Below, piece after piece: positions 1 through 64,000 of a DNA stretch of 64,000 nucleotides. The stretch spans positions 1,595-65,594 of the forward strand of contig JAHLWZ010000869.1 of the NCBI GenBank assembly GCA_020536535.1, given 5' to 3'. The notes below the pieces were generated by a model. That model had not been told where the DNA came from. It worked only from the letters and a program-made list of their open reading frames with translations, and made no database searches. How positions within the stretch are numbered: position 1 is the stretch's first letter; the number at the start of each line of letters is the position of its first letter. Made by a program: the position numbers and the translations under genes. Source of the stretch: Pelomyxa schiedti (Eukaryota > Protista > Evosea).

Positions 1-2665
1 TGAATATGACCATACCTTCAAGGGAAAAGCAAACCATGAACAGGTGACAGCGCTTCAGACGACGAATCAAAATGTCAGTAAACCGTATGGATTCATCATG
101 AGTCCTTACAAACACTGCAGGATGATGGTTGGTTTCAGAGAAAATAACACTCAGAATGTGAAATACCAGTCAAGCCCACTACCTATAGGGGGGGTGGGTA
201 TGAAGGAACACTCATTTTAAAGAAGGAAATAGATGGTTAGCTGTGCTTGTTATGTGAGATGGCAAGCAGGTACCTTGGTGTTTGTTTGCAAAATCATTCG
301 GGGTGGATAGTCATTGTCAAAGGGTGTCCGAGATTCCTTCCGGCAAAATTGATATGCCAATGTCATTGCTCCTACTCCAAATTCTCCTGCACAGAACCCA
401 TCAGAAAACGAAACAGGATGAAAACAAGGAAAAACTACCAAGGATCATGCAGGAAAGTTCAATTTCTGTTGGTTTCGGCGATCCCTCAACAATAAAGGAA
501 CCAAGTCCACTCGAAAATTGCTTGAAGAACTTTTCACAGTACAGGAACTGATCTTTTCTCAGATTCCTCGATTCCCAGTACGAAGGTGAGTTCGATATTT
601 CATCTACCAACACAAGAAAGTCCTTTTGTCTGGGCTTGAAAAAAATTTTCAGTTGGTGAAGTTCTTACCCTACAAACTCGCCTGCAACGATAAAGATCCC
701 TTGGGGGTAACAGCGAAAGGATTTCAACAACAGTGAACAGCGGTATCATAATTCCCTTGAGTTATCAAATTTGTTTTCATAATATGTGTATAAACTGTGA
801 GGAGATTATGAAATTGAGTCTACCTTCCTACTAGAAAGAGACTCGAAGACATGTATTAGTTCAAGGTTGTTTGATTGCTGTGCCAACTGGGATGGTTGCC
901 CCACATTCGTTTGGATCTAGTACGCAATTAGTTGTGCCTTGGATCCACTCCGTCATACGCTTGGGTTTGCATTGCTTTCCTGGAGTGTACTGGCATTAAA
1001 GAGGAAATACTGCAAACTTTCTAGGAGTTGCATACCAGAAGCACTCGTGTCATCAAGGTATTTTTGCTCATAACCGCAATGTGAAGTGGGGTGAATCCAT
1101 CGTTGTCAATAGTATTTGGGTTCATCTTTCCCTTGTTGAGAAGCTCCTTGACAAGTGCACAGTTCCCCGATCTGACGGCGAGAAATAGACAAGAAGCTCC
1201 TTTTTTAAACAAAAAAAGAAATGAGCGGGAGTCAAAGCTACACCTTCGGGAATACCTCGATATTGCACTTTGGGATCTACTCCCGACTTGAGTATTGTCC
1301 TTACAACTTTGTGAAGAAGTGGATCTTCAAGTGGTGGGAGATTGGAGCTTGACCTACACAGTAAATGCAGAGAATGACGTCCGTCATTTGTTTTTGCTGT
1401 TGGTTCTGCCCCTCTCTTGAGAAGTGTCCATGCAATCTACATGGAAACAGTTAAATACCTGAGTGAGGAAAATAAAGGAAAAATTCAGATTTGGTGTACA
1501 GAAATACGATTTATATGACACCTTCGTTTGACCTGTGCTTACTGCAGACAGAAGAGGAGTCCAGCCATGCCTGTCCACTGAGTCTACATGTGCACCGCAA
1601 GATAGCAGCCACTTAACAAGTTCATAATTTCCACAATGACTACTGATAGTTATTTGGACAGCCGAAGAAACTGGTGTCGTACCAAGCAGCATGTAACAAT
1701 GTTGTGCCAGATATATCAACTTGATCAACCCCAAATGTCGTCACTGCCGCGGAGAGTGTTCTCTTCAGTTCAGGAGAAAAAGTCGGTGAGACTTCCACAA
1801 GCTGAATGAGAGAAGCCGTCTTATTATTGGTAGAGGCAGGTACATATGCCACCCAGTCCACATTGAAGTCGGTTTCCTATAATGATATCAACAGGTGTGT
1901 ACATGAGTGACACTGACCTCAGTGTTGAGACCGATAATGCCAAAGCTATTCCTTGTGATATCAGTTATGCTTGTGGATTGGAGTTTATATGAAAAACCAG
2001 CTGGACCTTTTGTGACCCAAGCAGAAACATGTGGTGGTGAATCAAAAATTTTCCCAAAGGAGATCCTTTGAAAATTAGGAGGGCTTCCTGGGAAGGAGTA
2101 CCTACGTGAGGTGTGCATTTACTGCTGCTGAAGATTTGGGTGCAACGTGAACTTTGCCACTTTCAAAAGCAATTGTGTGCAGAGGGAGGGACCGAAAAAC
2201 CTCTGATTAAGTTTAGGGGTGGCAAATTGGTACATTGCCATGGACATAACATACCTTGAAACGAAGCCCTCAGTTGTGTGAAAGACTTCTTTTCAACGTC
2301 AATCAATTCCTTTTCTTTTTAGATTCAGACCTTTTTGTTTTAGACAGAGATTGATTACTCAATGTAAGTTGATCCCTCAAGCAGGTATTTACAGCCTCCA
2401 GTTCCAGCATTTCCACTCTATTGGAATCCACCTGCGGACAAAAAAAGTGTACAACTTAGTTCAAGTAAAGCCATAAAACGCCCACCAATTCTAGGAGCTG
2501 CTGATTTTTTTCCGTCAGTTCCCTCACGGCATTTTCGAGTGCCTCAATTTTCAGTGATGCCGTCTCACCCCCACCTCCCATAATTGCTACCATCACCCCA
2601 CTCCCGTCACGTGGTAGACTTGACGAGGCGGACACAGGTGGCGCCGTATGTCGGGGAACATCCAT
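1..2665 (-). CDS. Multi-exon protein, 3' end outside window: coiled coil, H-type-lectin-like domain, ankyrin repeats, F-box, degenerate Ras-like domain
   Basis: Manually spliced exons: ISFGKIFDSPPHVSAW...ETDFNVDWVAY (H-lectin-like); DRHGWTPLLSA and DNDGFTPLHIAV (ankyrin); IPLFTVVEILSLLPPRDLYRCRRVCR (F-box, ~670-756); CMILGEFGVGAMTLAYQF and LFMVCFSLE (Ras-like). Intron 387-438 has clean GT-AG ends. ATG at 2665 (MDVPRH). Confidence 0.75.
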
Positions 2666-2729
2666 GGGTGGCGGGTGCAACCAATACTGCAGACTAGCAG
2701 CTAGATGATCACAGCGACTTGGTGTCTTT

Positions 2730-4667
2730 TGGTCTCTCTCTTGAGGTTTTTCGTAGAAAATTATCATCGGTGCCACAAACCATACCATGGTCACCTGTGA
2801 GCCACAACAAAATCTACAGTTACACCCTTGTGACTTGCAAGATTCCACTCTGCAGTATTGAATACATTTGCCTGGGTTTACCAGATATTCCCTCCAGCAT
2901 TGTAACTGATTTGGCTTTGCCTCTGGCATGGTGCAGGGTGGGCAGAGTGATGGTAGAAAATTATCTTCTGATTGAGATCTCTGGGAAGTACACTTGTAAG
3001 TACGGTGCGCCAACGCGTAAGACCCACGTAACAACGCACTCCCTTGACACCTGTAATGCACAGCCGATAGCGATGCCGAAGTCCATCCACTCCTCAACGG
3101 TGCAGTAAGAAAGAACCTAGCAACTGGTGTTGGTTCGAACCATCAGAATCTCCTTGTTGGTTGGTGACGCAGCAAGATGGATGATTCTGTGTAGATACTC
3201 GTAAGCTCGATCCGCATGCGGAGACGAAGAGAAAAGATGCACTTGGAGGAAACAATTGGTTCACTGGAGTCGGGATGTCAAGATGTCTGAAAGATCAAAG
3301 GAAAAGACGGCCTTTCGAACTCGAACAGGATTGTATCAATTTACAATGATGAGCTTTGGCCTAGTCAGCGGACCAGCAACTTTTCAGAGGTTAATGGGAC
3401 CTTACACTAGCTGTGTTGACACCTGAACATTGCCTTGTGTGCATTGATGATTAATCATTTTTCTCGAGAGGATCATTAAATGAACCCCTACCTGACGTTG
3501 TTTATTTGTAGACCAGCTTCTCTGAGACAATCAAACATCTTTCTTACCCACCCTGAGATGCTAAAGAAAGAACTTACCAAGGCACCGATTTTTGCCAATA
3601 TCCGCGGTGGGACAAGCCATTTGCTATCGAAACAGACGTTTCAACTACAGCAATATAAGATGGTCGTTATTGCTACCAGAGTATGATTATGAGGTCATAG
3701 ATCGTGCGGGACATTTGAGCTTGAGGATTTCGGAGGGCTTCAGTCGAGAGCTGAGGCCAAGGAAGAACCAGAAGTGGTAGGTAACGAGCAAAGGTTGGAT
3801 GTGCAGCAAAGGCAAGAGCAGGAAGAACGTCTGCAAGAACGAGTGTCTGATTGATGTAACAGAGCAAGAAGTAGCTCAAAAGCAGAAAGAACATCCTGAT
3901 GTGAAAATATTCTACGAGTTGTGCTTAGGCAATTACAATGTATTGAAGGATGTGCCTGAAGCACCAAAGATTCAAGTTACCTTGTTCAGAAAGAGTTCTT
4001 GAGATTGGTTGAGGGAACACTATGGAGACTGGTGATACCAGCGAAGAATCCTAAACGAACTCAGTGTTGGTGTTTTTTGTGTTTCGAAAGGACCATTGAG
4101 ACGGCGATTGTTGCAAAACTATCATGATGACCTGAGAGGGGGGGAACATAGAGGGGGTGCGAAGATGTATGTTGTTCTTTCAGAAAAAAAATACTGGTGG
4201 CCAAGGATGTTTGAAGAAATCAAGGAGTGGGTTTCATCCTGTACCACATGTCAACAATTTCGAAGACATAAAGCTAGATATCAACCTAGAAGCATCGAAG
4301 CTACTGAACCCAATAAATGTGTGGCAATTGACCATTCTCTGTGGGACCATTCCCATAAACTGGATCCGGAAAAAACTCTACGTTGTGTGTGGTCGATCTA
4401 TCTCCAAAGATGGTCAAATGGTTGAAAACCCTAAATACAGAAGCAGCAACTATAGTGAGATGTATCGAGAAACGTTGGATGGTTCCGCAAGGAGGTCTTA
4501 AGTATTTGGTCTGTGACAGAGATACAGCGTTTGTGAATGATCTTAATACGGAAAATGTGGCAACAGCTTGGGGTATTCGTAGAAATGTGGTTACGGCATA
4601 TCATCCACAATCTAACGGTGAAGCTGAGAACGCTGTCAAGAATGTAAAGCATTGCGTAGAAAAGTAA
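2730..4667 (+). mobile_element. Degenerate Ty3/gypsy LTR-retrotransposon pol remnant (RT, RNase H, integrase)
   Basis: RT fragments FCVDTRKL and [32 protein letters not shown]; decayed catalytic motif (CIDD then stop); RNase H-region RWSLLLPEYDYEV; integrase HHCC region (YHDD..GEHRG..KYWWPRM..CTTCQQF) and core (VCDRDTAF, TAYHPQSNGEAE). RT-RH-INT order is gypsy type. Many stops and frameshifts; no LTR found. Confidence 0.9.
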
Positions 4668-5404
4668 GTACTTCGAAAGTACAGAAAATCATGCAAGTCT
4701 ATAAGCGACGAAATTACTGCCGGTGAAGAGACCGAAGAAACCACAACCACGTGCAGTAACACAACAACCCACAACATCAAAACATCAACGTAAAAAGGAC
4801 CAACAACCAAAACAACAGACACCAAGTCCACAAGCATTACCTACAACCAAACAAGCCACTACAACTGGAGTGACAAATGACGGCATTGCCACTGACACCC
4901 TCAATGACCAGATCTGACACCGACACCGGAAACACGTGCACCTCCACCCACCGCCTCTCCATTTCCCAACAACAAGTTCCACGCCTCCTTTCACCTCACC
5001 AAACTTCATATTTGGAACGCACGCAGGGAGACGATCGATCGCTGGGGTGCACACCCCGTGGACAAGACGGGGCAATGGCGGAACACTTAAGGGAAACCCA
5101 ATTGATGAAACCCAACTGGGGCCATTTGCGCGCCATGGTACCCAAGACCGGGTGGGTCATCCTCCAGGTCACCCCAACACCAACTCGTGCACACGCCGAC
5201 GCGCAGAGAGTCCGATGCCGACGGACGCATCGCCAGACATCATCAAGGACAGGGTCTGGCCTTGCTTCGCTGCGGCTGATTATTGTATCGGATTAGCTTT
5301 TCTTTTCTATCGAGGTGTTCAACTATGGCAACCCCCAGCAGGAGCTGACCGGCCTTTCCCAAGTTCGGTTGTACGGGGACCATCGGAAAATTCTGGATAT
5401 TTTT

Positions 5405-5765
5405 CCCACAAGTACGGTTTCGGAGGAATCATCTGTCAAAACACGGGAGCACAAGGAAAGAATGTTACAGAGGTTCTGGGAGCCCTTAGTGGCCACTGCG
5501 GACCGAGAACTGGAAACATACATCATCATGTGGTTTAAGAAGAATAAGGAGGACAAATACAACGTGTACACCGAACTACAATTACATCATTTAGGAGGAC
5601 GAAGTTTCCAGTTCTGGCGAGACCGGCCCTCGGGCGAGCAAGTCGCAAAGAGGACGAGTTCCCCCACAATTGGAACGTGGGGTAATACAGCCAAGGGTTG
5701 CAAGGGACAAAACTCCTGGAACATTTTTTTTATTTGGTTTTTGTTTGTTATTTATCTTGTTGCAA
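5405..5765 (+). repeat. Dispersed repeat copy 1 (inverted copy at 19957-20302); candidate structured ncRNA or non-autonomous element
   Basis: By-eye alignment: identical blocks of about 29, 60 and 98 nt separated by short divergent spacers; ends in an oligo(T) run. Confidence 0.85.
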
Positions 5766-5911
5766 AGTGTCAAGGTTTCTTTGGTATGTTTATTTATACC
5801 AAACCTTTGGAGGAAGCTCAACACGCCAGCGTTCCAATTAACCGCCCTCGGCATCCCTTGTCGTTGGCACACAAAAAAAAGAAGAAAACGAAACAGAAGT
5901 TTGGGGTTTTT

Positions 5912-8900
5912 TTAAGATTTGAAATTTTGTTTGTCTGCAGCCGACTTGGGGTCCAATCTATTAGCACTTAGAACAGTAAAACAATGCAGGAAAGGAGACA
6001 TACGTGGTGCCTACTCCTTGTACTACATTGTCAATTGTTTCTGGAAAGGTATTGTTTGTGAGAGTGAGGAACGCAAAGGCGGCGGAACAACCTGTGGCCG
6101 CGGCTATTGGGCTGAACACTACAACTGGAAGTGCCTTGAGTAATGCAAATAGGAATCCCTAGTTGACAGTGGGTTTAGTGTGTGTGCCGGTTGGAAAATG
6201 GCGTTTCACGCACAGTTCCGCCTGACTTGTGGTATTCTTCCATTGGAGTGCTGTACGCAGTCTCAGCAACGACTTGGAATTCTCGGGAGAGGCTGTTACA
6301 GGCAAGGCGGAGGCCGTCCTGGGTTCCTTGTGGAGCCGCCGGTTTCTTCCCACTGGGTGCACTGCTCTTTCCGCTCTGTTGTTTTGGGTTGGAATTTGTT
6401 CCTCACTCGCAGTAATCTACACACAAGCCAGTCATTGGTCCAAGATACGCCATCCCTTACATTCCCGCTAACGCATGAAAAGAAATCCAAAGCCTCCTTT
6501 CCAACAATCTGTTTATAATAAGTTTGACTTGTCCTATGTGTTACTATGTGCATGGTACTTACTGAGGCGAGGCCCACAACTCCGCGATTAATACCTTACG
6601 GAGAACACTTGTTCGTGAAAGGGTGCATTCATGAGAGTTGAGATTACCGAGAAGAAGGCTTCTGTCCTTTCTGTACTGGTCGATAGGAAGCAGAAAAACG
6701 TTCGCCATGCCACTTCCAAGATTCATGAATGTTCGGAGTGGTCTTACACCTTGGGGGAGGAAGGAAAAAGTTATTTCGAGGAATCGACTGGAATGTGGAT
6801 ACCTGTGGTTGTAACTTGAGCATATAACGTCAACTTGTTTGCAAACAGCTTGTTAACAACAACAACCAGAAGACTCCCCCAAGAATTGCATTCCATCTTG
6901 CAAAAGGATTTTTAGTTGCAGTTTTTTTTTTCCTTTCGTATTTGTACTTGATTTCCCTCCAAGAGAAGCCTAGGTAGTGAAATCTGAGCGCCACTGATTG
7001 TAAACAGGTTCCAAATTTCTTGGCTGGAATTTACTAGGTTTTTCAAGTCCAGTCTCTTTGCTACGTAGTCCAACGCGAATTTTATGGGGGCGATATCCAC
7101 TTGGTCTGAGTAAATGTGAGAGTCTGAACAAAGTCGACAAGCTACAAACCAAATACTATGTCATAACAAGGTAACTTAGTTTCATTTAGAACATACGCCC
7201 AATTTCCAAACAGCCATAATGCTGTATCTTGATCAATATGAAGTTTAAATGGGCGTACACCAAACTGCAGAAATTTAGAAACTAAAAGATTTCCGAAGTG
7301 TAATATTGAAAGGTACTTTGACAAGAACTCGGTCTTGGGTGATTCCCTCAGCAGGTGTACGAGATAAAACGGAGAACTCCATACCATGGAGTGCTGTGTG
7401 CCAAGGTTTGTCCCTATCAAATTCAAAGATCCTATTCAACTCGGAGCACATCAGGTGGTCTTGAAGCTGAATGACAGTCAGTCATTCCGAGCATTTAATT
7501 GATGCACTCAACCTCTAAATTCTGCAGTGTCAATGCGAAGTAAGAACTAAAAGCTCCCAAGGGAATTATGTAGTAACGAACTGTCATGCCAGAAAGACGC
7601 AAAAATATGCACTCTAAAAGAATTAAAATTTGCTGTGGGTTTTGAACTTGAACCTGATTTCTTGCGTTTACTGCTGGAATGTGCTGTGACAATGGGGTTT
7701 TCTGCCCATGGGTAATACGGGCTTGCTGTGGGAGCTGGCTTTTTTGATGTATCACTTGAGGAGGGGTCAGGCCAGTCCAGGTCACAACAAATCCGCATAG
7801 AAATGTTCAACTGCGCAATGACCACTATGTGTCCCGGGTTTTGACATCTGTTCATTTGATATGAAAAACCACACTCAAGGGAACCAACACCCAAGGGAAA
7901 AATACCCTGATGGGAGAGAAAGAATGGTCTGACATTCAGGTTTTTCAGAGATGTAATCATCCACCCTGTTCACAAAAAAAGGATGGGATGGGTTGTGAAA
8001 GTGAATGGCCGGTTCTGAACTTGAGACCTTGAGACTTGGTTATTTTGGGAGAGTAAAATTTTGGAGTTACATAAGAATGGGTGGATCTTGTGGGTGGAGT
8101 ATGTACGGAATCCACAAGTTTCGTTGGTAGCTCAGACTGGTTGTGTAGTGATGTTTGCAGGAATTTTGGGTCACAGAGGGGTATTATTCCTGGTGCATTG
8201 TTTGTGGAAGGGGAGATTAAAGGTGTTGCTTGCGTAAATGAGTATTGATTTAATAGCGGCACTGCTGGAAGTTGTGGGTTGGGACTAAAGGAAGGCAACG
8301 GCGATTGCACGGAAGTTGGGAAAGGTGGAAATGGAGCGGGAAGTGCCGTGTTCGACGGGAAAAATGGACTCTTTTGCGGCTGAGTTGATGGTTGTGGATT
8401 GAAAAATGGTTGAGAGTGCTGTAATTGGAGTGCTTGAGGGTTTTGAGGAAATGGTGGAAGTGGTGTAATTTGAGGAAAAGAAAACGGGGAAGTTGGTTGA
8501 TGTTGAGGGTTATTGTAGGGTACCTGCTGCTGTGGAAACGGTGGCTGTTGCAGAAAGTGAGGCTGCTGTGGAAATTGTGGCTGTTGCAGAAATGGTGTCT
8601 GCTGTGGCGGTTGCTGATGAAAGGGTGAAGTATGTGACCCAAAAGATGGGGGAGTTGTGAAGGAAATATCATGTGGGGTGTTCGTATCAGTTGTGATACT
8701 CCGAAAAGGGGAATGGGGTGGAGATGTGCCAGTTGCTGTGGAATGAAGCCCTGATAAACCCTTTTTAAATGAAAACTGTTGCATCTGTTGCTGAAGTAAT
8801 GTTTGTTGAGCTTGTTTTAAATGGGTAGGTAAGGGTAAATGTGGGTTGGAACTGGGGACTTGAATGCCTTCGTGTGTATCATCAAGTGGAATGGAAATGT

Positions 8901-11900
8901 CATCTTCGAATTCCTCGTTCGTGTGCGCATCCTGTTTGTGAGATTGTGTGGATGAGGAGGCTTCAATTTTGCGGAGTTCGGGCATGACTCCGCTCTGTAG
9001 AGGTGGGGGGATCGAGAACGTTGTGACAGGGGACCTTGATTTCCCCAGAGAGCACAGGTACTGAAGGAAATTGGCATTCAGGTATTGTTTGGAGTAGATT
9101 ATGAACTCAATCAGGACACTCAAGCTGTCAATGCAAAATTCCAAGTCAGCATGAATTTCCGAAAATTTGACCTGCGTGTTTTTTTGGTTATTTTGCTGTT
9201 TATGTATAAGGTTTTTAAAAAACCTTCAAAGGAGAGGAACCAAAGGGGGGCTTCAATTTAAGGGCAAAATCAAGATTTCCAACTTCGGCAAAATTCATTT
9301 CCTTTTTCAATGTGAAACGAACGTTAAAAAAAAACTTGGATACTTTCAAGTGAGTTGAGAAATTTTGGCTTGGTTGAAAAACGTCAGTGACTGACTTGGT
9401 CACAAAAAACTTCCACATGTGTGCTCTGATATCAAAGGTAGGTCTGGATGCAACAGGCAGAAATATCTTCAAAACCATTACCCATCCAGGTTTTCATGAG
9501 AAAAAAGAACCTTTGTCTGCCCAGTCAAAATTATGGCACATTTTGGTAAGAGGAAACCGAATTTCAAAGCAATGTCATTGGAGGAGATGTAAAACTGCTA
9601 GTGTTATTCATGATATGGCAGATATAAATCATACTGGGATGCCACGAGAAGGAGAAATGTTAGTAAATGAGAACGCAAGTAGGTTTTCTAGCCATGAGCC
9701 ACAGGAGTCTTTTGTTTGTTCATATTATGGAATTAATATATGAAGGAAGGGGTGGGGGCCAAAGACAGATACCTGGACACAGGTCAATTGTCAGGCCATC
9801 TACATGTATGGATATTGCCTGTGAGTGGGAAGCGTGGTCATGGACTTGGGCTCCCTCACGGAGGTATTTCCCAGAACTAAGTACGGAAGGAGTGGCCTGT
9901 GCATCTTCTGACTGTAACATCAGATTAATAACCAGAAAAAAAATTTTTTTCTGATATTGGGAAGGTGGATTTACGTCATTAAACTTTGTCTTATACAGTA
10001 CTGCTATAGGTGAGACTTTTGGTGCATGGCATAGTACAGTCAACGACTGCACACTGTTGACAAAGTAGTCCACCATCTAGATCTTCCCCAGTCAAAGAAA
10101 AAGTCTACAGGATTCATTTTTTAGGAAATAATACCCTTCCATGGAAGTTGAAAATGTGGATGTGAGTTAATTCCACAAAGCGGACCTCTTCCCACAGATG
10201 CATGTGATCTGATTCTGGGTGCTTGAGATTGATATAACCTAGCAGCAGAGTAAAAAACCACGATTTGTTGAGGAATGGAAACCAGTAGCGCATTTGAAAG
10301 TAATCGAGAAAGCATTCACATTTGGTTTCTATGATTTTTTTTTTTTTTTGTAATCACTTCAATGAGTTTGTACTCATTTCTTATGACTTACTGTTTGTTT
10401 AGAATAGTCTTGGCAGTAGGACTGAATAAAAGAAAGAAGCTGCTCATAAATCTTGGGGGTAAGATCCAGAGATAAATTTGGAACATCTATCTGCAATAAG
10501 TACATCTGCTACTGTGTTACCACTTGACACAATAACTTGGAATAGAGTACTGAAGCTTCTTGGGCAGCACCCATAAAAAACGATCTTTCATTTTTGGACA
10601 TCAGTGGAGACGGCCACGGGGTTGCTGAATAAGTTTCACTGTCGATGACTAATGTTGGCTGGGTGGAAAAGGGAGAATCTTTTGGCGCCTTCAAGGATTG
10701 CAACAATGTGGAGCCTATGTTGATACTATCACTGTTGAGGGGAACAGTTGGGGTTTCTGGCACACTGTGCTGGTTGGGAGGCAAAGTTTGTTCAGGTGAT
10801 TCTTCCTGAACTATAAGCTGGATAGGAGGCTCTTGGGATGTGTTAGTCTGAGGCATGGTGATCTCCAGTACACGTTGTGGAGCAGCTAAAGTTTTTGTTG
10901 GTGAAAAAAACCAAAAGAGACAATCAACCTGCATTTTCTTTGATGAAAGCTCTCAGAGTTTCAAAGTTGAAGGTGTATTTTCCCAAGGTACTTCTGAAAT
11001 TGAGTGGTATTTCATGTAACTCCAACGAGATACCTTTTCATAAACAACCCACAGGCTTCAACAATAAGTTCAGAGTGTTCAAAGAAATGGATTGAAGCAG
11101 TAATGGTCCTTGCTTTGACTGTGATATCTGTATTATGCCGAACTTGGTTCTGTTTTTGTTGGCTTTAATTTTTTTATTTTTTTGTATTTTATTTTGTGGG
11201 TGGTGGTAGGTTTTAGGGGTTTGTGCATTAAAATTATGATACCACAGGTTTTGCTAAGCTGATGTATTCCAAAATTCGGCTGTGGAAGTCACCTCTGGAA
11301 GATCTGAGGGGGATTAGATTATGTTTATTTCGGAGCCGAACCTCATTGAAAGAAATGACTGGCTCATACTGGTTCCATGTGAGGCAGTGCAAATTCCTTC
11401 CCAAAGAAAGAGTATGGGTTGCAATAAAGATGCAGCGTGAGAAGATGTTGCATCCCAAAAAACTTGAATATCAGGGAAGTCACACTTTATAGTGGCACTG
11501 GGACCGGTTTCTGAAAGCTGGAGATCATATGGCAGGAAATGAGTGACTCTAGTTTATGAATGATGTGTACCCTCAGTTTTATCTTAATGGAAAAAGGAGA
11601 ATCCATCAGAGATGTTTCACTGGAAGTAACCCTAAGGCATGGTCTGGGGAAGAAATTTGATACATTAATACTGAATGGAGGTAGTGAAGAACATACATGG
11701 TACTCAGGAGGGCTCCGTCTTCTTTTTGTTGTCAAATCATAACATACATGTATAAAGATGTGTAGAAAAGAAAAGGTGATAGTACCATATATGTTCTTTG
11801 CAATTCTCAGGCATGATTGAAACTTGAAGGAGCGCTTACTTTTAGTCCGTTTGTAAAGAGCGCTGAAATTGGATAAAGTTGCACAAATCTCAGTGGAGGG

Positions 11901-13667
11901 TTTCTCTGTATTGTAGAGTGCAACCACAATCTGAGAATAGGCAAGTTTGAGGTCTACAACACAGAATTCCTGATACTGGTTGAGGGAAAATTTGTCAACT
12001 TATAGCTTTACAATATCTTGTTCCTCACAGCATTGGGGAATATCCCGAGATTCGGTATTTTCTGCACTGCTGATAGTAATTTCCTTAGCCAGGTTACTTA
12101 TGCTTTAAAAGAAAGGTGAATACATTTGGTTGTTGGTTGTGCAATTGCCTATTTACGTTTTCCTCTGCTTGTCCCTCTCTTGCCCTCGCTATGAGAACAA
12201 AAAGAAAAAAAAAAAAAAAAAAAAGAAAGAAAATTAAATACCTTTGGTCAATATCTTCATCCCCTTCACAATCATAATAAACTTCACCCTCCTCATTACC
12301 AGTTTCATCAAAGGAGTCAGAAGGATAAGTAGAGCTTCTACAAATGTGAAAAACATTGGATGAAAGGAAATAAATACAAATTCTTTTGTGTCAAGTAACT
12401 GTGTTGGGAGATTCCAAGTTCCAATTCCTTTTTTCCACTCTGTTACTCCAACAGAAAAGAAGTGAAAGTGAACCTTCAGGGCTTCAAAAAGGAGGGGTAG
12501 ATGTTGCTCTTTTGGTAATACTTTTGAGGAAAACTGTTGTGGACCAAGATTTTCTGTGTGGTATAGAAATTGCGCAAGCAGAAGCAGTACCAGTGGGTTG
12601 ATGAATACCTGTAAAACCAGTTCAACATTCAGACCAGACATGAAGGGCACTCACATCAAAATTATCGACTTTGACTGTGAACTTAAGTGGTGGTATCAGG
12701 CAAAAACTTTTGTGATCCTTCAAATTCAACTGGCCCCTTTGTTATTTGTTTTAGAATCTTTCTTTTAAGTGAGTAAAACTACGTGAGTTTGATAAAACCA
12801 GTTCCGGAATGGGGATTGGAGAGCTTAATAACAGGGAAAGGACCAACCTAACAATTTAAATGGTTGAAAGAAGGATTAATAAAGATTGTACTAAACATGT
12901 TCATTGGAACTTTCTTGAAGACCACTGACACTAATATTCAGGGAGTCAAATATTAGGCAACACTCTGCAAGAAGGGATCCCACCTCCATGAGAAATGAGC
13001 AAAAAGTCAAGAATACAAACCAGATGCGGCAGTATTATAGTGCATGTATGGTATGGTTAGAGCTAATGCAACCATTCTCATCTTTGAAGGAGGTTCAACA
13101 CCATCAATTGTGTGCTCAACTTTAATTAACGTATCTCTGAAGGTGACGTCAAGCTTCATCAGCACATGTTGAAGGAGGAAATTGATCTTCTAATTACAAC
13201 TTAGAAAATATTAAACAACTGAAGTGTACATGTTCCTCTTCTGTCGAAGATTTGAATGGGGAGCTGTGATAGTTATTTGTATCTGCACAAGATCACTCAA
13301 TGCTTTTTTTGAAAGGAAAAAGACCTACCTCTCACAACAATGGCCATGCTCAACCCCACAACATTAAGAACATAAGGGATGGTATCACTCTCTGGCAATT
13401 TGATAGTGATAGCATCAATTTTCCCCTCCTTCAAGTACACTGGCAGTCTACCAACAAATTGGGCATTTATCGCCTGCACCACAAGGTAGCATAAACAACA
13501 GTAACCAAATGCAGCACTCATACAGCAGCGTCGAGAGTTATGTCCTTCAGAAGAACAGTGCCAGATGAAATCGAACTTCCCAACGTCGTAGCATCCAGAC
13601 CACCACACGAACAAAACGACCCCAGCACGTCTCCAATCAAAAACGACGCAAATCGTCTCGGCAGCAT
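5912..13667 (-). CDS. ATG2: Autophagy-related lipid transfer protein ATG2 (Chorein_N family), many introns
   Basis: N-terminus MLPRRFASFLIGDVLG...SGTVLLKDITLD...LPVYLKEGKIDAITIKLP (Chorein_N). C-terminal ATG2 motifs: RPFKLHIDQDTALWL, PIKFALDYVAKRLDL, GVRPLRTFMNLGSGMANVFLLPIDQYRKD, LKALPVVVFSPIAAAT, LDPKSAADKQNFKS-stop. Confidence 0.85.
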
Positions 13668-13843
13668 CACACGCCGTTTACTTATTTTTTTAATAAAAAT
13701 GAAACACGAGATCTTGGAGTAAACTACTTTTGTGCCAGCAGGGCATTAGTGTAGAACCGAAGAATCTCAACAGGGTAGGAAGTGAGTCTGTGATACGATT
13801 GAATCTTCCCGTTTTTCCTTGTTTTGGGATAGTCGGTTCCGAA

Positions 13844-15768
13844 TCATAACGATCCTGAACCTGGTGATGATTCTGAGGTTGGAGGGGGGTTGGATTTGGG
13901 CCGTTGTGTGCCTCCAGGACGTAGCTCAGTGGGCCTGTGGTCCTTTTTAATGTTCTTCTGCCGGGATCGCGTCTTCCGTTTCTAATAAGAAAAGGAAGGC
14001 ATTAGAATTGGAAAAACTTCACGAGTTGAGGGGGAAGTTACCTTAACAGGGAAAGCTTGTTTCGATGTGCCTGTGGTACAGGGTGGCCCGGGTGGAGGCC
14101 TCTTAGAGCCAACCAGTGTGATTGGATTAGGGGTTTCGTTGGTGTGGGTGGAAGGTGATATTGACCGTTGTGTTTCTATTGGCTTGTGTTGGGGAGTGGG
14201 AGGATTGGGTGTTGCGGGTATTGTGGGCGTTTCCAGTTGTTCACTATTGGAAGGCTCTATTTCGGTTGGTCTCTCTAATACTGTATTATGAGTTGGTTTT
14301 ACCTCGGATGTCACGTTGCGGGAGGTTTTTGTTGTATTAATAAATGCATTTGGAGAGCGGGGAGTGATGGAGAAAGTGTTTCTTAAAGGGAGAGGTTGAC
14401 TATGAATTGGCCTCTTGAAAACTGGCCGCTCTGTGATTGATTTCTGAAACACTGGCCGGCGTGATTGTGGAAAATATCGTTGGTTAGATTGATATTCGGT
14501 GTGTTGAGCCTTTTGGGTCGGAACCTCCTTGTTTCATGTTGTTTGAAATGGTGCAGAAGGAAAAAAAAAAAAAAAGAACTGACCTGGTCTTGTAATGTGT
14601 TATGCGTAGAAATAGGAATTGAGGGCGCTATCTTCTTTTTAGGAGCGATGCTTGCAGACCGGCTGAGAGATGTTACTATCGCTATAGTTGGATGATTTTA
14701 TTTCTTTTCAAGAACAAACCTATCAGGGTCTGGTTGTGCTTTTTCTGGGTTCTCCCATAGCTCCAATGCTGTTGGAGGCTTCTTTGCAGGTTCATTGTTA
14801 TTGTCACTGGGAGCTGCTGTACTTGGAGACACCTTCATGGTAATTGTATGTTGTATACCGCTTGCTAACTTCTCGGCTACACCTTGAACAGCGCTGATGT
14901 GTTGCAATTCCCGCAGCTCTTGTTTGTTGGCTCTTCTAAGTGTCTCTGCAAGTTTTGTGTTTGATACGGTATCACTTGCAGGAGCCAAATGTCGAGAGAA
15001 GCGGGCACCAAGTCCTACTCTATGTACAGTTGGAAATAATAATATGTGTTACCCTCTCCACGATTACCTTGGGGTTCTGATTTCATCAGGCTCGGAGTGA
15101 GCGATTGCATAAGCCAAGGTCGAGCCATCTCCGGTTTCATACGCACCCTCGTCCCCAATGCCTTCTGGGCCCATGGCCTTTTTCAACCACACATTGACGA
15201 GGTCCTCAGACGCATCAATCCCGCGAATCACAACCTTGCTTGGCTCCGTGTTAATTACAGGAGTCTGCCCTTGGGAGTTCTGAGCCACGGCACTTTGGGT
15301 GGTATTTTTTGTAGCAGCATCGCCGGAAGTGACACTGACGCCGGCGGCTTTTGCGGCAATAGCAGCGCGTTTTGCCAGCCTCTCTCGGTTTCGATCTTCG
15401 CGCTCCGCCCTCAATCTCTCCTCACGCTCCTTTTTACGCTCGGCGAGCGTACCCGGTAACGGCGCCATTCCCGCATCCGTACGGTCCAGCAACAAATCCG
15501 CACTGCTGGCCTTATCCAAGTGCCTTGCCCACGTACCCCGCATGCTTCTTCTGAATAAATTGCAGTATGAGATCTTCTGTATATTACAGCTTGCCTGCGA
15601 GGAGAACCTCGAATCGTTGCAGGGAACTGCTGTTTTGTGGAGTTCTTTTTCAACCCGAAAGCCGTTCCCCGTTCCTACGAGTTAAGTTCGTGAGGCCGTG
15701 ATCAGATCTGAGTCTCTGAGTCTCAGTTGCAATACAGTTGGAATTACGTCCACTATTTTTTCCTTCAT
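13844..15768 (-). CDS. Hypothetical multi-exon low-complexity protein with charged coiled coil and basic C-terminal motif
   Basis: ORFs 15064-15543, 14698-14988 and 13982-14452 join through GT-AG introns; last exon KRKTRSRQKNIKKDHRP. 5' exons uncertain. Confidence 0.5.
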
Positions 15769-16053
15769 TCACTTCAAGGGGGAAAAAATACAAAATTTAG
15801 GCCTTGTGAAAAAAACACCGCCCGTCGCCCACCGAATCTCCGTGTCGTCGTCTCGCCAAGGTACCAATGCCACCGTAATGGCGACACCAGTGTGTTGTTG
15901 ACGGCGCCGATGTGCCTCGTTGTTGTCGTTTTTTTTTTAATTTACTTTTTAATTTTTTTTTAATATTTTTTTTTTGCGTATCAACGCTGCCGTGGTTTTT
16001 TTTTTTTTGTGGTACCACAACGTCCGTTTGTTTACGATCGTTTTCATTTGCAG

Positions 16054-17031
16054 ATGAAGTACGATCACAAGAAGCTTGAGCTTCTCTCTGCCAACCGAAG
16101 ACGCAAGATAAAGGGACACTTCTGGCTTTCGAGAGTTGGCAAAGCCATCAAAGCGGTATGTTCTCTTCGCCCTTGTATGGCAGTAGGAGTAAGCCTAAGC
16201 GTTTGTGAAGAAACAAGCAGCTGCCAAGGAGGTCGCAGCAAAGAAAGCAGCAGAGACCAAAAAGGTAGAAGCAGAGGCAAAGAAGGATCAAACACCCGTG
16301 GTTGAGAAAGACGCAAAAACCAAGGGAAAGAGCCACCCCTCCAAGAAGAAGTTGGACAGAATTAAGCGCCACCAAGTCGAGCACTGCAAAAAAATGCAGT
16401 TGAAGGCAACTGCCGCGAGGTTAGCTTTCCCCCTTGCTTTGGTTGTATTAAATTCCTTTTACAGAACCCATCGCGCCAAATTGAGGAAGTCTCTCAGGAA
16501 GGGAACCGTTGTAATCATTCTCACCGGAACCTTCAAGGGACGCCGCGCCATTTTCCTCAAACAACTCAAGTCCGGCCTCTGCCTTATCACCGGACCTTAC
16601 GCCTTGAACGGTGTTCCCCTTAGGAGGATTAACCAACGATTTTTGATTGCCACACATACCAGGGTAAGTTTTCACCCTGTGCCGCTTTTTTTTACTCAAC
16701 AAAATTAACCTTTTTAGGTCGCCCTCAAGGGAGTTAAGATTCCCCACAAGTTCAATGATAAGTACTTCGCCAGGATCACCAACAGACAGGAGAAGAAAAA
16801 TGAGACCAACTTCTTCTCTGAAGTGGTTTGTTTTCCATTTGCTCTTTTTTTCGGCTAGTAACATCCACACAGGCACCCAAGAAGAGGCTCGCTCCTTCTT
16901 CCGTAGCAGACATTGCTGCTTTTGACAAGCTCGTGATGCCAATCATTGAGAAGGTCCCATTCCTTCCCCAGTACCTCAAGTCCACTTTCTCCCTGAGGCA
17001 CGGTGAGAGACCACACCTCCTTAAGTTCTAA
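16054..17031 (+). CDS. RPL6: 60S ribosomal protein L6 (eL6)
   Basis: [59 protein letters not shown]; C-terminus [20 protein letters not shown] small upstream exon is possible. Confidence 0.95.
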
Positions 17032-17140
17032 GAGAGTTTGTTTTCTTTCTTTCCTGTTTGCAAGAGACTTGTTTCGAAAGAATAGTTTGTTCCTTAGACA
17101 AAATTTCTTTTGATGGAGTACCAACAACTTTTTTGTTGTA

Positions 17141-19930
17141 TTACGAGTCGTTGGTTGAGGCACAAGGAAACTCTGAGAATTCCAGGATGGGTGTTGGTGT
17201 TTCTGGTCCCTCATCCTCAGTTGAAGTGCTGCTAGAGTTCTCGCAGGAGTCGGTATCAGTATCGGAACCGGGTTCGGGGTCTGTATCCTCTTCTTCCTCT
17301 ACAAATGCTATTTCGGATTCGGTGTCCGATGAGCTGCTGGCTTCCGCTTTTTCGGGTTCTGGTTCTGCTGGTTCTGGTTCTGGTGTGGGCACTGGATTTT
17401 GTGCTGGGGGTACAGTATTCTGTGGTATTGTAGTTGCAGAGAGAGCCGGCTGTGGTGGATTTAGTTCGGGTTGAGTTGAGCTTTCCGGTTGGGGCAGTTT
17501 TAGTCCGGCCTGTGGGTCTGGTTTAGATACCGGCTGTGATGGTTCTGCTTTTGGGGTATCTACTGCAGCTACAATAGGCGGCTGACTAGCACTTGGTAGC
17601 CGAGGTTGTTTGGCCGGATGTGACTTTTTTGTGGGAAGCTTGGGTTCTGCCGGTTTCTTTGGTTTTGGAGGTTCTTTCTTAGGAGCTTTTTGCTTGAGTG
17701 CCCTGAGGTTTGCAGCTAGCTTTTTCCTTTCTTTCTTCGAAAGTTTTGTTGGTGTGGGATTTGTGCTTACTGGAGAACCTGTGGCACCATCTGCTGTTTC
17801 TGACTTGGATGCTGCGTTCTGAGGGTTTACCGTTTTTGTCTGAGGTTTCTTGTGTGACTTTGGGTGGTGGGCTGCCTTTTGCTTGCGGGGTTCAACAGGC
17901 TTGCCCTTTTTTGTTATTTTGCTTAGTTGTGCTAACTGTTGCTGGTTGACTCCCATCAATTTGCTTAGAGTCATCCTCTTGATGTTGATAAATCTTCCAA
18001 CCTTACAAGGAGATGGATTTTCATTAACAAGCAAGCAAGGTAAGGAGACAGATGATGTCCAATCCAACAGGCTGCCACAATCTGGTACACTAATGATAAT
18101 AAGAGCTGTAGGGAGGATGGAATGCTCGTAATAGGAACGTATAATACGAATGACTTCATCAAAAAAGACAACAGATTCTTCTTTCGAATTGGAAAAGCAA
18201 ACAGGCTGAAGATAAAAATGAGGAAAAGTGAGATTCTTGAATTGTACCTTGACCCAACTAGCTGATCTTAGTGTTTCTCTGGCGAGTGTATTGAGACTCC
18301 GTAGGAAGATCACACATTCCAGATCAGAAATAGGCTGCTGAGTGATGCCGCGCGCTGCATTCATCAAGTTTGTTTTAAATTTGTCTAAGTTACTCCTGTT
18401 CCCTTCAGGTTTATCACTACCAAAGGCCGCGTTGACTAGGCCTGGTGGAATATTCCAAAGCACGATGGGATGTAAAAGTCTCAATGGTCGTTGGATTTGA
18501 TACATGTTTGGGTACTGTGGAGTTGTTGGAAAGGCGGAATACTGGGCGGCTTGACTAAATAGTTGTGGGTTACCCTGAGAAGGGGGAAAGTATAAATTAG
18601 GCTGAGGAGCGGGCTGAAATGAGGCAGAACGGTTTTGTGATGTAACAGCATTTTCCTGTGCCGGTTGTGTTGGGGAGAATTGTGATGCAGGCGTTTGACC
18701 TTGGATACAAGGTTGAGAACCCAACGTTTGAGGGGACTCTGAGGCACAGGATGTAGATTGAGTAGGAATCTGAGGCTGCATTTGTACTTGAGTATTAGGA
18801 CTTGAAATCCCAATTTCAGTCAAATTTGCATTTGCCACCTGCTTCTGTTGCTGTTGTTGGTCGTTTACTCCAACAAGAGGGGTCTGGGACTGAACTTGAG
18901 ACGTAGGAGGTTGGGGTTGCATCTGGTTCTGGAAAGAAGAGGTAGGTTCCAGGCTCTGTGATGGATACACATTCGTTGGGGTTCCGCGTGACAAGTCGTT
19001 CTGCTGGAACATTGGCGAGAAATTACCGGGTGCACCTTGAAATTGATCAGGCCTGGGCCAACTGGATGCCTGGTAATTTGTGGGAGTCTGAAACATTGGC
19101 TGTGAAAAAGTAGGAGGAGGAGGCATAGAACCAGGCACAAACGGGGGATTGCTATTACTGTTTGTACTACTATACAGCTGCTGGAACTGCTGTTGCTGCT
19201 GCTGCAGTATATTGTTATTATGGGATTGCTGCTGTTGGTGCTGATGTGGCTGTTGTTGGTGAGCTTGGTTACGTTGTTGCTGGGGCTGGAAATGGGCTTG
19301 GTTGTGTGCCTTTTTGGGGTTGGCGTTTGGGGCGGCGTTGTTTCCGCCGCCGGGGTGATTTGGGCGGGTCGGGGGCAGCTCGTACTCGAGGGTCACGCGG
19401 GCGCCGTCGATGAGGACCGGGGACGCGGCGAGGGCCCGCTGGGCGTCCTCGGGCGCCAGGAAGTTCACGAGGGCGTGGTTGCGGGGGCGAAGGCACACAG
19501 ACCTCAGGGCGCCGAACTGGCTGAAGAACCCGCGCAGGGATTCCTGGGTGCAGTTGGGACCAAGGCCGGACGCCCACAGGCCCTGTGGTGTTTAAATACA
19601 AGAATTAGTAGGCAACGGGCCCAATTTGCCGCCAGACAGAGCGACTTGTGAATTGTGACACGGTACTTACCCGCTGCGGCGATGTGCTAGAAACAAGTGA
19701 CATGTTGGGGAACAATAAAACCAACTTGCTTAATACTTTCCCTGAAATGATGCACGGAGAATGACTTAATGGAAGGAGCTCCAGAACAAATAACAAACCC
19801 AACACAGGAGTTGGATGCCTTGCGACCCTGGGCTATATTACACCATCAGATGGATCCCACACCCAGTGCTAGGTTTAGTGGCCTCTCCAATTTTCAACAA
19901 AGGACTTCGAAATAAGAAACAACTTGCATT
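17141..19930 (-). CDS. RRM-containing protein with Gln/Pro-rich regions, a degenerate NYN/PIN-like domain and an acidic tail
   Basis: RRM: LWASGLGPNCTQESLRGFFSQFGALRSV...HALVNFLAPEDAQRAL. Long exon 17141-19595. 5' exons uncertain. Confidence 0.7.
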
Positions 19931-19956
19931 TCGTTAGAGCGGATGCAATACACCTG

Positions 19957-20302
19957 TGCAACAAAAACCAAATAAAAAAATGCAAAAAATGTTCCGGGAG
20001 TTTGATCCCTTGCAACCCTTGGCGATATTACCCCACGTTCCAATTGTGGGGGAACTCGTCCTCTTTGCGACTTGCTCGCCCGAGGGCCGGTCTCGCCAGA
20101 ACTGGAAACTTCGTCCTCCTAAATGGTGTATGTAGTTGCGCGTCCACGTTATATTTGTCCTCCAAATCTTCTTAATTTGATGCATGTATGTTTCCAGTTC
20201 TCGGTCCGCAGTGGCCACTAAGGGCTCCCAGAACCTCTGTAACAATCACTCTTTGTGATCCCGTGTTTTGGAGGATGATTCCTCCGAAACCGTACTTGTG
20301 GG
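19957..20302 (-). repeat. Dispersed repeat copy 2 (inverted relative to 5405-5765)
   Basis: Reverse complement aligns to 5405-5765 with long identical blocks; followed by oligo(T) on the minus strand. Confidence 0.85.
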
Positions 20303-20689
20303 TGGTATTTTCTCGTACCGAAATTCCCCTTCTACAAATTGTCTGCCGAGAAGTGGTTAACGGATGCTGCTTGTGTCCCTGTGTGATGTGTGCCGTCCTG
20401 TGGTACGGTACATCTACTGAGAAGATTAGACTTTCGTTGAGTGGTCCTGCAAATGATGACAGTTAAAAAAAAGGAGGTGATGGCTGCGAAAGTGGGCCGT
20501 GCGGGTACGTACATGAGTACCGTTGCCTTTGTGGTTGATTCCGACGTTTCTCTTTGTTGAGTGAATCTGGATACCTGCCAACAACTAGGAACCAAAGAGA
20601 GTGGGTTTGCACTAACTAATCATAAAACCTTGTCAATGGACTGGGGGCACGAGCGTGGTGCATTTATTTATGGAACTGCAGATGGCTCC

Positions 20690-21350
20690 ACTTTGAAAAT
20701 TAAGTTCATATTCGCGTTGGCCAAAGTTGAGCACACAATTGATGGTGTTGAAGCACTTCCAAAGGTGAGAATGGTTATGCCTTAGCTCTCTTCCCGTACG
20801 CATACACATGCCATGAAAATACTACCGCATCAAGGAGTTTGTGTTCCTTCATTTGCCACTTGAATTGTCCAGGTTGGCCGTTATCCTAGTGTCAAGCTCT
20901 CCAATACCAATTCAGGAACAGGTTTATCGAACGGAGTTTTACTGAAGGATCACAACCAACAACCCCTGTATTCACCTTTCTTTTTTTTTTTTTTTTTTTC
21001 AAAGCCTAAAAGTGTGTCTTTGTGAACGGAAACTACCTTATCAGAGTTGCAGAAAAAATACTCATCTCTGGAATTCCCCAATTCTTTGAGGGAAAAAATT
21101 CGGCAAATTACATGACTTGTGTTGTTCAACAAACATGCCCTCCATACATTAACCATAGTCCGTTCTTCATCACTTCCGTTCAGCATTAATTAATTAACCT
21201 TCTTTGTTAATTTTCTTCCTCCTGACCCTTATTCTTTGGGGTGAGCATATTACTTCACAGTGAAACATCTCAGATCACGGATCACCTTCTCTTCCCATTA
21301 AGATTAAACTGGGGGCATCACTTCACACTTTGGAAAACTAGCATAACCAA
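20690..21350 (+). pseudogene. Decayed partial duplicate of the 5' region of ATG2
   Basis: 20723-20752 is a 30-nt exact reverse complement of 13094-13123 (KVEHTIDGVE). Further collinear matches: ~20872-20930 to ~12790-12847, ~21030-21090 to ~12020-12080, ~21255-21310 to ~11570-11625. Frameshift/stop near 20783 and large deletions. Confidence 0.75.
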
Positions 21351-21704
21351 TTTCACAACGAAATTCTCTGGCACGTTGCACTGAACTCATTGAAAGCTAA
21401 AGAAGCTAAGCAACGCAAAGAACAGTACAGGTGGCCATTTCAATTACTTTTTTTTAACTGAGCACAACAAGGACCCGAGTACCAGATGATACATGGCAGT
21501 TTCTGATGTTCTAGTCAAGGCAAGAGAAGAGGGCTGAGGAAAAAACTGAATGTAAGCACAGAATGGCAAAGGTGTGGTACTACTTGCTATGCCCACCGGG
21601 AATACATCGCCAAACACGCACAAAACAACGGGAGTATACTCCCATCTGTAGGTGGAAAAAAAATCACCAAGAACATTCTTCTTTTAGTTCATAGGGGCCG
21701 CCCA

Positions 21705-23673
21705 TTATGTGTTGTTGCTGTTTTGGCTGTGAGTTGTGGTGCTTGTGGTATTAGAAGTACTAGGATTTGATGTGGTTGAGGTTTCAAAACGGAGTACTAT
21801 CACGGCCAGGTCATCTGCGATTTGGCCAGTTGCCGGGGCTTTTCTTTTTGCAGCCTGAGCGACGTTGGTGGCGGCTTCGTAAGGGTCAGTGTATTTCTTG
21901 GCAATGTCAATCACTTCCTGAATTGAAGTTAGGAGTGTAGCTGCATGAATGATTGTTGGTTGGTTGACCTGATTTCCAAGTAAGTTCCAGATTCCATTAG
22001 ACGCGACTACCATGAGGGAGTCGTGTTCTTGCAAGTGCACGCAAATCACTTCGGGTGTTGCGCTCAAGTATTTTATTGGTGTTTTGTACTCGCGAACCCC
22101 AATCACACGTGTCACAGGCATCGTTTTTCTGTAAAAGCAGAGTAAACCCTGAAAAAGGTAGGAGGTAGTGTGGTTGCCTGCAAAGAGTAGGTCTAGAGAC
22201 CCTGCGTGATCGAACCCTCCTTAACTCATCAAACACTTCGACAAGTCTCCCCCCAGCTGCCTGAATTCTTTCCGCTTCATCAGCACGCTTTGGTGTATGA
22301 TCCTCTGTTAGCGGTTCGGCTACTTCACTTCTGAATGTAACGTTAATGCAAGAGTTGGCTGTAACTGGTGTACCTGCATAGAACCGCTCTACAGTCTCCA
22401 AGGTGGGCTATATACAGTGTCATTACACCCATGTGCTGCTGACTCAAAACTATCAAGGCTGCTGCACCACTATTATTATTCATTTTTTCAGCGCGCACAA
22501 GGAAATTAGCTTCAACGGCAGAAAATGAATCAAGCAGCACTTGCTTCACCATATCCTCCCAGCAGTCACGGATTTGCTTTTCATTGTTTTCTCCCTCTTC
22601 AGTGTTTGTGACAGTGGCAGTACTACTAGCAGCAGCGTCTGAATGTCCAGTTGGCTTGCTGGTGGTTGCGTCACCAACACTAGAATCCAACGATAGGCGT
22701 GGTGGCATTGCATCTTGTTGACTGGAGGGAATGTTCTGCTTCTCACACAAGAACTTACTTCTGGCTTCATCATAACGTGTTTCAAAGATTTTGTGCATCA
22801 CTCCACCAAGATAGCTGAAGAAAGTTACAACGTGAAAATTATCAATCCCTCAACCAAAAAGGAAAAAAAAGGGAAGAGAGGGAAGTTAATAGTAATGATA
22901 CCGAGAACAATCACTCCCGTCACGCCCTCCGAAAACAGCATTGTACAGAAGCATACTTGGCAAGTTTTGGCCTCCAATGATTATGCCACAAACTACAGTA
23001 TCTTCTGGAGCATACACTTTCATGGCCTCAAAACACCACCCTGAAACCACATTACGGATTCCGCCGTACATGGTGCAAGTGGAACTGTGTGCGCAGATGG
23101 GTACCTGATAATCTATTTCTGGGGCTGACTTCGAGGCTGCGTCGGCTACGCAAGTTGACAATTGCAATTGTGGCTGGGGAGCGTCAGGGACCTCAATGCG
23201 GGGAGTTGTGGCGCGCTCGACTTCGTCACATACAAGCGATGTAGTTGCAGGTTCAACATCTTTGGGCACGCCGACCGCTGCGGTCGCGGGACCACCGGCG
23301 TCGGTCTCTCCTCATTGTATTCTGGGATTGTGATGACACCAGTTGTAGGACTTGTTGCAGGCGACGTGCTCACAGGATCCGTTGTACATGCCCTCGCCGG
23401 AGTAGCACTAGATGTACTTTGCCCTTGTTGTAAGTCGGCTGATGTTGGTTCTTGCGAAGATGTCGGTTCCTGAGAAGATCTTGCTGCGCTGGTGATCTCG
23501 GGGGCATCGTCGATGGGAGGAGAAACTGGCTTCGTTATGGGTTGTGTGCCGGGATCGGGGCCAGCATCTCCCACTCTGGTTCTCTTAGATTCACTCGCAC
23601 CGACGAGATCTCGCGCTTCAATCGATGGGGGCCTCTTTTGCGGGTGTTGTTCCCTGTTGTCGCCTCGGTGCAT
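21705..23673 (-). CDS. PP2C-fold protein, probable pseudophosphatase, with Pro/Thr/Ser-rich N-terminus
   Basis: LYIAHLGDCRAVLCR, LTEDHTPKRADEAERIQAAGG, LSATPEV, ADDLAVIVLRF. The DGHGG and SDGLWD motifs read GGRDG and SNGIWN. Confidence 0.85.
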
Positions 23674-23899
23674 CGTCTCGTATTTATTGTTTTGTTTTGT
23701 TTTGAAGAATCTTTTTCTGGTTCTTTCTTTCTTTTTTTTTTTTTGATGTCAAAAGTGTCAAAAGCACTTGCGTACCCATCCGGAATCGGTACCTGCTCCA
23801 AGTTGTCCGCACAGACACAGACACAGCACCCACAAAACACCAGTAGGTTCTAAAGTGATTTGGAGTGTTTGGTTTGTTGAAAAAAATCAGAATTTTACA

Positions 23900-24900
23900 T
23901 TAGAGGAGCTTGTGAACAAACTCCTCATAAGATATCTTCCCATCGTGATTGACATCAACCATGGCGAACAGTTCATCAACTTCGGCATCGGTCATTCTAT
24001 CACTGTGGAAGAATTGGTGCATGGATGAAAAGTGATCCCAAATTACCTCCGTGAAGTAAGGACTTTCCTCAATTCAGCCACAGATATAGTTCCATCCTTA
24101 TCCTGAGGTGTGGTGAGTTTGCATTGCCATTCAATTTTTTAATACCAAGTCAAACACGGCAAAAGCCTTCCGGAGATTCCTTTCCTCCTTTTCTTTAGTG
24201 GGAATCCCCCTATGCAGTACAATTTGAACAAACTCCTCCCAACTCAATTGCCCATCCTGGAAAAGTTGAGTGGTAACACAAAAGTAAAGGTGAAATTATA
24301 CATGATTTTTATCCCATGCCCACATTATGCACTGTAACATGTGGTTGGACGGGTTATCACCAAGTCTTCTCATCAACGCAGGCAGTTCTTGCATAGATAT
24401 GTAGCCGTTATGGTCTGTATCACATGCTGCAAATAGTTCCCGTAGTCTTGCTTCTTGGTCACTGGAGAGAGCAAGAGACTTGGGAGGAAGGGAAAAGTGT
24501 TATTTATTGGAAATTCTTCGACGGGTACACACAGAAGTTATTGGGTGTAACTCCATAAATGAAAGAACAGCCTTGCAAGCTGATTCAGCATTATGAAACC
24601 ACGCCAGCTCCGTTTCTGGGGTAAGTGCCTTCCCCTTCTCAATCAACTACTACCTCCACAACAAATAAAAAAAAAGAAAGAAAACAAACCCGGATAAATA
24701 AAAAGAGAAAAAATGGGGAACAACAAGTAAAACAAGGTTAGGAGCAATAAGAAAAAACTGTGGGACCAAACCCCATCCAGTCTCGTTATTGCCGCCTTTG
24801 CCTGCCGCAGTACTTGTGAGTCACAAGTCGTGTCTGACTCCCTCGCGATGTCGACCGTAAACTGCGCCAACAATTTCTTTGTGGTTTCTAGTTGGTCCAT
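23900..24900 (-). CDS. Calmodulin-like protein with four EF-hands and an N-terminal helical extension
   Basis: EF loops after splicing: DTDHNGYISMQE, DKNHDGQLSWEE, DLDKDGTISVAE, DVNHDGKISYEE. Confidence 0.8.
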
Positions 24901-25230
24901 GTACGTGTCGTGTCGCTCGTGTGTCGTGTTTCCGGCCACCAACCAACGTGTCGCGTACGCACCACACTTCACACAACCAACAATTCTCGTTTAGTTTGCG
25001 AAATTGAAACGTGGAAAAAAAAAACTCAGATTTGCGAGATTTGAGGTCAGTGTCGTAACTCAGAGGACATACTGTGATATCAGCACGTTATTTGGTAAGG
25101 GTGTAAAATTGCTTAAAGTCCGGAACCCATTGTCCTTCAGAATACAACTATGGGTCATAAAATACAACAAGGACACACAACAAATTTTTTTCTGGTGTGA
25201 TTTTTTTTCAGGCCCCTTGCCTATGGGTAT

Positions 25231-26430
25231 TCAACAGCAAGTCCTTTTCTTTGGTGGGGGAAAATCATCATCAGCCTCTGCTACAAGGTGGAGGGATGGT
25301 GCCTTGGAGAGGGTGGAATTTGTTAGGAAAGTGTATATTTGGTGGCACAGGTGCGAGAATGCAAGGTCCACATTGATTCCTTCTTTGGAACTGACTTCAC
25401 TGTAAAGCGGTTTAGTGCAAAGTGGTTACTGTGTTGAGGAACACAACAAGAATGAAACTCCGAGTGAATCAGCTAATTTCTGACCTTCCTCTGTAGAGAC
25501 TTCCCTGCGGCCCATCTCACACTGTGAAAGTTCAGTGATAAGAATAAGAAAGAAGGAATCCACCTTGTTTCCAATAAGAATCTTTACAGCGTTATCGCAG
25601 GCATATCTATCGATTTCACCGAGCCAGTGCTTAATATTTATAAATGACGGTTTGTTCGTCACATCACTGGTTGTGGAGGAGATTCTCATTAGCAGCATTA
25701 AAAAAGGAATGACAGAGCACACTATACAATGGCAATGCCATGAGCACCACGGTAATCTGATAGAGTTTCTAGTTCAACAATAGGAGTTTTGTTGTTTTAT
25801 GGAGACTTTACATGAACTCACAATGGTGCGGAATCTAATGAATAGTCTTTAGAAGACAAGAATATGATAAAAACTACTGCATACCTTTCGGAACCAGCTG
25901 TGTCCCACTGCGATAAAAGTTAACCTCATAATTATAGGAAGTGGAATTACTATTTGAAGTCGTATTGTGTGTGTTTCTAGTTGTACAGTTTTTAATTTCT
26001 AAGTGGAATTAACAAGGAAAAAACTATTAGAGTGAACGATAGGTTGGGGTCAGACATAGTCAACACCTATGTTGAAGATCAGCCCAAAAATTCTGCAAAG
26101 TAAATGACACACCAATGGTGCATGCATAATTTGGATCGTATCTATTTTCCTGGAGCTATTGAACAAAAAATAAAAAATGAAATAATACGGACTGTAAAGC
26201 GAAGAATAATGGAGCCTGAACAACCTAAGTAAAAACAGTTGACAAAGATGCTGGAAGTTACTTTTTCCCACGTTAGGGTCACCAATCATCAACAGTTTAT
26301 AGCTCTCCCTAGTGGAATAAACAAAGCGCACCGAAAACACAAATTTCCAGCAACACAGTGATTATTAAGGAAAAAGTTGTTGGACTCGTGCACACAAAAT
26401 AGGCTCATTCACGGGTGGTGTGCCACTCAT
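25231..26430 (-). CDS. Rab1-like small GTPase (divergent)
   Basis: Spliced: [74 protein letters not shown]-stop (CC prenylation motif). Confidence 0.9.
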
Positions 26431-26717
26431 TTCGCTATCTCTTCAAACAACCAATTTGTGAAGTTTGAACTTTTTAAAAAGGAAGTACTGTTACTTCAAG
26501 TGCTCTGACACTCTTACTGGATACACTGCAACTCCCCCTTGCGCAGGACACACGCAAGGTGTCTTCTGCTTAGATCTCAGATGGCTATCCTAGTTGCAGT
26601 TCCAAATCGGGAGAGTTTTCCTCTCGTTGTATAAACGCACTTCAATTCCGTGTTGCAACACAGCAGCTGGTCACTTCCACAGTCGCTCCACTTTAAACAA
26701 GCAAAGAAAACCTAAAC

Positions 26718-29700
26718 ATGCCACTCAAGGCACGCGGACGAGGAGGCAGAGGCCGAGGCCGAGGCGGCCGCGGCTCCGGCTTTCGTGGAGGTAAAGGCGC
26801 CAGGGGCGGCCGAGGAGGGTTCCCCAGCAGCAGCAGAGGGGTAGGCGATCCACAACGAGGGGGGCGCGGCCGAGGCAGCAGAAGGGGAGGCCGAGGCCGC
26901 GGCTGGGGAAGCACCACGGCGCCATACCTGAACGCAGATGCCTCCATGAGCTCCGACGATGATGAAGACGAGGAAGAGGAAGAGGAAGAGGAAGAGGACG
27001 ATGAGGACGAGGTTGTGGAGGTTAAGAAGCCCGCGGGGAAAGGTGCCAACAAGGGAAAGGGAAAAGGAAAGAAGGCGAGCGCCGACGGGGACGACGAGGA
27101 CTCCGGGGAGACGGCGACGGGGAAGAGGGGGCCAAACTGGCCGAGGAAGGGCGAGAAGGCCCAGGGCGAGGACGAGGACGAGACGGGGCCCACGCCCAGG
27201 AAGAAGCCGCGCAAGGCGTCGGCCCCAGCTGCGGTTGCTAAGAAAGTGCCCCCGGCCGAGGAGACTCCAAAGGCAAAGGCCAAGGCCAAGTCCAAGACGG
27301 GGAAGAAGGCCCAACCACCACAAAAGCAACAGCCTGCCGAGAAGAAGGAAAAACCACAAGCTAACGAAAAGCAGAATAAGCAGAAGCAGCAGCAGCAGCA
27401 ACAGTCACCAAAGAGCAAAAAGGGAAAGCCTGCTGAACCTTCTGAGAAGAAAACACCAACTGAAAAGGAAGCCGGAGTGAATGCCAAGGAAGGAGAGAAG
27501 AAAGCAAGCCAAGGAGAACAACCCACAGAGCCTAAGAAGCAAAGCAAGTCAAGTAAAAGAGCTCAAAAAAAGAAGCTGAAAGCGCTCGCAGCCAGTGCTG
27601 CAAGTGAAAAGGATAGTACACCAAAAGAAGCGCTCCCATCCACTGCACAAGTGAAGGACAACGAAATCTCAGAAGCCACTACTCAACCACCAGCAATACC
27701 CCTTGATCCAGTCTTGCCATTACCCGCAGACCACGTGCCAACTACTGCATCTCCTACCGAAAATATAGCACCAACCCCAGTTCCCACTACCGAAACTCCA
27801 TTGTCCACGTCTAACCCTCTATCTGAGTCCTCATCTAAAGCCACCTCTGAGCCAGCATCTACTACAGAGGCTACCCTTAAACCAGCGTCTGTGGCCCCAC
27901 CGATTGGAGTCTCCTCAATTTGTACCGTCCCTTTGGAACACCATGATGCCTATACAGGGAAAATTCTAAAGATCGACCTTACTGCTGTATGCCTATGAAA
28001 ATTTGTTTCTCTTGGAAACTGCTTACTAGGGAACTTGCATTGAAGAACCAACCTCTGCAGAGATGAAGCGCAAATGGGTTGGCGCAAGAGGCTTTGGCAC
28101 CAAGTGAGTCGATATACCTTTTATTTTCTTTTTCCCCTATGATATCGTTACATTAAGTGTAGGATTATCAGTGATTTAGTTGATCCCAAAATCGATCCTC
28201 TATCCCCTGCAAATGTCTTAGTTTGCGCTACGGGGCCTCTAACAGCAATTGGAATTTCTACTGGTTGTTTCACTTGGAATTCGCGCCACCACACTAATTT
28301 CCAATACACAGGAGCACGATGTACATTCGTGGCAAAAGGTGCCCTTACCAACACACTTTCCACTGCCAGTGTTGGCGGTAACTTCGGGATTTCACTCAAA
28401 CGAAGTGGGTATGATGCCATTGTTTTCACTGGCAAGTCTCCCGCACCAATCAATCTTGTTTTACGGGTTGGCACTCCGCTTCGTTAGCCGAGACTAACCT
28501 TAGAAAGGCGGGAGAGAGGCCCATTCTTGCTGATGCTTCCTCTCTTTGGGGTTCTGTTACATCTGCGACGTTTGAGGCCTTACACACCCAGTACAAACCT
28601 CTTAGCGTTGCTTGTATTGGCCCAGCAGGAGAAAAACTCAGGTATTTCAGTTGGAAAATAGTAACTGTGACTTAGTTGCTATGTAGTAAAATTGCTTGTA
28701 TAATGTCAGACAAAAAGCACGCAGCAGGGCGTGGAGGCCTTGGTGCTGTGATGGGATCAAAGAATGTGAAAGCAATCATTTGTTGTGGTGGTTCAGTAGT
28801 AAAACCACATGACGAAACACTCCTGCGAGAGGCATCGTCTGCATCTCATTTATGGTCCTTTCTAATGGCTTGTAAGGTGCATAAAGAAAAATGCAAAAAA
28901 ATGGTTGCAAACGGCGTTGTTGGGTTACTTACTAAGCATGGCACAAATGTCCTTATGAAAGGATGTAATGATGCAGGAATACTACCATCCCTGAACTTCA
29001 AGAGTGGTCATACTGATGCAACCACATGCGAACCAGTGTGTAATCAGGTTTTTTCCCTTCATTCTCACCTATGTGGCATATAGGCAACAGGAGAATATGT
29101 TACTGAGCATTATCTAAAAAAGAATGAAGGGTGCAATAACTGTCTTATTAGATGTGGCCGAGTTGTAGAAATAGAGGGGAAAACACTCTACGGTCCGGAG
29201 TATGGTAAAGCAATGTCTTTCCTTTCACCTTTGCTCACCTCCCTTAGAATCTGCCTGGGCCTTTGGTCCCAACTGTGAGTTTTTTTTTTTATATGCTCAT
29301 GAAATATTCTAAACATGAAAGGTGGAATATTCGATTTTGCTGCTATAACAAAAGCCAACGCTATATGCAATGAATATGGCATTGATACAATCAGCGCCGG
29401 TGGCACAATTTCCTGTGCAATGGAGATGCACGAGAAGGGCTACCTCTCGGAACCAATTAAATTTGGCGTAAGTTTGTTTTGACCATTTGAAAAGTTCTAA
29501 CCACGAAAATCAGAGTGCTGAAGCACTTGTCTCTTATATAGAGAAGATGGGCAAATTGGAACCAGGAATTGGAGAAGAACTTTCTGAAGGATCACTTCGG
29601 TTCTCCACAAAATATGGACACTCAGAATTTTCAATGACTGGTGAATTTTTTTGGTTATTTGCCACATCTTAACTCTTCCACCAGTGAAGGGGCAAGAGCT

Positions 29701-30419
29701 TCCTGCCTATGATCCACGAGGTCTTCAGGGAATGGGTATAGTGTTCCAACAGTAGTTTTGGTTACTTAAAGTGAATAGGATTGAACTACTCGACCTCAGT
29801 ACGTGGGGGATGCCATGTATACGGCTATACCACAGCCGTCGGTAAGAGCCAAAAGTATTTTGTGAAAATAACATGTTAAAGAGCATGTTGGCAACCCCAT
29901 AAAACTGGACCCAAAGGCTACAGATAGCAACAAGGTTGCAACTGTCATTGCATTCCAGAATACTGCAGCATTCATAGATGCTGTAGGAATGTGCTTGTTC
30001 TCGTCGTTCGCGTTGACTGCCGATGATTACACAGACTTGTTTTGTGCCGCAACTGGTTTGACTGGGATAGACAAGAGCACTTTTGGTGTAGAAGTTGGGG
30101 AAAGGTACAAACCAACACCTTTTGCGAATGGCGATTTACTTCTTCCAGAATATGGAATGCACAGAAACTGTTCAATGAAGCCGCAGGCTTCTCCTCCAAG
30201 GATGACACCCTCCCGACCCGTTTACTTAACCAGCCACTCGATTTCGGTGACCTTCAGGTTGCTTTCTCTCGGTCCAGTCCTGCCAGAAAGTCCTAACACC
30301 AACCAAAGGGCCAAACTTGGAAACGCGAAGAACTGCTGGGTCAGTACTACGCCCAGAGAGGCTGGGATGCCAACGGGAAGCCCACTCCTGAAAAACTCAC
30401 TGCACTGGGCTTGCTCTAA
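26718..30419 (+). CDS. Aldehyde:ferredoxin oxidoreductase (W/Mo-pterin AOR family) with ~410-aa low-complexity N-terminal extension
   Basis: [119 protein letters not shown]...LGLL-stop. More than ten GT-AG introns. Confidence 0.92.
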
Positions 30420-30849
30420 GCGAGTCCTACCACTACGGGGCCTTCCCTGTTCAGACAAATTTCCTTTAGTCTAAAACCTTTTTTTGGCTGGGGGTGAAGT
30501 TTTCCCGGCGTCCAAAATAATTAAGAAAAAGCATGCAATTCCGCGTACCACCAATTTCATCGCCCTTTTATGACAGTTGCACCTCTTTGCATATTTTCTC
30601 GTTGTGAAATAGGATTGACCTTTATCAGTACCATTTTTGATTGTGATATCCCACACGACTAACAACCTTCTCCCAGAACACCGAAGGAAAACCGTTTTTT
30701 TTTTGTTTTGCTGCTGGGCTTCGTTGGTGTCCCGGTGGGGATTTCGCTGTGTGTTGCATCTTTTTAAAATTTTTTTTGGTGGGCTAATTCGTTCGTTCTT
30801 TAAAACTGTTGTTGTTTGTGTAGGAGTAGTGTTTAGAGGAAGGAACATT

Positions 30850-32690
30850 AAGTCAAAATGCTGGAATGTAGTGTTGTTGTTGTTGGCAGGAACGAGTGTG
30901 GACGGGCCATTGAGACTAGAATATTGCAGTCGTTCTCTACAGTGGTAATATCCTTTTGCTAATGTACTGTTACTTTTTGCCCAGAAAATAGTTGTAACAT
31001 ACCTTATAATAAAAAGGCACCTCTTAGGGAGTTGCTTGATACAGCAGTGGCTGCAGTGGGGGAGAATAGTCAATATTTGAGGGTTTGGGCAGTTCTGAAA
31101 GGAAGAATAATCCGAGATCAATCTGCTCCATTAAGTTCTCTTCTTAATCTATTAGGTACCTACTACACAGATAAATGCGTTTACTGTATCCCTTCGTTAT
31201 ACTTATAAACAAACCATCACGCAGGCTCCCCTCCCGTTCTCCACGTTTGCTTTTCCCCTCGAAAAATTACTGCCCCACTCAAGCAAATAACAATGGGAAC
31301 ACTATTTTGCACTCCGCACCCTGTTTCAGAGAGTTCTGAAGTAAAAAATACCTCCACTCCTCAACCTCTTTTAACAATAGAAAGATTTGTTCAAATGCGG
31401 TGACAGCACTATCGCAATCCACAGAACAGCCTTGGGTTCCATGTGACTGGATAAAAGTGAGAATATTTTTCGTTTGGTGTGTTATTAAGGTCCACCCTGA
31501 CAGGGACTGCAAAAGCTAGAGTCCATTCTGCAGGTGACTACACCGACAGAAAGTAGTGAAACGATGAAGCTTGGTAAAGCCTTCTCTCATGCCCTCTAAG
31601 TGCCAACTACTTCTAGCAAATATTATCTCCCATGCCTGTTTATCGCTCTCAGACTTGCAACTCCAGTTACGAGGTTTACTGATCTCTGAATCTGAACTTG
31701 ACAATCATTGGTAGGAACACAATACAACTTGAAATTTGCTTAAAATCTTAGTGTAACCAACGTGGGACCTAAGGCTATAGAGGAATGCCAAAAAATGGCA
31801 TCAACCCTAACAGTAATGGCTGCAACTTTGTCAAGCTTCAGTGGTTTAAACCAACACTCTGACACACATCTCTTTACCTCCAGCATTGGTCTCCTCTCCG
31901 TTCAATCAACCCGTGAACCAATGCTCAAAAAACCCACTCGGCTTCAACTTGCATTCATGCTGGGTACAGTTGAGAGACCTCTTCCTGCACATAACCACGG
32001 ACTTGTATGCCTTTCCTGATATGACTGGGATACCGTTTTCCCTTCACCTTTTGTTCCTTACATCGAAATAGGACCAACTGAACAACCACGATCATACCTG
32101 TTTTATTTATGACGCCCACCATGTGGCACTGTGCCTCATCCTCCAGATGATTCTCACGGCATTTCAAGCCGGTGGAGCTTTTCTAGGGATTATTAACAAA
32201 CAATGCATTCAAGATACTCGCAAAGCACTTAGTAATCTGGGAATGGCTCCGGACCAACTACTAGAATCCAAGCGAATTGCATTCGTTGACAACGATGCCT
32301 ACCTAGAAGTACCTAAGCCACTTTTGCGATTAATATAGAATGACAGAGTTATGACTATTATTACGCTCAAACTAATACCAACCAAAGGAAAAACCTTCTG
32401 CACAAACACGGGAACTCGGTGTGAGAGATTTGCTTCAGAACACTTTGACATCATCTGGACTGGACAACTTATATGTTGTTGGTGATGTCAGATATCCTGG
32501 TGATCAGCCACAGCCCGCACAGGACTTTTTTAGCAACCAAATTCTGGAATATGAGAAGATAATAACACCAGGGACGTATACACTGCTTTCCGCAAGAGGG
32601 ATATGTTTATATGAGAGGACTGCATTCCCTCCCCCATTCCTTGATAGCCTTGTTGCCACTCATAGATTTGAGCTCACTGCACACTCATAG
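30850..32690 (+). CDS. Multi-exon protein with C-terminal MEDS sensory domain; N-terminal part possibly ubiquitin-like
   Basis: Exons 32072-32690 give HDHTCFIYD...RKALSNLGMAPDQLLESKRIAFVDNDAYL...LYVVGDV...ILEYEKII...GICLYERTAFPPPFLDSLVATH, matching the MEDS pattern from memory. Start codon not located. Confidence 0.65.
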
Positions 32691-32862
32691 GAGAAAAAGG
32701 GATAATATGCAATTTTGTTGTTTGTTCCCTTTTTTTTCATTTGGGAGTTTTCTTCATGGGGTTTGTTGTGGTGGTGCTTGTTTCTTTCGTCTTTGAGGGC
32801 GCCCGTTGGGCTTGCGAGAACTTTTGGCGGCACTCGGTAGTTGGCGTAACACCTAAAGAAGC

Positions 32863-34177
32863 TCAGTTCATATTATGCAAGGAAAATTTCTCAACATGTT
32901 CTGCCCTCTTGGGCTCCTGGAATATACAAACGACTGCAACAATGCACCCTGGGATCGTGATTATGTACTTGCGCCAGCCGTCCTGTGAAGTGGTAAGAGC
33001 ACGACTAGAAAATGGAAGCTGATACCCGCTTTTGGTATCCTTTTTCCGTGGCACCCTTGGTACTGTCCTTCTTGTTCTTCTTTCCACAGTTTGGCCAGAG
33101 GTCGTTATTTGGTCCAATGCAGAAGAAGGGTCGATTCTTAAGGAGATCCAACTCTGAAGTGACAGTGAGGAGTAACAAAGGGGAGGATATGTTACGATTA
33201 ATCCAGTAATGTGTGGGGTCGTCCTTATAAATCCATTTGTCAGAGATAATGACTGGTCACAAAAGAAAAGAAATGAAATGAAATGCAAACTGGGTGAAAA
33301 ATTAAAAAGCGCAGACGGGACTTACATTTATCAATTGTGTCTACAAGTACTGTGGGCAATTTGTACACTTCATCCCGAGTCAAATGAAGTGGGCCACAGT
33401 CATTAAACTTCTCACACTGGAAGTCGCGACGGCTATATGTTGCTAGTGGAATGCGGTTTTCACACTGGAAGGCACAAAGTGCAGGAGACTTCTGAGAGCA
33501 AGCGAGAGCCTGCACTATACTTCGTTGTATGGGTTGGTCTAACAACAGTAGCTTCTGCCAAAGGAAGGCCTGAGTTTGACAAAGCTGTGTGATCTGGTCG
33601 CCGCCCTCCAGTCCCGGAGCAAGGGGCACTGCATTTGGCTGAGGCACAAAAGAACCGACTCGGTCATTAACTTGCTCCGCCTGCCAAAGCTGTGGGATCG
33701 GTAGCGGCGGTGGTCGTGGAAAGGGTGATCCATATGCCACTCCCGTAGATACTGCATTTTGTTATAAATGGCAATAAAAGCTATCAAGTCAAAATTACCA
33801 GGCAGTTGCAGCAGCGGCTGCTGTTGCTGTTGCTGGGGGACGCAGTTACGTTGTGCCTGGTCACCACCGACGCCAGGTGTTTGTTGACTCGGCTGCATGC
33901 CATCAGTGTACTGTTGTGGCCGTTGCTGTATGTGAGCACCAACGGAAGCACCAGTATGCTGAGGTGAGGATGCAGCAGAGTTAACAGACAGCTGGGGTCG
34001 GTGGGGATCAGCCACCGCGGAACTGCTGTTGCTGTGTTGGCTGTAGGGGTTGGTGGGGCCATTTCCCATAATCCAGGAGGCAGTGGCTCCAGTAGGCGAC
34101 AGCATGGGCTCAAGGTGGGTGTTGCTTTTCTCAAGTTCGTCGTCGTCTTCCCCACCTGCCGCTGATTGTTGGTTCAT
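32863..34177 (-). CDS. Hypothetical protein with Gln/Ser-rich N-terminus
   Basis: ORFs 33539-34270, 33240-33740 and 32863-33288 are linkable by introns; no family recognised. Confidence 0.5.
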
Positions 34178-34288
34178 GTTTGGGGAATTTTTTTTTTGTT
34201 CAATTGAACAAGTAATTGAATAAAAATACCGTTTGGGGTTTTCTTTTGCAATTGCCATTGCCGCACCCAAGTTGGGAAGCGAAGGGGT

Positions 34289-35892
34289 CAGGCCTTGTGA
34301 GTGTGGTGATGGTGTTTGTGGTTGTGATTGTGATTGTGCTTGCGTCTATGGTGGTGGTTCTTACTTTCTTCCATAACGCGGAGGAATATGGACCGAAGGT
34401 CCTCAACCTTGACATAGCCAAGATTTTTCAGCTGTGGAGTTTTCTATGTGCAACCGATTAGAGAGATGTAAGAATAGGGAATCGGAACCTTGAATAGCAT
34501 AACGGCAGATACACATGTACCCAAGGTATTGGTTCCCAACGTAATTATGTTCTTGTGGTATTCATCCTGTGAGAGTGTTGGAAATGTTGAAGGTTGAGGT
34601 GTTATACCTCATTTTTTTTGTACCACTTTCTTAACACTCCTGTTTGCCCTTTTTTTTGGGATGCATCTCCCCCCCAACTAGAATTATCCACCTTACAAAA
34701 ATAGGCCAAGCAGACTAGCTCTTGCAACACTTGGAATGGCGTGAAACAAAAGGCGATTTATGGGAAGTTACTAGTAGGCCAGGAAACAGAAGGGTCCTTT
34801 AAAAAGATTGCACATCTATGGAATTGTTTGACTGTCCCAAAAAAAGAGAATGTTAGTTGAGTGTCAAGTGGAGAAGAGGCCTACATTGTTCAAGGGAGTT
34901 GATACTTATACGTGGGAGGGTGATCTCCAGTTCAGAGAGAGGCTTGAAAAGTGGCCAGCAACTCTTGAATTGCCCACACTGGAAGGTCTTCCATTCTGGG
35001 GATGATGGGAATTCAGGCATCAAACGCCAAGGCAAAAGTAAAGCAGGAAGTGCAGGTAGCAATTGAGGAGGATCACCCACGAAAGGCTGGACACCTTGGT
35101 ATTGGTTCTGCAAGGCCAGTGGGGGAACACCTGTTGGAGTGTTGATCATCATCTGAGTTGGGCTAACTGGGTATTGTGGGACCTAAGGAAATTAGTAAAT
35201 TATTGCACTTAATTAAGTCCAAATCCCCAAAGGTAACATACATTTGGAATAAGTGGCACTCCTGCTGCATTAATTACTAATCCTGGAGGAAAAGATTGGC
35301 AAGGTTCAGCACCACCCATATAAGACAGAGGCGCCATTTGTACAGGAGAAACATATGAATGAGGGACCTCGCCAGTTCTAGGTGCGGTTTGGACCCATTC
35401 CACTTGTGGGACAGAGGGGTCAAAGGTTGGCAGGTAGGTCGGCTGCGCATGTTCGGGCGCAACGGAGCAGGTTTCGGCGCCGATTTGCTGCTGGGGAGGA
35501 TAGGAGTCCCCAGTGGGCGGAGTGCCCGGGCTCGCGGTGCCGCTGCTGCACTCGGTGGAGGTGGCGGGAGAAGGGGGCATGGGCGGGAGGACGATGGTGC
35601 CGCTGGGGGTGAGGGGCAAGGGCGACCCGGCGTGGGCCGGGGCGGGCGTCGAGACGGCGGGGCAGAAGCCCCAGGGGAGGGGGCAATCCGCCAGAGTTGC
35701 CTGGAGGGTGTAGTCCCACTCCCCAGCGGTGCCTGGGTAGCCCAGGCCTCCGTCACCTGGACCCAGCAGGGCCGAGGAGAACGGACTATAGGATCGGGTT
35801 AGGTTAGGGGTTCGGTCCACGGCGCTCGAGTTTGTCGTCGCCGTTGTCGGTGGCCACGCAGTTGCGTGGCCTGTTGGGCTTGGTTCCTGCAT
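34289..35892 (-). CDS. Hypothetical protein with Pro-rich N-terminus and His-rich C-terminus
   Basis: ORF 35209-35892 plus downstream exons; last exon ends NHHHRRKHNHNHNHKHHHHTHKA-stop. Confidence 0.5.
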
Positions 35893-36001
35893 TTTTTTTC
35901 TGGTCGGGGAATCGGGCCAAGTTGGCAGCCCGCCAGGGAAGGACTAAACGGCGCAGAAACATCAGATCGTAGACGACGTTCTAATTTTCTAAACGGCGCG
36001 A
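35893..36001. promoter_or_regulatory. Putative bidirectional promoter between divergent genes
   Basis: ~110 bp between opposed start codons, containing two copies of CTAAACGGCGC. Confidence 0.4.
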
Positions 36002-37297
36002 ATGATAACGAGGAAGAACGCACGAGAGCTTGTGCTCGTGGACGGGGAGTACTCTGGGGACTTCAAGGGGGAGCTGAGGGACGGATGGGGGCTGTTTAGG
36101 AACGCCAGGGGCGACGTGTACGAGGGCGAGTGGAAGAACGACTCGATGCACGGCTGGGGCTCCATGAAGTACGCCGCCGGCGCCCAGTACGAGGGCGAGT
36201 GGGCCTGCGGCTGCCGCGAGGGCCGCGGCACCCTCACCTGCCCCGGCGGCGACAAGTTCGCGGGCGAGTGGGCCTGCGACGAGCTCCTCCGCGGCGTGTG
36301 GCGCTCCCCCGGCACCAACAACAGCAACAGCAACAGCAGCAGCAGCTCCGCCCCCTCGGCGGCGGCCCAGGACCCCGCCTCCTCGGCCTCCTCCTCCTCA
36401 GCAACCAGCAAGGACGGCGACGTGTACGAGGGCGAGTTCAGCAACGGCAAGCGCGAGGGCAAGGGCGTGTACGGCTTTGGCGACGGCCGCGTGTACGACG
36501 GGCAGTGGAAGGCGGGGCTGCGGCACGGCCGCGGGCGCATGGTGTACCCCGACGGCTCGGTGTACAGCGGGCAGTGGAAGGCCGACATGCGCGACGGCCG
36601 CGGGCTGTTCCGGCACCCCTCGGGCGACGTCTACAGCGGCGAGTACCGCGCCGACAAGCGCGACGGCCGCGGCTCCGTCGTCTTCGCCAACTCGGGCCTG
36701 TCGTTCCAGGGCACCTTCAGGAACGGCGTGCGCTGCGGCGTCGGCGTCTTCGCGTGCGCCGACGGCCGCACCCTCCGCTGCGAGTGGCGCGACGACGCCC
36801 CGGACCCCGAGCGCCCCTGCGCCGTGCTCACCAGCGTCGACAACCAGGTCATCACAAAGTGCGAGTGGAAGGTCGGGGCCACGGGCCCCAGCGGCGAGAA
36901 GATCGCGGTCCTGGAGGGCAGGGGCACCCAGATGGACCTGGCCACCGGCGAAGTGTCTTGCGTGATCTGTGCTGATGGTGGGCTTGTGAGCGAGAGCCCT
37001 CTTACTGAGAGCCCTGTGGTTGCTGCGGATTCGAAGCCACCGCATTCGGCCACGGGAACACCCGCAACCACAACAACGACGACGACTACAGCAGCAACCA
37101 CATCCACATCCACAACAACGACATCTTCATTACCAAATTCGGGAGGATCCGCAACATCACTGCACGAGGCAACCAATTCCAAAGACTGGGTGACAGTTTT
37201 TGAGCCTCTCAGCAACCAACTTTACAAAGTGTTTCACACTCAGCTTCACCCATGCCAACCCGTGCAAGCACCTTCGAAGCGCAATAGCTCAACTTGA
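36002..37297 (+). CDS. MORN-repeat protein (apparently intronless)
   Basis: About nine repeats of the YEGEWKNDSMHGWGSMKYAAGAQ type, split by a Ser/Asn/Ala-rich insert. Confidence 0.9.
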   Translation: MITRKNARELVLVDGEYSGDFKGELRDGWGLFRNARGDVYEGEWKNDSMHGWGSMKYAAGAQYEGEWACGCREGRGTLTCPGGDKFAGEWACDELLRGVWRSPGTNNSNSNSSSSSAPSAAAQDPASSASSSSATSKDGDVYEGEFSNGKREGKGVYGFGDGRVYDGQWKAGLRHGRGRMVYPDGSVYSGQWKADMRDGRGLFRHPSGDVYSGEYRADKRDGRGSVVFANSGLSFQGTFRNGVRCGVGVFACADGRTLRCEWRDDAPDPERPCAVLTSVDNQVITKCEWKVGATGPSGEKIAVLEGRGTQMDLATGEVSCVICADGGLVSESPLTESPVVAADSKPPHSATGTPATTTTTTTTAATTSTSTTTTSSLPNSGGSATSLHEATNSKDWVTVFEPLSNQLYKVFHTQLHPCQPVQAPSKRNSST

Positions 37298-37391
37298 TGA
37301 TAAATAAGCAAATGCCAACAATAAGAACAGTTTGTAAAATAAGTCAAGACAAAGAACGAGGCTTTATTTTGTACATCCAGTTGTTTTTGGT

Positions 37392-39412
37392 CTAAGTCTT
37401 GCTTTCTGGTCGTCTGCATACGAGCTTGTGTGCTGGCCAATCTTTTTTCTGGCATTCCTTTTATTAGTGTTAGGAAGCCATTCTTAATGTGTGATTGAAA
37501 GTTTACCTTGGAGCAATACCGCACTTTGCCGCATACGCTGCACTGCTTTGTTGTAGGTTTGTTGCACACGGTACAGTGCGGTAAAGGCCGCTCAACGTGT
37601 GCCTCCGCCTGTGCAATCGCCAGGCTCTCGGCCTGTTCCTCAGTGAGTTCTTCTTTGCTCCCAATCGCGGCCTGTACAACACTTGTCATATACTCGTGGT
37701 GGAGCTTGTTCCTCTTCATTCCTTTCAGCTTCCTTTTTTGGCTCACACCTCTGGATTGAGACCGGGAGCGCTTCTCCTCAAATTGGTTCCATATTCTCAT
37801 GAGCTCTGCATTATTCTTCGCCGGTTTCAAAGCAAGGTCAAGAACCCCGTGCAAGGTCAGTGGATTGCCCTTTGCCAGGAACTTGGCCATGCGAGATGGC
37901 TTCTCTGCCCAGTATCTGGTCAGGAATTCCACAACTCCTGGCACGGTCTCCAGGGTCTCCAAGGTTCTGAGGAACTTGTATGAAGTGATGTTGTCTCTGA
38001 CGAGTTCACGGATGGAGAACAGTGCAAGGGATTGGGCAAAGTTGGGATCCAGGAGAGCAGATTCTTCGGCGGAAAGTTTGGCCAAATGCTGAGGCTGAAG
38101 GCACGTGAAACAATTCGCAAGAATTACTGCTGCATCAAGTTTGACCATCAAATTCATCTCCGGGTTGAGATAGAGCAGCCTTGCATGTTGCACCATCTTC
38201 AATCGCGTATCTGATTCGAAAAGGGGACATAAATTGGCAATGTTTGAGATCATGCAAAGTATGTCCTGTATGACAGAGACGGGCAAAGGTTCTCGATTGA
38301 AGAGCCGTAGCACTATTGACACTGTTTTGTCAATTTTAGTAACCACCTCGGGATCTTTTGCGGCAAGAGGTTCGAATTCAAGCAAGCTGCTCAAAAGAAT
38401 ACCAAACCTCCCGAGCAGTGTAGCACAGAGAATCTTTTTGTCCCCAACTGCTGCTAGGAAACAAGGATAAACGAGACGGGATACCGGACAAGATCTCACC
38501 ACTTTTTCCGGTTCCATGAGCATCAACTCAAGGATCATGTTAGCCTATCAAGAAAGTGAAAAGCAAGGAAGGGCAGCAAATAAGTCTACTATAGGCGGCT
38601 GCGAATCGGCCTTTCCAAGAATACTGATCATCACGTCAACAAGGTCTTGTTTGAAGAGTTCAGGCATGATTGTTTTTGTTGGAACGGGTGGTGTGAAGAA
38701 GATGAATGTGTCCTTATTCTTCAGGAAATGTAATATCTGAGAAGCTTCCTAGTTGAGGGAATGAGGGAAAAACGAGGCTACAATTCGAAATGCACTTGAA
38801 CGAACGCACCATTGGGCCGGCGTCACGTAGAAAACGCAGCAAAACAGAACACTTTTCGCTCAACGTTGCATCTCTTTTGGTTTGCAGGGCGGACGTCAAA
38901 CTGTTTGTCAGCTCAGGGAAGCATGCTATGTGGGTAGGAAGCTCCACCAATTCAAGGCTTGCAGAGGACCCCCCGCACAGCCAACATGTGCAGTTCCTCC
39001 CGTCACTGCTCTGACAGTCGTTGCTTTTGCTTTTGGTACCGCCGGTAGTTTTCTCCCCGTACCCGGACGAAGGTGTGGCGCCGGGGGGCGGCGTGTAGTT
39101 GTCGATGGGGGTGTACTTGCGCGGTAGGTCACGCAAGAACGCCGGGATTGTGGGAGCATGTTCTGTTGTTGTTGTTGTTGCTGTGGCTGTGGCTGTTGCA
39201 GCAGTGCTCACACTCGCTGTTGGGCCAACAACAGGCGGCGCATTTGCTGCCGTCTTGGCATCGGCTTTGACGGTGCTCGTTGTGGCACCTTTGATCGGTT
39301 CTGGTGCCGGCACCTTTCGCTCCGATCTCGTACTCGTCGTCGATTCGGCGGGGCGGGCATTCGATGGCGTAGTGGAAGTAGTTGTTGCTGGTAACAGGAA
39401 ACCCTTTTTCAT
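37392..39412 (-). CDS. MYND zinc-finger protein with helical body
   Basis: C-terminal CTVCNKPTTKQCSVCGKVRYCSK/ECQKKDWPAHKLVC after splicing; start MKKGFL. Confidence 0.8.
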
Positions 39413-39473
39413 GATGCCGTGTGTGGTTGAATCAATTCCACTTCCCGAACGTTCAGAAGTGTGAAATAAACAA

Positions 39474-42302
39474 ATGACAACAACGGCCCAAGAGGCAACG
39501 ACGCCGGGTTCCGTTGCGGGAACCACGGCTGCCACCACCGCTCCTCCATCGGAAGTAACGCCTACCAATGTTACAGCTCCACCAGATTCATCCAGCACCT
39601 TACCTTCAACCAGTGCTGCCACGATCACGACCACCAGCACCACGTCGTCGGAACAGCAGCAGCAGCAGCCACCCGCATCCGCAACAACAACAGCAACAAC
39701 AGCAGCAGCAGCAACGACGACACAGTCATCAAGCAGTGGGCGTGTTGAACTTGTAGCCAAGATTGCGCCGTACCCGCGAGGGGCGTCGGGGATGGTCCCA
39801 GGGGGTGAAAGTAGCGGCTCGTGCGTGGCTTGGGACGAAGCGACCAGGAATCGGCTGGTTCTGCTGACTTCACTCAGCGTGGTTGAGCCGGCCTCGCCGT
39901 CGTCGACTACTACTACAACAGCAGCAACAACAACAACAGGTCGTAGTGGTGGTGATTCGGCGGGCGGGAATGTTTAAGAATATTCTAAAAATAGAGTATT
40001 AGAGTGTATCGCGTGCGTGTACATATCCGTGTATTGAAAGAGAACTTATTACCTGTGGGTGGCGTACTAGGTGTTGCCAAGAGGAACCCTGTGGAAGTTG
40101 TTCTTGTAATTGACATAAGTGGGAGCATGTCAGACAATTTGCGACTGGTGATGACTACAATTCAGTTCATTATATCAAAGGTTCATCCCTCCACCTTGCT
40201 GGTCTTTAATCCCCCTTGAAGCTAACAGATGGTGATAGACTTGCACTCGTTTCTTTCAACTTTCAGGCTAGAATTGAATTTTCCCTGCTTTCTATGTCAG
40301 AAGAAAACAAATCATTTGTCACTTCAATTCTTCCACATATCACTGCTTGTAACACCCAACAAGTGGGGATTTATGTTCTCACATTAAACAGCAGGAGGCA
40401 CGAACTTGAGTGGAGGATTATTGATGGGACTCCAGTTGCTCGCCGAAGCCCCGCCTTCTAAGACGGTAACTCTACGGCTTCCTCTTATTTGCCTCAATAC
40501 AATTCTACAGATCAAGTCGTGCTTGCTTCTAACAGATGGTCACGCCAATGCAGGAATTACTGACGCAGTCCAAATTATCGAGGCAGCGAACAAACTTGCG
40601 GCAAAAGCAGATTGGTACTCTTTTTTGTATTTCAATACCACTCATAAGAATAGCACAATCTTTTGTTTTGGTTATGGTGAATCTCATGACTCGAAGCTTA
40701 TGACAAACATATCATCTGGACGTGGTGGGATGTACTATCCAATGCAGGTGCCTATTTCTACATTAGTTCCCCAGTAATAATTTAGGCAGTAAATGAAATC
40801 CCAATTGCGTTTGGGGATGTTCTCGGCGGGCTCGTGAGTGTTTGCGGACAAAACATCCGCCTCTCAGCAACACCTCATAATAGTGCGGTAACCATAGTTA
40901 AAATCCTGCACAGTGGAACAGAAGTCCCACATAGCGATGTAAGAGATATGAAGTAGTAATGCATTTTTATGTGGCCCCAGGGTTCACTATGCAAATCATT
41001 ACTCCTGGGGGATATATGTGAAGGAGAAAATAGGAACACTGTTTTCATAATTGATACTCCCACCGATAACCGTGACATGTATGTTCTCACTTAAAAAAAA
41101 ACCAACATGAACCGTTTCAAATGGAAGGAATTCACCAATAGTCCGAGTCGATATGTCATATTTTCATGTAGCGACAGCAGAAATCATTTCAGCATCCTCT
41201 GTTGTTACCTACTCTGATATTATAGCAAATGAAACCGAGGCCGTCCAGATTTACCGTCATTTGAACCGATTCACAGCTTCCAAAGCTTTATCTGCAGCTG
41301 CTGAATTAACTGCTAACAGACTATTTACCGAATCTGTCACACTACTCCAAAATACAGCCACACTGATGCAGTTTGTTTAATTCTAGTGCAAAAACTTTCT
41401 AATCAAAATAACAGAGCAATTAGCACAGACGCTGTAAGCAATGAATTGAGAAAAGACCTTTCACAAATGGCAGAACAAGTCCCGACAAACCGAGTTTCAG
41501 TTTCCCAGATGCGCAGTACAGCCTTCTCACATGACCGAGGTAACAGTATTCCCGGCTCCGATTTTCTCACTGGTCATAGAAAGGGATTCTACAAGAGAAA
41601 ATCGCACTTATGGATACCAAAACGCATCACGAGGCCGTGCGAGGTATGACTCAGCAGATTGGTGTGCAAGAGAAATGGCTCGAGATAGAGATAGGGACAG
41701 AGACACGGCAACTTACACAGGTAATATTTCCGTTTGGCTTCACTCTCATCGTTGCAGCGCGAGGAGGACGGGGTGCCTGTATGACAAGACGTGGAGGGCG
41801 TTTCGACTCCGCTGACTTTCGTACCACTGAGGTAAGAGAAAGAGATATAACAGAAAGAAAAGAAAGGGAAGCCCCTGGAAGAGACAGAGATATAGATAGA
41901 TCAGACAGAGACCGTGATCGTGAGCGTGACCGCGAGCGTGATAGAGCAGACAGAGATCGTGACCGTGACCGTTGCCGTGACCGATCAGACCGTGACCGTG
42001 ACAGAGCAGACAGGGACCGTGACAGATCAGACAGAGACCGTGACCGTGACCGTGACCGTGACCGTGACCGTGACAGATCAGAACGCGACTGTTGCCTTGA
42101 CTGTAACGACTCTAGAAGAAGCTCTACACTTCTGGGCACAGAGCCGAATCAAGCCAGTGGCAATTCCACAATGCCAGGCACAAGTAACGAGGCAACCACT
42201 GCATCGACTACCCAGTGCGCTCCCCCGACACAAGGTGGCTCCCTGCAGACCACGCAGTCCCAGTCCCAGACATCTCCACCCAGCAGCACCAACAACCCGT
42301 GA
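39474..42302 (+). CDS. von Willebrand factor A domain protein with Arg/Asp-dipeptide C-terminal tail
   Basis: MIDAS VIDISGSM, DRLALVSF, LLLTDGHAN, FCFGYGESHDSKLM, AFGDVLGGL, LLLGDI; final exons encode RDRD repeats. Confidence 0.8.
41900..42080 (+). repeat. Coding hexamer repeat (GACCGT/GACAGA) encoding Arg-Asp dipeptides
   Basis: Tandem GACCGT units visible directly in the sequence. Confidence 0.9.
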
Positions 42303-42681
42303 GACCCTCGGCACACTACCCCCCGAACGCGAATCTCCTATCTGTTAGTTGATTTTCAACAAACCCGTCACAGCCTATTTTAGGCAAAAATCGTTTTTGT
42401 TTCTTATTTCTGGGTGCGGTTTTTTCCAACTAGAACGGCGGTCCAGGCGATTCCTCCGGCCGACATCAACAATCGACGGCGCAAAAAATCCGTGATGCAG
42501 CGCATCCTCCCCCATTTTACTCAAAAAAAAACAAGCCGAACACTCCACAGGACACTTCTGGGATCTCGCTGGTATTACTCCCGATACACACCAACTACTA
42601 CACTCGCTTACTTTCCTTAACAGCGTTTGAGTGCACGCGAGGGCAGTAAATTCAACAAGGAGGGCTCTGTTCTTCTGAGTG

Positions 42682-45111
42682 ATGAGGAATATTTTACGCC
42701 TTATTTATTTCGGCTACGGATCAACCGCAGCCGTTGTTTCCGTTGCGTTTGTGCTCGTGGCGATTGCACCGTTGGGTGCCAATACCGAGATCTCGGAGCC
42801 ATTTACTCCCGGTGGGTGCGTGAATGAATACCAGAGGGATTTCGTTTTCGACGTTCCCAGCTCCTTCTACGTGCTGTACACTGAAATTGAGCTGCAAGCT
42901 CCCGACTATGAGGCCGAAGCAGAACAACCAGCGCTCGTTTTGGCATTGCAGAGAAGAACACCTCTTGATTCCGAGGTGACAGAGAAACGTACTGAGAAGG
43001 TTTTTTTTCTTCTTATCCTTGTTCGTTTCGTCCTAATACAAGGTAGTTAATGGATAATGATGACGTTCGAAGCTTGAGTTCAAGTACTTCTAGTAGATCA
43101 GGTAGCTCAAGCAGTGAACCAATGCCGCCGGCTGATACGCACGGCGAGTGGGTTATTGCCGACGACTCTCTGGAATGCGTTGTCGCTGCAAAGAGGTTTA
43201 AATGTGTCAAGAATTACGACGCAGATCAATGGAACCACACGGATCACGATGTGTACCGCTTCTCAGTATCTTCTCACGGAAACTCTACTTCACCAGTGTG
43301 CTTGGTTTTCACCACTGTTCCTCTGGGCAAGATTGGCCAGTATCAGGCTTACTTTGCCGGAGCTGTGTTCATAGTTGTATTTACAATTCTGGCTTTTGAA
43401 CTGGTATCTCGTGCTATAGTTACAATGCTTGGAGATGTAGTTCTGTTCGGACTTCTATGGGCCTTTCAATCCCAGCCAACATTGGAATCAGTAATGTCAT
43501 GGTTGGACTGGCGAACCATGGTGCTCCTTACATCAATGATGATTGCTGTTGCTGTATTTGCTGAAACGGGATTCTTTGAGTTTGCAGCATGGCAAGTACT
43601 GAAGTTCAGCAAGAAGTACTGGTCAAATGTGCCCGTAGTCAATCGCAAATGGAGAATTTTACTCATTTTGGGAGCCATGACCGCCGCTGCTAGCGCTTTT
43701 CTTGACAATTGCACAACCGTTTTGCTGTTCGCACCAGTGACAGTTCGGATGGCCCGGTTGCTGGAAAGTGACCCCCTTCCTCTGTTAGTTTCTATGATTT
43801 ACTTCTGCACAATGGGTGGAGCGATGACCTACGTAGGAGACCCTCCAAATCTTATTATTGGGGGTCAGTTTGAACTTGGCTTCAACGACTTCATCATCAA
43901 CTGCTCACCTCCAATCCTTTTTATACTACCATTTGCCATTGTCTATATATATCTGGTTTTCAGAAAGAGAATGCGTCTAGTTGTCAAGCCAGGGGAAGTT
44001 GTGGATGAAAAAACTGAGACTAAAGCCTCTGGTCATGTAAGATTGACATCAAAGCATGAAGACGAGGAAGAACCGTAGGCCCCCTTTCCCCGTCATTAAT
44101 CTGACTCACGTTACTTAAGGGATTCTGGCCCACTCCCAGGCGATACGGCAGGGGACCCAGGGAGCACGTAAGTAGAAACATCCCTCACCTAAGTACCTAA
44201 TCTACGTGCAGTGAAATTGCAATGTCCGTGGCAGAAGATTCCAAACTCCCTACAGCAGAGGTGATTCCCAGTTCAGCACCTGAGACCCCTGGGGCCACCA
44301 TTGAAGTAGATCCCGAAGAAGAGAAAAGACGCAAAGAAGCGGAAATGGATGCAGGTATCTTTCCTCACACCATGCCTTTCCTCATTATTTTGGCAGAGTA
44401 CCGAATACGTGATAAGAAGACCTTCTTGAAATCTGTTATTATTTTGGGAATCATGCTAGTTTTCTTCTTGTTGGAGAGTGTAACTCTGGTCTCTACAACA
44501 TGGGTTGCTGTTATTGGTTCAGGAATCTTACTGCTGATCACTACCCCACGCCAAATAGCACCTATTTTGGAGAAAGTGGAGTGGCCAACTTTGTTCTTCT
44601 TTGCATACCTCTTTGTCTTTGTTAAGTTGGTGGAAAAGCTTGGGGTTATTCTTCTCATAAGTGAATTAACCATTACCCTTATCGAAGGTATGGCCACTTC
44701 TAATTTCTCTCTTCACTTACATTTATTCCAGCTTTTCCAGTTGACGCTAGACTTCCCATGGCCATGATGATTATTCTTTGGATGAGCGCACTTTTGGCAT
44801 GCTGGTGCAACAACATTGCTTTCACAGCATCCATTATTCCGCTCATCTACTATATTGCCAACAAGCCAGGGCTTGGTGTGCCCTTGAGACCACTGGCATG
44901 GACACTGGCACTTGGTGTGGCCATGAGTGCAAACGCAACCCTTATTGCCGCAGCACCTAACTTGATTGTTGCTCAAATTGCTGGGCGGGCTGGCTACACA
45001 ATCTCCTTTCTGCGTTTCTTAGCCTGGGGATTCCCCTTCATGCTCTACACCACAGCCCTTATTAGTGGGTACCTTTTGTGTGTGTACTGGTGGTGGGGGT
45101 TCTCCGGCTAG
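42682..45111 (+). CDS. OCA2/P-protein-like ArsB/NhaD-family permease
   Basis: ETGFFEFAA, ASAFLDNCTTVLLFAPVT, GGAMTYVGDPPNLIIG, VEWPTLFFFAYLFVFV, LSANATLIAAAPNLIV-like motif, ISFLRFLAWGFP. 5' end uncertain. Confidence 0.9.
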
Positions 45112-45519
45112 TTGTATTCATGTACATCTCAATATAAAAAAAAAGTCATTATGTACAATTTTCTTGTTTTAGTTGTTAACCATAGAACCTATTGTGATTG
45201 GACGGCAATTCACTCCTGCTTGAGGTTAGTAAAAAAAGCAAGGGAAATTCCTAAAACCTGTTTGAGGTACAATGACAGGAAACTAAAGGTTCCTTTGCTT
45301 TGATGAAGGGAACAAACTTGTGAGGCGTTCGAGTTCAGTCATGTCTAATTTTCTGTCGTTGTGGCTTGGTGGTACTGGCAGGGAACGAGTGTTAACAAGA
45401 GCAACCTATGTTTGAGGAGAGGAAGGGAGGCTGGTTAGAAGTAGTAACTTGGACATGTATATTTTGTTATAAGTTATGATTTATTTATAGGTGAAGTGTG
45501 CTAAGGTTATTTTGCGGCT

Positions 45520-46588
45520 GCGGTGGTTGATTATGTTAAGGTAGTTGTGGCGTCCTCTGCTATTTTTCGGCCTGTTTCGGCATTTAACATTGCCAGGTTA
45601 TGATGCGTTTAGGAAAACAAGCATGAAAGATAGCCGAGGTTGCAGTAACTGGAGTATAGTGTTGAGAGAAAAGTCAAGTAGCGATTATTGCCTGTCTATT
45701 TACAAATGATGTCCTAACTAGCACATGTAATCCTTCTTCAGCAGTCACAACCAGAAATGGTACGTGATTAGGAAGCTTGAGATGCAAAAATGCACTAGCA
45801 TGTGAAAGAGAAAAGTGGGCAGCGTGAGTTTTGCCTCCTGGTGGGTTCCTGTGTGATAGTTCAACAAGATAACAGCAGTGACAAGGTACTACACATTTGA
45901 TTCACTCTGCCTCTTTTTTTCTTTTCAACTCGATTTTACATTAATTACATCTCCACATGTACTTTATTTGTTTTCGGTTTTGGGTAATGAAACTAAAATA
46001 CCATAGCAAACACAAGCTGTTAGTCTTCATAAGCCTCGCGACAGTCGGCGAGAATTTCAGCTCAGCGAGGGTGCAGGCCAGACCAAATCCACATACGAGC
46101 ACGCCATCAGGCAGAGGATCGGGGAACAAGTCCAGGAAGTCCATGAGTTCCTCGACTATCCACAGAACAACGACCCTCACGCCCCGCAGCGCCTCCTCGG
46201 TCCCGCCCACAACGTCCTCGTCCCGCCCAAAGTCCACGCCGTGGCCCCCGCCCAGGCACAGCCTCCTGAGCATGGTCGGCCGCGAGCCCCGGCCTGCGCC
46301 GGGCGCCGGGCCCCACCCGCTGCCGTTCTTCTTCGCCGCGGCGGTCGTGGAGGTGCAGGTGGTGGCCGTGGTGGTCGGCACGCCGTGGCCAGGGGCCTGG
46401 GCGGGCACGTGGGACGAGCTCGTGGGCGGGTGGGCGTGGGCGCCGTTTGTGGGGGCGGTGGTGCGGCCGTTCGGGATTGTGGGAGGAGGAAGGCCGGAGG
46501 TGCGCTGAGGATTTGCAGTGCCCATCGTTTGGTCCCCAGTGAGGTCGATGAAGTCGAACGCCGACGCCGCGGGCTCGTCGTGCGCCAT
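45520..46588 (-). CDS. Hypothetical protein
   Basis: GC-rich ORF 45941-46588 plus an open downstream exon near 45700-45890; 3' end approximate. Confidence 0.45.
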
Positions 46589-46674
46589 TGCCGAATTGTA
46601 CCTTTTTTTTTATTATTATTCTATACTAGATAACAGATTAGATCAGAAATTTTTTTCCGTCTCGCATTTCCACG

Positions 46675-49600
46675 ATGTCGGGTGTGCCCTCTGTTGGGCC
46701 AACCGGCAGCAACGTGATCGTGTGGGGGAGTAACGACAAAGGACAACTTGGTGTGTCTAGCGAGGACGCCGCCGACCGGTCTCGGCTTTCGTCGCGTGAC
46801 AGCAATGCCCGGCGCAAAACCGCCACCAAACCCAAGAAACAAACCGGCCCCACAACACCCGCAACAACAGCCACAGCGACCACCGCAGCTGCCGCGCCCG
46901 GATCTACGTCAACCAGGCTCTCCTCTTTGCCTTCGTCTTCGGCGTCGTCGTCTTCTGTGCTGCCTGTTTCCTCGTCGCCGCCGTCATCTTCGCCACTTGC
47001 TGAATCGTCCAAGTTGGCGAGGAGTGCCGTTGGGGTCCAATCCACGTTTCTAAAGACACCCACACCGCTTTCCATTGTAGAGGCCGACAGAAAGGCCCGC
47101 CGGGAGCGCGACACAAGTGGCGGAGTAATCAGTATAGACGAGGAAGTTGTGGAAGATGCCGATGAGCAGAGCCACGCACTTTTCGCTGAGCTGCTTGGTG
47201 TTGAAGACGATGGGGGTCCTACAACTGCAGAGCCGGCTTCGAGTGAGGCGGAGGATGAAATGAAGTGGGGCAGCTTCTTACCAATCAATTTACGAACCCC
47301 GGCTGTTGTGGCAGCTTGTGGCGCGGAGTATTCCATCTTGCTGTATGGTATTACTACCAAGTTAGGAACTGCTTATGACTCGTTACAGGTGATGGCTCCG
47401 TTCTTTCATTCGGTGACAACAGCGAAGGACAACTTGGAGTTCAACCGCAACCTGTATCCTTTGGGTTGCAATCGGGAGGAAGTTCTATTTTGGCTCGAGG
47501 CACCACCCCTACACCATCCAGTGGCCTGCGTTCCTCCACCGTCTCTGCCCTTACAGCTTCTTCGGGAGTACCTATGACAGCTTTAAGTGCAAGCCGCTCT
47601 ACAGCTAGTGGAGCGGCGGCAATTGGCGCCAGTCTTAATGTAAGCAGTAGTGGTGCCCAAAGTGGACAGCGGTCACTGTTACTCCCCCAATATTCTTCAA
47701 AGACTGTAGTACCCACTGCTATTGGCTCACATTTGGGTCTATCTCATATTATTCAAATTTCTTGTGGAGAGAGTCACACTTTCGCACTTTCAGGTGGTCT
47801 CAGTCGCCCCTCATTTTTTGTCTCACATTTAACAGCAACGGGAAATTTGTATGGGTGGGGCTGGAATCGTCGAGGGCAACTAGGATTAAATAACAGAACC
47901 CGACAGAGGACCCCACAAAGAGTACTCCTTGATCCCATTTCTGCAGTGTCCTGTGGATCAGCACACACTCTTGCTTTGGCTGGTTTGTTATATTCCACTT
48001 TATTTCTCAGCTGAATGCACTCTTTCCCTTCACAGTGGATGGACAACTTTTCTCTTGGGGGTTTAATCGCCATGGACAGGCATTTATCCCTTACTTCCGT
48101 TTTTTATGTTAAATTAAATAAATCCAGCTTGGACTGGGGCACAATAAAACTCAGCTGGCTCCTCAAGTTGTTACATTCACCTCGGAGTCAGCACCTTTAG
48201 TTTCTGTAGGCTGTGGCGGAAATTTTTCTATCTGTCTGAGAAGTATGCTTGAGATTAACTTCTGGCTGTAATATTAATTTTATTGATAGGTGATGGCACA
48301 CTGTTCTCTTGGGGACTCAATGACGATGGACAACTTGGTCTGGGCCATAAGTTGACACAAATATTGTAGCATTTCCCAATTCTTACTTCATGTGCAGTGA
48401 GATGAGAAACTCTCCACAACTGGTCCCCCTTCCTGATGCAATATCATTTGCCTGTGGCTTGCGGCACACTGCTGCAATAACAAGTGAAAACCTCTGTCTT
48501 GTGAACTTAAATAATTCTCCTCTGTAGGTGACGGAATGCTATATACCTGGGGTTACAACTTCTTTGGCCAGCTTGGCACTGGGGGTTCACCTGATTCCGT
48601 AGCAACTTCGCCAACACTTATTCTCCTTCCAAATCAACAACCAACAGTAAATAAAGTGTCTTTATCTACTGCAGCATCTCTTCCAAGAGCTACTTCGCCT
48701 TCTCCCCTCCTATCATCAGGCCTTGGGAAAACTGTTTCCAGTCTCAACACCCCGTCACAAAGGCGTGTCTTACCAAAACCTTCTTCTGGGTGGGTTGCAG
48801 TCTTCTGTGGATATCATCATACTCTTGGCCTTACAGGTTTCTTCTCTCAGTGTTAATCAAAACTCACCAAAATAAAGCAAATCAAACACTCTATGGATGG
48901 GGTTGCAATCTCAAAGGTCAACTTGGTCTTCACCCTAAAGCAAGAGTTACAACACCAGTTCAAATTAAGAAACCTCCTTCTCTTGACACAATAATGAGCA
49001 TCTCATGTGGGAGTAACCACACGATATTAATTTTAGGTTCCAACTTGCTATTTCTTTTCCCTTGGTAACATGTGCCAGATTCTGCTGCGCATGTGATAAA
49101 AAGTTCTGAGCAACATTGTGACCTTTCCAGATGCCAACTGTCATCTTTACCAAGAGGTAATGCATCACTTTCAATAAAACTCTTATTTGACTTAATCTTA
49201 TGATAAGGATTCCCCAGTCTCACTGCCCTTGCTCATTTGAATTTATCCTATAACAATTTTATCACATTTCCTGAAGAATTGAGGCAACTGTATGGAACAC
49301 TACAAACCCTGAATCTTTCATGTAACAGGCAATTTCTACAACAAAACAAAAGGGGAGCACTGACCTTCATGGAATTTAACAATATCTATTAGATAACTAC
49401 CTGGAAAACCTCCCCACTGAAATTGGCAGATTTGAAGTATTGCAAGTTTTAGATGTGGGTGGATGTGTCAACTACTCAATACTTAACATAGCCTTAGGTT
49501 CAACACAATAGACTCGCGGGCATCCCTTTTGAAATTGGTGATTGTCAAAACCTTCACACCTTGGATGTGTCGGGTAATCAGGTACTTCACGTTGTGGACA

Positions 49601-52600
49601 CCCTCCTCTAACTAAACTTCTCTCAGCTTGCTTCATTACCGTACATTTTGGGTAAGCTTCTCTCACTAGAAAAGTTTGCATTGAAATATGACGATAATCC
49701 GTATGGAAAACTCACTCCTTATTGGGCTTATTTGTACCTCTTGCAGGCTGGAGATTCCACCCAACGTTCTGAGTGACAGATCGGCTCTGATACGATATCT
49801 TAATGAGCAGGGAAAATCTGGCTTAGTGAGATGGAACAGTGTAAAACTTGTGCTTGTTGGTAAAGAAAATGTTGGAAAGACAACTATAAGACGATCTTTC
49901 CAAAGTAAGCCACATGATGGGATATCCACAGGTAAATACTAAGCTCTTTGACCTATTCTGAATGTCCTATGAAGATGGCGTTGATGTCGAAGCTGTTACC
50001 ATCAAAGACATACAATTTACTGTTTATGATTTTGGAGGCCAACAAATTTTCTATGGAACTCATCAGTTTTTCCTTTCCATTCGGTCACTGTATCTTATCG
50101 TATTCGATGCAACCAGTATTGAATTGACCAATTTGGAGTTCTGGTAACTTTTATATTTTTTTAGTACTTTCCTTAAGTGGTTTTTAGGGTCAGGCAAGTG
50201 GGAAATTCGAGTGGCAATATGTTGTCACCTGTCATATTTGTTGGAACACATACCGACCAGCTCACACCGGATGGAATTGCCGCAATAACCAAGCAAATAA
50301 ATGCTAAATTCAAGCATAGGTCACAGGTACCCAGCACACCCTTTTCCTGCATGTTAAGTAGTGAAAGGTTCGCGTTGAAGGTTGTTGCATGGTGGATTCT
50401 CGAGCCCCTTCAGGAATAGTTGAACTGACCAATCTCATTGTAAAAGTCGCCATTTCTAATGGGATGCTTCGCAAAAGTGTACCAGCACGTTGGGTGACAT
50501 TATCTGAGAAGATTATCAATGCAAGAAATAATATGCAAACAATGCTCTGGGGGGACTTTGTTTCTCTAGCAAGTTCATTAGACATGTCTGTTCAAGAGGC
50601 TCGTGATGTAGCCCAGTTTTTGCACGATGTTGGAGTTATTGTTTACTGGTGGGATGCATATTCCTCTATCAGTAGTTTGATTGTTATTGATCCGCATTTT
50701 ATGGCACAGATAATGGCAACTGTTGTAAGTTTTTGATGTATTATTACCTTTTTGTTCATTGATAACCAGATAACATTTAAACCAAATTTTGTACGGGATG
50801 GCAGGCTTCAAGCTGGAGCTCTCCCTCTTCTATGGAAAAATTTTCCTCTAGAACAGCATGCCTCCATTGTACACCTTCTTGAAATGTATGGTGTACTTTT
50901 TCCACTCAAAAGCCAGACTGCATCATCTGTTTCATCAGGTGCATCAGCACTTTCTGCATCTGAAGCACCATATGTAACAGAATATCTCGTTCCTTCTCTG
51001 TTACCTGATCAGGAACCACCAGACCTTCACCGCGTTTGGCCTTCCAACAGCCCATCGTTTTTATCACAGTGGTGGCGAGTTTTATCATTCAGCTCACTGC
51101 CTCTTGGGTTTTTCCCACGGTTATTGTCACGGGTTCTTCATATGCCTGGTGCTACGCCAGTAATCTGCTGGAAGAATGGTGCTGTTATCTCTTTTCCGTC
51201 AATCAGTACAACAAGCCCCCCTCCAATTGTCACATCAGGTGGGAACACTTCAGTAACCCCACCAATCCCCCTGAGTTCTAGTGCTCAAGTTCCCTCTGCA
51301 TCCCAAGTAGTTTCATTCTCGGATTTGGCTGCTGCTCCAACAGCGGCAGTGGCTGCAGCTGTTGCAGCTGCCTCTGCAGCAGCATCTGCAGTGAGTAGTG
51401 CCATTACCAATATGCTTGGCTCTCTCACTCCTACCTCCCAAATTGTGCGTCTTGACTTCACGGCAGCAGCAGGTAGTACCTATAAATTGAATGTGCGAGT
51501 GCGAAGTGCAGAATTCTTTATCTTGCAGCAGTTGTTACATATTGTTGACAGCTGCATCACGTGTTTTTACACGCCAATTGCGTCATCAGGTGATTTGTTC
51601 TCCAGGTTGTATCTTACCCTGATCCACTTAAGTTGTAAGAAATATTGTATGCCCTCTGTGTAACCTGTCTTCTGATGGGCAACCCACATTCATGTTTTCT
51701 TATGATGAAGTCATCGACTCTCTAACCAAAGGTGGCTCGGACTTAGTGGTTTTTTTCAACTAAACTACCAGAAGGTATTGCAATAATTCATTGCCGCGGA
51801 CCACAGGACCGCCATGCACTTCTGATCAAAGATCTCGTACCTGATTTATCGATGACTTCTCATTCCGTCATCCCCAATACCCAAATTCAGTGTGACAAAC
51901 TTCTTGGTGAAGGCTCTTTTGGTCGTGTTTGGAAGGCCAGCTGGTGTGGCAGGAGTGTTGCTTTCAAGGAGCTGAAACTTGAAGAGGGAGAAATTTCTTC
52001 CAAGTTCGGTGAGCTGCAAAAAGAGGCAGATATAATGATCGGGCTGGATTCCCCTTTCGTTCTGGCACTTTATGGCGTCTGTTTATCTCCTCCCGCTATG
52101 GTACTGGGTGTGTCTTTTCCCCTTCCTGTTACTTTGCGAGTGGAAAACTGACGATCACAACTCTTAAGAGTTGGCACCACAGGGAGATTTAAATAGACTT
52201 CTGCGAAAGACAAAAGATAGTAGCTTGGAAGCCACATCTGATCAGGACTATGAAACACCCCTGCCCAATCCACTGCGCGTTGCCCTTGCCCTTGATATTG
52301 CAACAGGATTAGCGTATCTGCACAGTGTATCCCCCCATCCCATTATTCACAGGTGTGTTGTGTTATTCCTCTATTTGTCTGAATCCTCTTTATCAGGGAC
52401 TTGAGGTCTCCAAATTGTTTCCTTTTCAGCCTGTCCCTCAATGCACCTGTGAGAGCAAAAATTGCTGTATGCACTCATTCAAAGTACCTATCACTAATTC
52501 CAACAAAGGATTTTGGTCTATCAGAATCTTTACTTCCCAACACTGGGGGTGTCTTAAACACCTGGCAGGTTGTTCCTTGGTATTTATTAGATTTCCATAA

Positions 52601-54261
52601 ACATATTACAGTGGTTAGCCCCTGAAATTATTGATATTAATTCCCGAACTTATGATGAAAAATCTGATGTCTATTCTCTTGGGTAAAAAAAAAATTTTTT
52701 TTTTGAGCCATAACACCTCTCAGGATGGTTTTATGGGAAATTGCAGCTCGCCAGCAGCCGTTTGACGAGCTATGGGATCGGCCGGAATTCAAAACAGCGG
52801 CAGGGGATGTCAGTGCAATAAAGGCCAAACAAGCAATTATTTCCTCTGGATTGCGTCCTACCATTCCTCGGAGTTGCCCCTTTAAGGTTCAGACTTTATA
52901 CCATCAATATGCTTTATAATACAGAATAGGAATTAATGAATCTCTGTTGGGCACATCTTCCATCCAATCGACCAAGTGCAGCACAGGCTTGTAAAATGCT
53001 ACGTGAAGTACTTGAGGCCACCATAACCCAGGAACTAACCGTATCTCCTGAGGAGACCCTTCCTCAGCTCTATGTGTCTTCGGTTCAAGTGTCTGGATCA
53101 CAAAGCAGCAGTATTCCTGTCCACCTTCTAACTACCTGTGAGCTCTATGTATGGTGCCTCTACAGTGATAATACTATCACGATCATGGAAGCTACACAGT
53201 GCATTCCCATTCTCACCACACCATTCCAGCAAAAGAGGCGTGAAGTTGTAGCTATTGCCGTTGCTGCTCCACACTCGCATGTTATATACTGCCTATGTGA
53301 ATCTGGGATGCTTTATAGACTGGAAGTTTGCAATAGTGGTGGTCTCGCTACACAATACCTAAAAATTGATGAGTCCTCCGGGTCTTCACACCCAGAAGAG
53401 GAAATTATCTGCAGCATTGCATTTGTCAGCTCCTCGCAACGCGATTGTGTGTGGGTCGGAACAATCAATGGACCTCAAAACTGTTGCTTGATAAACCTAC
53501 GCGATGCTAGAAGTCCTATGGGAATTTATGACTGTGTGACATTTGACACAGTACACCCACCACTTTGCATGCTGCAATTACCAACCACACGAGAAAATGA
53601 AATTCCCCCAGTTTGGGTTGGCACAATAGGGTGCATTGAAGTCATTGACACTGACTCCCATCAACTAAAGGCTACACTTGGGGCTTTGGAAATTGGCTCT
53701 GGACAAGTAGTTAGCCTTGACGTGGACAAGGAGTCCAACACGGTGTGGTGCCTGGTTTCACAAGGACCATCACCTAAGGCAGGCCTAATACTTGTCTTCG
53801 ACTGTATCACTCAGTGCGTTGTACTTCAAGCATCCACCCTTCCGGAACCCAAGTTTTTATGCATTACCCCCACAATGCAGGAGCTACCTTCCCTCCATCA
53901 ACACCTCCTGACCACTAAGCCTGCCAAAGCCGGATGGAAATCCGCGCTGGTGTGGTGCAGTGGAGCCCAAGCATCCATAGAGGCCTTCCATCACAGTGCA
54001 CCGCAAATAACAGCTGCCTCATTCTCCCGTAACTCCATTGGACCAACATCCCTGAAACTGACCGTAGCCGTTCCACCCACACCTCTAGGTACACTATCCA
54101 CAACACCAGAGCCCACCCCAACACCCCCAGCACTCAAAGTTTCAACCAGTTTACCACCACCATCAACAAAGCTCAACCTCACCGGAATGGTTCATGCCTC
54201 TGGCTTATTGCTCTGCTCCACCACCAAGGGTATCACAGCGGTCACAGTCGAGAAACACTAA
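46675..54261 (+). CDS. Roco-family kinase: RCC1 repeats, LRR, Roc GTPase, COR, TKL-type kinase, C-terminal putative beta-propeller
   Basis: RCC1: VWGSNDKGQLG, QISCGESHTFAL, YTWGYNFFGQLG. LRR: LAHLNLSYNNFITFPEEL. Roc: GKENVGKT, YDFGGQ, VGTHTD. COR: VAQFLHDVGVI, LPLGFFPRLL. Kinase: LGEGSFGRVW, HRDLRSPN, DFGLS, WLAPE. Confidence 0.9.
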
Positions 54262-54310
54262 AACCACCCCTCTGTAATCAATGCGGGGAATCACCCAAAC
54301 ACACAAATTT

Positions 54311-56429
54311 ATGCTGCGTTCATTTGTCCCCTCGCACCTTGTCGTGCCAAGGTGTTCTGTTGCTCATTTGTGTGTGGCCAGCCACCCAGCACTGCTGCAC
54401 CAAGGACCGAAGGCGGCGCCAGGCGCACGGCCACAGCAGCATCGCAGGGACACAAGGGGGGAGGCAGGAGGCGGGGCAGCGAGGCCTCGCGAGGCAATGC
54501 GGCAGGTGGGACAGGGGGCGAGGGGGGGCGGGGCGAGGCTCCCGCTCGTGGGGCCTGGCGGGGGGCGCCTCACTTCATTCCGTGAAGTATGTTTGTTGAG
54601 GGGGATGCGTGTGTTTTGGGGAGGCGGGGGGGGACGCTTTTTGGTTTTTGTTGTAGAGAGTGAGTGGTTGGTTGGCTTTGTGATTTGGAGGACAATTGAA
54701 TGATCCAATTAGCTTGATTGTACTTTTTTTGTTCCCTTTTTGTTTGTTTGTGTTTAGGTCAACCTTGGATTGAGTGCTGAAGAGGCTATTAAAGAGGCCT
54801 CAAGGTTGGACTTTTTCATCTTCTCCTTTTTTTCTATCACTAATTTTTAAAGGTGCGCAATGTGCAAGGGCTCTCCAAGGCCATGTATGGCAAAGTGTCC
54901 AATTCTTGACTCTGACTTTCCTTCTTGTGTGTCACACATTAAACGAGGTATTGAGAAGTGATAAATGCCAGTTATAACGTTCAAAGGGGATTTTACTGAG
55001 GCACTCCGGAATCTGTTGCACCAGAATCCTTTCCCTGGTGTACTTGGGCGTGTTTGCCCTCAATTTTGCACTGTAGGCTGTGTAAAAAATCGTTGCGGGC
55101 AACTTCCAGTATCTTCCAGTTTACAAGGTCTCCTTTACTAATTAAGATCAGGTATCAATCGGTGCTTTGAAGAGAGCTGCAGCACAATACGGAGATCAAA
55201 TTAAAGCAGATCCAAGATGCAAAAAACCAACTGGCAAGCGAGTAGTGGTTGTGGGGTCAGGCCCTGCTGGTTTATTGGCAGCTTATAGACTTGCTCTTGC
55301 TGGGCATGAAGTACTTGCTAATTTTCATGTTCTTTATTAACTTTGTAAGGCTTGTATTTTGGAGAGGGACTTTATTCCTGGTGGAATGCTCACTTTTGGG
55401 ATCCCGGAATTCCGCCTTCCACGCGTTGTTGTTAATCAGGTGAAATGGTATATCATTTCAATAAATTCATGAATACAGGAAATAAGCAGAATAAAGCGCA
55501 TAGGGGTTCAAATTCACACAGGTGTTCAAGTGGGTGAGACACTGCCACTGAAAGAACTACAGAAAAAATTCCACGCAATTATATTTGCTTATGGAGCATA
55601 CAAGTTTAAGAATATCCAACCCAATGCCCCTTATTTAATGGGTGACCTTAACACTCTTACAGCTTGAGATAGAGGGAGAATCCCTTAAAGGGGTACTTCA
55701 TGCACTACCTTTTTTGAGGCAAGTTAACTTGCAGCAATTGTCCGTTGGGGAGGTGAGCGTTTTATGGAAATTTCTAAATCAAAGGAAACCCTTTTTCATG
55801 AGATTGGAAGAAGAGTCGTGGTCATAGGAGGAGGCAGTGTTGCTATGGATGCTGCGAGAGCTGCACGGTACTCGTTTGACCCTCCACAGTTCCCTCTTTA
55901 CATTTTTATTTCTAGACGACTTGGTGCAGAAGTTACTGTTATTTTTCGCGGAGCCAGGCAGATGCATAACACATAAATCAAAATTTTGACAACACCTTAG
56001 AACGGAAATGACTGCCTGGGAATGGGAAGTATCTGACGCCGAAGAGGAAGGTGTCGGATTTCACTTCAATTGTGAGCCTGTATCCATTCATGGGGACACC
56101 AAAGTAAGAATTCCGACTTCATTCACTATGTTTAATTGCAAGAAAAACACCCAAAGGTAGACTACATAAAATGCAAGCACAGAGACTCTTCTACCGAGAA
56201 CCAACAATTCCACATTCCGGCAGATACCGTTGTCAAAGCCATCAGTCAAAGCCCAGAGGCACTTTTCCCTCAACCAGCGGCACTGGCAATCGGGAATTGT
56301 GGGATCTTCACTGCCGGCGATTGTATATCCGGTCCCATGAGTCTGTGCCACGCACTGGCCAGTGCGTCGTTGGCTACAAAGGCAGCCCTCGCGCACCTCT
56401 CTGGCACCCGTGCGTCTCAGTTGCCATGA
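54311..56429 (+). CDS. GltD/SudA/NfnB-like NAD(P)H-dependent Fe-S flavoprotein with N-terminal extension
   Basis: [84 protein letters not shown]. Start is either 54281 or 54311. Confidence 0.9.
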
Positions 56430-56662
56430 CGACAGCGAGTTTCGCATTAGAACTGAACGAGGAGGTTCTATGCCGAAATAGCAATTTCACGCAGTTGTTT
56501 TTTCTAAATCAAATGCAAATGGAACGACGCATTTATTTTGAATTTTTTTCGTTTCCTACGTCGCGACCCCCTTCGCGTCTACCAAATAATCCAAAGCAAA
56601 GTACCAAGTCCTCGGCACCCACAGCCAACAAATAACAATCGCTTTTTCGAACCCATAACGAA

Positions 56663-57939
56663 ATGTCTACAACCGATAGTTGCAGTTGCACCGCCACGAC
56701 CCCCGAGGCGCCCACAACAACAACCCCGGCTCCCGTCGCCGAAACAACAACACCGACTCCCACAATTGCACCAACAACCCCTGCGGCCCCCGCTGAGCAA
56801 CCCGAGAAAAAGTGCGAGTGTTGTGAGCACACCCCAAGCACCGAAACACCTGCCGTCGTCGCGGCTACCCCGAAGACCGAGGAGGCCCCAAAGACTGAGG
56901 AACCAAAAGTAGAAGCTCCTGTGGTGGAAACAAAACAGGAAGAATCCAAAGAATCAACATCACCATCAACAGCAACAATTACTCCAATAGTAGAAACAGC
57001 AACTCCCACACCTACAACTGCAGCAGCTCCTCAGCCTGAGGACGATGATGTCCCTGACCTGGAGGATCCCACTTTGGCAAAGCCAAAGGAAGACGAAAAA
57101 ATCGGTGGGTTATATCTATCTAAAATGCTTAAGTCAATTCAATAAAGTAACACTAAGAAAATAATAAGAGGTTGAGAGGGTAGTTCTGTTCTGTATGTAA
57201 CTCCACTACAGAGGCTGCACAGACCAAGAAACAGAGCAGAAGTGAGAAAAAGTCCAGACAGGCCGTTGCCAAGCTCGGTCTCAAGCCAGTACCCAATGTC
57301 ACTCGAGTTACCATGAAGCGTGCCAAGAACGCCATGCTGGTAATCATCAGCCCCGAGGTATTCAAGGCACCAACCTCCGACACCTACGTTATCTTTGGAG
57401 AAGCCAAGATGGAAGACACTTCCAACACAGCTGCATCCAATGCAGCCAAGGAGATTGAGAAGGCAGCCCGCGCTGCCGGAGTCGTCCCTCCCTCCACAAC
57501 CCCAGCAGCAACAACCCCAGCTTCTACAACCACTCCCGCAACCACCACACCAGCTCCTGCCCCCGAAACCACAACTACAACCACCACAACCACTACTACA
57601 ACTCCGGCAACACCGGAAGCTACCACTCCAGTGGAAACACCTGCTGTTGCAGAAACACCTGCAACCCCTGCCACCCCTGCAACGCCAGCAGCACCAGCAG
57701 CACCTGGTAAGTTCTATTTCTTCTTCTTGCCTTTTCAGCTCACAGACTCCTAGTTGAAGACGAAACGGGTCTTGAGGCCTCTAAGATTCAAACTGTTATG
57801 GATCAGGCCAAGGTCGACAGAGCCACAGCAATTCGCGTCCTTCGCGAGAAGAAGGGAGACATGGTCGAAGCTGTCATGGTATTTTCCATTTCACTGTGCA
57901 CTTATCTTTGCTAACTTTTTTGGATAGTCCCTCTCATAA
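56663..57939 (+). CDS. NACA: Nascent polypeptide-associated complex alpha subunit with Thr/Pro/Ala/Glu-rich expansions
   Basis: QSRSEKKSRQAVAKLGLKPVPNVTRVTMKRAKNAMLVIISPEVFKAPTSDTYVIFGEAK; UBA-like C-terminus VMDQAKVDRATAIRVLREKKGDMVEAVM. Confidence 0.92.
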
Positions 57940-58136
57940 GCCCATCCGCGTTTATACGGTTTTATTTGACTCCGGAAAAATAACACCAGCAGCACACTTC
58001 CGTACTCTTTGTCGAAACAGAATTTAACAGAATTACCATTTCAGTTTCTTCTTGTGTTGGCGAAAACGAAAAAGACTGATGAACCTGTGTGATTTGTCCT
58101 TGTGGTCAAATTGTTACCACAAGGACACCCCAATCG

Positions 58137-61100
58137 CTAAATTTCCCACGAGGAATCAACAAAGAGAGATTCGCATAAAATCACAGGGAGGCGAGGAGGG
58201 CAGAGGCAAGGGCACCCCAGGACTGAGGGGACACGTCGATCAGCAGGGCGCATTGTGCCTCGGCCCAGTCCATGGACTTGCTGGCCAGGAGCTCCCATTC
58301 GTCCCTCAGTGCAGAAAGGTTCTTCTCGAGGAAATCTGGGGGTGTTGGTTGTTCAGAAAATTTGGGAGTGTGGGTTGGGGAATACCTAAAACTACAAAAG
58401 TCATCCAGAGTTGGTGTGCATCAACTGAAGAGGGTGTTGTTGAAAGTGCATCACTTGGTGGTTGCTGTTGTTGTTGCTGCTCAGGGCGTTGCCGGGGTTC
58501 ATGTGGTGGAATGGCTGAGAGAACTTTTTCAAGAGTTACACCAATAGCAGCTGCAACAGGTTCTGTGGCCGGCCAAGACCCGTCCGCGTTTTGCAGCAGC
58601 GCGATTGAGAGGAGCTTCTGGCTCGCAGCCGACTGCTCCGCGGACTCGTTCTGCTGGGAATTGGAGGCAGATTGACAACAGGAGGCTCGTCCGGACTGTA
58701 GCGCCTTTACTGCAAAACCTATTTTGGCTTCTGGTGGTGCAGGAGCAGAATCACAACAAACCGCGGAATCACAGTCGTCCGCGGTGCAGTCTGAATTGGA
58801 ATTAGGAGCACAAAGGAAAAGAATTGTCCCCACAACCCCTCCTCATCTTGACAATGCAGTCAACATAGCCATGGATTAGCCTGGAAATTGCTTGTCCATC
58901 TGAGGTAATTAAATTAAGGTACTCATCTGAGTGCCCGCCAAAGTCTATTGTCAGGCTCGAAGCCGTGGGTCCCCATCTTTTGAGGAAGTGCAGAGGATAT
59001 GTCTTGGTCACAGTCTTGTTGGAAAATATTAGAGTGCACAAGGGTTCAGTTGATATCGAAAAACATGGGAAGCTGGATCCAATTCGAAGATGTTGCTTCT
59101 TGAAACACCAAGGAGTATATCTCTTAGAGCGCCCTTACTTTTAACCTTTGACATACATTTATTATAATAGAAGTATTACAGGAAGGCAGGTGACCTTGCA
59201 AGGAAATATTGACATTCCAAATGTAGGTAAGGAGTGGGCATGTTGTACATATCTGTACTTTGCGCACTCAGGATCCATTTTGCCAAGTCGAGCCCATCCT
59301 GTTTCAATTTCTTTCAGGATGTGTTTTTGGTTCTGGAGAGATGGAGGAAGTAAGTCTTGTAGTTTGCTTTAAGGCCGTTAGTTCATTTAATCAGGAAAAT
59401 AAATTTGAGAGAAAGAGAAATAATGGGTAATACAGCTTCAACGATTTTTTGTTTTGTGAAGTGTCAAACACTCCAAGAGTGACCAGGGCATCCAAAGATG
59501 CAAGCTGCACCATTTCCTCGCGAGTGGTGTAAAGAGTACCATTGATAATTTGCTCTTTCACCTGACCATATCAGGCAGTTACTGAAAGTGTTTTGGTTTT
59601 ATTACCGTCTTATAAATAATTCCGCACTGTGTCGGTTCAATAGCCAAATTACTATCCGCTATGTATAACTTTTTTTTGAGAAGAAGGAGAGACTCCGGAC
59701 TAATGGGCTGTTCCAAAAGGCTCTTTTTACTATCCAACGGTGTATCAATCCCTATTGCGGCAATGGGAGAAGTGGTGTTTCTAGTACGTTTTTGATTTAC
59801 AGGACAAAATACCACTGTCAAAGAACCAATCATCAGCGGCATGTGTGATGCCAATGCTGTCAAGAATGGTTTCTATTGCCTCCTTTTGAAGTGGAGAAAT
59901 GGATATGAATACTAAAGAAAAATACAATATCCACAGGTTCATACTTTTATAGGTCGTCTCTCATCTACTAGAATGGTTCTCACCGTTCCATCCAACAACT
60001 TGACTTGTCGTGGAACAGTGTGTTGTCGTTTTTGGAAAGTATCAAAAGCTGGACATCCTTCACCTCTTGGGGTTGTGGGGTGGGCAGCGCTAGTGGGAGT
60101 CATTGAATTATCCGTAGAGCTGATATTCCTCTGAACGCCCACATATGAGGTCAGAGTGGAGAGAACCCCATACTTCGTTGAGAGTTCAACAATCATTTCT
60201 GAGTGTTGTTTTTTTGGGTTTCTGTGCATTAGTCCTGGAACACAAGAATTCTCCAATTCTTTTATTCTTTCCCTGATAATAAATGAGAGGAGAACTCAGT
60301 TCCCAACTTGTAGTAATTGATTGTAATACCGAACACCGAGGCAGTGAAGCATATCCCCTTCAGGTAGAATGACACTTGAACTGAGTGAGGAGTGAAAATC
60401 ACATGCCATAGCCCTGAATTCGCCGTGGAACGAAACCACATCTTCCGTGGCGGTAACATTTTGCTGTTCTAGTCTGTGAATTTTTCATTGTTACAGGCAC
60501 AGAAAAAAACAAGAGAGGAAAAAACCAAATATACCTTCCAGAGAAGAACCCAAAAATGGTCGTGGTACAATTATTTTCAACTCGGAATTCTGCTGGAAAT
60601 GTGGAATATACATTCAACTTTGGACTCCAGGTAATGGACTGGTTCAAGATGCGGTCGTGAAGAACTGCTTTTAATAGCCTCATGACCTGTTGGAAGCTAG
60701 GTAAAATGCACTCCTGAACGTTGTTTATAGGGGCTTCCACTCACACCTTGGGTTCAATTCTTTCTCCCTCTCTGGCATATTCGGAGACACCATCACCAGC
60801 ATGAGAAAGTCCATCAACAAGTGGTTTTGAGCAGCCACCGCCAATTCCAAGTGAAAATACATGACATCTGCTTTCCGTTGATCTAGCTGATGCTACTGCA
60901 GTAAGCACTGCATTGGTGTTCAGCACTTCCCCGTCAGTGATAACAACAACACTCCTAGGGGAGAATTACATTATCCTTCTCTATCTTTGAATGTTTCTCA
61001 CCTGACAGAGGAATCTACTGCAAATGGTTTTCCCAGAGTGTGAACAAGAGGTTCCAAAAGCTCTGTTCCCCCCATGTTGGCAGACTCCATTTTTGCCACT

Positions 61101-62800
61101 TCCTTTGTTGCGCGCTCCAGTTCTGATTGGGAGTAGCAAACACTTTCATTGTACATCTCAGAAAATTTAGTGCCAAATCTGCCAGACGGTTATCGATCGA
61201 TAGGACATTGAGAAAATACCCGATAATGTTGATTCGGGTTCCAATCTGTTAGGTGTTAAATATTCCATCAAGATAACACTTTACGCACAGGAATTGAACG
61301 GAGGAATAGCTGCAATGCTCTGACGGCATGTGTTATCCTGTATCCACTCATTGACCCACTTCTGTCAAGCAAGAAGATCTATTCTCACACAATCCCAAAG
61401 AATTTATGAGTTTTCACCACAGTAGCGAGGGGAAATGTAGGCTCATACAATTTCTCTTTGATGTGTTGCCCAACTGGAAGGTGGGTGCTGCAAGGTAATA
61501 TTGGGTGAAATCAGCGCCGCAATGCAAGTCGAGTTATGCCTGGGGCTATACTCTGTGTACATCAATGTGGTTGGGCTTCCGGATACACAAAGAACCAAAA
61601 TGAAATCTGACTCCTGAAGTGGTGCATCATCACAGGCGCACTCCAAGTGGGTGACTCCTTCAGTCATTGATTTAGTGACCTAAAAACCCAGGTTTTAAGG
61701 TCATTTCTTTTGGGAGAGAACGCCCATTTACGTACAGATATTTGATTACTGTGCGATGGAGATTCAATTGACAAGCTATTGCAAGGCATTCCTTTTTCTC
61801 AAAAATGAGAGGAGATCGTAGGATGCACACATACGTATATCCATGGAAATATGGAGTGGACAACTACCAAAACCCACTTGCTGGCTGAGGGAAGTCTGGT
61901 AACTTATGGGATGAAAAAATGAAACTGGGAAGGAAAAGAAGAGTTAATTGATTGAGTCAATTGAATAGCGCAGCGCGCCGCAGCAAAAAAAAAAAATACA
62001 TGCCAGCTTTTGCCGGAATGAGAAACTTTCTCACCTGCTTTCCATTGCCCATATTTGTAGTTATCAGTTGGGTCACACACTCCACAAGTATTTTCGCCTC
62101 GGTCCCGGGAGCCAAATTTCCCAATGAAAGTTTGAACCCATTGTCTCTTTCTTGATCAAGAAGAAAGGCAGTATGTCCTGATGCAATTGCATTGTCATAT
62201 CTATTTTCATCAACTCAGAGAGTGTCTTTTCTAGAGACGATAGGAATTTATGATTCACATACATCTGAAAAGCAAGTTCACTTTTGCAACAGGTTCCAGT
62301 GATCAAACTTCCATTCATATCGGCGCTGAAACCCTTCACTGTGGTTTCAAACTGGCAGTGCCACAAAGGAAATTGGAACGTGGTTTCAAGAGAGTACTCT
62401 GTGCTGTTGCGAAATGTGTAGGTGATTGTGTAAGACCCCATGAGGCCCATGATGCAGCCTTCAACAGAGACGTTGGACATGGGAAGGAGAAGTTGCCTCC
62501 CCAATGATGGGCCACTGGTAGTTACCTCTCCCCTCAATCCAAACCACGAGTTCTGAATCTTATCAAGGTATTCCTCAATGCTTTGAGGTGGTCCAAAGTC
62601 TGCTAAAGATGGAGGATTGTATTGACTGTCCTGTGACAGTGCTGGTGATGGATGAGAATCCCCAGCAGTACTCGAAAGTAGTTCATCGAGGAACGCAAAA
62701 GTGTCGCTGCATTCATAGCTGGAATGTGTTTTCCCTCTATTTGCACATGCACAAGATGCACTCCCAGAAGAGGCAACATAAAACACTGTGCCGGATCCAT
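58137..62800 (-). CDS. VIT-vWA (vWA5A/PARP4-like) protein with an inserted talin-type FERM head (F1-F2-F3)
   Basis: VIT: YTFRNSTEYSLETTFQFPL, YDNAIASG, SLGNLAPG. vWA: FLLDRSGSM, MGGTELLEPL, ITDGEV, FSLGIG. Talin: VKLLDGTVRTILVDE, LLLKKKLYIAD, AKYRYVQHAHSLPTFG, KRWGPTASSLTIDFG..GQAISRLIHGYVD. vWA5A-like tail: LQNADGSW, DEWELLASKSMDW. Confidence 0.85.
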
Positions 62801-62873
62801 CCTTTGTGACAAAGATATTTCTCTGTGAATTTTCTCTGAGCAATCCTTTTTTGTTGCTGGTGGTTTGGTGTTA

Positions 62874-63673
62874 TCATACTTGGACTCCGTTGTGATGGGC
62901 TGGTTTATTCTTTTGAAGCAATATTGTGCCATTCACTAGGTTTTCAACAGAATTTATTAAATCAGTACCAGCTTGTGTCAGCTTATTATGTGATTCTGGT
63001 TCTGGCGTTAGGACTGCTTCCTTTTGTGTATTTATCATTCGTGAATGGGAAAGATTAAATACAGTACGTCCACTAACCTTTGAAGCCCTCGCCAGTTTTG
63101 AAAACTGCAGAGTGACATCCCGCATTTCTTCACGTGCTCGAGGGAGAGAATTATTGGGGTGTTGCACTATTAATTGAAGAAGGGCCTTCACAGAGGAATG
63201 AATGTGCTTAATACAGTCCATAATTTCTGTTGTCACTGTGGCTTGTGCAAGGTTCTCCACAAATTGTTTTGACTGAGATAGAGAAATCCTAATTTGATCT
63301 TCTGTCTCCTATTTCTACTAATTACAAAAGGGAAAAAAATAAAAAAATTGCCAGACATTAGCTCAAAAAGGAAAAAAAGTACCTGAACAAGGGGTGTTGC
63401 AACAGATCCTGGTCCCTCAGTCGTATGCGCCTCCCCCTGTTGGATCTGTTGGGGCGCCGAGGAGGGTTGTGAGGCGGAACCAGATGTAGCGGAGTCGGTT
63501 GGGGCGGTAGAAGCCAGTTGTGGGTGCTCCTGTTGCTGCTGTTGTGGTTGCCCTTGTTGATGTTGATGACGATGCTTGTTTGCCAACTGGCGTGTGATCG
63601 ATGCCACCTCCGTGGTGGGTTCTCCCTCTTGACGCACAACTGACGTACCAACCAGCAGACACCAGTACTCCAT
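62874..63673 (-). CDS. Gln-rich protein with a talin-rod/vinculin-like helical segment; separate gene or 5' part of the VIT-vWA gene
   Basis: Amphipathic helices EIMDCIKHIHSSVKALLQLI...LARASK..KLTQAGTDLINSVENL; splice linkage to the downstream gene unresolved. Confidence 0.5.
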
Positions 63674-64000
63674 TGCGGGACGTTCGTTAGTATTCCCTAC
63701 CTACTTTGTAACAAAGCGTTTTTCAACGGTTGGCTTGTCCTTTTGATTTCGCCGTTTGGCCCGCCACAAGAAGACCCCAAAAAAAGACAACGAACACAAC
63801 GACAGAGGGTCTGATGAGTAGCGGGGGTACTTTGCGAAACCCAATTCTTTACCACATCGAATGGGGGGCAGGCCCACCAACCGTAGCAGTCTCCTCCTTG
63901 TCGTCGTCTTCGCCGTACCCGCCGTCCACGCCTGCGTCCCTCAGGCACACGTCTTACGTTCGAGTGCCCGGCCCAACCCACGCGACGCTGGCCCGCGACC

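Follow-up and report, generated by a model that had tools for sequence, protein, structure and literature searches.

[quoted passage not shown] Recent reviews and comparative genomic studies describe tungsten use in general, and the AOR/WOR family with it, as restricted to bacteria and archaea, a 2026 review reports that eukaryotes have no known tungsten proteins, and eukaryotes have few members of three molybdoenzyme families only (PMC6147048). The gene product already carries the name "aldehyde:ferredoxin oxidoreductase" and both AFOR domains in GenBank, and we found no paper which discusses it. The explanation we favor, at a probability of roughly 0.75, is that of a genuine expressed gene, obtained in an old transfer from an archaeon, which encodes a ferredoxin-linked AOR with a W- or Mo-bis-pyranopterin cofactor.

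The gene extends over window positions 26718-30419 on the forward strand, on which all features given below also lie, from an ATG at 26718 to a TAA stop at 30417-30419, and consists of 16 exons and 15 introns with a product of 1004 aa. A first model, in which GT/AG sites were threaded by hand to give a CDS without interruption, had 14 introns. Contigs from four SmartSeq2 single-cell runs were used as RNA evidence and their joints supported 13 of the 14 hand-called introns, set the donor of one at 29036 in place of 29048, and added directly before it a further intron at 28832-28876 which had been read as coding. This additional intron is of the GC-AG type, is 45 nt long and in frame, and its joint was present in runs X1, X2 and X3. 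In the corrected model the exons are located at 26718-27986, 28030-28103, 28163-28263 and 28312-28466 (exons 1-4), 28508-28641, 28687-28831, 28877-29035 and 29084-29204 (exons 5-8), 29248-29274, 29322-29467, 29514-29640 and 29685-29735 (exons 9-12), and 29779-29841, 29882-30104, 30149-30257 and 30309-30419 (exons 13-16). The introns measure 40-59 nt, 14 being GT-AG and one GC-AG, and every one of the 15 is removed in the RNA contigs, which showed no mismatches to the window except one differing letter in one X3 piece. RNA depth was 17-25 across the AOR part, and the transcript contigs stop at 30485-30490, giving a 3' UTR at 30420-30490. The GenBank protein is 1019 aa long and equals our product plus the unspliced GC-AG intron, kept there as 15 aa for which AlphaFold gave a pLDDT below 50; the GenBank gene model is corrected here by removal of this intron. 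A first-pass annotation of the window, made from the letters alone, had given exactly these start and stop coordinates and claimed more than ten spliceosomal introns; the spliced transcripts on which it had made its reading depend are present, with 15 joints from the four RNA runs.

As the source of the assembly was whole-genome-amplified single cells rich in symbionts, prokaryotic contamination or an assembly chimera has to be considered. However, the spliceosomal introns are gone in RNA, the gene is flanked on the 65.6-kb contig by eukaryotic genes (ribosomal L6e, PP2C, EF-hand, Arf/Ras, MORN and zf-MYND), its exons have a GC content of 47% compared with 54.8% in the methanogen, and a paralogue is found on a separate contig with eukaryotic neighbours. 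The intron style agrees with that of the published P. schiedti genome (7.4 introns per gene, 1.6% GC-AG) and this also counts for a host origin. Since identity to prokaryotic sequences reaches only about 53% at best, the 15 intron positions are common to the paralogue, and the protein falls in its own eukaryotic clade beside archaeal AORs, contamination is excluded and we consider its probability to be negligible. The AOR gene belongs to the nuclear genome of P. schiedti and is genuine and expressed. The proposal that an intron-bearing AOR-family gene is present in a eukaryote was thus borne out by the 15 introns spliced in RNA and the nuclear contig, and its preference for lateral transfer over contamination by RNA splicing, the eukaryotic flanks, the introns of the paralogue and the tree. 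The AOR gene has a MEDS gene as a neighbour; as a sign that this gene had been transferred together with it, a MEDS gene was sought beside AOR at 80 prokaryotic loci and was present at none.

Nine exon translations matched PF02730 (AFOR_N) and then PF01314 (AFOR_C), colinear with the profiles. AFOR_N, which is domain 1, is encoded at 27939-28831 in exons 1-6, and AFOR_C, which comprises domains 2 and 3 according to Pfam and the structure model, at 28877-30416 in exons 7-16. Identity of the AOR domain to Pyrococcus-type AOR is 43%, and the AlphaFold model has a pLDDT above 90 over residues 408-1019 (GenBank numbering). Foldseek matched the model to 9mqx_D, 9g7j_A and 1aor_A with TM scores of 0.95-0.96 (AOR matches: E 1e-57 to 1e-64, identity 40-44%, rmsd 1.1-2.5 Å), while FOR, WOR5 and BamB scored lower at 22-28% identity; sequence comparison with the PDB gave E values of 6e-13 to 1e-8 for AORs and about 1e-6 for FOR and WOR5. 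In the tree the Pelomyxa protein is found inside the same large clade as the Pyrococcus furiosus (Pf) type AOR. The gene encodes an AOR-family enzyme of the AOR sensu stricto type. It shares with the AORs of P. furiosus (1AOR) and Clostridium autoethanogenum (9G7J) and the 9MQX AOR subunit the three-domain fold, the four Cys ligands, the second pterin motif and the second shell of Thr243, Glu313, Tyr427 and His448, and differs from them in being a nuclear gene with 15 introns and a 407-aa disordered N-terminal extension.

Alignment to 1aor_A located three of the [4Fe-4S] ligands (Pf Cys288, Cys291 and Cys295) in the motif CNNCLIRC at 29132-29155. The fourth is in DAVGMC at 29977-29994, which is the second pterin motif and contains Asp890 (Pf Asp489) and Cys895 (Pf Cys494). 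All four ligands (Cys696, Cys699, Cys703 and Cys895) are present and were invariant in a 46-sequence alignment. The first-pass annotation had assigned the cluster ligands to CxxCxxxC and GGCH; the former assignment holds but the latter does not, as the Cys of GGCH is not a ligand and its His is the catalytic His448. The motif lies within GGCHVYGY at 29805-29828, where His849 corresponds to Pf His448 and Tyr853 to Pf Tyr452, and where Tyr occupies the position of Pf Lys450, a trait of the whole clade. The EYE and DTIS motifs that it named are both present. Glu718-Tyr719-Glu720 (Pf Glu311, Tyr312 and Glu313) are encoded at 29198-29249, with the last codon split by the intron at 29205-29247. DTIS is part of NEYGIDTIS at 29369-29395, the first pterin motif. 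The pterin-binding motif of the AOR/WOR family is DxxGL(C/D)x, present in two copies, and the first copy here (NEYGIDT) is non-canonical in having Asn for the first Asp (Pf Asp338), as in all Methanomicrobia-type relatives, while the sixth-position Asp (Pf Asp343) is kept; the Asn is probably tolerated.

Other counterparts of Pf residues are Thr649 (Thr243, second shell; 28943-28945), Tyr828 (Tyr427, inside ELPAYDPR; 29708-29710) and, in AFOR_N, Arg484 (Arg76; 28317-28319). Thr243, Glu311, Tyr312, Glu313, Tyr427, His448, Tyr452, Asp343, Asp489, Arg76 and the four Cys are conserved across the three eukaryotic copies that we identified. Two further changes relative to Pf AOR are specific to these three copies: His in place of Arg182 (His589 in AFOR_N; 28718-28720) and Ser in place of Asn93, whereas Arg and Asn are both retained in the archaeal sisters. 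The roles of the second-shell and cofactor residues have been described (PMC12096430, PMC13328260). In AOR, Mg is bound via main-chain atoms of Asn93 and Ala183 (PMC12096430), the Pelomyxa counterparts of which are Ser501 and Ala590, and because the Asn93 contact is through the main chain the change of side chain to Ser may not matter.

One of the other two eukaryotic copies is the paralogue KAH3759801.1 (P0001; contig JAHLWZ010000663.1), which is 603 aa long, 70% identical over 597 aa and has the same residue set. All 15 of its introns are at the same position and phase as in the window gene, although its intron 6 is GT-AG rather than GC-AG, and in place of an extension it starts with a Met of its own, six residues ahead of the domain. 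The other is an intron-bearing copy (L083) on an environmental contig (ENA ERZ21831265 ctg17041l, equivalent to Logan ERR12015701), which is 59-61% identical to the Pelomyxa pair, groups with it at 100/100 and carries His182 and Ser93 as well. It differs from the window gene in having an N-terminal tail of about 30 aa and seven introns only (each 35-43 nt), five at Pelomyxa positions and two at positions of its own. Among the three copies (59-70% identity) pN was 0.20-0.29 against a pS of 0.77-0.87, at which synonymous sites are saturated and dN/dS is therefore not quantifiable. JGI metagenome contigs were scanned twice for AOR motifs of the eukaryote type, with no matches.

In the comparison with prokaryotic clades that had been proposed as a check on the first-pass annotation, the three eukaryotic AORs were monophyletic at 100/100 and this trio was placed beside Methanomicrobia-type AORs, joined to the Methanomicrobiales/Methanocella AOR clade at 100/100. 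The best prokaryotic matches came from Methanomicrobiaceae, Methanoculleus, Methanofollis, Methanocorpusculum and Methanocella, at 47-53.5% identity. This clade, which includes Methanoregulaceae MAGs and has no member among the characterised AORs covered in reviews, has the HVYGY and NExG(I/L)DTIS variants in common with the eukaryotic copies; the latter, however, do not fall within the archaeal crown (97/84). Their stem branch is long (0.6-0.96 substitutions per site) and could by artefact pull them towards the base of this clade. From the trees and introns we infer that the gene was gained laterally, long ago, that its donor was an archaeon which branched at the base of the Methanomicrobiales/Methanocella AOR clade or close to it, that the gene then gained introns and was duplicated with all 15 in place, and that at least one other eukaryote shares it.

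Two other origins were weighed against this old lateral transfer. The nearest prokaryotic clade is of Methanomicrobiales type, and P. schiedti has an endosymbiont, Ca. Methanoregula pelomyxae, which is itself a member of Methanomicrobiales, occurs free in the cytosol of its host, concentrated around the nucleus, all of which would suit a recent transfer from this present symbiont. Identity to any archaeal AOR is nevertheless no higher than 53.5%, and the 15 introns, the old duplication and the second eukaryotic host also speak against a recent event. A Methanoregulaceae-like donor was rejected when placed in the tree, where its AOR (L070) is located deep in the archaeal crown and a forced grouping costs 86 lnL (AU p = 1.7e-5). 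Vertical descent from the archaeal ancestor of eukaryotes, with loss nearly everywhere else, could appeal to the AORs encoded in Asgard (Promethearchaeota) genomes (loci L046, L064 and L078), but these belong to other clades, the eukaryotic clade is tied at 100/100 to the Methanomicrobia-type clade, and an exhaustive search of 1.84 billion representatives with a 120-aa query brought up nothing above about 50% identity other than the P. schiedti cluster and a single environmental copy. We regard vertical descent as highly improbable and recent transfer from the symbiont as a shade more so.

The window gene also encodes an N-terminal extension (aa 1-407; 26718-27938) which shares its exon and reading frame with the beginning of the AOR domain. 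It is composed of an RGG-rich segment (1-76), an acidic segment (77-100), a Lys/Ala/Glu/Pro/Gln-rich segment (101-300) and a Pro/Thr/Ser-rich segment (301-407), and is predicted to be disordered, with a pLDDT below 50 and no secondary structure in the AlphaFold model. No Pfam match to the extension was obtained, and relatives proposed by Atlas feature scores (0.69 or lower) were within noise and reflected composition only. RNA contigs over the extension cover only 26880-27184 and 27803-27986. In run X2 one cDNA has its 5' end at 26880, within the annotated CDS, with the loose end GCAGAGTACATGGG, which we take to be the 3'-terminal letters of the SMART template-switch oligo; this position is upstream of an alternative in-frame start at Met77 (26946-26948). 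We propose that this Pelomyxa copy, unlike its paralogue, may be translated with a disordered, highly charged extension of 330-407 aa. The extension could instead be separate from the AOR protein, either because two transcription units were merged or because most transcripts begin downstream. Such a separation would fit the RNA depth, about 4-6x lower upstream of approximately 28070, the gap of 27185-27802 that no contig crosses, the cDNA end at 26880 and the lack of such an extension in the paralogue and the environmental copy. Yet a single ORF of 423 codons starts at 26718 and continues without a stop into the first AOR strand, no in-frame ATG occurs between Met77 and Met435, which is already 27 residues into domain 1, an RNA contig is unbroken from 27803 over the exon 1/2 junction, and oligo-dT SmartSeq2 libraries are expected to be 3'-biased. 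On balance we consider a separate extension unlikely.

The 597-aa catalytic part appears to keep the AOR architecture of one [4Fe-4S] cluster on four Cys, two pterin motifs and a Thr/Glu/Tyr/His second shell, and as judged from these residues the protein is most likely an aldehyde/carboxylate oxidoreductase of the cytosol that is linked to ferredoxin and has a W- or Mo-bis-pyranopterin cofactor. The sequence is compatible with the possible tungsten-dependent metabolism suggested in the first-pass annotation. The AOR genes of the archaeal relative and of Thermovirga stand alone, adjoining ThiF/MoaD-type genes, and are not accompanied by polyferredoxin subunit genes, a layout which is the same as that of Pf AOR. 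Cytosolic PFOR, ferredoxin and eight hydrogenases have been described in P. schiedti, and the AOR would share its ferredoxin pool with the PFOR enzymes and [FeFe]-hydrogenases. It might oxidize aldehydes and so provide H2 for the methanogenic symbiont, or it might act as a ferredoxin sink by conversion of acids to aldehydes and on to alcohols. Another prokaryote-type pterin system in P. schiedti, although of a different enzyme family, is represented by FdhF, which we take to be a Mo/W bis-pyranopterin enzyme of the DMSO-reductase type, and NifU-FdhD. The P. schiedti genome paper reported the FdhF homologue and the NifU-FdhD fusion, called unique among eukaryotes (PMC8887013), and these suggest indirectly that pterin-cofactor enzymes are in use.

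The retained fold could also have outlived its pterin chemistry, the protein now being an Fe-S redox protein or a scaffold with the charged extension reflecting a new role. This would be in keeping with the eukaryote-specific changes of Arg182 to His and Asn93 to Ser in the cofactor/Mg region, with the long stem branch, with the reviews in which tungsten proteins are unknown in eukaryotes and molybdoenzymes few, and with the text and supplements of the genome paper, in which we found no terms for Moco/W-co genes, although missing terms do not amount to missing genes. We know of no description of bis-pyranopterin cofactors in eukaryotes. Against such a loss, the catalytic second shell, both pterin motifs (the first in its non-canonical form) and the four Cys are kept in three copies which have diverged to 59-70% identity, a retention that is hard to explain without a cofactor; the main-chain nature of the Asn93-Mg contact and the FdhF and FdhD homologues point in the same direction. 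We therefore judge loss of the chemistry to be improbable, about as much so as a separate extension, and retain the ferredoxin-linked AOR as the preferred reading.

These results describe a rare, well-supported gene transfer from an archaeon to a eukaryote whose lineage hosts methanogenic endosymbionts, the donor being other than the present symbiont lineage, and they add an enzyme, AOR, that is missing from the metabolic reconstructions published for P. schiedti. An intact, expressed, duplicated and intron-colonised AOR in a eukaryotic nucleus makes the use of tungsten and bis-pyranopterin by a eukaryote a testable question. That a W- or Mo-bis-pyranopterin AOR may be functional in Pelomyxa and in a related uncultured eukaryote is a tentative proposal, to which we give slightly less than even odds. 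If true, this would be the first catalyst of a tungstoenzyme family in a eukaryote, and the amoebae would take up tungstate or molybdate and build a prokaryote-type bis-pterin cofactor, probably with the same system as for FdhF. The paralogue fused to the disordered region could place AOR chemistry at a specific cellular site, and aldehyde/acid metabolism would be joined to the flux from ferredoxin to H2 which feeds the methanogen, in a lineage that is obligately dependent on its methanogenic endosymbionts.

The AOR gene occupies 26718-30419 (+) of the window, exactly the coordinates proposed in the first-pass annotation, with the start ATG at 26718. Translation from this ATG gave a 423-codon ORF which ran stop-free into the first strand of the AOR domain, and 3' of it short coding blocks alternated with spacers of 40-59 nt bounded by GT..AG. 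Contigs of four publicly available single-cell runs (RNA-seq of SmartSeq2 type, labelled "protist metagenome") were placed on 26300-30700 and matched the window with zero mismatches, except for one differing letter in one X3 piece. Fifteen splice joints were found in the contigs of the four runs, with a word depth of 17-25 across the AOR part, which bears out the earlier count of more than ten spliceosomal introns. The RNA joints agreed with 13 of the 14 introns predicted from sequence, shifted one donor to 29036 and revealed an extra in-frame intron of 45 nt (28832-28876), which reads GC..AG once the 3-nt uncertainty of the joint is allowed for. In the final model 16 exons encode 1004 aa, and the transcript contigs stop approximately 70 nt past the stop codon. 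The GenBank protein of this gene (P0151, 1019 aa) equals our model plus 15 residues from the GC-AG intron, which was removed in RNA contigs of three runs though kept in the GenBank model. The intron-encoded insert (approx. residues 626-639 of the 1019-aa protein) had an AlphaFold pLDDT below 50, independent support that it is foreign to the protein.

Nine exon translations were colinear with the Pfam profiles, matching AFOR_N (profile positions 37-198) followed by AFOR_C (2-347). Solved AORs ranked first with a 120-aa ORF piece as query (9mqx_D, 6e-13; 1aor_A, 4e-10), and the spliced AOR domain (aa 408-1004) was 43% identical to the AOR of a Thermovirga plasmid, itself near-identical to Pyrococcus furiosus (Pf) AOR (E 9e-299). 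The AlphaFold model, computed from 46 sequences, had pLDDT above 90 for nearly all of 408-1019, and the predicted fold is that of AOR sensu stricto structures, which were the top Foldseek matches (TM 0.95-0.96, 40%-44% identity) with FOR, WOR5 and BamB ranked behind. Retained residues (Pf numbering) are Cys288/291/295/494, Thr243, Glu311, Tyr312, Glu313, Tyr427, His448, Tyr452, Asp343, Asp489 and Arg76, a set listed in recent reviews as defining aldehyde-oxidising AORs (PMC12096430, PMC13328260). CxxCxxxC and GGCH had both been named as Cys ligands; the cysteines of the former (Cys288/291/295) are retained, while GGCH is the His448 motif and supplies no ligand, the fourth [4Fe-4S] ligand being the Cys of DAVGMC. 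Two replacements, Asn for Asp338 and Tyr for Lys450, are clade-wide, archaea included; two others, His for Arg182 and Ser for Asn93, occur only in the three eukaryotic copies.

Residues 1-407 form four segments (RGG-rich, acidic, Lys-rich and Pro/Thr/Ser-rich), had no family match by Pfam or feature-score search, and are predicted to be disordered (pLDDT below 50). There is evidence, with some doubt, that this extension is translated together with the enzyme, since the whole first exon is one open frame through the extension into the AOR domain, no in-frame Met lies between Met77 and Met435 (the latter inside the domain), and one RNA contig is continuous from 27803 over the first splice junction. 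No RNA contig spans 27185-27802, and upstream depth is reduced. One RNA contig carried a loose end, GCAGAGTACATGGG, at 26880 within the annotated CDS. This sequence is the 3' terminus of the SMART template-switch oligo and marks a cDNA 5' end, so that translation may begin at Met77 (26946), omitting the RGG tract.

P0151, retrieved with P. schiedti protein P0001 as query, maps to contig JAHLWZ010000869.1 (65,594 bp), the contig that contains the window. The AOR gene is flanked by eukaryotic genes (ribosomal L6e, RRM protein, PP2C, EF-hand, Arf/Ras GTPase, MORN and zf-MYND) and its introns fit the published P. schiedti statistics (7.43 per gene, with 1.59% of the GC-AG type; PMC8887013). Prokaryotic contamination, already doubted in the first-pass annotation, is therefore excluded. 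The Arf/Ras-type GTPase gene (25231-26430, -) is divergent from the AOR gene with start codons only ~290 nt apart, which suggests a common bidirectional promoter region. Directly downstream (~30858-32690, +) is a gene of 456 aa when spliced with a Pfam MEDS domain, a prokaryote-type sensor domain. Like its AOR neighbour, this gene may have been acquired laterally; no MEDS gene adjoined AOR among 80 prokaryotic loci.

With the 120-aa piece as query, an exhaustive HMMER search returned one strong relative, P0001 (KAH3759801.1, "aldehyde:ferredoxin oxidoreductase [Pelomyxa schiedti]"), whose gene (locus L002, 8001-10627) has 15 introns of 41-87 nt, all GT-AG, at positions and phases identical to those of the window gene. 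The two copies share 70% protein identity, with saturation at synonymous sites; therefore all 15 introns are older than an old duplication. Next to the paralogue, at a distance of 75 nt, is a divergent cytochrome-b5-like gene, and actin-kinase, NOG1, PAS-guanylate cyclase and RabGAP genes are nearby. A 105-aa match (P0002) led to a third AOR on a 5.8-kb environmental contig of 40% GC (L083, 1545-3690; 625 aa), with seven introns of 35-43 nt, five at Pelomyxa positions. This contig is ENA ERZ21831265 ctg17041l, with a counterpart in Logan ERR12015701 (L084). Its AOR is 59%-61% identical to the Pelomyxa copies, shares His182 and Ser93, and is from a second eukaryotic host. Unlike the window protein, neither the paralogue nor the environmental AOR has the extension, the latter having an N-terminal tail of ~30 aa rich in Cys/Ser.

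The closest prokaryotic proteins were from Methanomicrobiales and Methanocella (47%-53.5% identity). In the phylogeny (IQ-TREE, LG+C20 PMSF) the three eukaryotic AORs formed a single clade (100/100), sister to an archaeal crown (97/84), and they joined these archaeal AORs at 100/100 to the exclusion of the Pf-type, clostridial, Asgard and other AORs, in line with the lateral transfer proposed earlier. The Methanoregulaceae AOR was nested deep within the crown, and its grouping with the eukaryotes was rejected (AU p = 1.7e-5). It follows that the donor was related to methanogen-type archaea but stood outside the lineage of the present endosymbiont, Ca. Methanoregula pelomyxae. Given the long stem branch, the basal placement of the eukaryotes could reflect attraction to the clade base. 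The AOR of the Methanoregulaceae MAG (L070, 2986-4772) is broken into two overlapping ORFs, by either a frameshift or sequencing error.

Relatives are stand-alone AOR genes adjoining ThiF/MoaD-type genes, without polyferredoxin subunits. A ThiF/MoeB-like gene follows AOR in a Methanomicrobiales MAG (L004, 4790-5518), and MoaD-family and radical-SAM genes follow it on the Thermovirga plasmid (L001, 1976-3351); no ThiF/MoeB-like, MoaD-family or radical-SAM partner adjoins the amoeba AOR genes.

Eukaryotes were surveyed in 2018 as having only a few members of three molybdoenzyme families (PMC6147048), and, according to a classification of over 4,000 WORs from 2026, eukaryotes have no known W-containing proteins (PMC13328260). 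Neither Pelomyxa paper nor the Mastigamoeba genome paper mentions AOR, tungsten or molybdenum. The earlier caution over novelty holds in part: the gene is already named aldehyde:ferredoxin oxidoreductase in GenBank, but keyword searches of the literature turned up no description of a eukaryotic AOR. It is a eukaryotic addition to the known AOR family and no new kind of system. Pterin-cofactor metabolism is plausible in P. schiedti because an FdhF homologue and a NifU-FdhD fusion, called unique among eukaryotes, are reported (PMC8887013). Cytosolic PFOR, ferredoxin and eight hydrogenases are present in the amoeba, which relies on an H2-consuming methanogen. In the simplest reading, the protein would be a putative ferredoxin-linked aldehyde/carboxylate oxidoreductase within the PFOR/ferredoxin/hydrogenase electron network of the amoeba.

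Follow-up and report, generated by a model that had tools for sequence, protein, structure and literature searches.

The anaerobic amoeba Pelomyxa schiedti carries, on contig JAHLWZ010000869.1, a gene for an archaeal-type aldehyde:ferredoxin oxidoreductase (AOR) with a long first exon, which we read as a real, translated and copy-specific fusion of the AOR core to an N-terminal extension (probability about 0.78). Judged from its sequence, the core is without an AUG of its own; having lost the AUG that its paralogue keeps, it would be reached by ordinary scanning only as part of a fusion initiated at Met1 or Met77, and the enzyme is apparently made only with a charged head of about 410 residues. 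Positions below are those of the window, the whole 64,000-nt stretch of DNA that was analysed.

The spliced gene and its AOR core

The AOR gene is a genuine nuclear gene of P. schiedti, with 16 exons and a product of 1004 aa if translation starts at Met1. Its features are as follows (public gene calls were placed by adding 23717 to their L002 positions):

CDS ending at 26430, reverse strand: Arf/Ras-like GTPase gene, divergently transcribed from the AOR gene (public gene calls)
26431..26717, no strand: intergenic region, presumed promoter and 5'UTR of the AOR gene
26718..27986, forward strand: exon 1, 1269 nt, 423 codons, phase 0 at its 3' end
28030..30420, forward strand: exons 2-16, AOR core residues 424-1004, with the stop TAA at the end
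28030-28103, 28163-28263, 28312-28466, 28508-28641, forward strand: exons 2-5
28687-28831, 28877-29035, 29084-29204, 29248-29274, forward strand: exons 6-9
29322-29467, 29514-29640, 29685-29735, 29779-29841, forward strand: exons 10-13
29882-30104, 30149-30257, 30309-30420, forward strand: exons 14-16
28832..28876, forward strand: GC-AG intron, 45 nt, in frame and without a stop, kept in the GenBank model

At 26581 the intergenic region holds one ATG that is out of frame. All exon joints of the gene (15/15) are present in RNA contigs, which derive from Smart-seq2 libraries, and the spliced frame is open. Exon 1, which comprises the extension and the first 13 AOR residues, has its donor GT at 27987, and two runs, X1 and X3, have RNA contigs that contain the joint 27986>28030. 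The GC-AG intron is removed in RNA contigs of three runs, and the paralogue, KAH3759801.1, has a GT-AG intron at the same position. GenBank holds the same gene as the 1019-aa AOR KAH3745497.1, extension included, the sole difference from our RNA-based model being one retained intron (15 extra residues), which needs correction ahead of any expression of the protein. For the frame check, pairwise alignment and dN/dS the exons were joined into a 1004-aa RNA-corrected model, while searches and folding used individual exons or the public protein KAH3745497.1. A literature search found no mention of the extension of KAH3745497.1, and the P. schiedti organelle paper (main text and two supplementary files) does not mention AOR.

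Matched against Pfam exon by exon, exons 3, 4 and 6 hit PF02730 (AFOR_N; profile positions 37-66, 71-118 and 164-198; E 5e-06 to 9e-12), with two of the three exons beating the gathering score alone, and exons 7, 10 and 14 hit PF01314 (AFOR_C, domains 2 and 3; E 2e-04 to 6e-16); the whole protein KAH3745497.1 likewise has both AFOR_N and AFOR_C as precomputed domains. By sequence inspection, the translated exons retain intact the CxxCxxxC motif with its fourth Cys, the RGGCH motif and the pterin motifs, whose roles as [4Fe-4S] Cys ligands and pterin-phosphate residues we take from the Pyrococcus furiosus AOR. The core (residues ~409-1004) has the same domains and the same Cys and pterin motifs as that enzyme (PDB 1AOR), whose solved form is a dimer, and as Methanomicrobiales AORs, all of them tungsten/molybdenum-pterin enzymes. 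Methanoculleus and Methanofollis AORs are about 50% identical to the core, with homology beginning at their very first residues. Compared with the paralogue, the core shows dN of 0.24-0.26 with dS saturated, and 266 of the 417 identical residues are written with different codons; these comparisons put dN/dS far below 1 and show strong purifying selection on the core.

Unlike prokaryotic AOR genes, the P. schiedti gene is spliced, with 15 introns, and it places about 410 predicted-disordered residues ahead of the core. Archaeal AORs begin M(D/N)(G/A)YAGKIL, whereas the P. schiedti core starts without a Met: the only in-frame AUGs ahead of it lie at 26718 and 26946, after which the frame has no Met until residue 435, within the fold. 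The preliminary description had the ORF entering the normal AOR N-terminus, and residues 411-423 do align with the first AOR residues; it was also right that there are two upstream Mets, although the second is residue 77 (26946) rather than about 75.

Layout, openness and likenesses of the extension

The ORF spans 26718..27998 (+) and encodes 426 aa, with the coding exon ending at 27986. Its blocks follow one another in the order given by the preliminary description (RGG box, poly-D/E, Lys-rich NLS-like stretches, Pro/Thr linker):

26718..26945, forward strand: GAR/RGG box, residues 1-76; 7 RGG, 17 RG, net charge +17
26946..27017, forward strand: Met77 and poly-D/E tract, residues 77-100; 79% D/E, net charge -19
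27018..27617, forward strand: Lys-rich tract, residues 101-300; Lys 24% with Ala/Pro/Glu/Gln, net charge +26
27618..27947, forward strand: Pro/Thr/Ser/Ala-rich acidic linker, residues 301-410; non-repetitive
27948..27986, forward strand: start of the AOR fold, residues 411-423; no Met, aligning with the first residues of AORs

Residues 1-76 are 36% Gly and 22% Arg, with RGG at residues 8, 15, 23, 29, 32, 47 and 56 and the GFRGG/RGGF motifs that are typical of GAR domains; residues 23-34 form a tri-RGG motif, defined as three RGG with 0-4 residues between them. Since 4 codons are used for Gly and 5 for Arg, the pattern of the RGG box exists at the level of the protein and is more than a nucleotide repeat; both other frames contain a stop. 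The poly-D/E tract is partly coded by a (GAGGAA)n array, and in-frame arrays with periods of 3, 6 and 9 make up part of the extension, the Lys-rich tract included. The Lys-rich tract resembles a histone-H1 tail and includes NLS-like motifs such as PRKKPRKA and QKKKLKAL. The core pattern of a classical importin-alpha NLS, K-K/R-x-K/R, can be matched at residues 162, 209, 234 and 285, and a bipartite-like pattern at 273, as a composition of 24% Lys by itself would predict. AlphaFold2 gives residues 1-400 no secondary structure, with pLDDT mostly below 50 and 10-residue block means never above 51, and the extension of about 410 residues is predicted to be disordered. GC3 is 0.62-0.79 in the first 194 codons versus 0.37-0.45 in the remaining gene.

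The preliminary description had called the ORF uninterrupted, and it is: although the ORF region is T-poor, which makes open frames cheap, frame 0 contains 0 stops, versus 8 and 22 in the other forward frames, and local shuffles of the ORF region average 11.6 stops and leave it open in 0/5000 cases. Taken separately, each third of the ORF is open at P of about 0.012-0.024, and for the first 54 codons on their own the chance of an open frame is P = 0.40. The core's dependence on an upstream AUG would in itself explain why the frame has stayed open. We rejected the other-frame ORFs at 26959-27480 (+) and 26693-27547 (-) as by-products of low complexity; additional introns within exon 1 were likewise discarded, as T-poor 27185-27710 offers no credible candidate and those in 27711-27971 lie mostly inside 27803-27986, which is colinear in RNA.

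A likeness to nucleolin and GAR proteins, proposed in the preliminary description, is one of composition only, the tri-RGG motif included; the searches gave no RRM, no Pfam match and no homologue. As in the GAR domains of fibrillarin, GAR1 and the nucleolin C-terminus, RGG/RG repeats are clustered with interspersed Phe; unlike those nucleolar proteins, the extension has no RRM, methyltransferase or other folded partner of that kind and no homology to them, and its box sits on a metabolic redox enzyme. In the nucleolin family, RRMs lie between an acidic N-terminal region and a C-terminal GAR, whereas here the GAR comes first. Acidic and Lys/Ala/Pro blocks, KAKAKAK-type stretches and NLS-like clusters are also shared with Nopp140/SRP40 and histone-H1-tail regions, a likeness that is compositional only, as there is no SRP40_C or linker-histone globular domain, and the extension has one acidic block (77-100) where Nopp140/SRP40 has about ten acidic-Ser/basic alternations. 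The organelle presequences of anaerobic protists embody the same idea, a prokaryotic-origin enzyme with a eukaryote-made N-terminal addition, but the extension is about 410 residues of RGG, poly-acidic and poly-Lys blocks rather than short and amphipathic.

The paralogue and the origin of the extension

P. schiedti has at least two spliced AOR copies. In comparative surveys, AOR-family enzymes are described for bacteria and archaea only; for eukaryotes, PMC6147048 lists other molybdoenzyme families. The paralogue KAH3759801.1 (603 aa) has a core 69-70% identical to that of the fusion gene, the same 15 intron positions and phases, and identical exon lengths except for a 9-nt difference in exon 5 and for exon 1, which is 57 nt long, reads MASHNDAYVGKILRVDLTA and has its own AUG, versus 1269 nt in the fusion gene. 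This short exon, which has a divergent neighbouring gene just 75 nt away, has no extension, and a BLAST comparison with the paralogue locus turned up nothing like the extension in the upstream DNA. Because the paralogue shares all 15 introns with only a 57-nt exon 1, and the 118 closest non-Pelomyxa AORs listed (prokaryotic or environmental, the nearest archaeal ones among them) are 574-611 aa long, the extension is, on comparative grounds, derived and specific to this copy, exon 1 having grown at its 5' side.

Searches with the extension itself were negative within their scope: a word-indexed search with the 423-aa exon-1 product against proteins of 233-740 aa gave no homologue at E <= 1e-3, no Pfam family matched that product at E <= 0.1, an ESM Atlas feature search gave no usable match, and BLAST against the remaining window found nothing. 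Relatives in Pelomyxa sp. JSP (EukProt) are C-terminal fragments only, and a metagenome scan with the N-domain recovered only prokaryotic AORs at <=49% identity. The nearest relative of the fusion copy (tree support 96/95) is an environmental cDNA contig, L003, which begins MSTTKDAYAGKIL. We withdrew it as a clean orthologue without the extension: the contig is chimeric, since its positions 76-368 match an archaeal-type SRP RNA in Rfam (95.8 bits, gathering score 96.5; E 1.8e-22 to 4.5e-22), and the junction overlaps the ATG. That its Met falls at the same position as the paralogue Met is only suggestive.

Translation start and possible roles of the extension

RNA covers the extension in pieces. 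Record 1 of the run X1 RNA contigs covers 27803-27986 (184 nt), colinear in the linker and spliced on into exon 2, and an RNA contig of run X2 is colinear over 26880-27184, through the GAA repeat, at a depth of 3.7. The latter marks a further feature:

26880, forward strand: cDNA 5' end in the run X2 RNA contig, preceded by loose letters GCAGAGTACATGGG

The letters GCAGAGTACATGGG are identical to those with which the Smart-seq2 template-switch oligo ends at its 3' side. Either transcription starts at 26880 or reverse transcriptase stopped there, in sequence of 75% GC. No listed RNA piece covers 27185-27802 or the DNA upstream of 26880, where binned RNA depth is 0, and Met1 and the core were never found together on one RNA molecule or contig. 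RNA depth in exon 1 is 4-7 times below that of the core, although these are contig means and unreliable as a measure. With the one marked cDNA 5' end situated downstream of Met1, at least some transcripts may lack Met1 and most of the RGG box.

The in-frame fusion claimed by the preliminary description is borne out as one gene with one ORF, the exon 1-exon 2 junction being seen in RNA. It had named an alternative first exon splicing into the core as grounds for refutation, and within 25600-30700 the RNA contigs show no other joint into the AOR core. A chimeric junction, its other ground, is in our view extremely improbable. Such a chimera would have arisen if single-cell whole-genome amplification joined unrelated low-complexity sequence to the AOR gene, and the genome does derive from amplified single cells, with DNA contigs colinear over 25600-26952 and 27019-30700 and thus interrupted at the GAA repeat, 26953-27018, where the tool itself skips repeats. 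Against it, contigs built independently from run X4 stay colinear from 27019 to 30700 at a depth of 72.8, and the RNA contigs bridge both the repeat (26880-27184) and the passage from 27803 into exon 2, leaving only 27185-27802 supported by DNA alone. We also consider it very unlikely that the extension is not translated with the enzyme, whether through a shorter transcript with non-AUG or internal initiation or in a transcribed pseudogene. The lower RNA depth of exon 1 and the uncovered 27185-27802 would fit such a reading, but there is no in-frame AUG from 26946 to residue 435, out-of-frame AUGs at 27481 and 27943/27946 would intercept scanning, the openness of the frame far exceeds what chance gives, dN/dS in the intact core is far below 1, and the spliced RNA contig reaches 184 nt upstream of the core.

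More credible, though still unlikely, is a real fusion translated from Met77, with transcription starting near 26880, the RGG box serving as promoter or 5'UTR and a protein of 928 aa. The cDNA end at 26880 bears the template-switch oligo tail and does not look like strand invasion, since the genome just upstream reads AGC and not GGG; the lack of RNA upstream of it and the chance openness of the first 54 codons point the same way. Set against this are an out-of-frame first AUG after 26880, at 26938, opening a 3-codon uORF that overlaps Met77; the poor context of Met77 (T at -3) compared with Met1 (A at -3); the varied Gly and Arg codons and GAR-typical motifs of the RGG box, with stops in the other frames; and the fact that a lone contig of depth 3.7 ends in a 75% GC repetitive region, a likely reverse-transcriptase stop. 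A translated, copy-specific fusion remains our preferred reading. The extension would project from the AOR as a multivalent polyampholyte that could bind nucleic acids or other polyanions.

Whether the tail changes the localisation of the enzyme or is nearly neutral we judge about equally probable. It is possible, with the odds somewhat against it, that the NLS-like Lys clusters and the tri-RGG motif shift part of this AOR isoform to the nucleus, the nucleolus or RNA-rich assemblies, much as the preliminary description supposed, and that the short paralogue is the cytosolic form. A similarly tentative standing goes to a functionally neutral passenger without any role in localisation, in which the AUG was lost after duplication, an upstream AUG came into use, slippage inflated the sequence between and selection would keep the frame open only for the sake of the enzyme downstream. 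Such neutrality would agree with the in-frame micro-satellite arrays, the lack of any homologue or sign of conservation in the searches run, and the absence of the extension from the paralogue and all near relatives listed. It sits less well with the 330-nt Pro/Thr/Ser linker, which is non-repetitive yet open (P = 0.012), with the shift in GC3 after the first 194 codons, which hints at captured foreign coding sequence over local drift, and with the ordered RGG, acidic, basic and linker blocks and the SV40-like PRKKPRK, which would probably not be inert in a eukaryotic cell. We know of no AOR-family enzyme from a nuclear compartment. More specifically, the tail could be an address label into the nucleus or nucleolus, chromatin or RNA-rich condensates, with the paralogue cytosolic, for removal of genotoxic aldehydes near nucleic acids or for coupling to perinuclear methanogens, a proposal that we regard as decidedly improbable; methanogen symbionts do cluster around the nucleus (PMC10579272).

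The fusion copy illustrates a fate of an AOR gene settled in a eukaryote, its own start lost and the enzyme dependent on a long host-made disordered head whose charges are laid out as in nucleolar or chromatin proteins. Should the head direct localisation, the paralogue pair would be a natural experiment, one enzyme with and without the tail, that could inform both the re-addressing of laterally acquired enzymes and the possible work of a ferredoxin-dependent aldehyde oxidoreductase near nucleic acids; if the head is neutral, the gene would be a clean case of a start-codon shift and in-frame slippage giving rise to a large disordered region.

Gene model and transcript evidence

We placed contigs of four sequencing runs from one study, three of single-cell RNA and one of genomic type, on positions 25600-30700 of the window. 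They yielded 15 joints (14 GT-AG introns and one GC-AG intron, 40-59 nt long once stated shifts are allowed for), and joining the resulting 16 exons gave a 1004-codon frame without interruption, ending in TAA at 30420. When exons were searched one by one, the downstream ones matched the Pfam families AFOR_N and AFOR_C as well as solved structures of aldehyde:ferredoxin oxidoreductase (AOR). The structure alignment of exon 4 starts at AOR chain residue 76, placing normal AOR residue 1 at about residue 409, which bears out the earlier claim that the open frame runs into the normal AOR N-terminus. An RNA contig from run X1 covers 27803-27986 before being spliced into exon 2, another from run X3 also spans the exon 1-exon 2 joint, and no joint from an alternative first exon appeared among the contigs placed on 25600-30700; the proposed in-frame fusion of tail and AOR core is thus supported.

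A separate 319-nt RNA contig from run X2 spans 26880-27184, colinear across the GAA repeat, and starts with GCAGAGTACATGGG, the letters in which the switch oligo of Smart-seq2 ends at its 3' side. As Smart-seq2 use is stated in the P. schiedti papers, this contig start indicates that one cDNA ended at 26880, either because the transcript began there or because reverse transcriptase halted in the 75% GC sequence. A 3-codon upstream ORF (ATG CCT CCA TGA, 26938-26949) overlaps the Met77 AUG and would be relevant only to transcripts from 26880. Among the RNA contigs listed for 25600-30700, no piece covers 27185-27802, which rests on DNA contigs colinear across 27019-30700; because the RNA data are contigs, depth and transcript ends are not reliably readable from them.

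We also compared this model with public annotation. Searching a 73-aa exon against a representative library returned KAH3759801.1 ('aldehyde:ferredoxin oxidoreductase [Pelomyxa schiedti]', 603 aa, 61% identity), hereafter the paralogue, and querying with the latter brought up another P. schiedti protein, the 1019-aa KAH3745497.1 (P0025), located on contig JAHLWZ010000869.1 of GCA_020536535.1 with neighbour genes that agree with the window. This entry is identical to the RNA-based model apart from 15 added residues, which correspond to the unspliced 45-nt GC-AG intron at 28832-28876. Contigs from three RNA runs lack that intron, and at the equivalent place the paralogue carries a GT-AG one. For the extended AOR gene, 1004 aa and not GenBank's 1019 is the correct product length. 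P0025 was used wherever a search called for the full-length protein. The agreement outside this one intron means that the extended AOR, a known kind of enzyme, is already in GenBank but unremarked: AOR is not mentioned in the two P. schiedti papers, and full-text searches found no literature on AOR together with Pelomyxa or Mastigamoeba.

Reading frame and composition of the extension

The window is eukaryotic and intron-rich, and the extension has the following layout.

Open frame and segments of the extension
26718-27998, + strand: single open frame (ORF listing), 426 aa
Residues 1-76: Gly 36%, Arg 22%, 7 RGG, 17 RG; net charge +17
Residues 77-100: Asp/Glu 79%; net charge -19
Residues 101-300: Lys 24%, motifs of PRKKPRKA type; net charge +26
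Residues 301-410: rich in Pro/Thr/Ser/Ala; net charge -9

An RGG box, a poly-D/E tract, a Lys-rich stretch, a Pro/Thr/Ser stretch and the AOR N-terminal residues thus follow in order, with a GT donor behind them at 27987. In-frame Mets upstream of the enzyme occur only at residues 1 and 77, in line with the two Mets of the preliminary description, which had put the second at about 75.

With 139 T among its 1269 nt, the exon-1 stretch is T-poor, so open frames are cheap, and its other frames and opposite strand also carry long ORFs. The uninterrupted ORF was nonetheless confirmed: frame 0 contains no stop vs. 8 and 22 in the remaining two forward frames, and 90-nt block shuffles gave a mean of 11.6 stops, with 0 of 5000 open. 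For the three thirds of the extension, considered separately, the chance of being open is P = 0.012-0.024; for the first 54 codons it is P = 0.40. Within the RGG box, Gly is encoded by four codons and Arg by five, and both other frames contain a stop.

No Pfam family matched the tail, no sequence relatives were found among proteins of 233-740 aa, and no look-alike was found in the Atlas. AlphaFold2 predicts residues 1-400 to lack secondary structure (pLDDT mostly < 50), which is weak evidence since a single sequence with no alignment was used. The suggested likeness to nucleolin/GAR-type regions holds for composition, charge pattern and the tri-RGG motif, which satisfies the usual definition of RGG boxes, but not for the domains by which nucleolin and Nopp140 are defined, which are missing.

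Relatives and origin of the extended copy

At its own locus (L001), the paralogue has 16 exons whose lengths equal those of the extended copy save exon 1 (57 vs. 1269 nt) and exon 5 (143 vs. 134 nt), indicating that all 15 introns are common to both copies and that duplication postdates intron gain. The paralogue N-terminus reads MASHNDAYVGKIL; homology between the copies starts at H-x-D-A-Y, upstream of which no alignment was found between the extended copy and the paralogue locus. The next-best relatives (n = 118; 574-611 aa; named ones mostly Methanomicrobiales, ~50% identity) begin M-(D/N)-(G/A)-Y-A-G. With the paralogue and all 118 relatives short, the short N-terminus is ancestral, the extended copy having gained ~1212 nt on the 5' side of exon 1. 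Between the two cores, dN is 0.24-0.26, dS is saturated and the codons differ at 266 of the 417 positions with identical residues, which indicates an old duplication and strong purifying selection, not a pseudogene. The paralogue start codon and the start of its divergent Cyt-b5-like neighbour are only 75 nt apart (L001 5046-6001), so very compact promoters and leaders are possible in this genome; 287 nt separate the extended copy from its divergent Arf/Ras-like neighbour.

The extension carries repeat arrays with periods of 3, 6 and 9 that lie in frame, namely (GAGGCC), (GAGGAA), (AAGGGA), (AAGGCC) and (AGC), showing that slippage built at least part of it. GC drops sharply at about 27300, from 60-75% (26718-27299) to 44-51% (27300-27947), and GC3 is 0.62-0.79 in the first 194 codons, 0.37-0.45 in the remaining extension and 0.40 in the core. 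This break suggests that the stretches on its two sides differ in age or origin and hints that the 5' part may come from a separate source, for which no donor was found.

The nearest relative of the extended copy (73% identity) is encoded by an environmental contig, L003 (JGI sample 3300029591, Ga0307353_103092; 1-1228), with support of 96/95 for the tree (paralogue,(extended copy, L003)). L003 reads MSTTKDAYAGKIL, and its positions 76-368 are an archaeal-type SRP RNA (Rfam, 95.8 bits), marking the contig as chimeric with a junction that overlaps the ATG. The SRP RNA stands head-to-tail with an intron-free Pelomyxa-type AOR cDNA carrying a 1-nt frame shift near 721. The arrangement resembles the outcome of template switching, in which reverse transcriptase left an mRNA at its 5' end and moved onto an archaeal RNA that was abundant, perhaps that of a methanogen symbiont. 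The L003 Met lies at the same position as the paralogue Met, which is compatible with a switch at the end of an mRNA that had only a short 5' leader; this is no more than suggestive. A metagenome scan for relatives returned prokaryotic AORs only.

For both P. schiedti AORs (window 28030-30420; L001 6001-8627), the nearest prokaryotic relatives are Methanomicrobiales enzymes at ~50% identity; Ca. Methanoregula pelomyxae, an obligate methanogen symbiont of the amoeba, belongs to this order (PMC10579272). Two features speak for an old transfer: the Pelomyxa clade has a long stem (1.08), and both copies share 15 introns. The next gene downstream (+, window 30858-32690; L002 7141-8973) is assigned a prokaryote-type MEDS domain (PF14417) by the public gene calls, and is a second bacterial-looking gene adjoining the AOR.

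Synthesis and possible role of the fusion

The core lacks an AUG of its own, and the tail reads into it without a break in frame. Any shorter transcript would meet out-of-frame AUGs at 27481 and 27943/27946 that would disrupt its translation. The protein is therefore most likely made as a fusion, beginning at Met1 (A at -3) or, where the transcript starts at 26880, at Met77. A tail with such charge blocks (+17, -19, +26, -9), SV40-like Lys clusters and an RGG box would be expected to bind nucleic acid and import receptors, and could carry some of the extended isoform into the nucleus or nucleolus or to RNA-rich bodies. It is equally likely that the tail is a tolerated passenger whose frame selection keeps open solely for the sake of the enzyme that follows.

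Follow-up and report, generated by a model that had tools for sequence, protein, structure and literature searches.

Pelo_13107 belongs to an old, previously undescribed family of amoebal genes in which a ubiquitin-like (Ubl) domain is joined to a MEDS domain, an input module that the literature on MEDS/PF14417 describes in bacteria and archaea only. It lies in a stretch of 64,000 nucleotides of Pelomyxa schiedti DNA at 1595-65594 of contig C869, here called the window. We find it to be a nuclear gene of nine exons that encodes a soluble, three-part protein of 456 residues: a Ubl domain (residues ~1-90), a helical region (~110-225), and the MEDS domain (278-456). The product is deposited as KAH3745498.1, “hypothetical protein” of Pelomyxa schiedti. 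An earlier note on this DNA had suggested that a prokaryote-type sensor may be wired to a eukaryotic output at this locus, and such putative wiring is plausible for Pelo_13107.

The deposited protein maps exactly onto the plus strand of the window as nine exons with a total of 1371 bases and an intact reading frame (Table 1). The eight introns are 72, 69, 44, 47, 43, 41, 67, and 79 nt long and all have GT-AG ends, with exons 8 and 9 joined in phase 0 across the 79-nt intron. This bears out the spliced, eukaryotic setting described in the earlier note, and the two MEDS exons that it delimited coincide to the base with exons 8 and 9 and their AG/GT flanks. Its account of the upstream exons was correct in part: the peptide it quoted is that of exon 2, but four short exons ahead of the MEDS exons had been overlooked. 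A five-exon model of 329 amino acids, which treats 31156-31780 as one 625-nt intron, is ruled out by the deposited protein, which has four further short exons within that span. These exons are conserved in the paralogues and in mRNA assemblies of Mastigella. The introns on either side of exon 4 fall at positions common to paralogues P0001 and P0002, the exon 6 motif is kept in Mastigella transcripts, and exon 7 matches the paralogues with a tblastn E-value of 1e-7. Transcript data entered the deposited P. schiedti gene models, which were built with Augustus, PASA, and EVM. No record of the exact Pelo_13107 product was found in transcript-derived assemblies, and Rfam gave no match over positions 30400-32900.

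Table 1. Exons of Pelo_13107 in the window and the parts of the protein that they encode.
Feature	Position	Strand	Residues	Content	Boundaries
Exon 1	30858..30944	+	1-29	First two Ubl strands (model: 2-11, 17-26)	Start ATG; GT donor
Exon 2	31017..31155	+	30-76, last codon split	Ubl helix and strands 3-4	AG/GT flanks
Exon 3	31225..31340	+	76-114	Final Ubl strand, then linker	AG/GT flanks
Exon 4	31385..31456	+	115-138	Family-specific helical region begins	AG/GT flanks
Exon 5	31504..31573	+	139-162, last codon split	Helical region	Refined to GT/AG; intron position shared with paralogues
Exon 6	31617..31710	+	162-193, both end codons split	First long helix of predicted hairpin	
Exon 7	31752..32004	+	193-277	Second long helix (191-223), then low-confidence linker to MEDS	AG/GT flanks
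Exon 8	32072..32308	+	278-356	N-terminal MEDS half; H-x-C motif on strand 1	
Exon 9	32388..32690	+	357-456	C-terminal MEDS half; Y411-E412, C429, H448	TAG stop

Pelo_13107 was retrieved with a profile of last-exon equivalents from seven paralogues, searched against 1.84 billion representative proteins, and all full-length analyses used the deposited 456-residue protein rather than exons that we had joined ourselves. The complete protein matches the Pfam MEDS model (PF14417) with 51.1 bits and an E-value of 1.8e-13, residues 284-449 aligning to profile positions 1-161, against a curated cut-off of 29.8 bits. Each MEDS exon taken alone stays below that cut-off, exon 8 covering profile positions 1-71 (E 1.5e-5, 25.4 bits) and the coding part of exon 9 (32388-32687) covering positions 87-161 (E 2.7e-5, 24.5 bits). 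All motifs on which the earlier note had based its assignment occur in the translations of the two exons: HTCFIY, LSNLGMAPDQL, VVGDV, LEYE, and CLYERTAFPPPFLDSLVATH. In an alignment of 34 sequences, 17 amoebal and 17 prokaryote-type, E412, C429, and H448 never vary, and conservation is 90% or higher at H285, G380, and Y411. Pfam finds no domain besides MEDS in Pelo_13107, and in particular no prokaryotic signaling output such as a histidine kinase, helix-turn-helix, or receiver domain. A word search with exon 9 alone returned no relatives, because only proteins of 55-177 amino acids were candidates.

Galperin et al. 2018 list MEDS as “iKaiC” (PMC5847659), and the predicted structure of Pelo_13107 agrees with that placement. 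AlphaFold2, run with the family alignment, models residues 280-456 with a pLDDT of about 95. Foldseek relates this model to the KaiC CI and CII domains and to FlaH, with E-values of 6e-5 or weaker. In VIA-align, KaiC ranks at the top (Z 13.7, rmsd 3.1 over 166 residues), followed by SSO2452, FlaH, and PH0284, and the inactive RecA-like subunits Elp4/5/6 and Psy3-Csm2 are also among the structure matches (Z 9.4-11.5). The MEDS sequence profile likewise matches KaiC with an E-value of 4e-5, and the match begins just past each of the two P-loops. Pelo_13107 lacks the Walker A pattern [AG]xxxxGK[ST], as do 13 of 14 relatives that were checked; the sole pattern match, in paralogue P0001, lies off the P-loop position. 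The model thus shows the Pelo_13107 MEDS domain as an inactivated KaiC/RecA-like fold that has lost the Walker A loop and kept the His, Tyr-Glu, Cys, and His of the signature. The membership in MEDS claimed by the earlier note is therefore upheld by the profile score, by the signature residues, and by the P-loop-less fold together. Our search of the PDB found neither a solved MEDS structure nor a MEDS ligand complex.

Among the hits with a readable source, a minority of the 112, the only named eukaryotes with a true MEDS match are two archamoebae. This agrees with the literature, which treats the domain as prokaryotic, and with the rarity in eukaryotes that the earlier note had assumed. Hits in Penicillium (P0016) and a moth (P0019) were rejected as false because the full-domain profile misses them and they are repeat matches in multiple stretches. 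The prokaryote-type hits and the amoebal family also differ in architecture: in the former, MEDS begins between residues 10 and 40, with kinase or other output domains behind it, whereas in the latter it is C-terminal in all members.

The P. schiedti assembly that we searched comprises 52,367,397 bases on 5337 contigs (published as 52.4 Mb and 5337 scaffolds: PMC8887013) and contains at least seven MEDS loci, each in two pieces. Two further weak matches on contig C458 were rejected as dual-specificity phosphatases (312-959 and 3239-3586 of L015, both on the minus strand), which resemble MEDS profile positions 11-60 weakly; weak half-domain matches in this genome therefore need care. In six deposited paralogues, introns recur where Pelo_13107 has them, at alignment columns 143/144, 167/168, 194/195, 371/372, and ~456. 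The intron at 371/372 marks the N-terminal edge of MEDS in five of the six, and the one at ~456 lies inside the domain. The models of Pelo_9288 (P0002) and P0003 appear to be truncated at the N-terminus, with Ubl exon sequence found upstream of their annotated starts (L014:3265-3390, plus strand, and L012:4575-4625, minus strand, respectively).

Relatives are also found beyond P. schiedti. Mastigella eilhardi (EukProt) has nine transcript clusters of relatives, and ERZ21831265 at ENA, a eukaryote-like long-read assembly, holds at least eight relative ORF fragments and one full domain. Contigs of this assembly (run ERR12015700; L016, L018, and L020) reach 497 kb and carry eukaryote-like genes with short introns (Copine, NYN, RIIa) as well as several members of the MEDS family, one of which encodes MEDS in a single ORF without interruption.

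We built a maximum-likelihood tree of 86 domains, in which one branch (ultrafast bootstrap 95, SH-aLRT 83) separates the 16 amoebal rows from all others, and the closest non-amoebal row sits on a long branch. The tree omits the near-identical isoforms P0113-P0116, P0015, and P0031, for which the longer cluster member was kept, as well as fragments covering fewer than 150 profile positions. Pelo_9288 is the sister of Pelo_13107 (99/96). Within the Pelomyxa paralogues lies a Pelomyxa-Mastigella pair (100/94), and this indicates that duplications in the family predate the split of the two genera.

The upstream exons had also been called ubiquitin-like in the earlier note, and several comparisons agree on this, although no match to the Pfam ubiquitin model was found in Pelo_13107. 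We used hhalign to compare an alignment of four N-termini of the family with a profile of 18 diverse ubiquitin-like domains from the same genome; this gave a probability of 91.4 and an E-value of 8.8e-7, placing residues 16-87 of Pelo_13107 on positions 8-68 of the Ubl profile. All controls (a reversed alignment, 20 column shuffles, the helical region, and the MEDS region) reached 0.8 or less. The same family alignment set against one ubiquitin sequence gave no signal, which indicates that a diverse ubiquitin-like profile is needed. The Pfam ubiquitin model matches paralogue P0001 weakly (16 bits, with a cut-off of 25.4 bits), and exons 1, 2, and 7 and the paralogue pieces, taken singly, have no Pfam match because they are too short. 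DSSP assigns the order E-E-H-E-E to residues 1-61 of the model, or beta-beta-alpha-beta-beta, at a modest pLDDT of 47-72. In a VIA-align comparison with 48,161 chains, the matches span residues 1-85 and 1-89 and include kindlin F0 domains (Z 9.2 and 9.1) as well as a UBX domain (Z 9.1, with an rmsd of 1.6 over 70 residues). A language-model search with residues 1-105 provides a further lead, its ten best named neighbors all being ubiquitin-like with scores of 0.82-0.88. The domain lacks a C-terminal Gly-Gly and is internal, continuing into GSPPVLH, so it is an integral domain of Pelo_13107 rather than a modifier. The evidence supports a divergent ubiquitin-like beta-grasp at residues ~1-90. 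Across the P. schiedti genome the ubiquitin profile matches at more than 150 places, and long head-to-tail polyubiquitin arrays account for many of these; the contigs concerned include C711 (61483-63291), C202, C106, C830, and C166.

Residues 112-223, between the two domains, are predicted to be helical, with a long hairpin at 157-223 (pLDDT 64-93, mostly above 85) whose helix at 157-184 reaches a pLDDT of about 90. Neither Pfam nor a language-model search with residues 105-232 gave a known match or usable neighbor for this region, and a word search with residues 1-232 returned Pelo_13107 itself only. The arrangement of the three parts in the full model is uncertain (pTM 0.47).

The best explanation of these results as a whole is that Pelo_13107 is a Ubl-MEDS gene with a MEDS domain of prokaryotic origin and a product that works as a cytosolic sensor-adaptor, an account that we propose tentatively and rate at somewhat less than an even chance. 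The tree and the common intron positions suggest that one prokaryotic MEDS domain was acquired by an ancestor of the pelomyxid archamoebae; this domain would then have been fused behind a Ubl domain, gained introns, and duplicated many times before Pelomyxa and Mastigella split. The alignment with KaiC suggests that the conserved residues line one predicted pocket, and this His/Cys/Glu pocket at the KaiC nucleotide site may register a small ligand, a metal, or a redox state. The helical hairpin could transmit or gate the state of the MEDS domain, and the Ubl domain could dock the protein on a Ubl receptor, for instance the proteasome or p97. In this way, an input module from prokaryotes would feed a eukaryotic protein-interaction output that stands in for the histidine kinase or DNA-binding domain. 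An unlikely extension of this account would make these proteins archamoebal “one-component” sensors, in which MEDS responds to a small metabolite or a redox cue of anaerobic life, perhaps an aldehyde since an AOR gene lies nearby, and passes this signal through the Ubl domain directly to the proteasome or p97. If that were true, the output would be protein turnover and not transcription or phosphorylation.

The main rival to a sensor-adaptor is that the MEDS domain is a ligand-free pseudo-ATPase scaffold which oligomerizes or binds a protein partner, the Ubl domain merely recruiting the assembly. A KaiC/RecA-like fold without a P-loop would suit such a role, as would the presence of the inactive RecA-like subunits among its structure matches, and the PDB, as searched here, is without a MEDS ligand complex. 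However, the residues that prokaryote-type and amoebal sequences have in common without exception (His, Cys, Glu, His) are polar and reactive, a pattern expected at a site for a ligand or metal more than at an interface, and prokaryotic MEDS domains sit at the input end of kinases and regulators; we consider the scaffold a serious but somewhat less probable reading. Far less can be said for the idea that the locus is prokaryotic contamination from a symbiont, or a wrongly annotated or decaying relic without a functional product. P. schiedti does carry methanogen and bacterial endosymbionts, and the record of transcript-derived assemblies, in which the exact product is missing, would fit a relic. 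Nevertheless, the eight canonical introns, the frame intact over all nine exons, the agreement of intron positions with five paralogues from other contigs, the eukaryote-type Ubl domain in the same reading frame, the homologues in Mastigella mRNA assemblies, and the retention of all signature residues make this explanation highly improbable.

A functional link to the neighboring gene also has to be weighed against the sensor-adaptor account. An intron-rich gene for aldehyde:ferredoxin oxidoreductase (AOR) occupies 26718-30419 on the same strand and ends 440 bases upstream of the start of Pelo_13107, which could then work with this enzyme, its MEDS domain sensing aldehydes or related small carbon compounds and controlling the level or activity of AOR. 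MEDS is indeed predicted to sense simple hydrocarbon derivatives (PMC5847659 among others), a ligand class that is a prediction only even in prokaryotes, where the literature gives genetic links only. We estimate the chance of an AOR-MEDS adjacency at about 0.3%, a post-hoc figure based on four AOR loci, seven MEDS loci, and roughly 19,900 genes. However, the adjacency was spotted after the fact, and it is confined to one of the four AOR loci in the genome (C869, C850, C663, and C1350): the contigs of the last three carry no MEDS locus, and no AOR gene is found near any of the remaining six MEDS loci. The AOR-adjoining copy is also nested inside the family tree and is not its founder. The link is thus possible but weak, and we regard it as quite improbable. 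On C663, the AOR locus and a guanylate/adenylate cyclase domain are about 500 bases apart (26384-26845, plus strand, and 27379-28730, minus strand). No cyclase-domain match was found close to any of the seven MEDS loci. Downstream of Pelo_13107, the minus strand of the window has long open frames rich in Gln and Pro (32863-34270).

Whichever role the protein has, a domain that the literature confines to prokaryotes is here fixed in a eukaryote, cut by old introns, and expanded to at least seven copies in Pelomyxa and nine transcript clusters in Mastigella, with a Ubl partner in place of the kinase or DNA-binding domain. If the sensor-adaptor account holds, the family would show clearly how a sensor module from prokaryotes can be rewired to serve eukaryotic protein interactions. 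It contributes to our view of how gene transfer has shaped anaerobic amoebae living with methanogens. As small soluble proteins, its members are also suited to asking what MEDS binds, a long-open question.

Compared with the known systems, Pelo_13107 is closest to its own paralogues (Pelo_8467, Pelo_9288, and others) and to the Mastigella transcripts, which share its three-part architecture and intron positions. It is 28-40% identical to these relatives and differs from them as the sole copy that adjoins an AOR gene. Prokaryotic MEDS proteins of PF14417, such as DcmR-type regulators and the EtnR2-type and methanogen histidine kinases, share with Pelo_13107 the His, Tyr-Glu, Cys, and His signature and a KaiC-like fold that lacks a P-loop, with 10-25% identity between Pelo_13107 and the prokaryote-type alignment rows. 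Unlike them, Pelo_13107 is eukaryotic, lacks a kinase or DNA-binding domain, and carries MEDS at its C-terminal end, behind the Ubl domain and helical region and with a phase-0 intron inside.

The resemblance to RecA-superfamily ATPases of the KaiC, FlaH, and SSO2452 type is one of fold (Z 13.0-13.7 over 160-167 aligned residues), the similarity in sequence being weak at the profile E-value given above. Since the Walker A loop is missing and identity to those chains is only 6-11%, ATP binding or hydrolysis in the manner of KaiC is not expected of the Pelo_13107 MEDS domain. At the other end of the protein, the Ubl domain has counterparts in Rad23/Dsk2-type shuttles, UBX proteins, and kindlin F0, which likewise have an uncleaved beta-grasp without a Gly-Gly end. 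In contrast to these proteins, Pelo_13107 has no UBA, UBX-signature, or FERM context, and the partner of its N-terminal beta-grasp is instead a prokaryote-type MEDS domain.

Follow-up and report, generated by a model that had tools for sequence, protein, structure and literature searches.

A talin-type FERM module in the loop between body and C-terminal domain of a VWA5A-type VIT-vWFA protein from Pelomyxa schiedti

The amoeba Pelomyxa schiedti, an anaerobe, transcribes, as one spliced gene, a protein in which a VIT domain, a vWFA domain and a VWA5A-type body are followed by a talin-type FERM (F1-F2-F3) and then by a VWA5A-type C-terminal helical domain (CTD). The gene lies on the minus strand of the window (the whole 64,000-nucleotide stretch that was analyzed) and is modeled with 22 exons; part of its product is deposited as KAH3745507.1 (here P0001, 1083 aa). 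We regard the architecture alone, a talin-type FERM in a VWA5A-like loop, as close to certain, and the functional reading, a membrane-recruited binding hub, as evenly balanced. To the statement as a whole, architecture and function together, we assign a probability of about 0.6. The features of the locus are as follows, given in coding order after the full span:

58181-63673, minus strand: full coding region in the 22-exon model, 4275 nt long and 1424 aa with the ATG at 63673 as start
63383-63673, minus strand: exon 1, the putative first exon (open frame 0), with a Met at 63673; Gln/Ser-rich low complexity, 97 aa
62880-63308, minus strand: exon 2, a 143-aa helical segment with four predicted helices and weak likeness to talin-rod, vinculin and FAT bundles
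62802-62879, minus strand: putative intron between exons 2 and 3 (78 nt, GT..AG, phase 0 on both sides), placed from the sequence
62481-62801, minus strand: 5' part of exon 3, a coding N-terminal extension absent from the GenBank model (paralog alignment and RNA)
62002-62480, minus strand: VIT domain, exons 3-4, with intron 62201-62262 (Pfam VIT, residues 2-112 of P0001, E 2e-19)
60780-61454, minus strand: vWFA domain (Pfam VWA_3, residues 263-420 of P0001, E 2e-20)
60128-60779, minus strand: post-vWFA body of the VWA5A clade, collinear with Xenopus VWA5A and ending at the signature IVELSTKYGVLSTLTSYVGV
59945-60272, minus strand: junction exon (exon 14), a single exon between RNA-supported introns in which the VWA5A body ends and, after a 28-aa Ser/Thr/Pro linker, the talin-type F1 starts
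59639-60043, minus strand: FERM F1, ubiquitin-like, with no long F1 loop and no preceding F0 (talin-1 head alignment, gap analysis)
59195-59638, minus strand: FERM F2, helical (Pfam FERM_M, residues 702-808 of P0001, E 8e-14)
58838-59145, minus strand: FERM F3, an IRS-type PTB with the KRW motif (R851, W852) kept (Pfam IRS, residues 816-892, E 2e-13)
58636-58837, minus strand: Cys/Ser/Gln-rich linker after F3, the rest of the loop (pLDDT below 50 in the AlphaFold (AF2) model; no family match)
58184-58635, minus strand: CTD, VWA5A-type C-terminal helical domain, with intron 58336-58385 (alignment to VWA5A and to the paralog P0152)

The 22 exons, summed by phase arithmetic, give a stop-free frame of the full 4275 nt, with the stop codon at 58181-58183. 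All 15 introns reported from three RNA runs are GT..AG, and overlapping spliced RNA contigs form a chain from 60650 down to 58116. KAH3745507.1 is identical to exons 5-22 of the model, and its GenBank start is the ATG at 62480 rather than that at 63673. The two models also differ in the intron between exons 4 and 5, which is placed here at 61903-61999 (GT..AG) and in GenBank at 61925-62003 (GC..AG). The GenBank model is very probably truncated at its N-terminus: the 62481-62801 stretch aligns to P0152 residues 70-215, the W-x-GLRGEV motif included, there is neither an in-frame ATG nor an in-frame stop from 62870 to 62481, and RNA contig X3 record 14 spans 62568-62786. Coding very probably continues upstream of exon 3 to the ATG at 63673. 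Exon 1, which had no Pfam match, presumably belongs to the VIT gene, and the intron downstream of it (63309-63382) is present in RNA contig X2 record 11. We infer the 62802-62879 intron, since it is covered by no RNA contig; the stop codon of the exon-2 frame sits within its GTATGA donor. Compared with the VWA5A/BCSC-1 clade, the Pelomyxa protein probably carries ~340 extra N-terminal residues. Secretion would be implausible given a cytoplasmic FERM, with the N-terminus differing between the two models (62480 versus 63673). The span 58137-62800 of the initial annotation thus marks the correct locus with the wrong ends, as 58137 falls in the 3' UTR and 62800/62801 is merely the start of exon 3.

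The point of fusion lies within exon 14, which lies between two introns with RNA support (60273-60329 and 59883-59944, both GT..AG) and carries the VWA5A-type signature (IVELSTKYGVLSTLTSYVGV) as well as the talin F0-F1 linker with the start of F1. Residues 85-115 of the open frame 59942-60295 align to talin-1 residues 83-113, and the exon is overlaid by RNA contigs X3 record 13, X2 records 8 and 9, and X1 record 2. As the contigs cross the junction in one spliced transcript, there is neither a stop nor a splice-out between vWA and FERM. That a vWA signature runs into F1 within a single exon had been proposed earlier and is upheld, while the coordinates then given, 59939-60256, reflect the listing of open reading frames. 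Clusters matched by the junction exon in the ESM atlas were all unnamed and uninformative.

By sequence, the host scaffold is an intracellular VIT-vWFA protein of the VWA5A/BCSC-1 clade. On P0001, VIT precedes vWFA as in VWA5A-clade proteins, and per-exon Pfam searches recovered VIT at 62076-62870 and 61960-62214 (E 1e-6 to 2e-8) as well as vWA pieces, among them the exon encoding DRSGS (61289-61378). The MIDAS (DxSxS...T...D), read from the VWA5A alignment, is complete, comprising D269-x-S271-x-S273, T341, and D369 of P0001. P0001 residues 1-578 are collinear with Xenopus VWA5A 18-591 (E 8e-56), and residues 1-587 and 960-1082 match the Pelomyxa paralog P0152. As first annotated, the VWA5A-type tail resumes after the FERM, with P0001 950-1062 aligning to Xenopus VWA5A 680-767 (E 1e-8) and 960-1082 to P0152 1008-1108 (E 2e-14); a PDB sequence search with the tail exon gave no significant match. 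Altogether ~700 residues are collinear, at 29% identity to Xenopus VWA5A and 40% to the paralog. The protein shares the VIT, the MIDAS-bearing vWFA, the signature-bearing body, the long loop and the CTD with members of this clade such as human VWA5A and Dictyostelium Vwa1 (PMC10539598), but differs from them in carrying a 290-aa talin-type FERM in the loop. The clade has been described as intracellular, with the CTD on a long disordered loop and docked on the vWFA domain in AlphaFold models; the CTD has been proposed to autoinhibit the vWFA domain, and little is understood of what VWA5A/BCSC-1-type proteins do (Boland et al. 2023, PMC10539598). An integrin-like flavor had also been suggested for the vWA domain. 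The likeness is weaker than it sounds, the host clade being intracellular and bearing many different accessory modules.

Several lines of sequence and model evidence identify the inserted module as a FERM of talin type, with F1, F2 and F3 in order. Searched against the PDB with phmmer, the insert aligned end to end with the talin-1 head from F1 to F3 (E 7e-41), compared with 3e-13 for kindlin-2, 5e-6 for merlin and 1e-4 for moesin. A kindlin FERM was considered and rejected on the difference in E value and on the lack of any PH match on P0001. Exon by exon, Pfam returned FERM_M at 59394-59570 and 59165-59368 (E 2e-6 to 5e-6) and the IRS-type PTB at 58805-59134 (E 5e-12), and the best PDB matches of F3 were all talin-1 or talin-2 F3. 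AF2 modeling was confined to the FERM and its flanks, as the fragment alignment for a full-length fold (A2) was badly misaligned and was dropped. In this model the FERM had pLDDT mostly above 90 (mostly above 80 for the strands and helix of F1), both flanks fell below 50, the first 12 Foldseek matches were talin heads (E 2e-25 to 1e-22), led by talin-head crystal structures, and F2-F3 superposed on talin F2F3 at 2.4-2.8 Å. With VWA5A collinearity on both sides, these matches bear out the earlier reading of a talin head inserted in a VIT-vWA protein, F1 being followed by F2 and a PTB-like F3.

Conservation is uneven across the module. The insert kept 42 of 58 talin-conserved columns, distributed as 6/9 in F1, 17/26 in F2 and 19/23 in F3, the last including R851 and W852, which we take to correspond to talin-1 R358 and W359 in literature numbering. 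F3 is 40% identical to talins, against 42% between true talins, whereas F1 and F2 reach 29-31% against 37-39%; at the level of sequence, F3 is the better conserved part. Of the features by which talin binds membranes, some are diminished: the module lacks F0, Ala stands in place of the Lys aligning with talin-1 K324 (the K817A column), and, judged by eye on the talin-1 alignment, just part of the Lys/Arg of the F2 basic patch is kept. No FERM_f0 match was found on P0001 in a Pfam scan in which true talins have one, and the talin-1 alignment begins in the F0-F1 linker. The same protein gave no I_LWEQ, Talin_R4 or TLN1-like_RS match in Pfam. It therefore is not a talin, lacking F0, the rod and the I/LWEQ domain. 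The F1-F2-F3 order, the IRS-type PTB F3 and the KRW pocket are those of the heads of talin-1/2 and amoebozoan talins. Unlike those heads, the module is set within a different protein, which lacks a helical rod carrying vinculin-binding sites.

Besides talins, a few FERM-only relatives are known to carry talin heads. A search with the F3 exon among 1.84 billion representatives found no other protein combining VIT/vWA with a talin-type FERM, nor did the 120 listed of 479 VIT-vWA relatives, and no ortholog of the fusion was found in database searches. A word-index search with P0001 residues 500-900, poorly sensitive to distant FERMs, returned only the protein itself. The second-best match of the F3 search was P0002 (1529 aa, assembly GCA_040384145.1), a double talin-like FERM protein that presumably resembles Dictyostelium FrmA. 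Like the Pelomyxa protein it carries a talin-type FERM outside a talin, but it has no VIT or vWA, and its two FERMs group together, apart from the Pelomyxa insert. In the FERM tree, the insert has a very long branch (2.11 changes per column versus a median of 0.54) and an unresolved position, weakly beside a Stygamoeba talin (33/88) and sister neither to Mastigamoeba talin nor to P0002. A search for a P. schiedti talin with the talin head of Mastigamoeba gave 37 matches, none of them named Pelomyxa. The architecture, which was not recognized in the earlier annotation, stood alone in all of these protein searches. It is also undescribed in the sense that accession KAH3745507.1 appears in no searched paper and term searches gave none describing the architecture, though GenBank already carries the protein itself, generically named.

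In P0001, 371 aa separate the body from the CTD, compared with 85-130 aa in typical relatives, and other modules occupy the same place. The P. schiedti paralogs P0152 and P0153 share the scaffold and the insertion site but carry, instead of a FERM, an R-SNARE (synaptobrevin) motif (residues 818-874 and 719-776; profile positions 3-60 of 89, without the membrane anchor). Paratrimastix P0240 has ubiquitin in this loop (680-751), followed by the CTD motif. The loop looks like an insertion hot spot, and the SNARE-bearing paralogs suggest that it is the site where the family receives targeting modules.

We propose that the normally disordered body-to-CTD loop of a VWA5A-type protein acquired a talin-derived FERM consisting of F1-F2-F3, without F0, rod or actin-binding end. 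The F3 domain, which retains the Arg-Trp pocket, together with those basic residues that remain, would target the protein to NPxY-type cytoplasmic tails, to acidic membrane, or to both, and the vWFA MIDAS and VIT surfaces would bind partners at that site. Through this combination of targeting and binding, the protein would act as a membrane-recruited hub and not as an integrin-actin link, and an adhesion or membrane adaptor role may be envisaged.

The long branch of the FERM could mean changed or lost function. The insert might then be a lineage-specific, largely neutral exon or domain shuffle that retains its fold but no longer binds ligands as talin does, in a protein that works as an ordinary VWA5A-like one. 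This would fit its presence in one species only among the matches found, the loss of F0 and of some basic residues, and a family that tolerates many different modules in or near the loop. We consider it unlikely, as all seven FERM exons are in open frame and correctly spliced, F3 is as conserved as among true talins with its 19 of 23 columns kept, and AF2 folds the module at pLDDT above 90.

Talin F3 also binds the rod bundle R9, and the FERM could be mainly an intramolecular regulator, with F3 binding the CTD or the N-terminal four-helix segment and gating access to vWFA/MIDAS rather than targeting membrane. The FERM does sit in the loop that tethers the CTD, for which autoinhibition of vWFA was proposed (Boland et al., PMC10539598), and exon 2 is helical with weak talin-rod/vinculin/FAT-like signals. 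In the ESM atlas its top ten named clusters were all talin rod or vinculin (0.91), and Pfam Talin_IBS2B matched at E 4e-4, below the curated cutoff. AF2 on the single sequence gave four helices at pLDDT 59; with this low-confidence model, Foldseek returned nothing under E 0.1, and a PDB sequence search gave no significant match. A talin rod domain was considered for exon 2 and dropped, and none is claimed, because phmmer matches to the talin set were weak and positionally inconsistent and what Foldseek returned, at E above 0.1, were no more than generic four-helix bundles. Since the exon 2 join is likewise absent from the RNA contigs, and the conserved Arg-Trp pocket equally fits a peptide ligand, we hold intramolecular regulation to be rather improbable.

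At still longer odds, the protein could be a rearranged talin relative, in which a rod-like N-terminal four-helix bundle and the F1-F3 head flank a MIDAS hub. Receptors bearing NPxY would relieve an autoinhibition of the F3-bundle or F3-CTD kind, adhesion or phagocytic receptors would be coupled to MIDAS ligands and not to actin, and the loop would be the VWA5A family's site for membrane-targeting modules (FERM, SNARE motif, ubiquitin). If true, this would offer a lead to the role of VWA5A-type proteins. A chimeric assembly, or two neighboring genes wrongly merged, is scarcely credible even for a genome from single-cell data whose best DNA match, X4, may be the source sample itself and so not independent, as the junction falls within one exon, spliced contigs from three RNA runs cross it, and the same chain of transcripts goes on from the FERM into the VWA5A-type CTD.

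With one gene in one hard-to-culture species, the immediate impact is modest. A talin head within a MIDAS-bearing protein, probably a cytoplasmic hub, shows independent reuse of the module in Amoebozoa, and the occurrence of a FERM, a SNARE motif or ubiquitin in the same loop among relatives points to a pattern rather than a one-off. The insert may recruit the protein to membranes or receptors via the loop, and may offer an experimental entry to the function of VWA5A-type proteins.

The FERM gene was delineated from stop-to-stop frames and an exon-by-exon Pfam scan, which identified a eukaryotic gene of several exons, transcribed from the minus strand, whose pieces run in the order VIT, vWA, FERM_M, IRS-type PTB:

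62076-62870 and 61960-62214, minus strand: VIT pieces, single exons (Pfam)
Downstream of VIT, minus strand: vWA pieces, among them the DRSGS exon, single exons (Pfam)
59945-60272, minus strand: junction exon (exon 14, body end and F1 start), covered and linked by RNA contigs
59394-59570 and 59165-59368, minus strand: FERM_M pieces, single exons (Pfam)
58805-59134, minus strand: IRS-type PTB, single exon (Pfam, E 5e-12)

Transcript evidence over 58001-64000 came from contigs of three single-cell RNA-seq runs (X1, X2, and X3) and one DNA run, all from one study. These yielded 15 joints, every one GT..AG on the minus strand. The junction exon was spliced to two exons upstream in X2 record 9 and to the F1 and F2 exons downstream in X3 record 13 and X2 record 8, while X3 record 12 spans 59511 to 58116; overlapping RNA contigs assembled into a spliced chain from ~60650 to 58116, junction exon included. 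The initial annotation had placed the passage from VIT-vWA into talin F1 within one exon, with cDNA as a check for a stop or splice-out there; the exon is real, and the spliced chain runs through it. Spliced RNA contigs also cover the VIT and vWA exons, with gaps. Five other introns were inferred from GT..AG ends, frame, and homology, one of them backed by a 13-nt loose RNA end at 61289 that equals the next exon's start. By phase arithmetic on the exon table, the 22 exons total 4275 nt and are stop-free.

Further features were noted at the locus. Intron 60273-60329 (57 nt, minus strand), which holds an in-frame stop (60296-60298), was unspliced in X3 record 13 and spliced out in X1 and X2 contigs; the unspliced copy stems either from RNA whose processing was incomplete or from carried-over DNA. 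Gln-codon repeats at 63530-63550 (exon 1) and 58458-58479 (the loop of the C-terminal helical domain, CTD) vary in length, with a 9-nt insertion at 63539 in the DNA contig and a 3-nt deletion at 58475 in one RNA contig, and such short repeats also occur in unrelated contigs. The convergent neighbor, at 56663-57753 on the plus strand, is a NAC-alpha-like gene; besides its NAC domain (E 8e-9) it has low-complexity regions of great length, rich in Thr, Pro, and Ala. One RNA contig ends at 58046 in a short A run and adapter, ~70 nt from the FERM gene's lowest RNA contig end, 58116.

A phmmer search of 1.84 billion representatives with the 59-aa F3 exon returned a 100% match to P0001 (KAH3745507.1), the GenBank model of this gene on contig JAHLWZ010000869.1 of GCA_020536535.1. 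Exons 5-22 of our 22-exon model are identical to P0001, whose start Met lies within exon 3, and Pfam placed VIT at 2-112, VWA_3 at 263-420, FERM_M at 702-808, and IRS at 816-892. The accession was not found in the literature searched; this VIT-vWA protein with a talin-type FERM is already deposited but undescribed, and was found in one species only. VWA5A-type blocks flank the FERM in alignments with Xenopus VWA5A and the Pelomyxa paralog P0152:

P0001 1-578 to Xenopus VWA5A 18-591: N-terminal block, E 8e-56
P0001 950-1062 to Xenopus VWA5A 680-767: C-terminal block, E 1e-8
P0001 1-587 to P0152 216-764: N-terminal block, 40% identity
P0001 960-1082 to P0152 1008-1108: C-terminal block, E 2e-14

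The vWA5A-type tail does resume after the FERM, as had been proposed. The spacer between the blocks measures 371 aa in P0001 versus 85-130 aa in typical relatives. Members of the VWA5A clade (Dictyostelium Vwa1, human VWA5A) have been described as intracellular, and in AlphaFold models their helical CTD, tethered by a long disordered loop, docks onto vWFA (Boland et al. 2023, PMC10539598). The FERM of P0001 is located in this loop between the post-vWFA body and the CTD.

The FERM itself is of talin type. Against PDB sequences, the F3 exon alone matched talin-1/2 only (E 5e-11), and the end of the junction exon aligned with talin-1 residues 83-113, which comprise the F0-F1 linker and the beginning of F1. 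The alignment of P0001 590-900 with head constructs of talin-1 ran end to end (E 7e-41), versus E values of 3e-13 for kindlin-2, 5e-6 for merlin, and 1e-4 for moesin. With VWA5A-type blocks on both sides, this upholds the original reading of a talin head inserted in a VIT-vWA protein. For P0001 575-955, AF2 modelling from an alignment of 35 talin-type heads gave pLDDT mostly >90 across the FERM and <50 in both flanks; talin heads were the model's first 12 Foldseek matches, and its F2-F3 superposed on talin F2F3 at 2.4-2.8 A. A Pfam scan of P0001 found none of the talin features F0, rod, and I/LWEQ domain, and because these are missing P0001, with talin-type F1-F3 only, is no talin. The long F1 loop is also missing, as in most protist talin heads of the comparison set. 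Taking columns shared by ≥85% of 22 talin heads as conserved (n=58), the insert keeps 42 (F1 6/9, F2 17/26, F3 19/23), including, in F3, the KRW motif's Arg and Trp; at the column of talin-1 K324 it has Ala. F3 identity to talins is 40%, compared with 42% among talins themselves; F1 and F2 have diverged further. In a maximum-likelihood FERM tree the insert fell weakly beside an amoebozoan talin, apart from the Mastigamoeba talin and the double talin-like FERM protein P0002, on a very long branch (2.11 vs a median of 0.54) and without a supported position, a placement that singles out no donor.

Besides P0001, only P0002 had an F3 far from the N-terminus in the F3 search; P0002 carries two talin-like FERMs without VIT or vWA, whereas P0001 carries one within a VIT-vWA scaffold. 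P0002, also the second-best match to the F3 exon, is an intronless 1529-aa protein (L001 3001-7590, contig JAWVHD010002872.1 of GCA_040384145.1) with ~650 aa of no family match ahead of its FERM modules. A word-index search with P0001 residues 500-900 gave no match beyond P0001, and among the best 120 of 479 VIT-vWA relatives the Pfam families FERM_M and IRS occurred in P0001 alone. Accessory modules in these 120 were EF-hands, UBA-like, zf-UBR, ubiquitin, HSP70, 14-3-3, and synaptobrevin. P0152 (818-874) and P0153 (719-776), its nearest paralogs and both from Pelomyxa, have a synaptobrevin R-SNARE motif in the body-to-CTD loop ahead of each CTD, as P0001 has its FERM; the motif is without the transmembrane anchor, because only Pfam profile positions 3-60 of 89 are matched. 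The Paratrimastix homolog P0240 has ubiquitin in this loop, and with FERM, SNARE motif, and ubiquitin all there, insertion into this loop is recurrent. P0152 and P0153 are encoded on other Pelomyxa schiedti contigs, and the synaptobrevin motif is also present in P0247, a VIT-vWA protein of Mortierella.

The GenBank model KAH3745507.1 is truncated at its N-terminus. Upstream of its Met (62480), exon 3 stays open for 107 codons, which match P0152 residues 70-215 in alignment, W-x-GLRGEV motif included, are transcribed (RNA contig 62568-62786), and contain no in-frame ATG; a start exon is therefore needed farther upstream:

62880-63308, minus strand: exon 2, open frame ending in a GTATGA donor that includes the frame's stop codon
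Ending at AG 62802, minus strand: 78-nt intron from exon 2 to exon 3, phase 0 kept, inferred from sequence
63309-63382, minus strand: RNA-supported intron upstream of exon 2, leading to an ATG at 63673

The join 62880/62801, which falls outside RNA cover, probably belongs to the gene. The two further exons, with one RNA-supported and one inferred intron, would add ~340 aa over 62481-63673, where GenBank annotates nothing upstream of exon 3; the contig ends at window position 64000. At the exon 4/5 junction, GenBank differs from the 22-exon model by 18 nt (6 aa), implying a GC..AG intron at 61925-62003 versus GT..AG at 61903-61999 (minus strand), and neither version was among the joints from RNA contigs. 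The exon 2 product is predicted to form four helices (AF2 single sequence, pLDDT 59) and has a sub-threshold Pfam match to Talin_IBS2B (E 4e-4), and each of its top ten named ESM-atlas clusters is one of talin rod or vinculin; phmmer matches to talins were inconsistent, and Foldseek with the model gave no significant match. We treat this likeness to talin rods as a lead only.

Collectively, these data establish the architecture, its single mRNA, and a complete MIDAS in the vWFA domain, together with a talin-type FERM whose fold is modelled with confidence and whose F3 pocket is conserved. That the FERM is a largely neutral insert seems unlikely. Somewhat less likely still is an intramolecular regulatory role, in favor of which the FERM lies in the loop of a scaffold where autoinhibition has been proposed (Boland et al. 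2023, PMC10539598). An artefactual fusion is essentially excluded by the spliced RNA across the junction exon. Amoebal talin A is thought to use SibA NPxY tails (PMC12686525), and the likely role of the FERM in P0001 would be to bring the MIDAS/VIT hub to tails of NPxY type or to acidic membrane.
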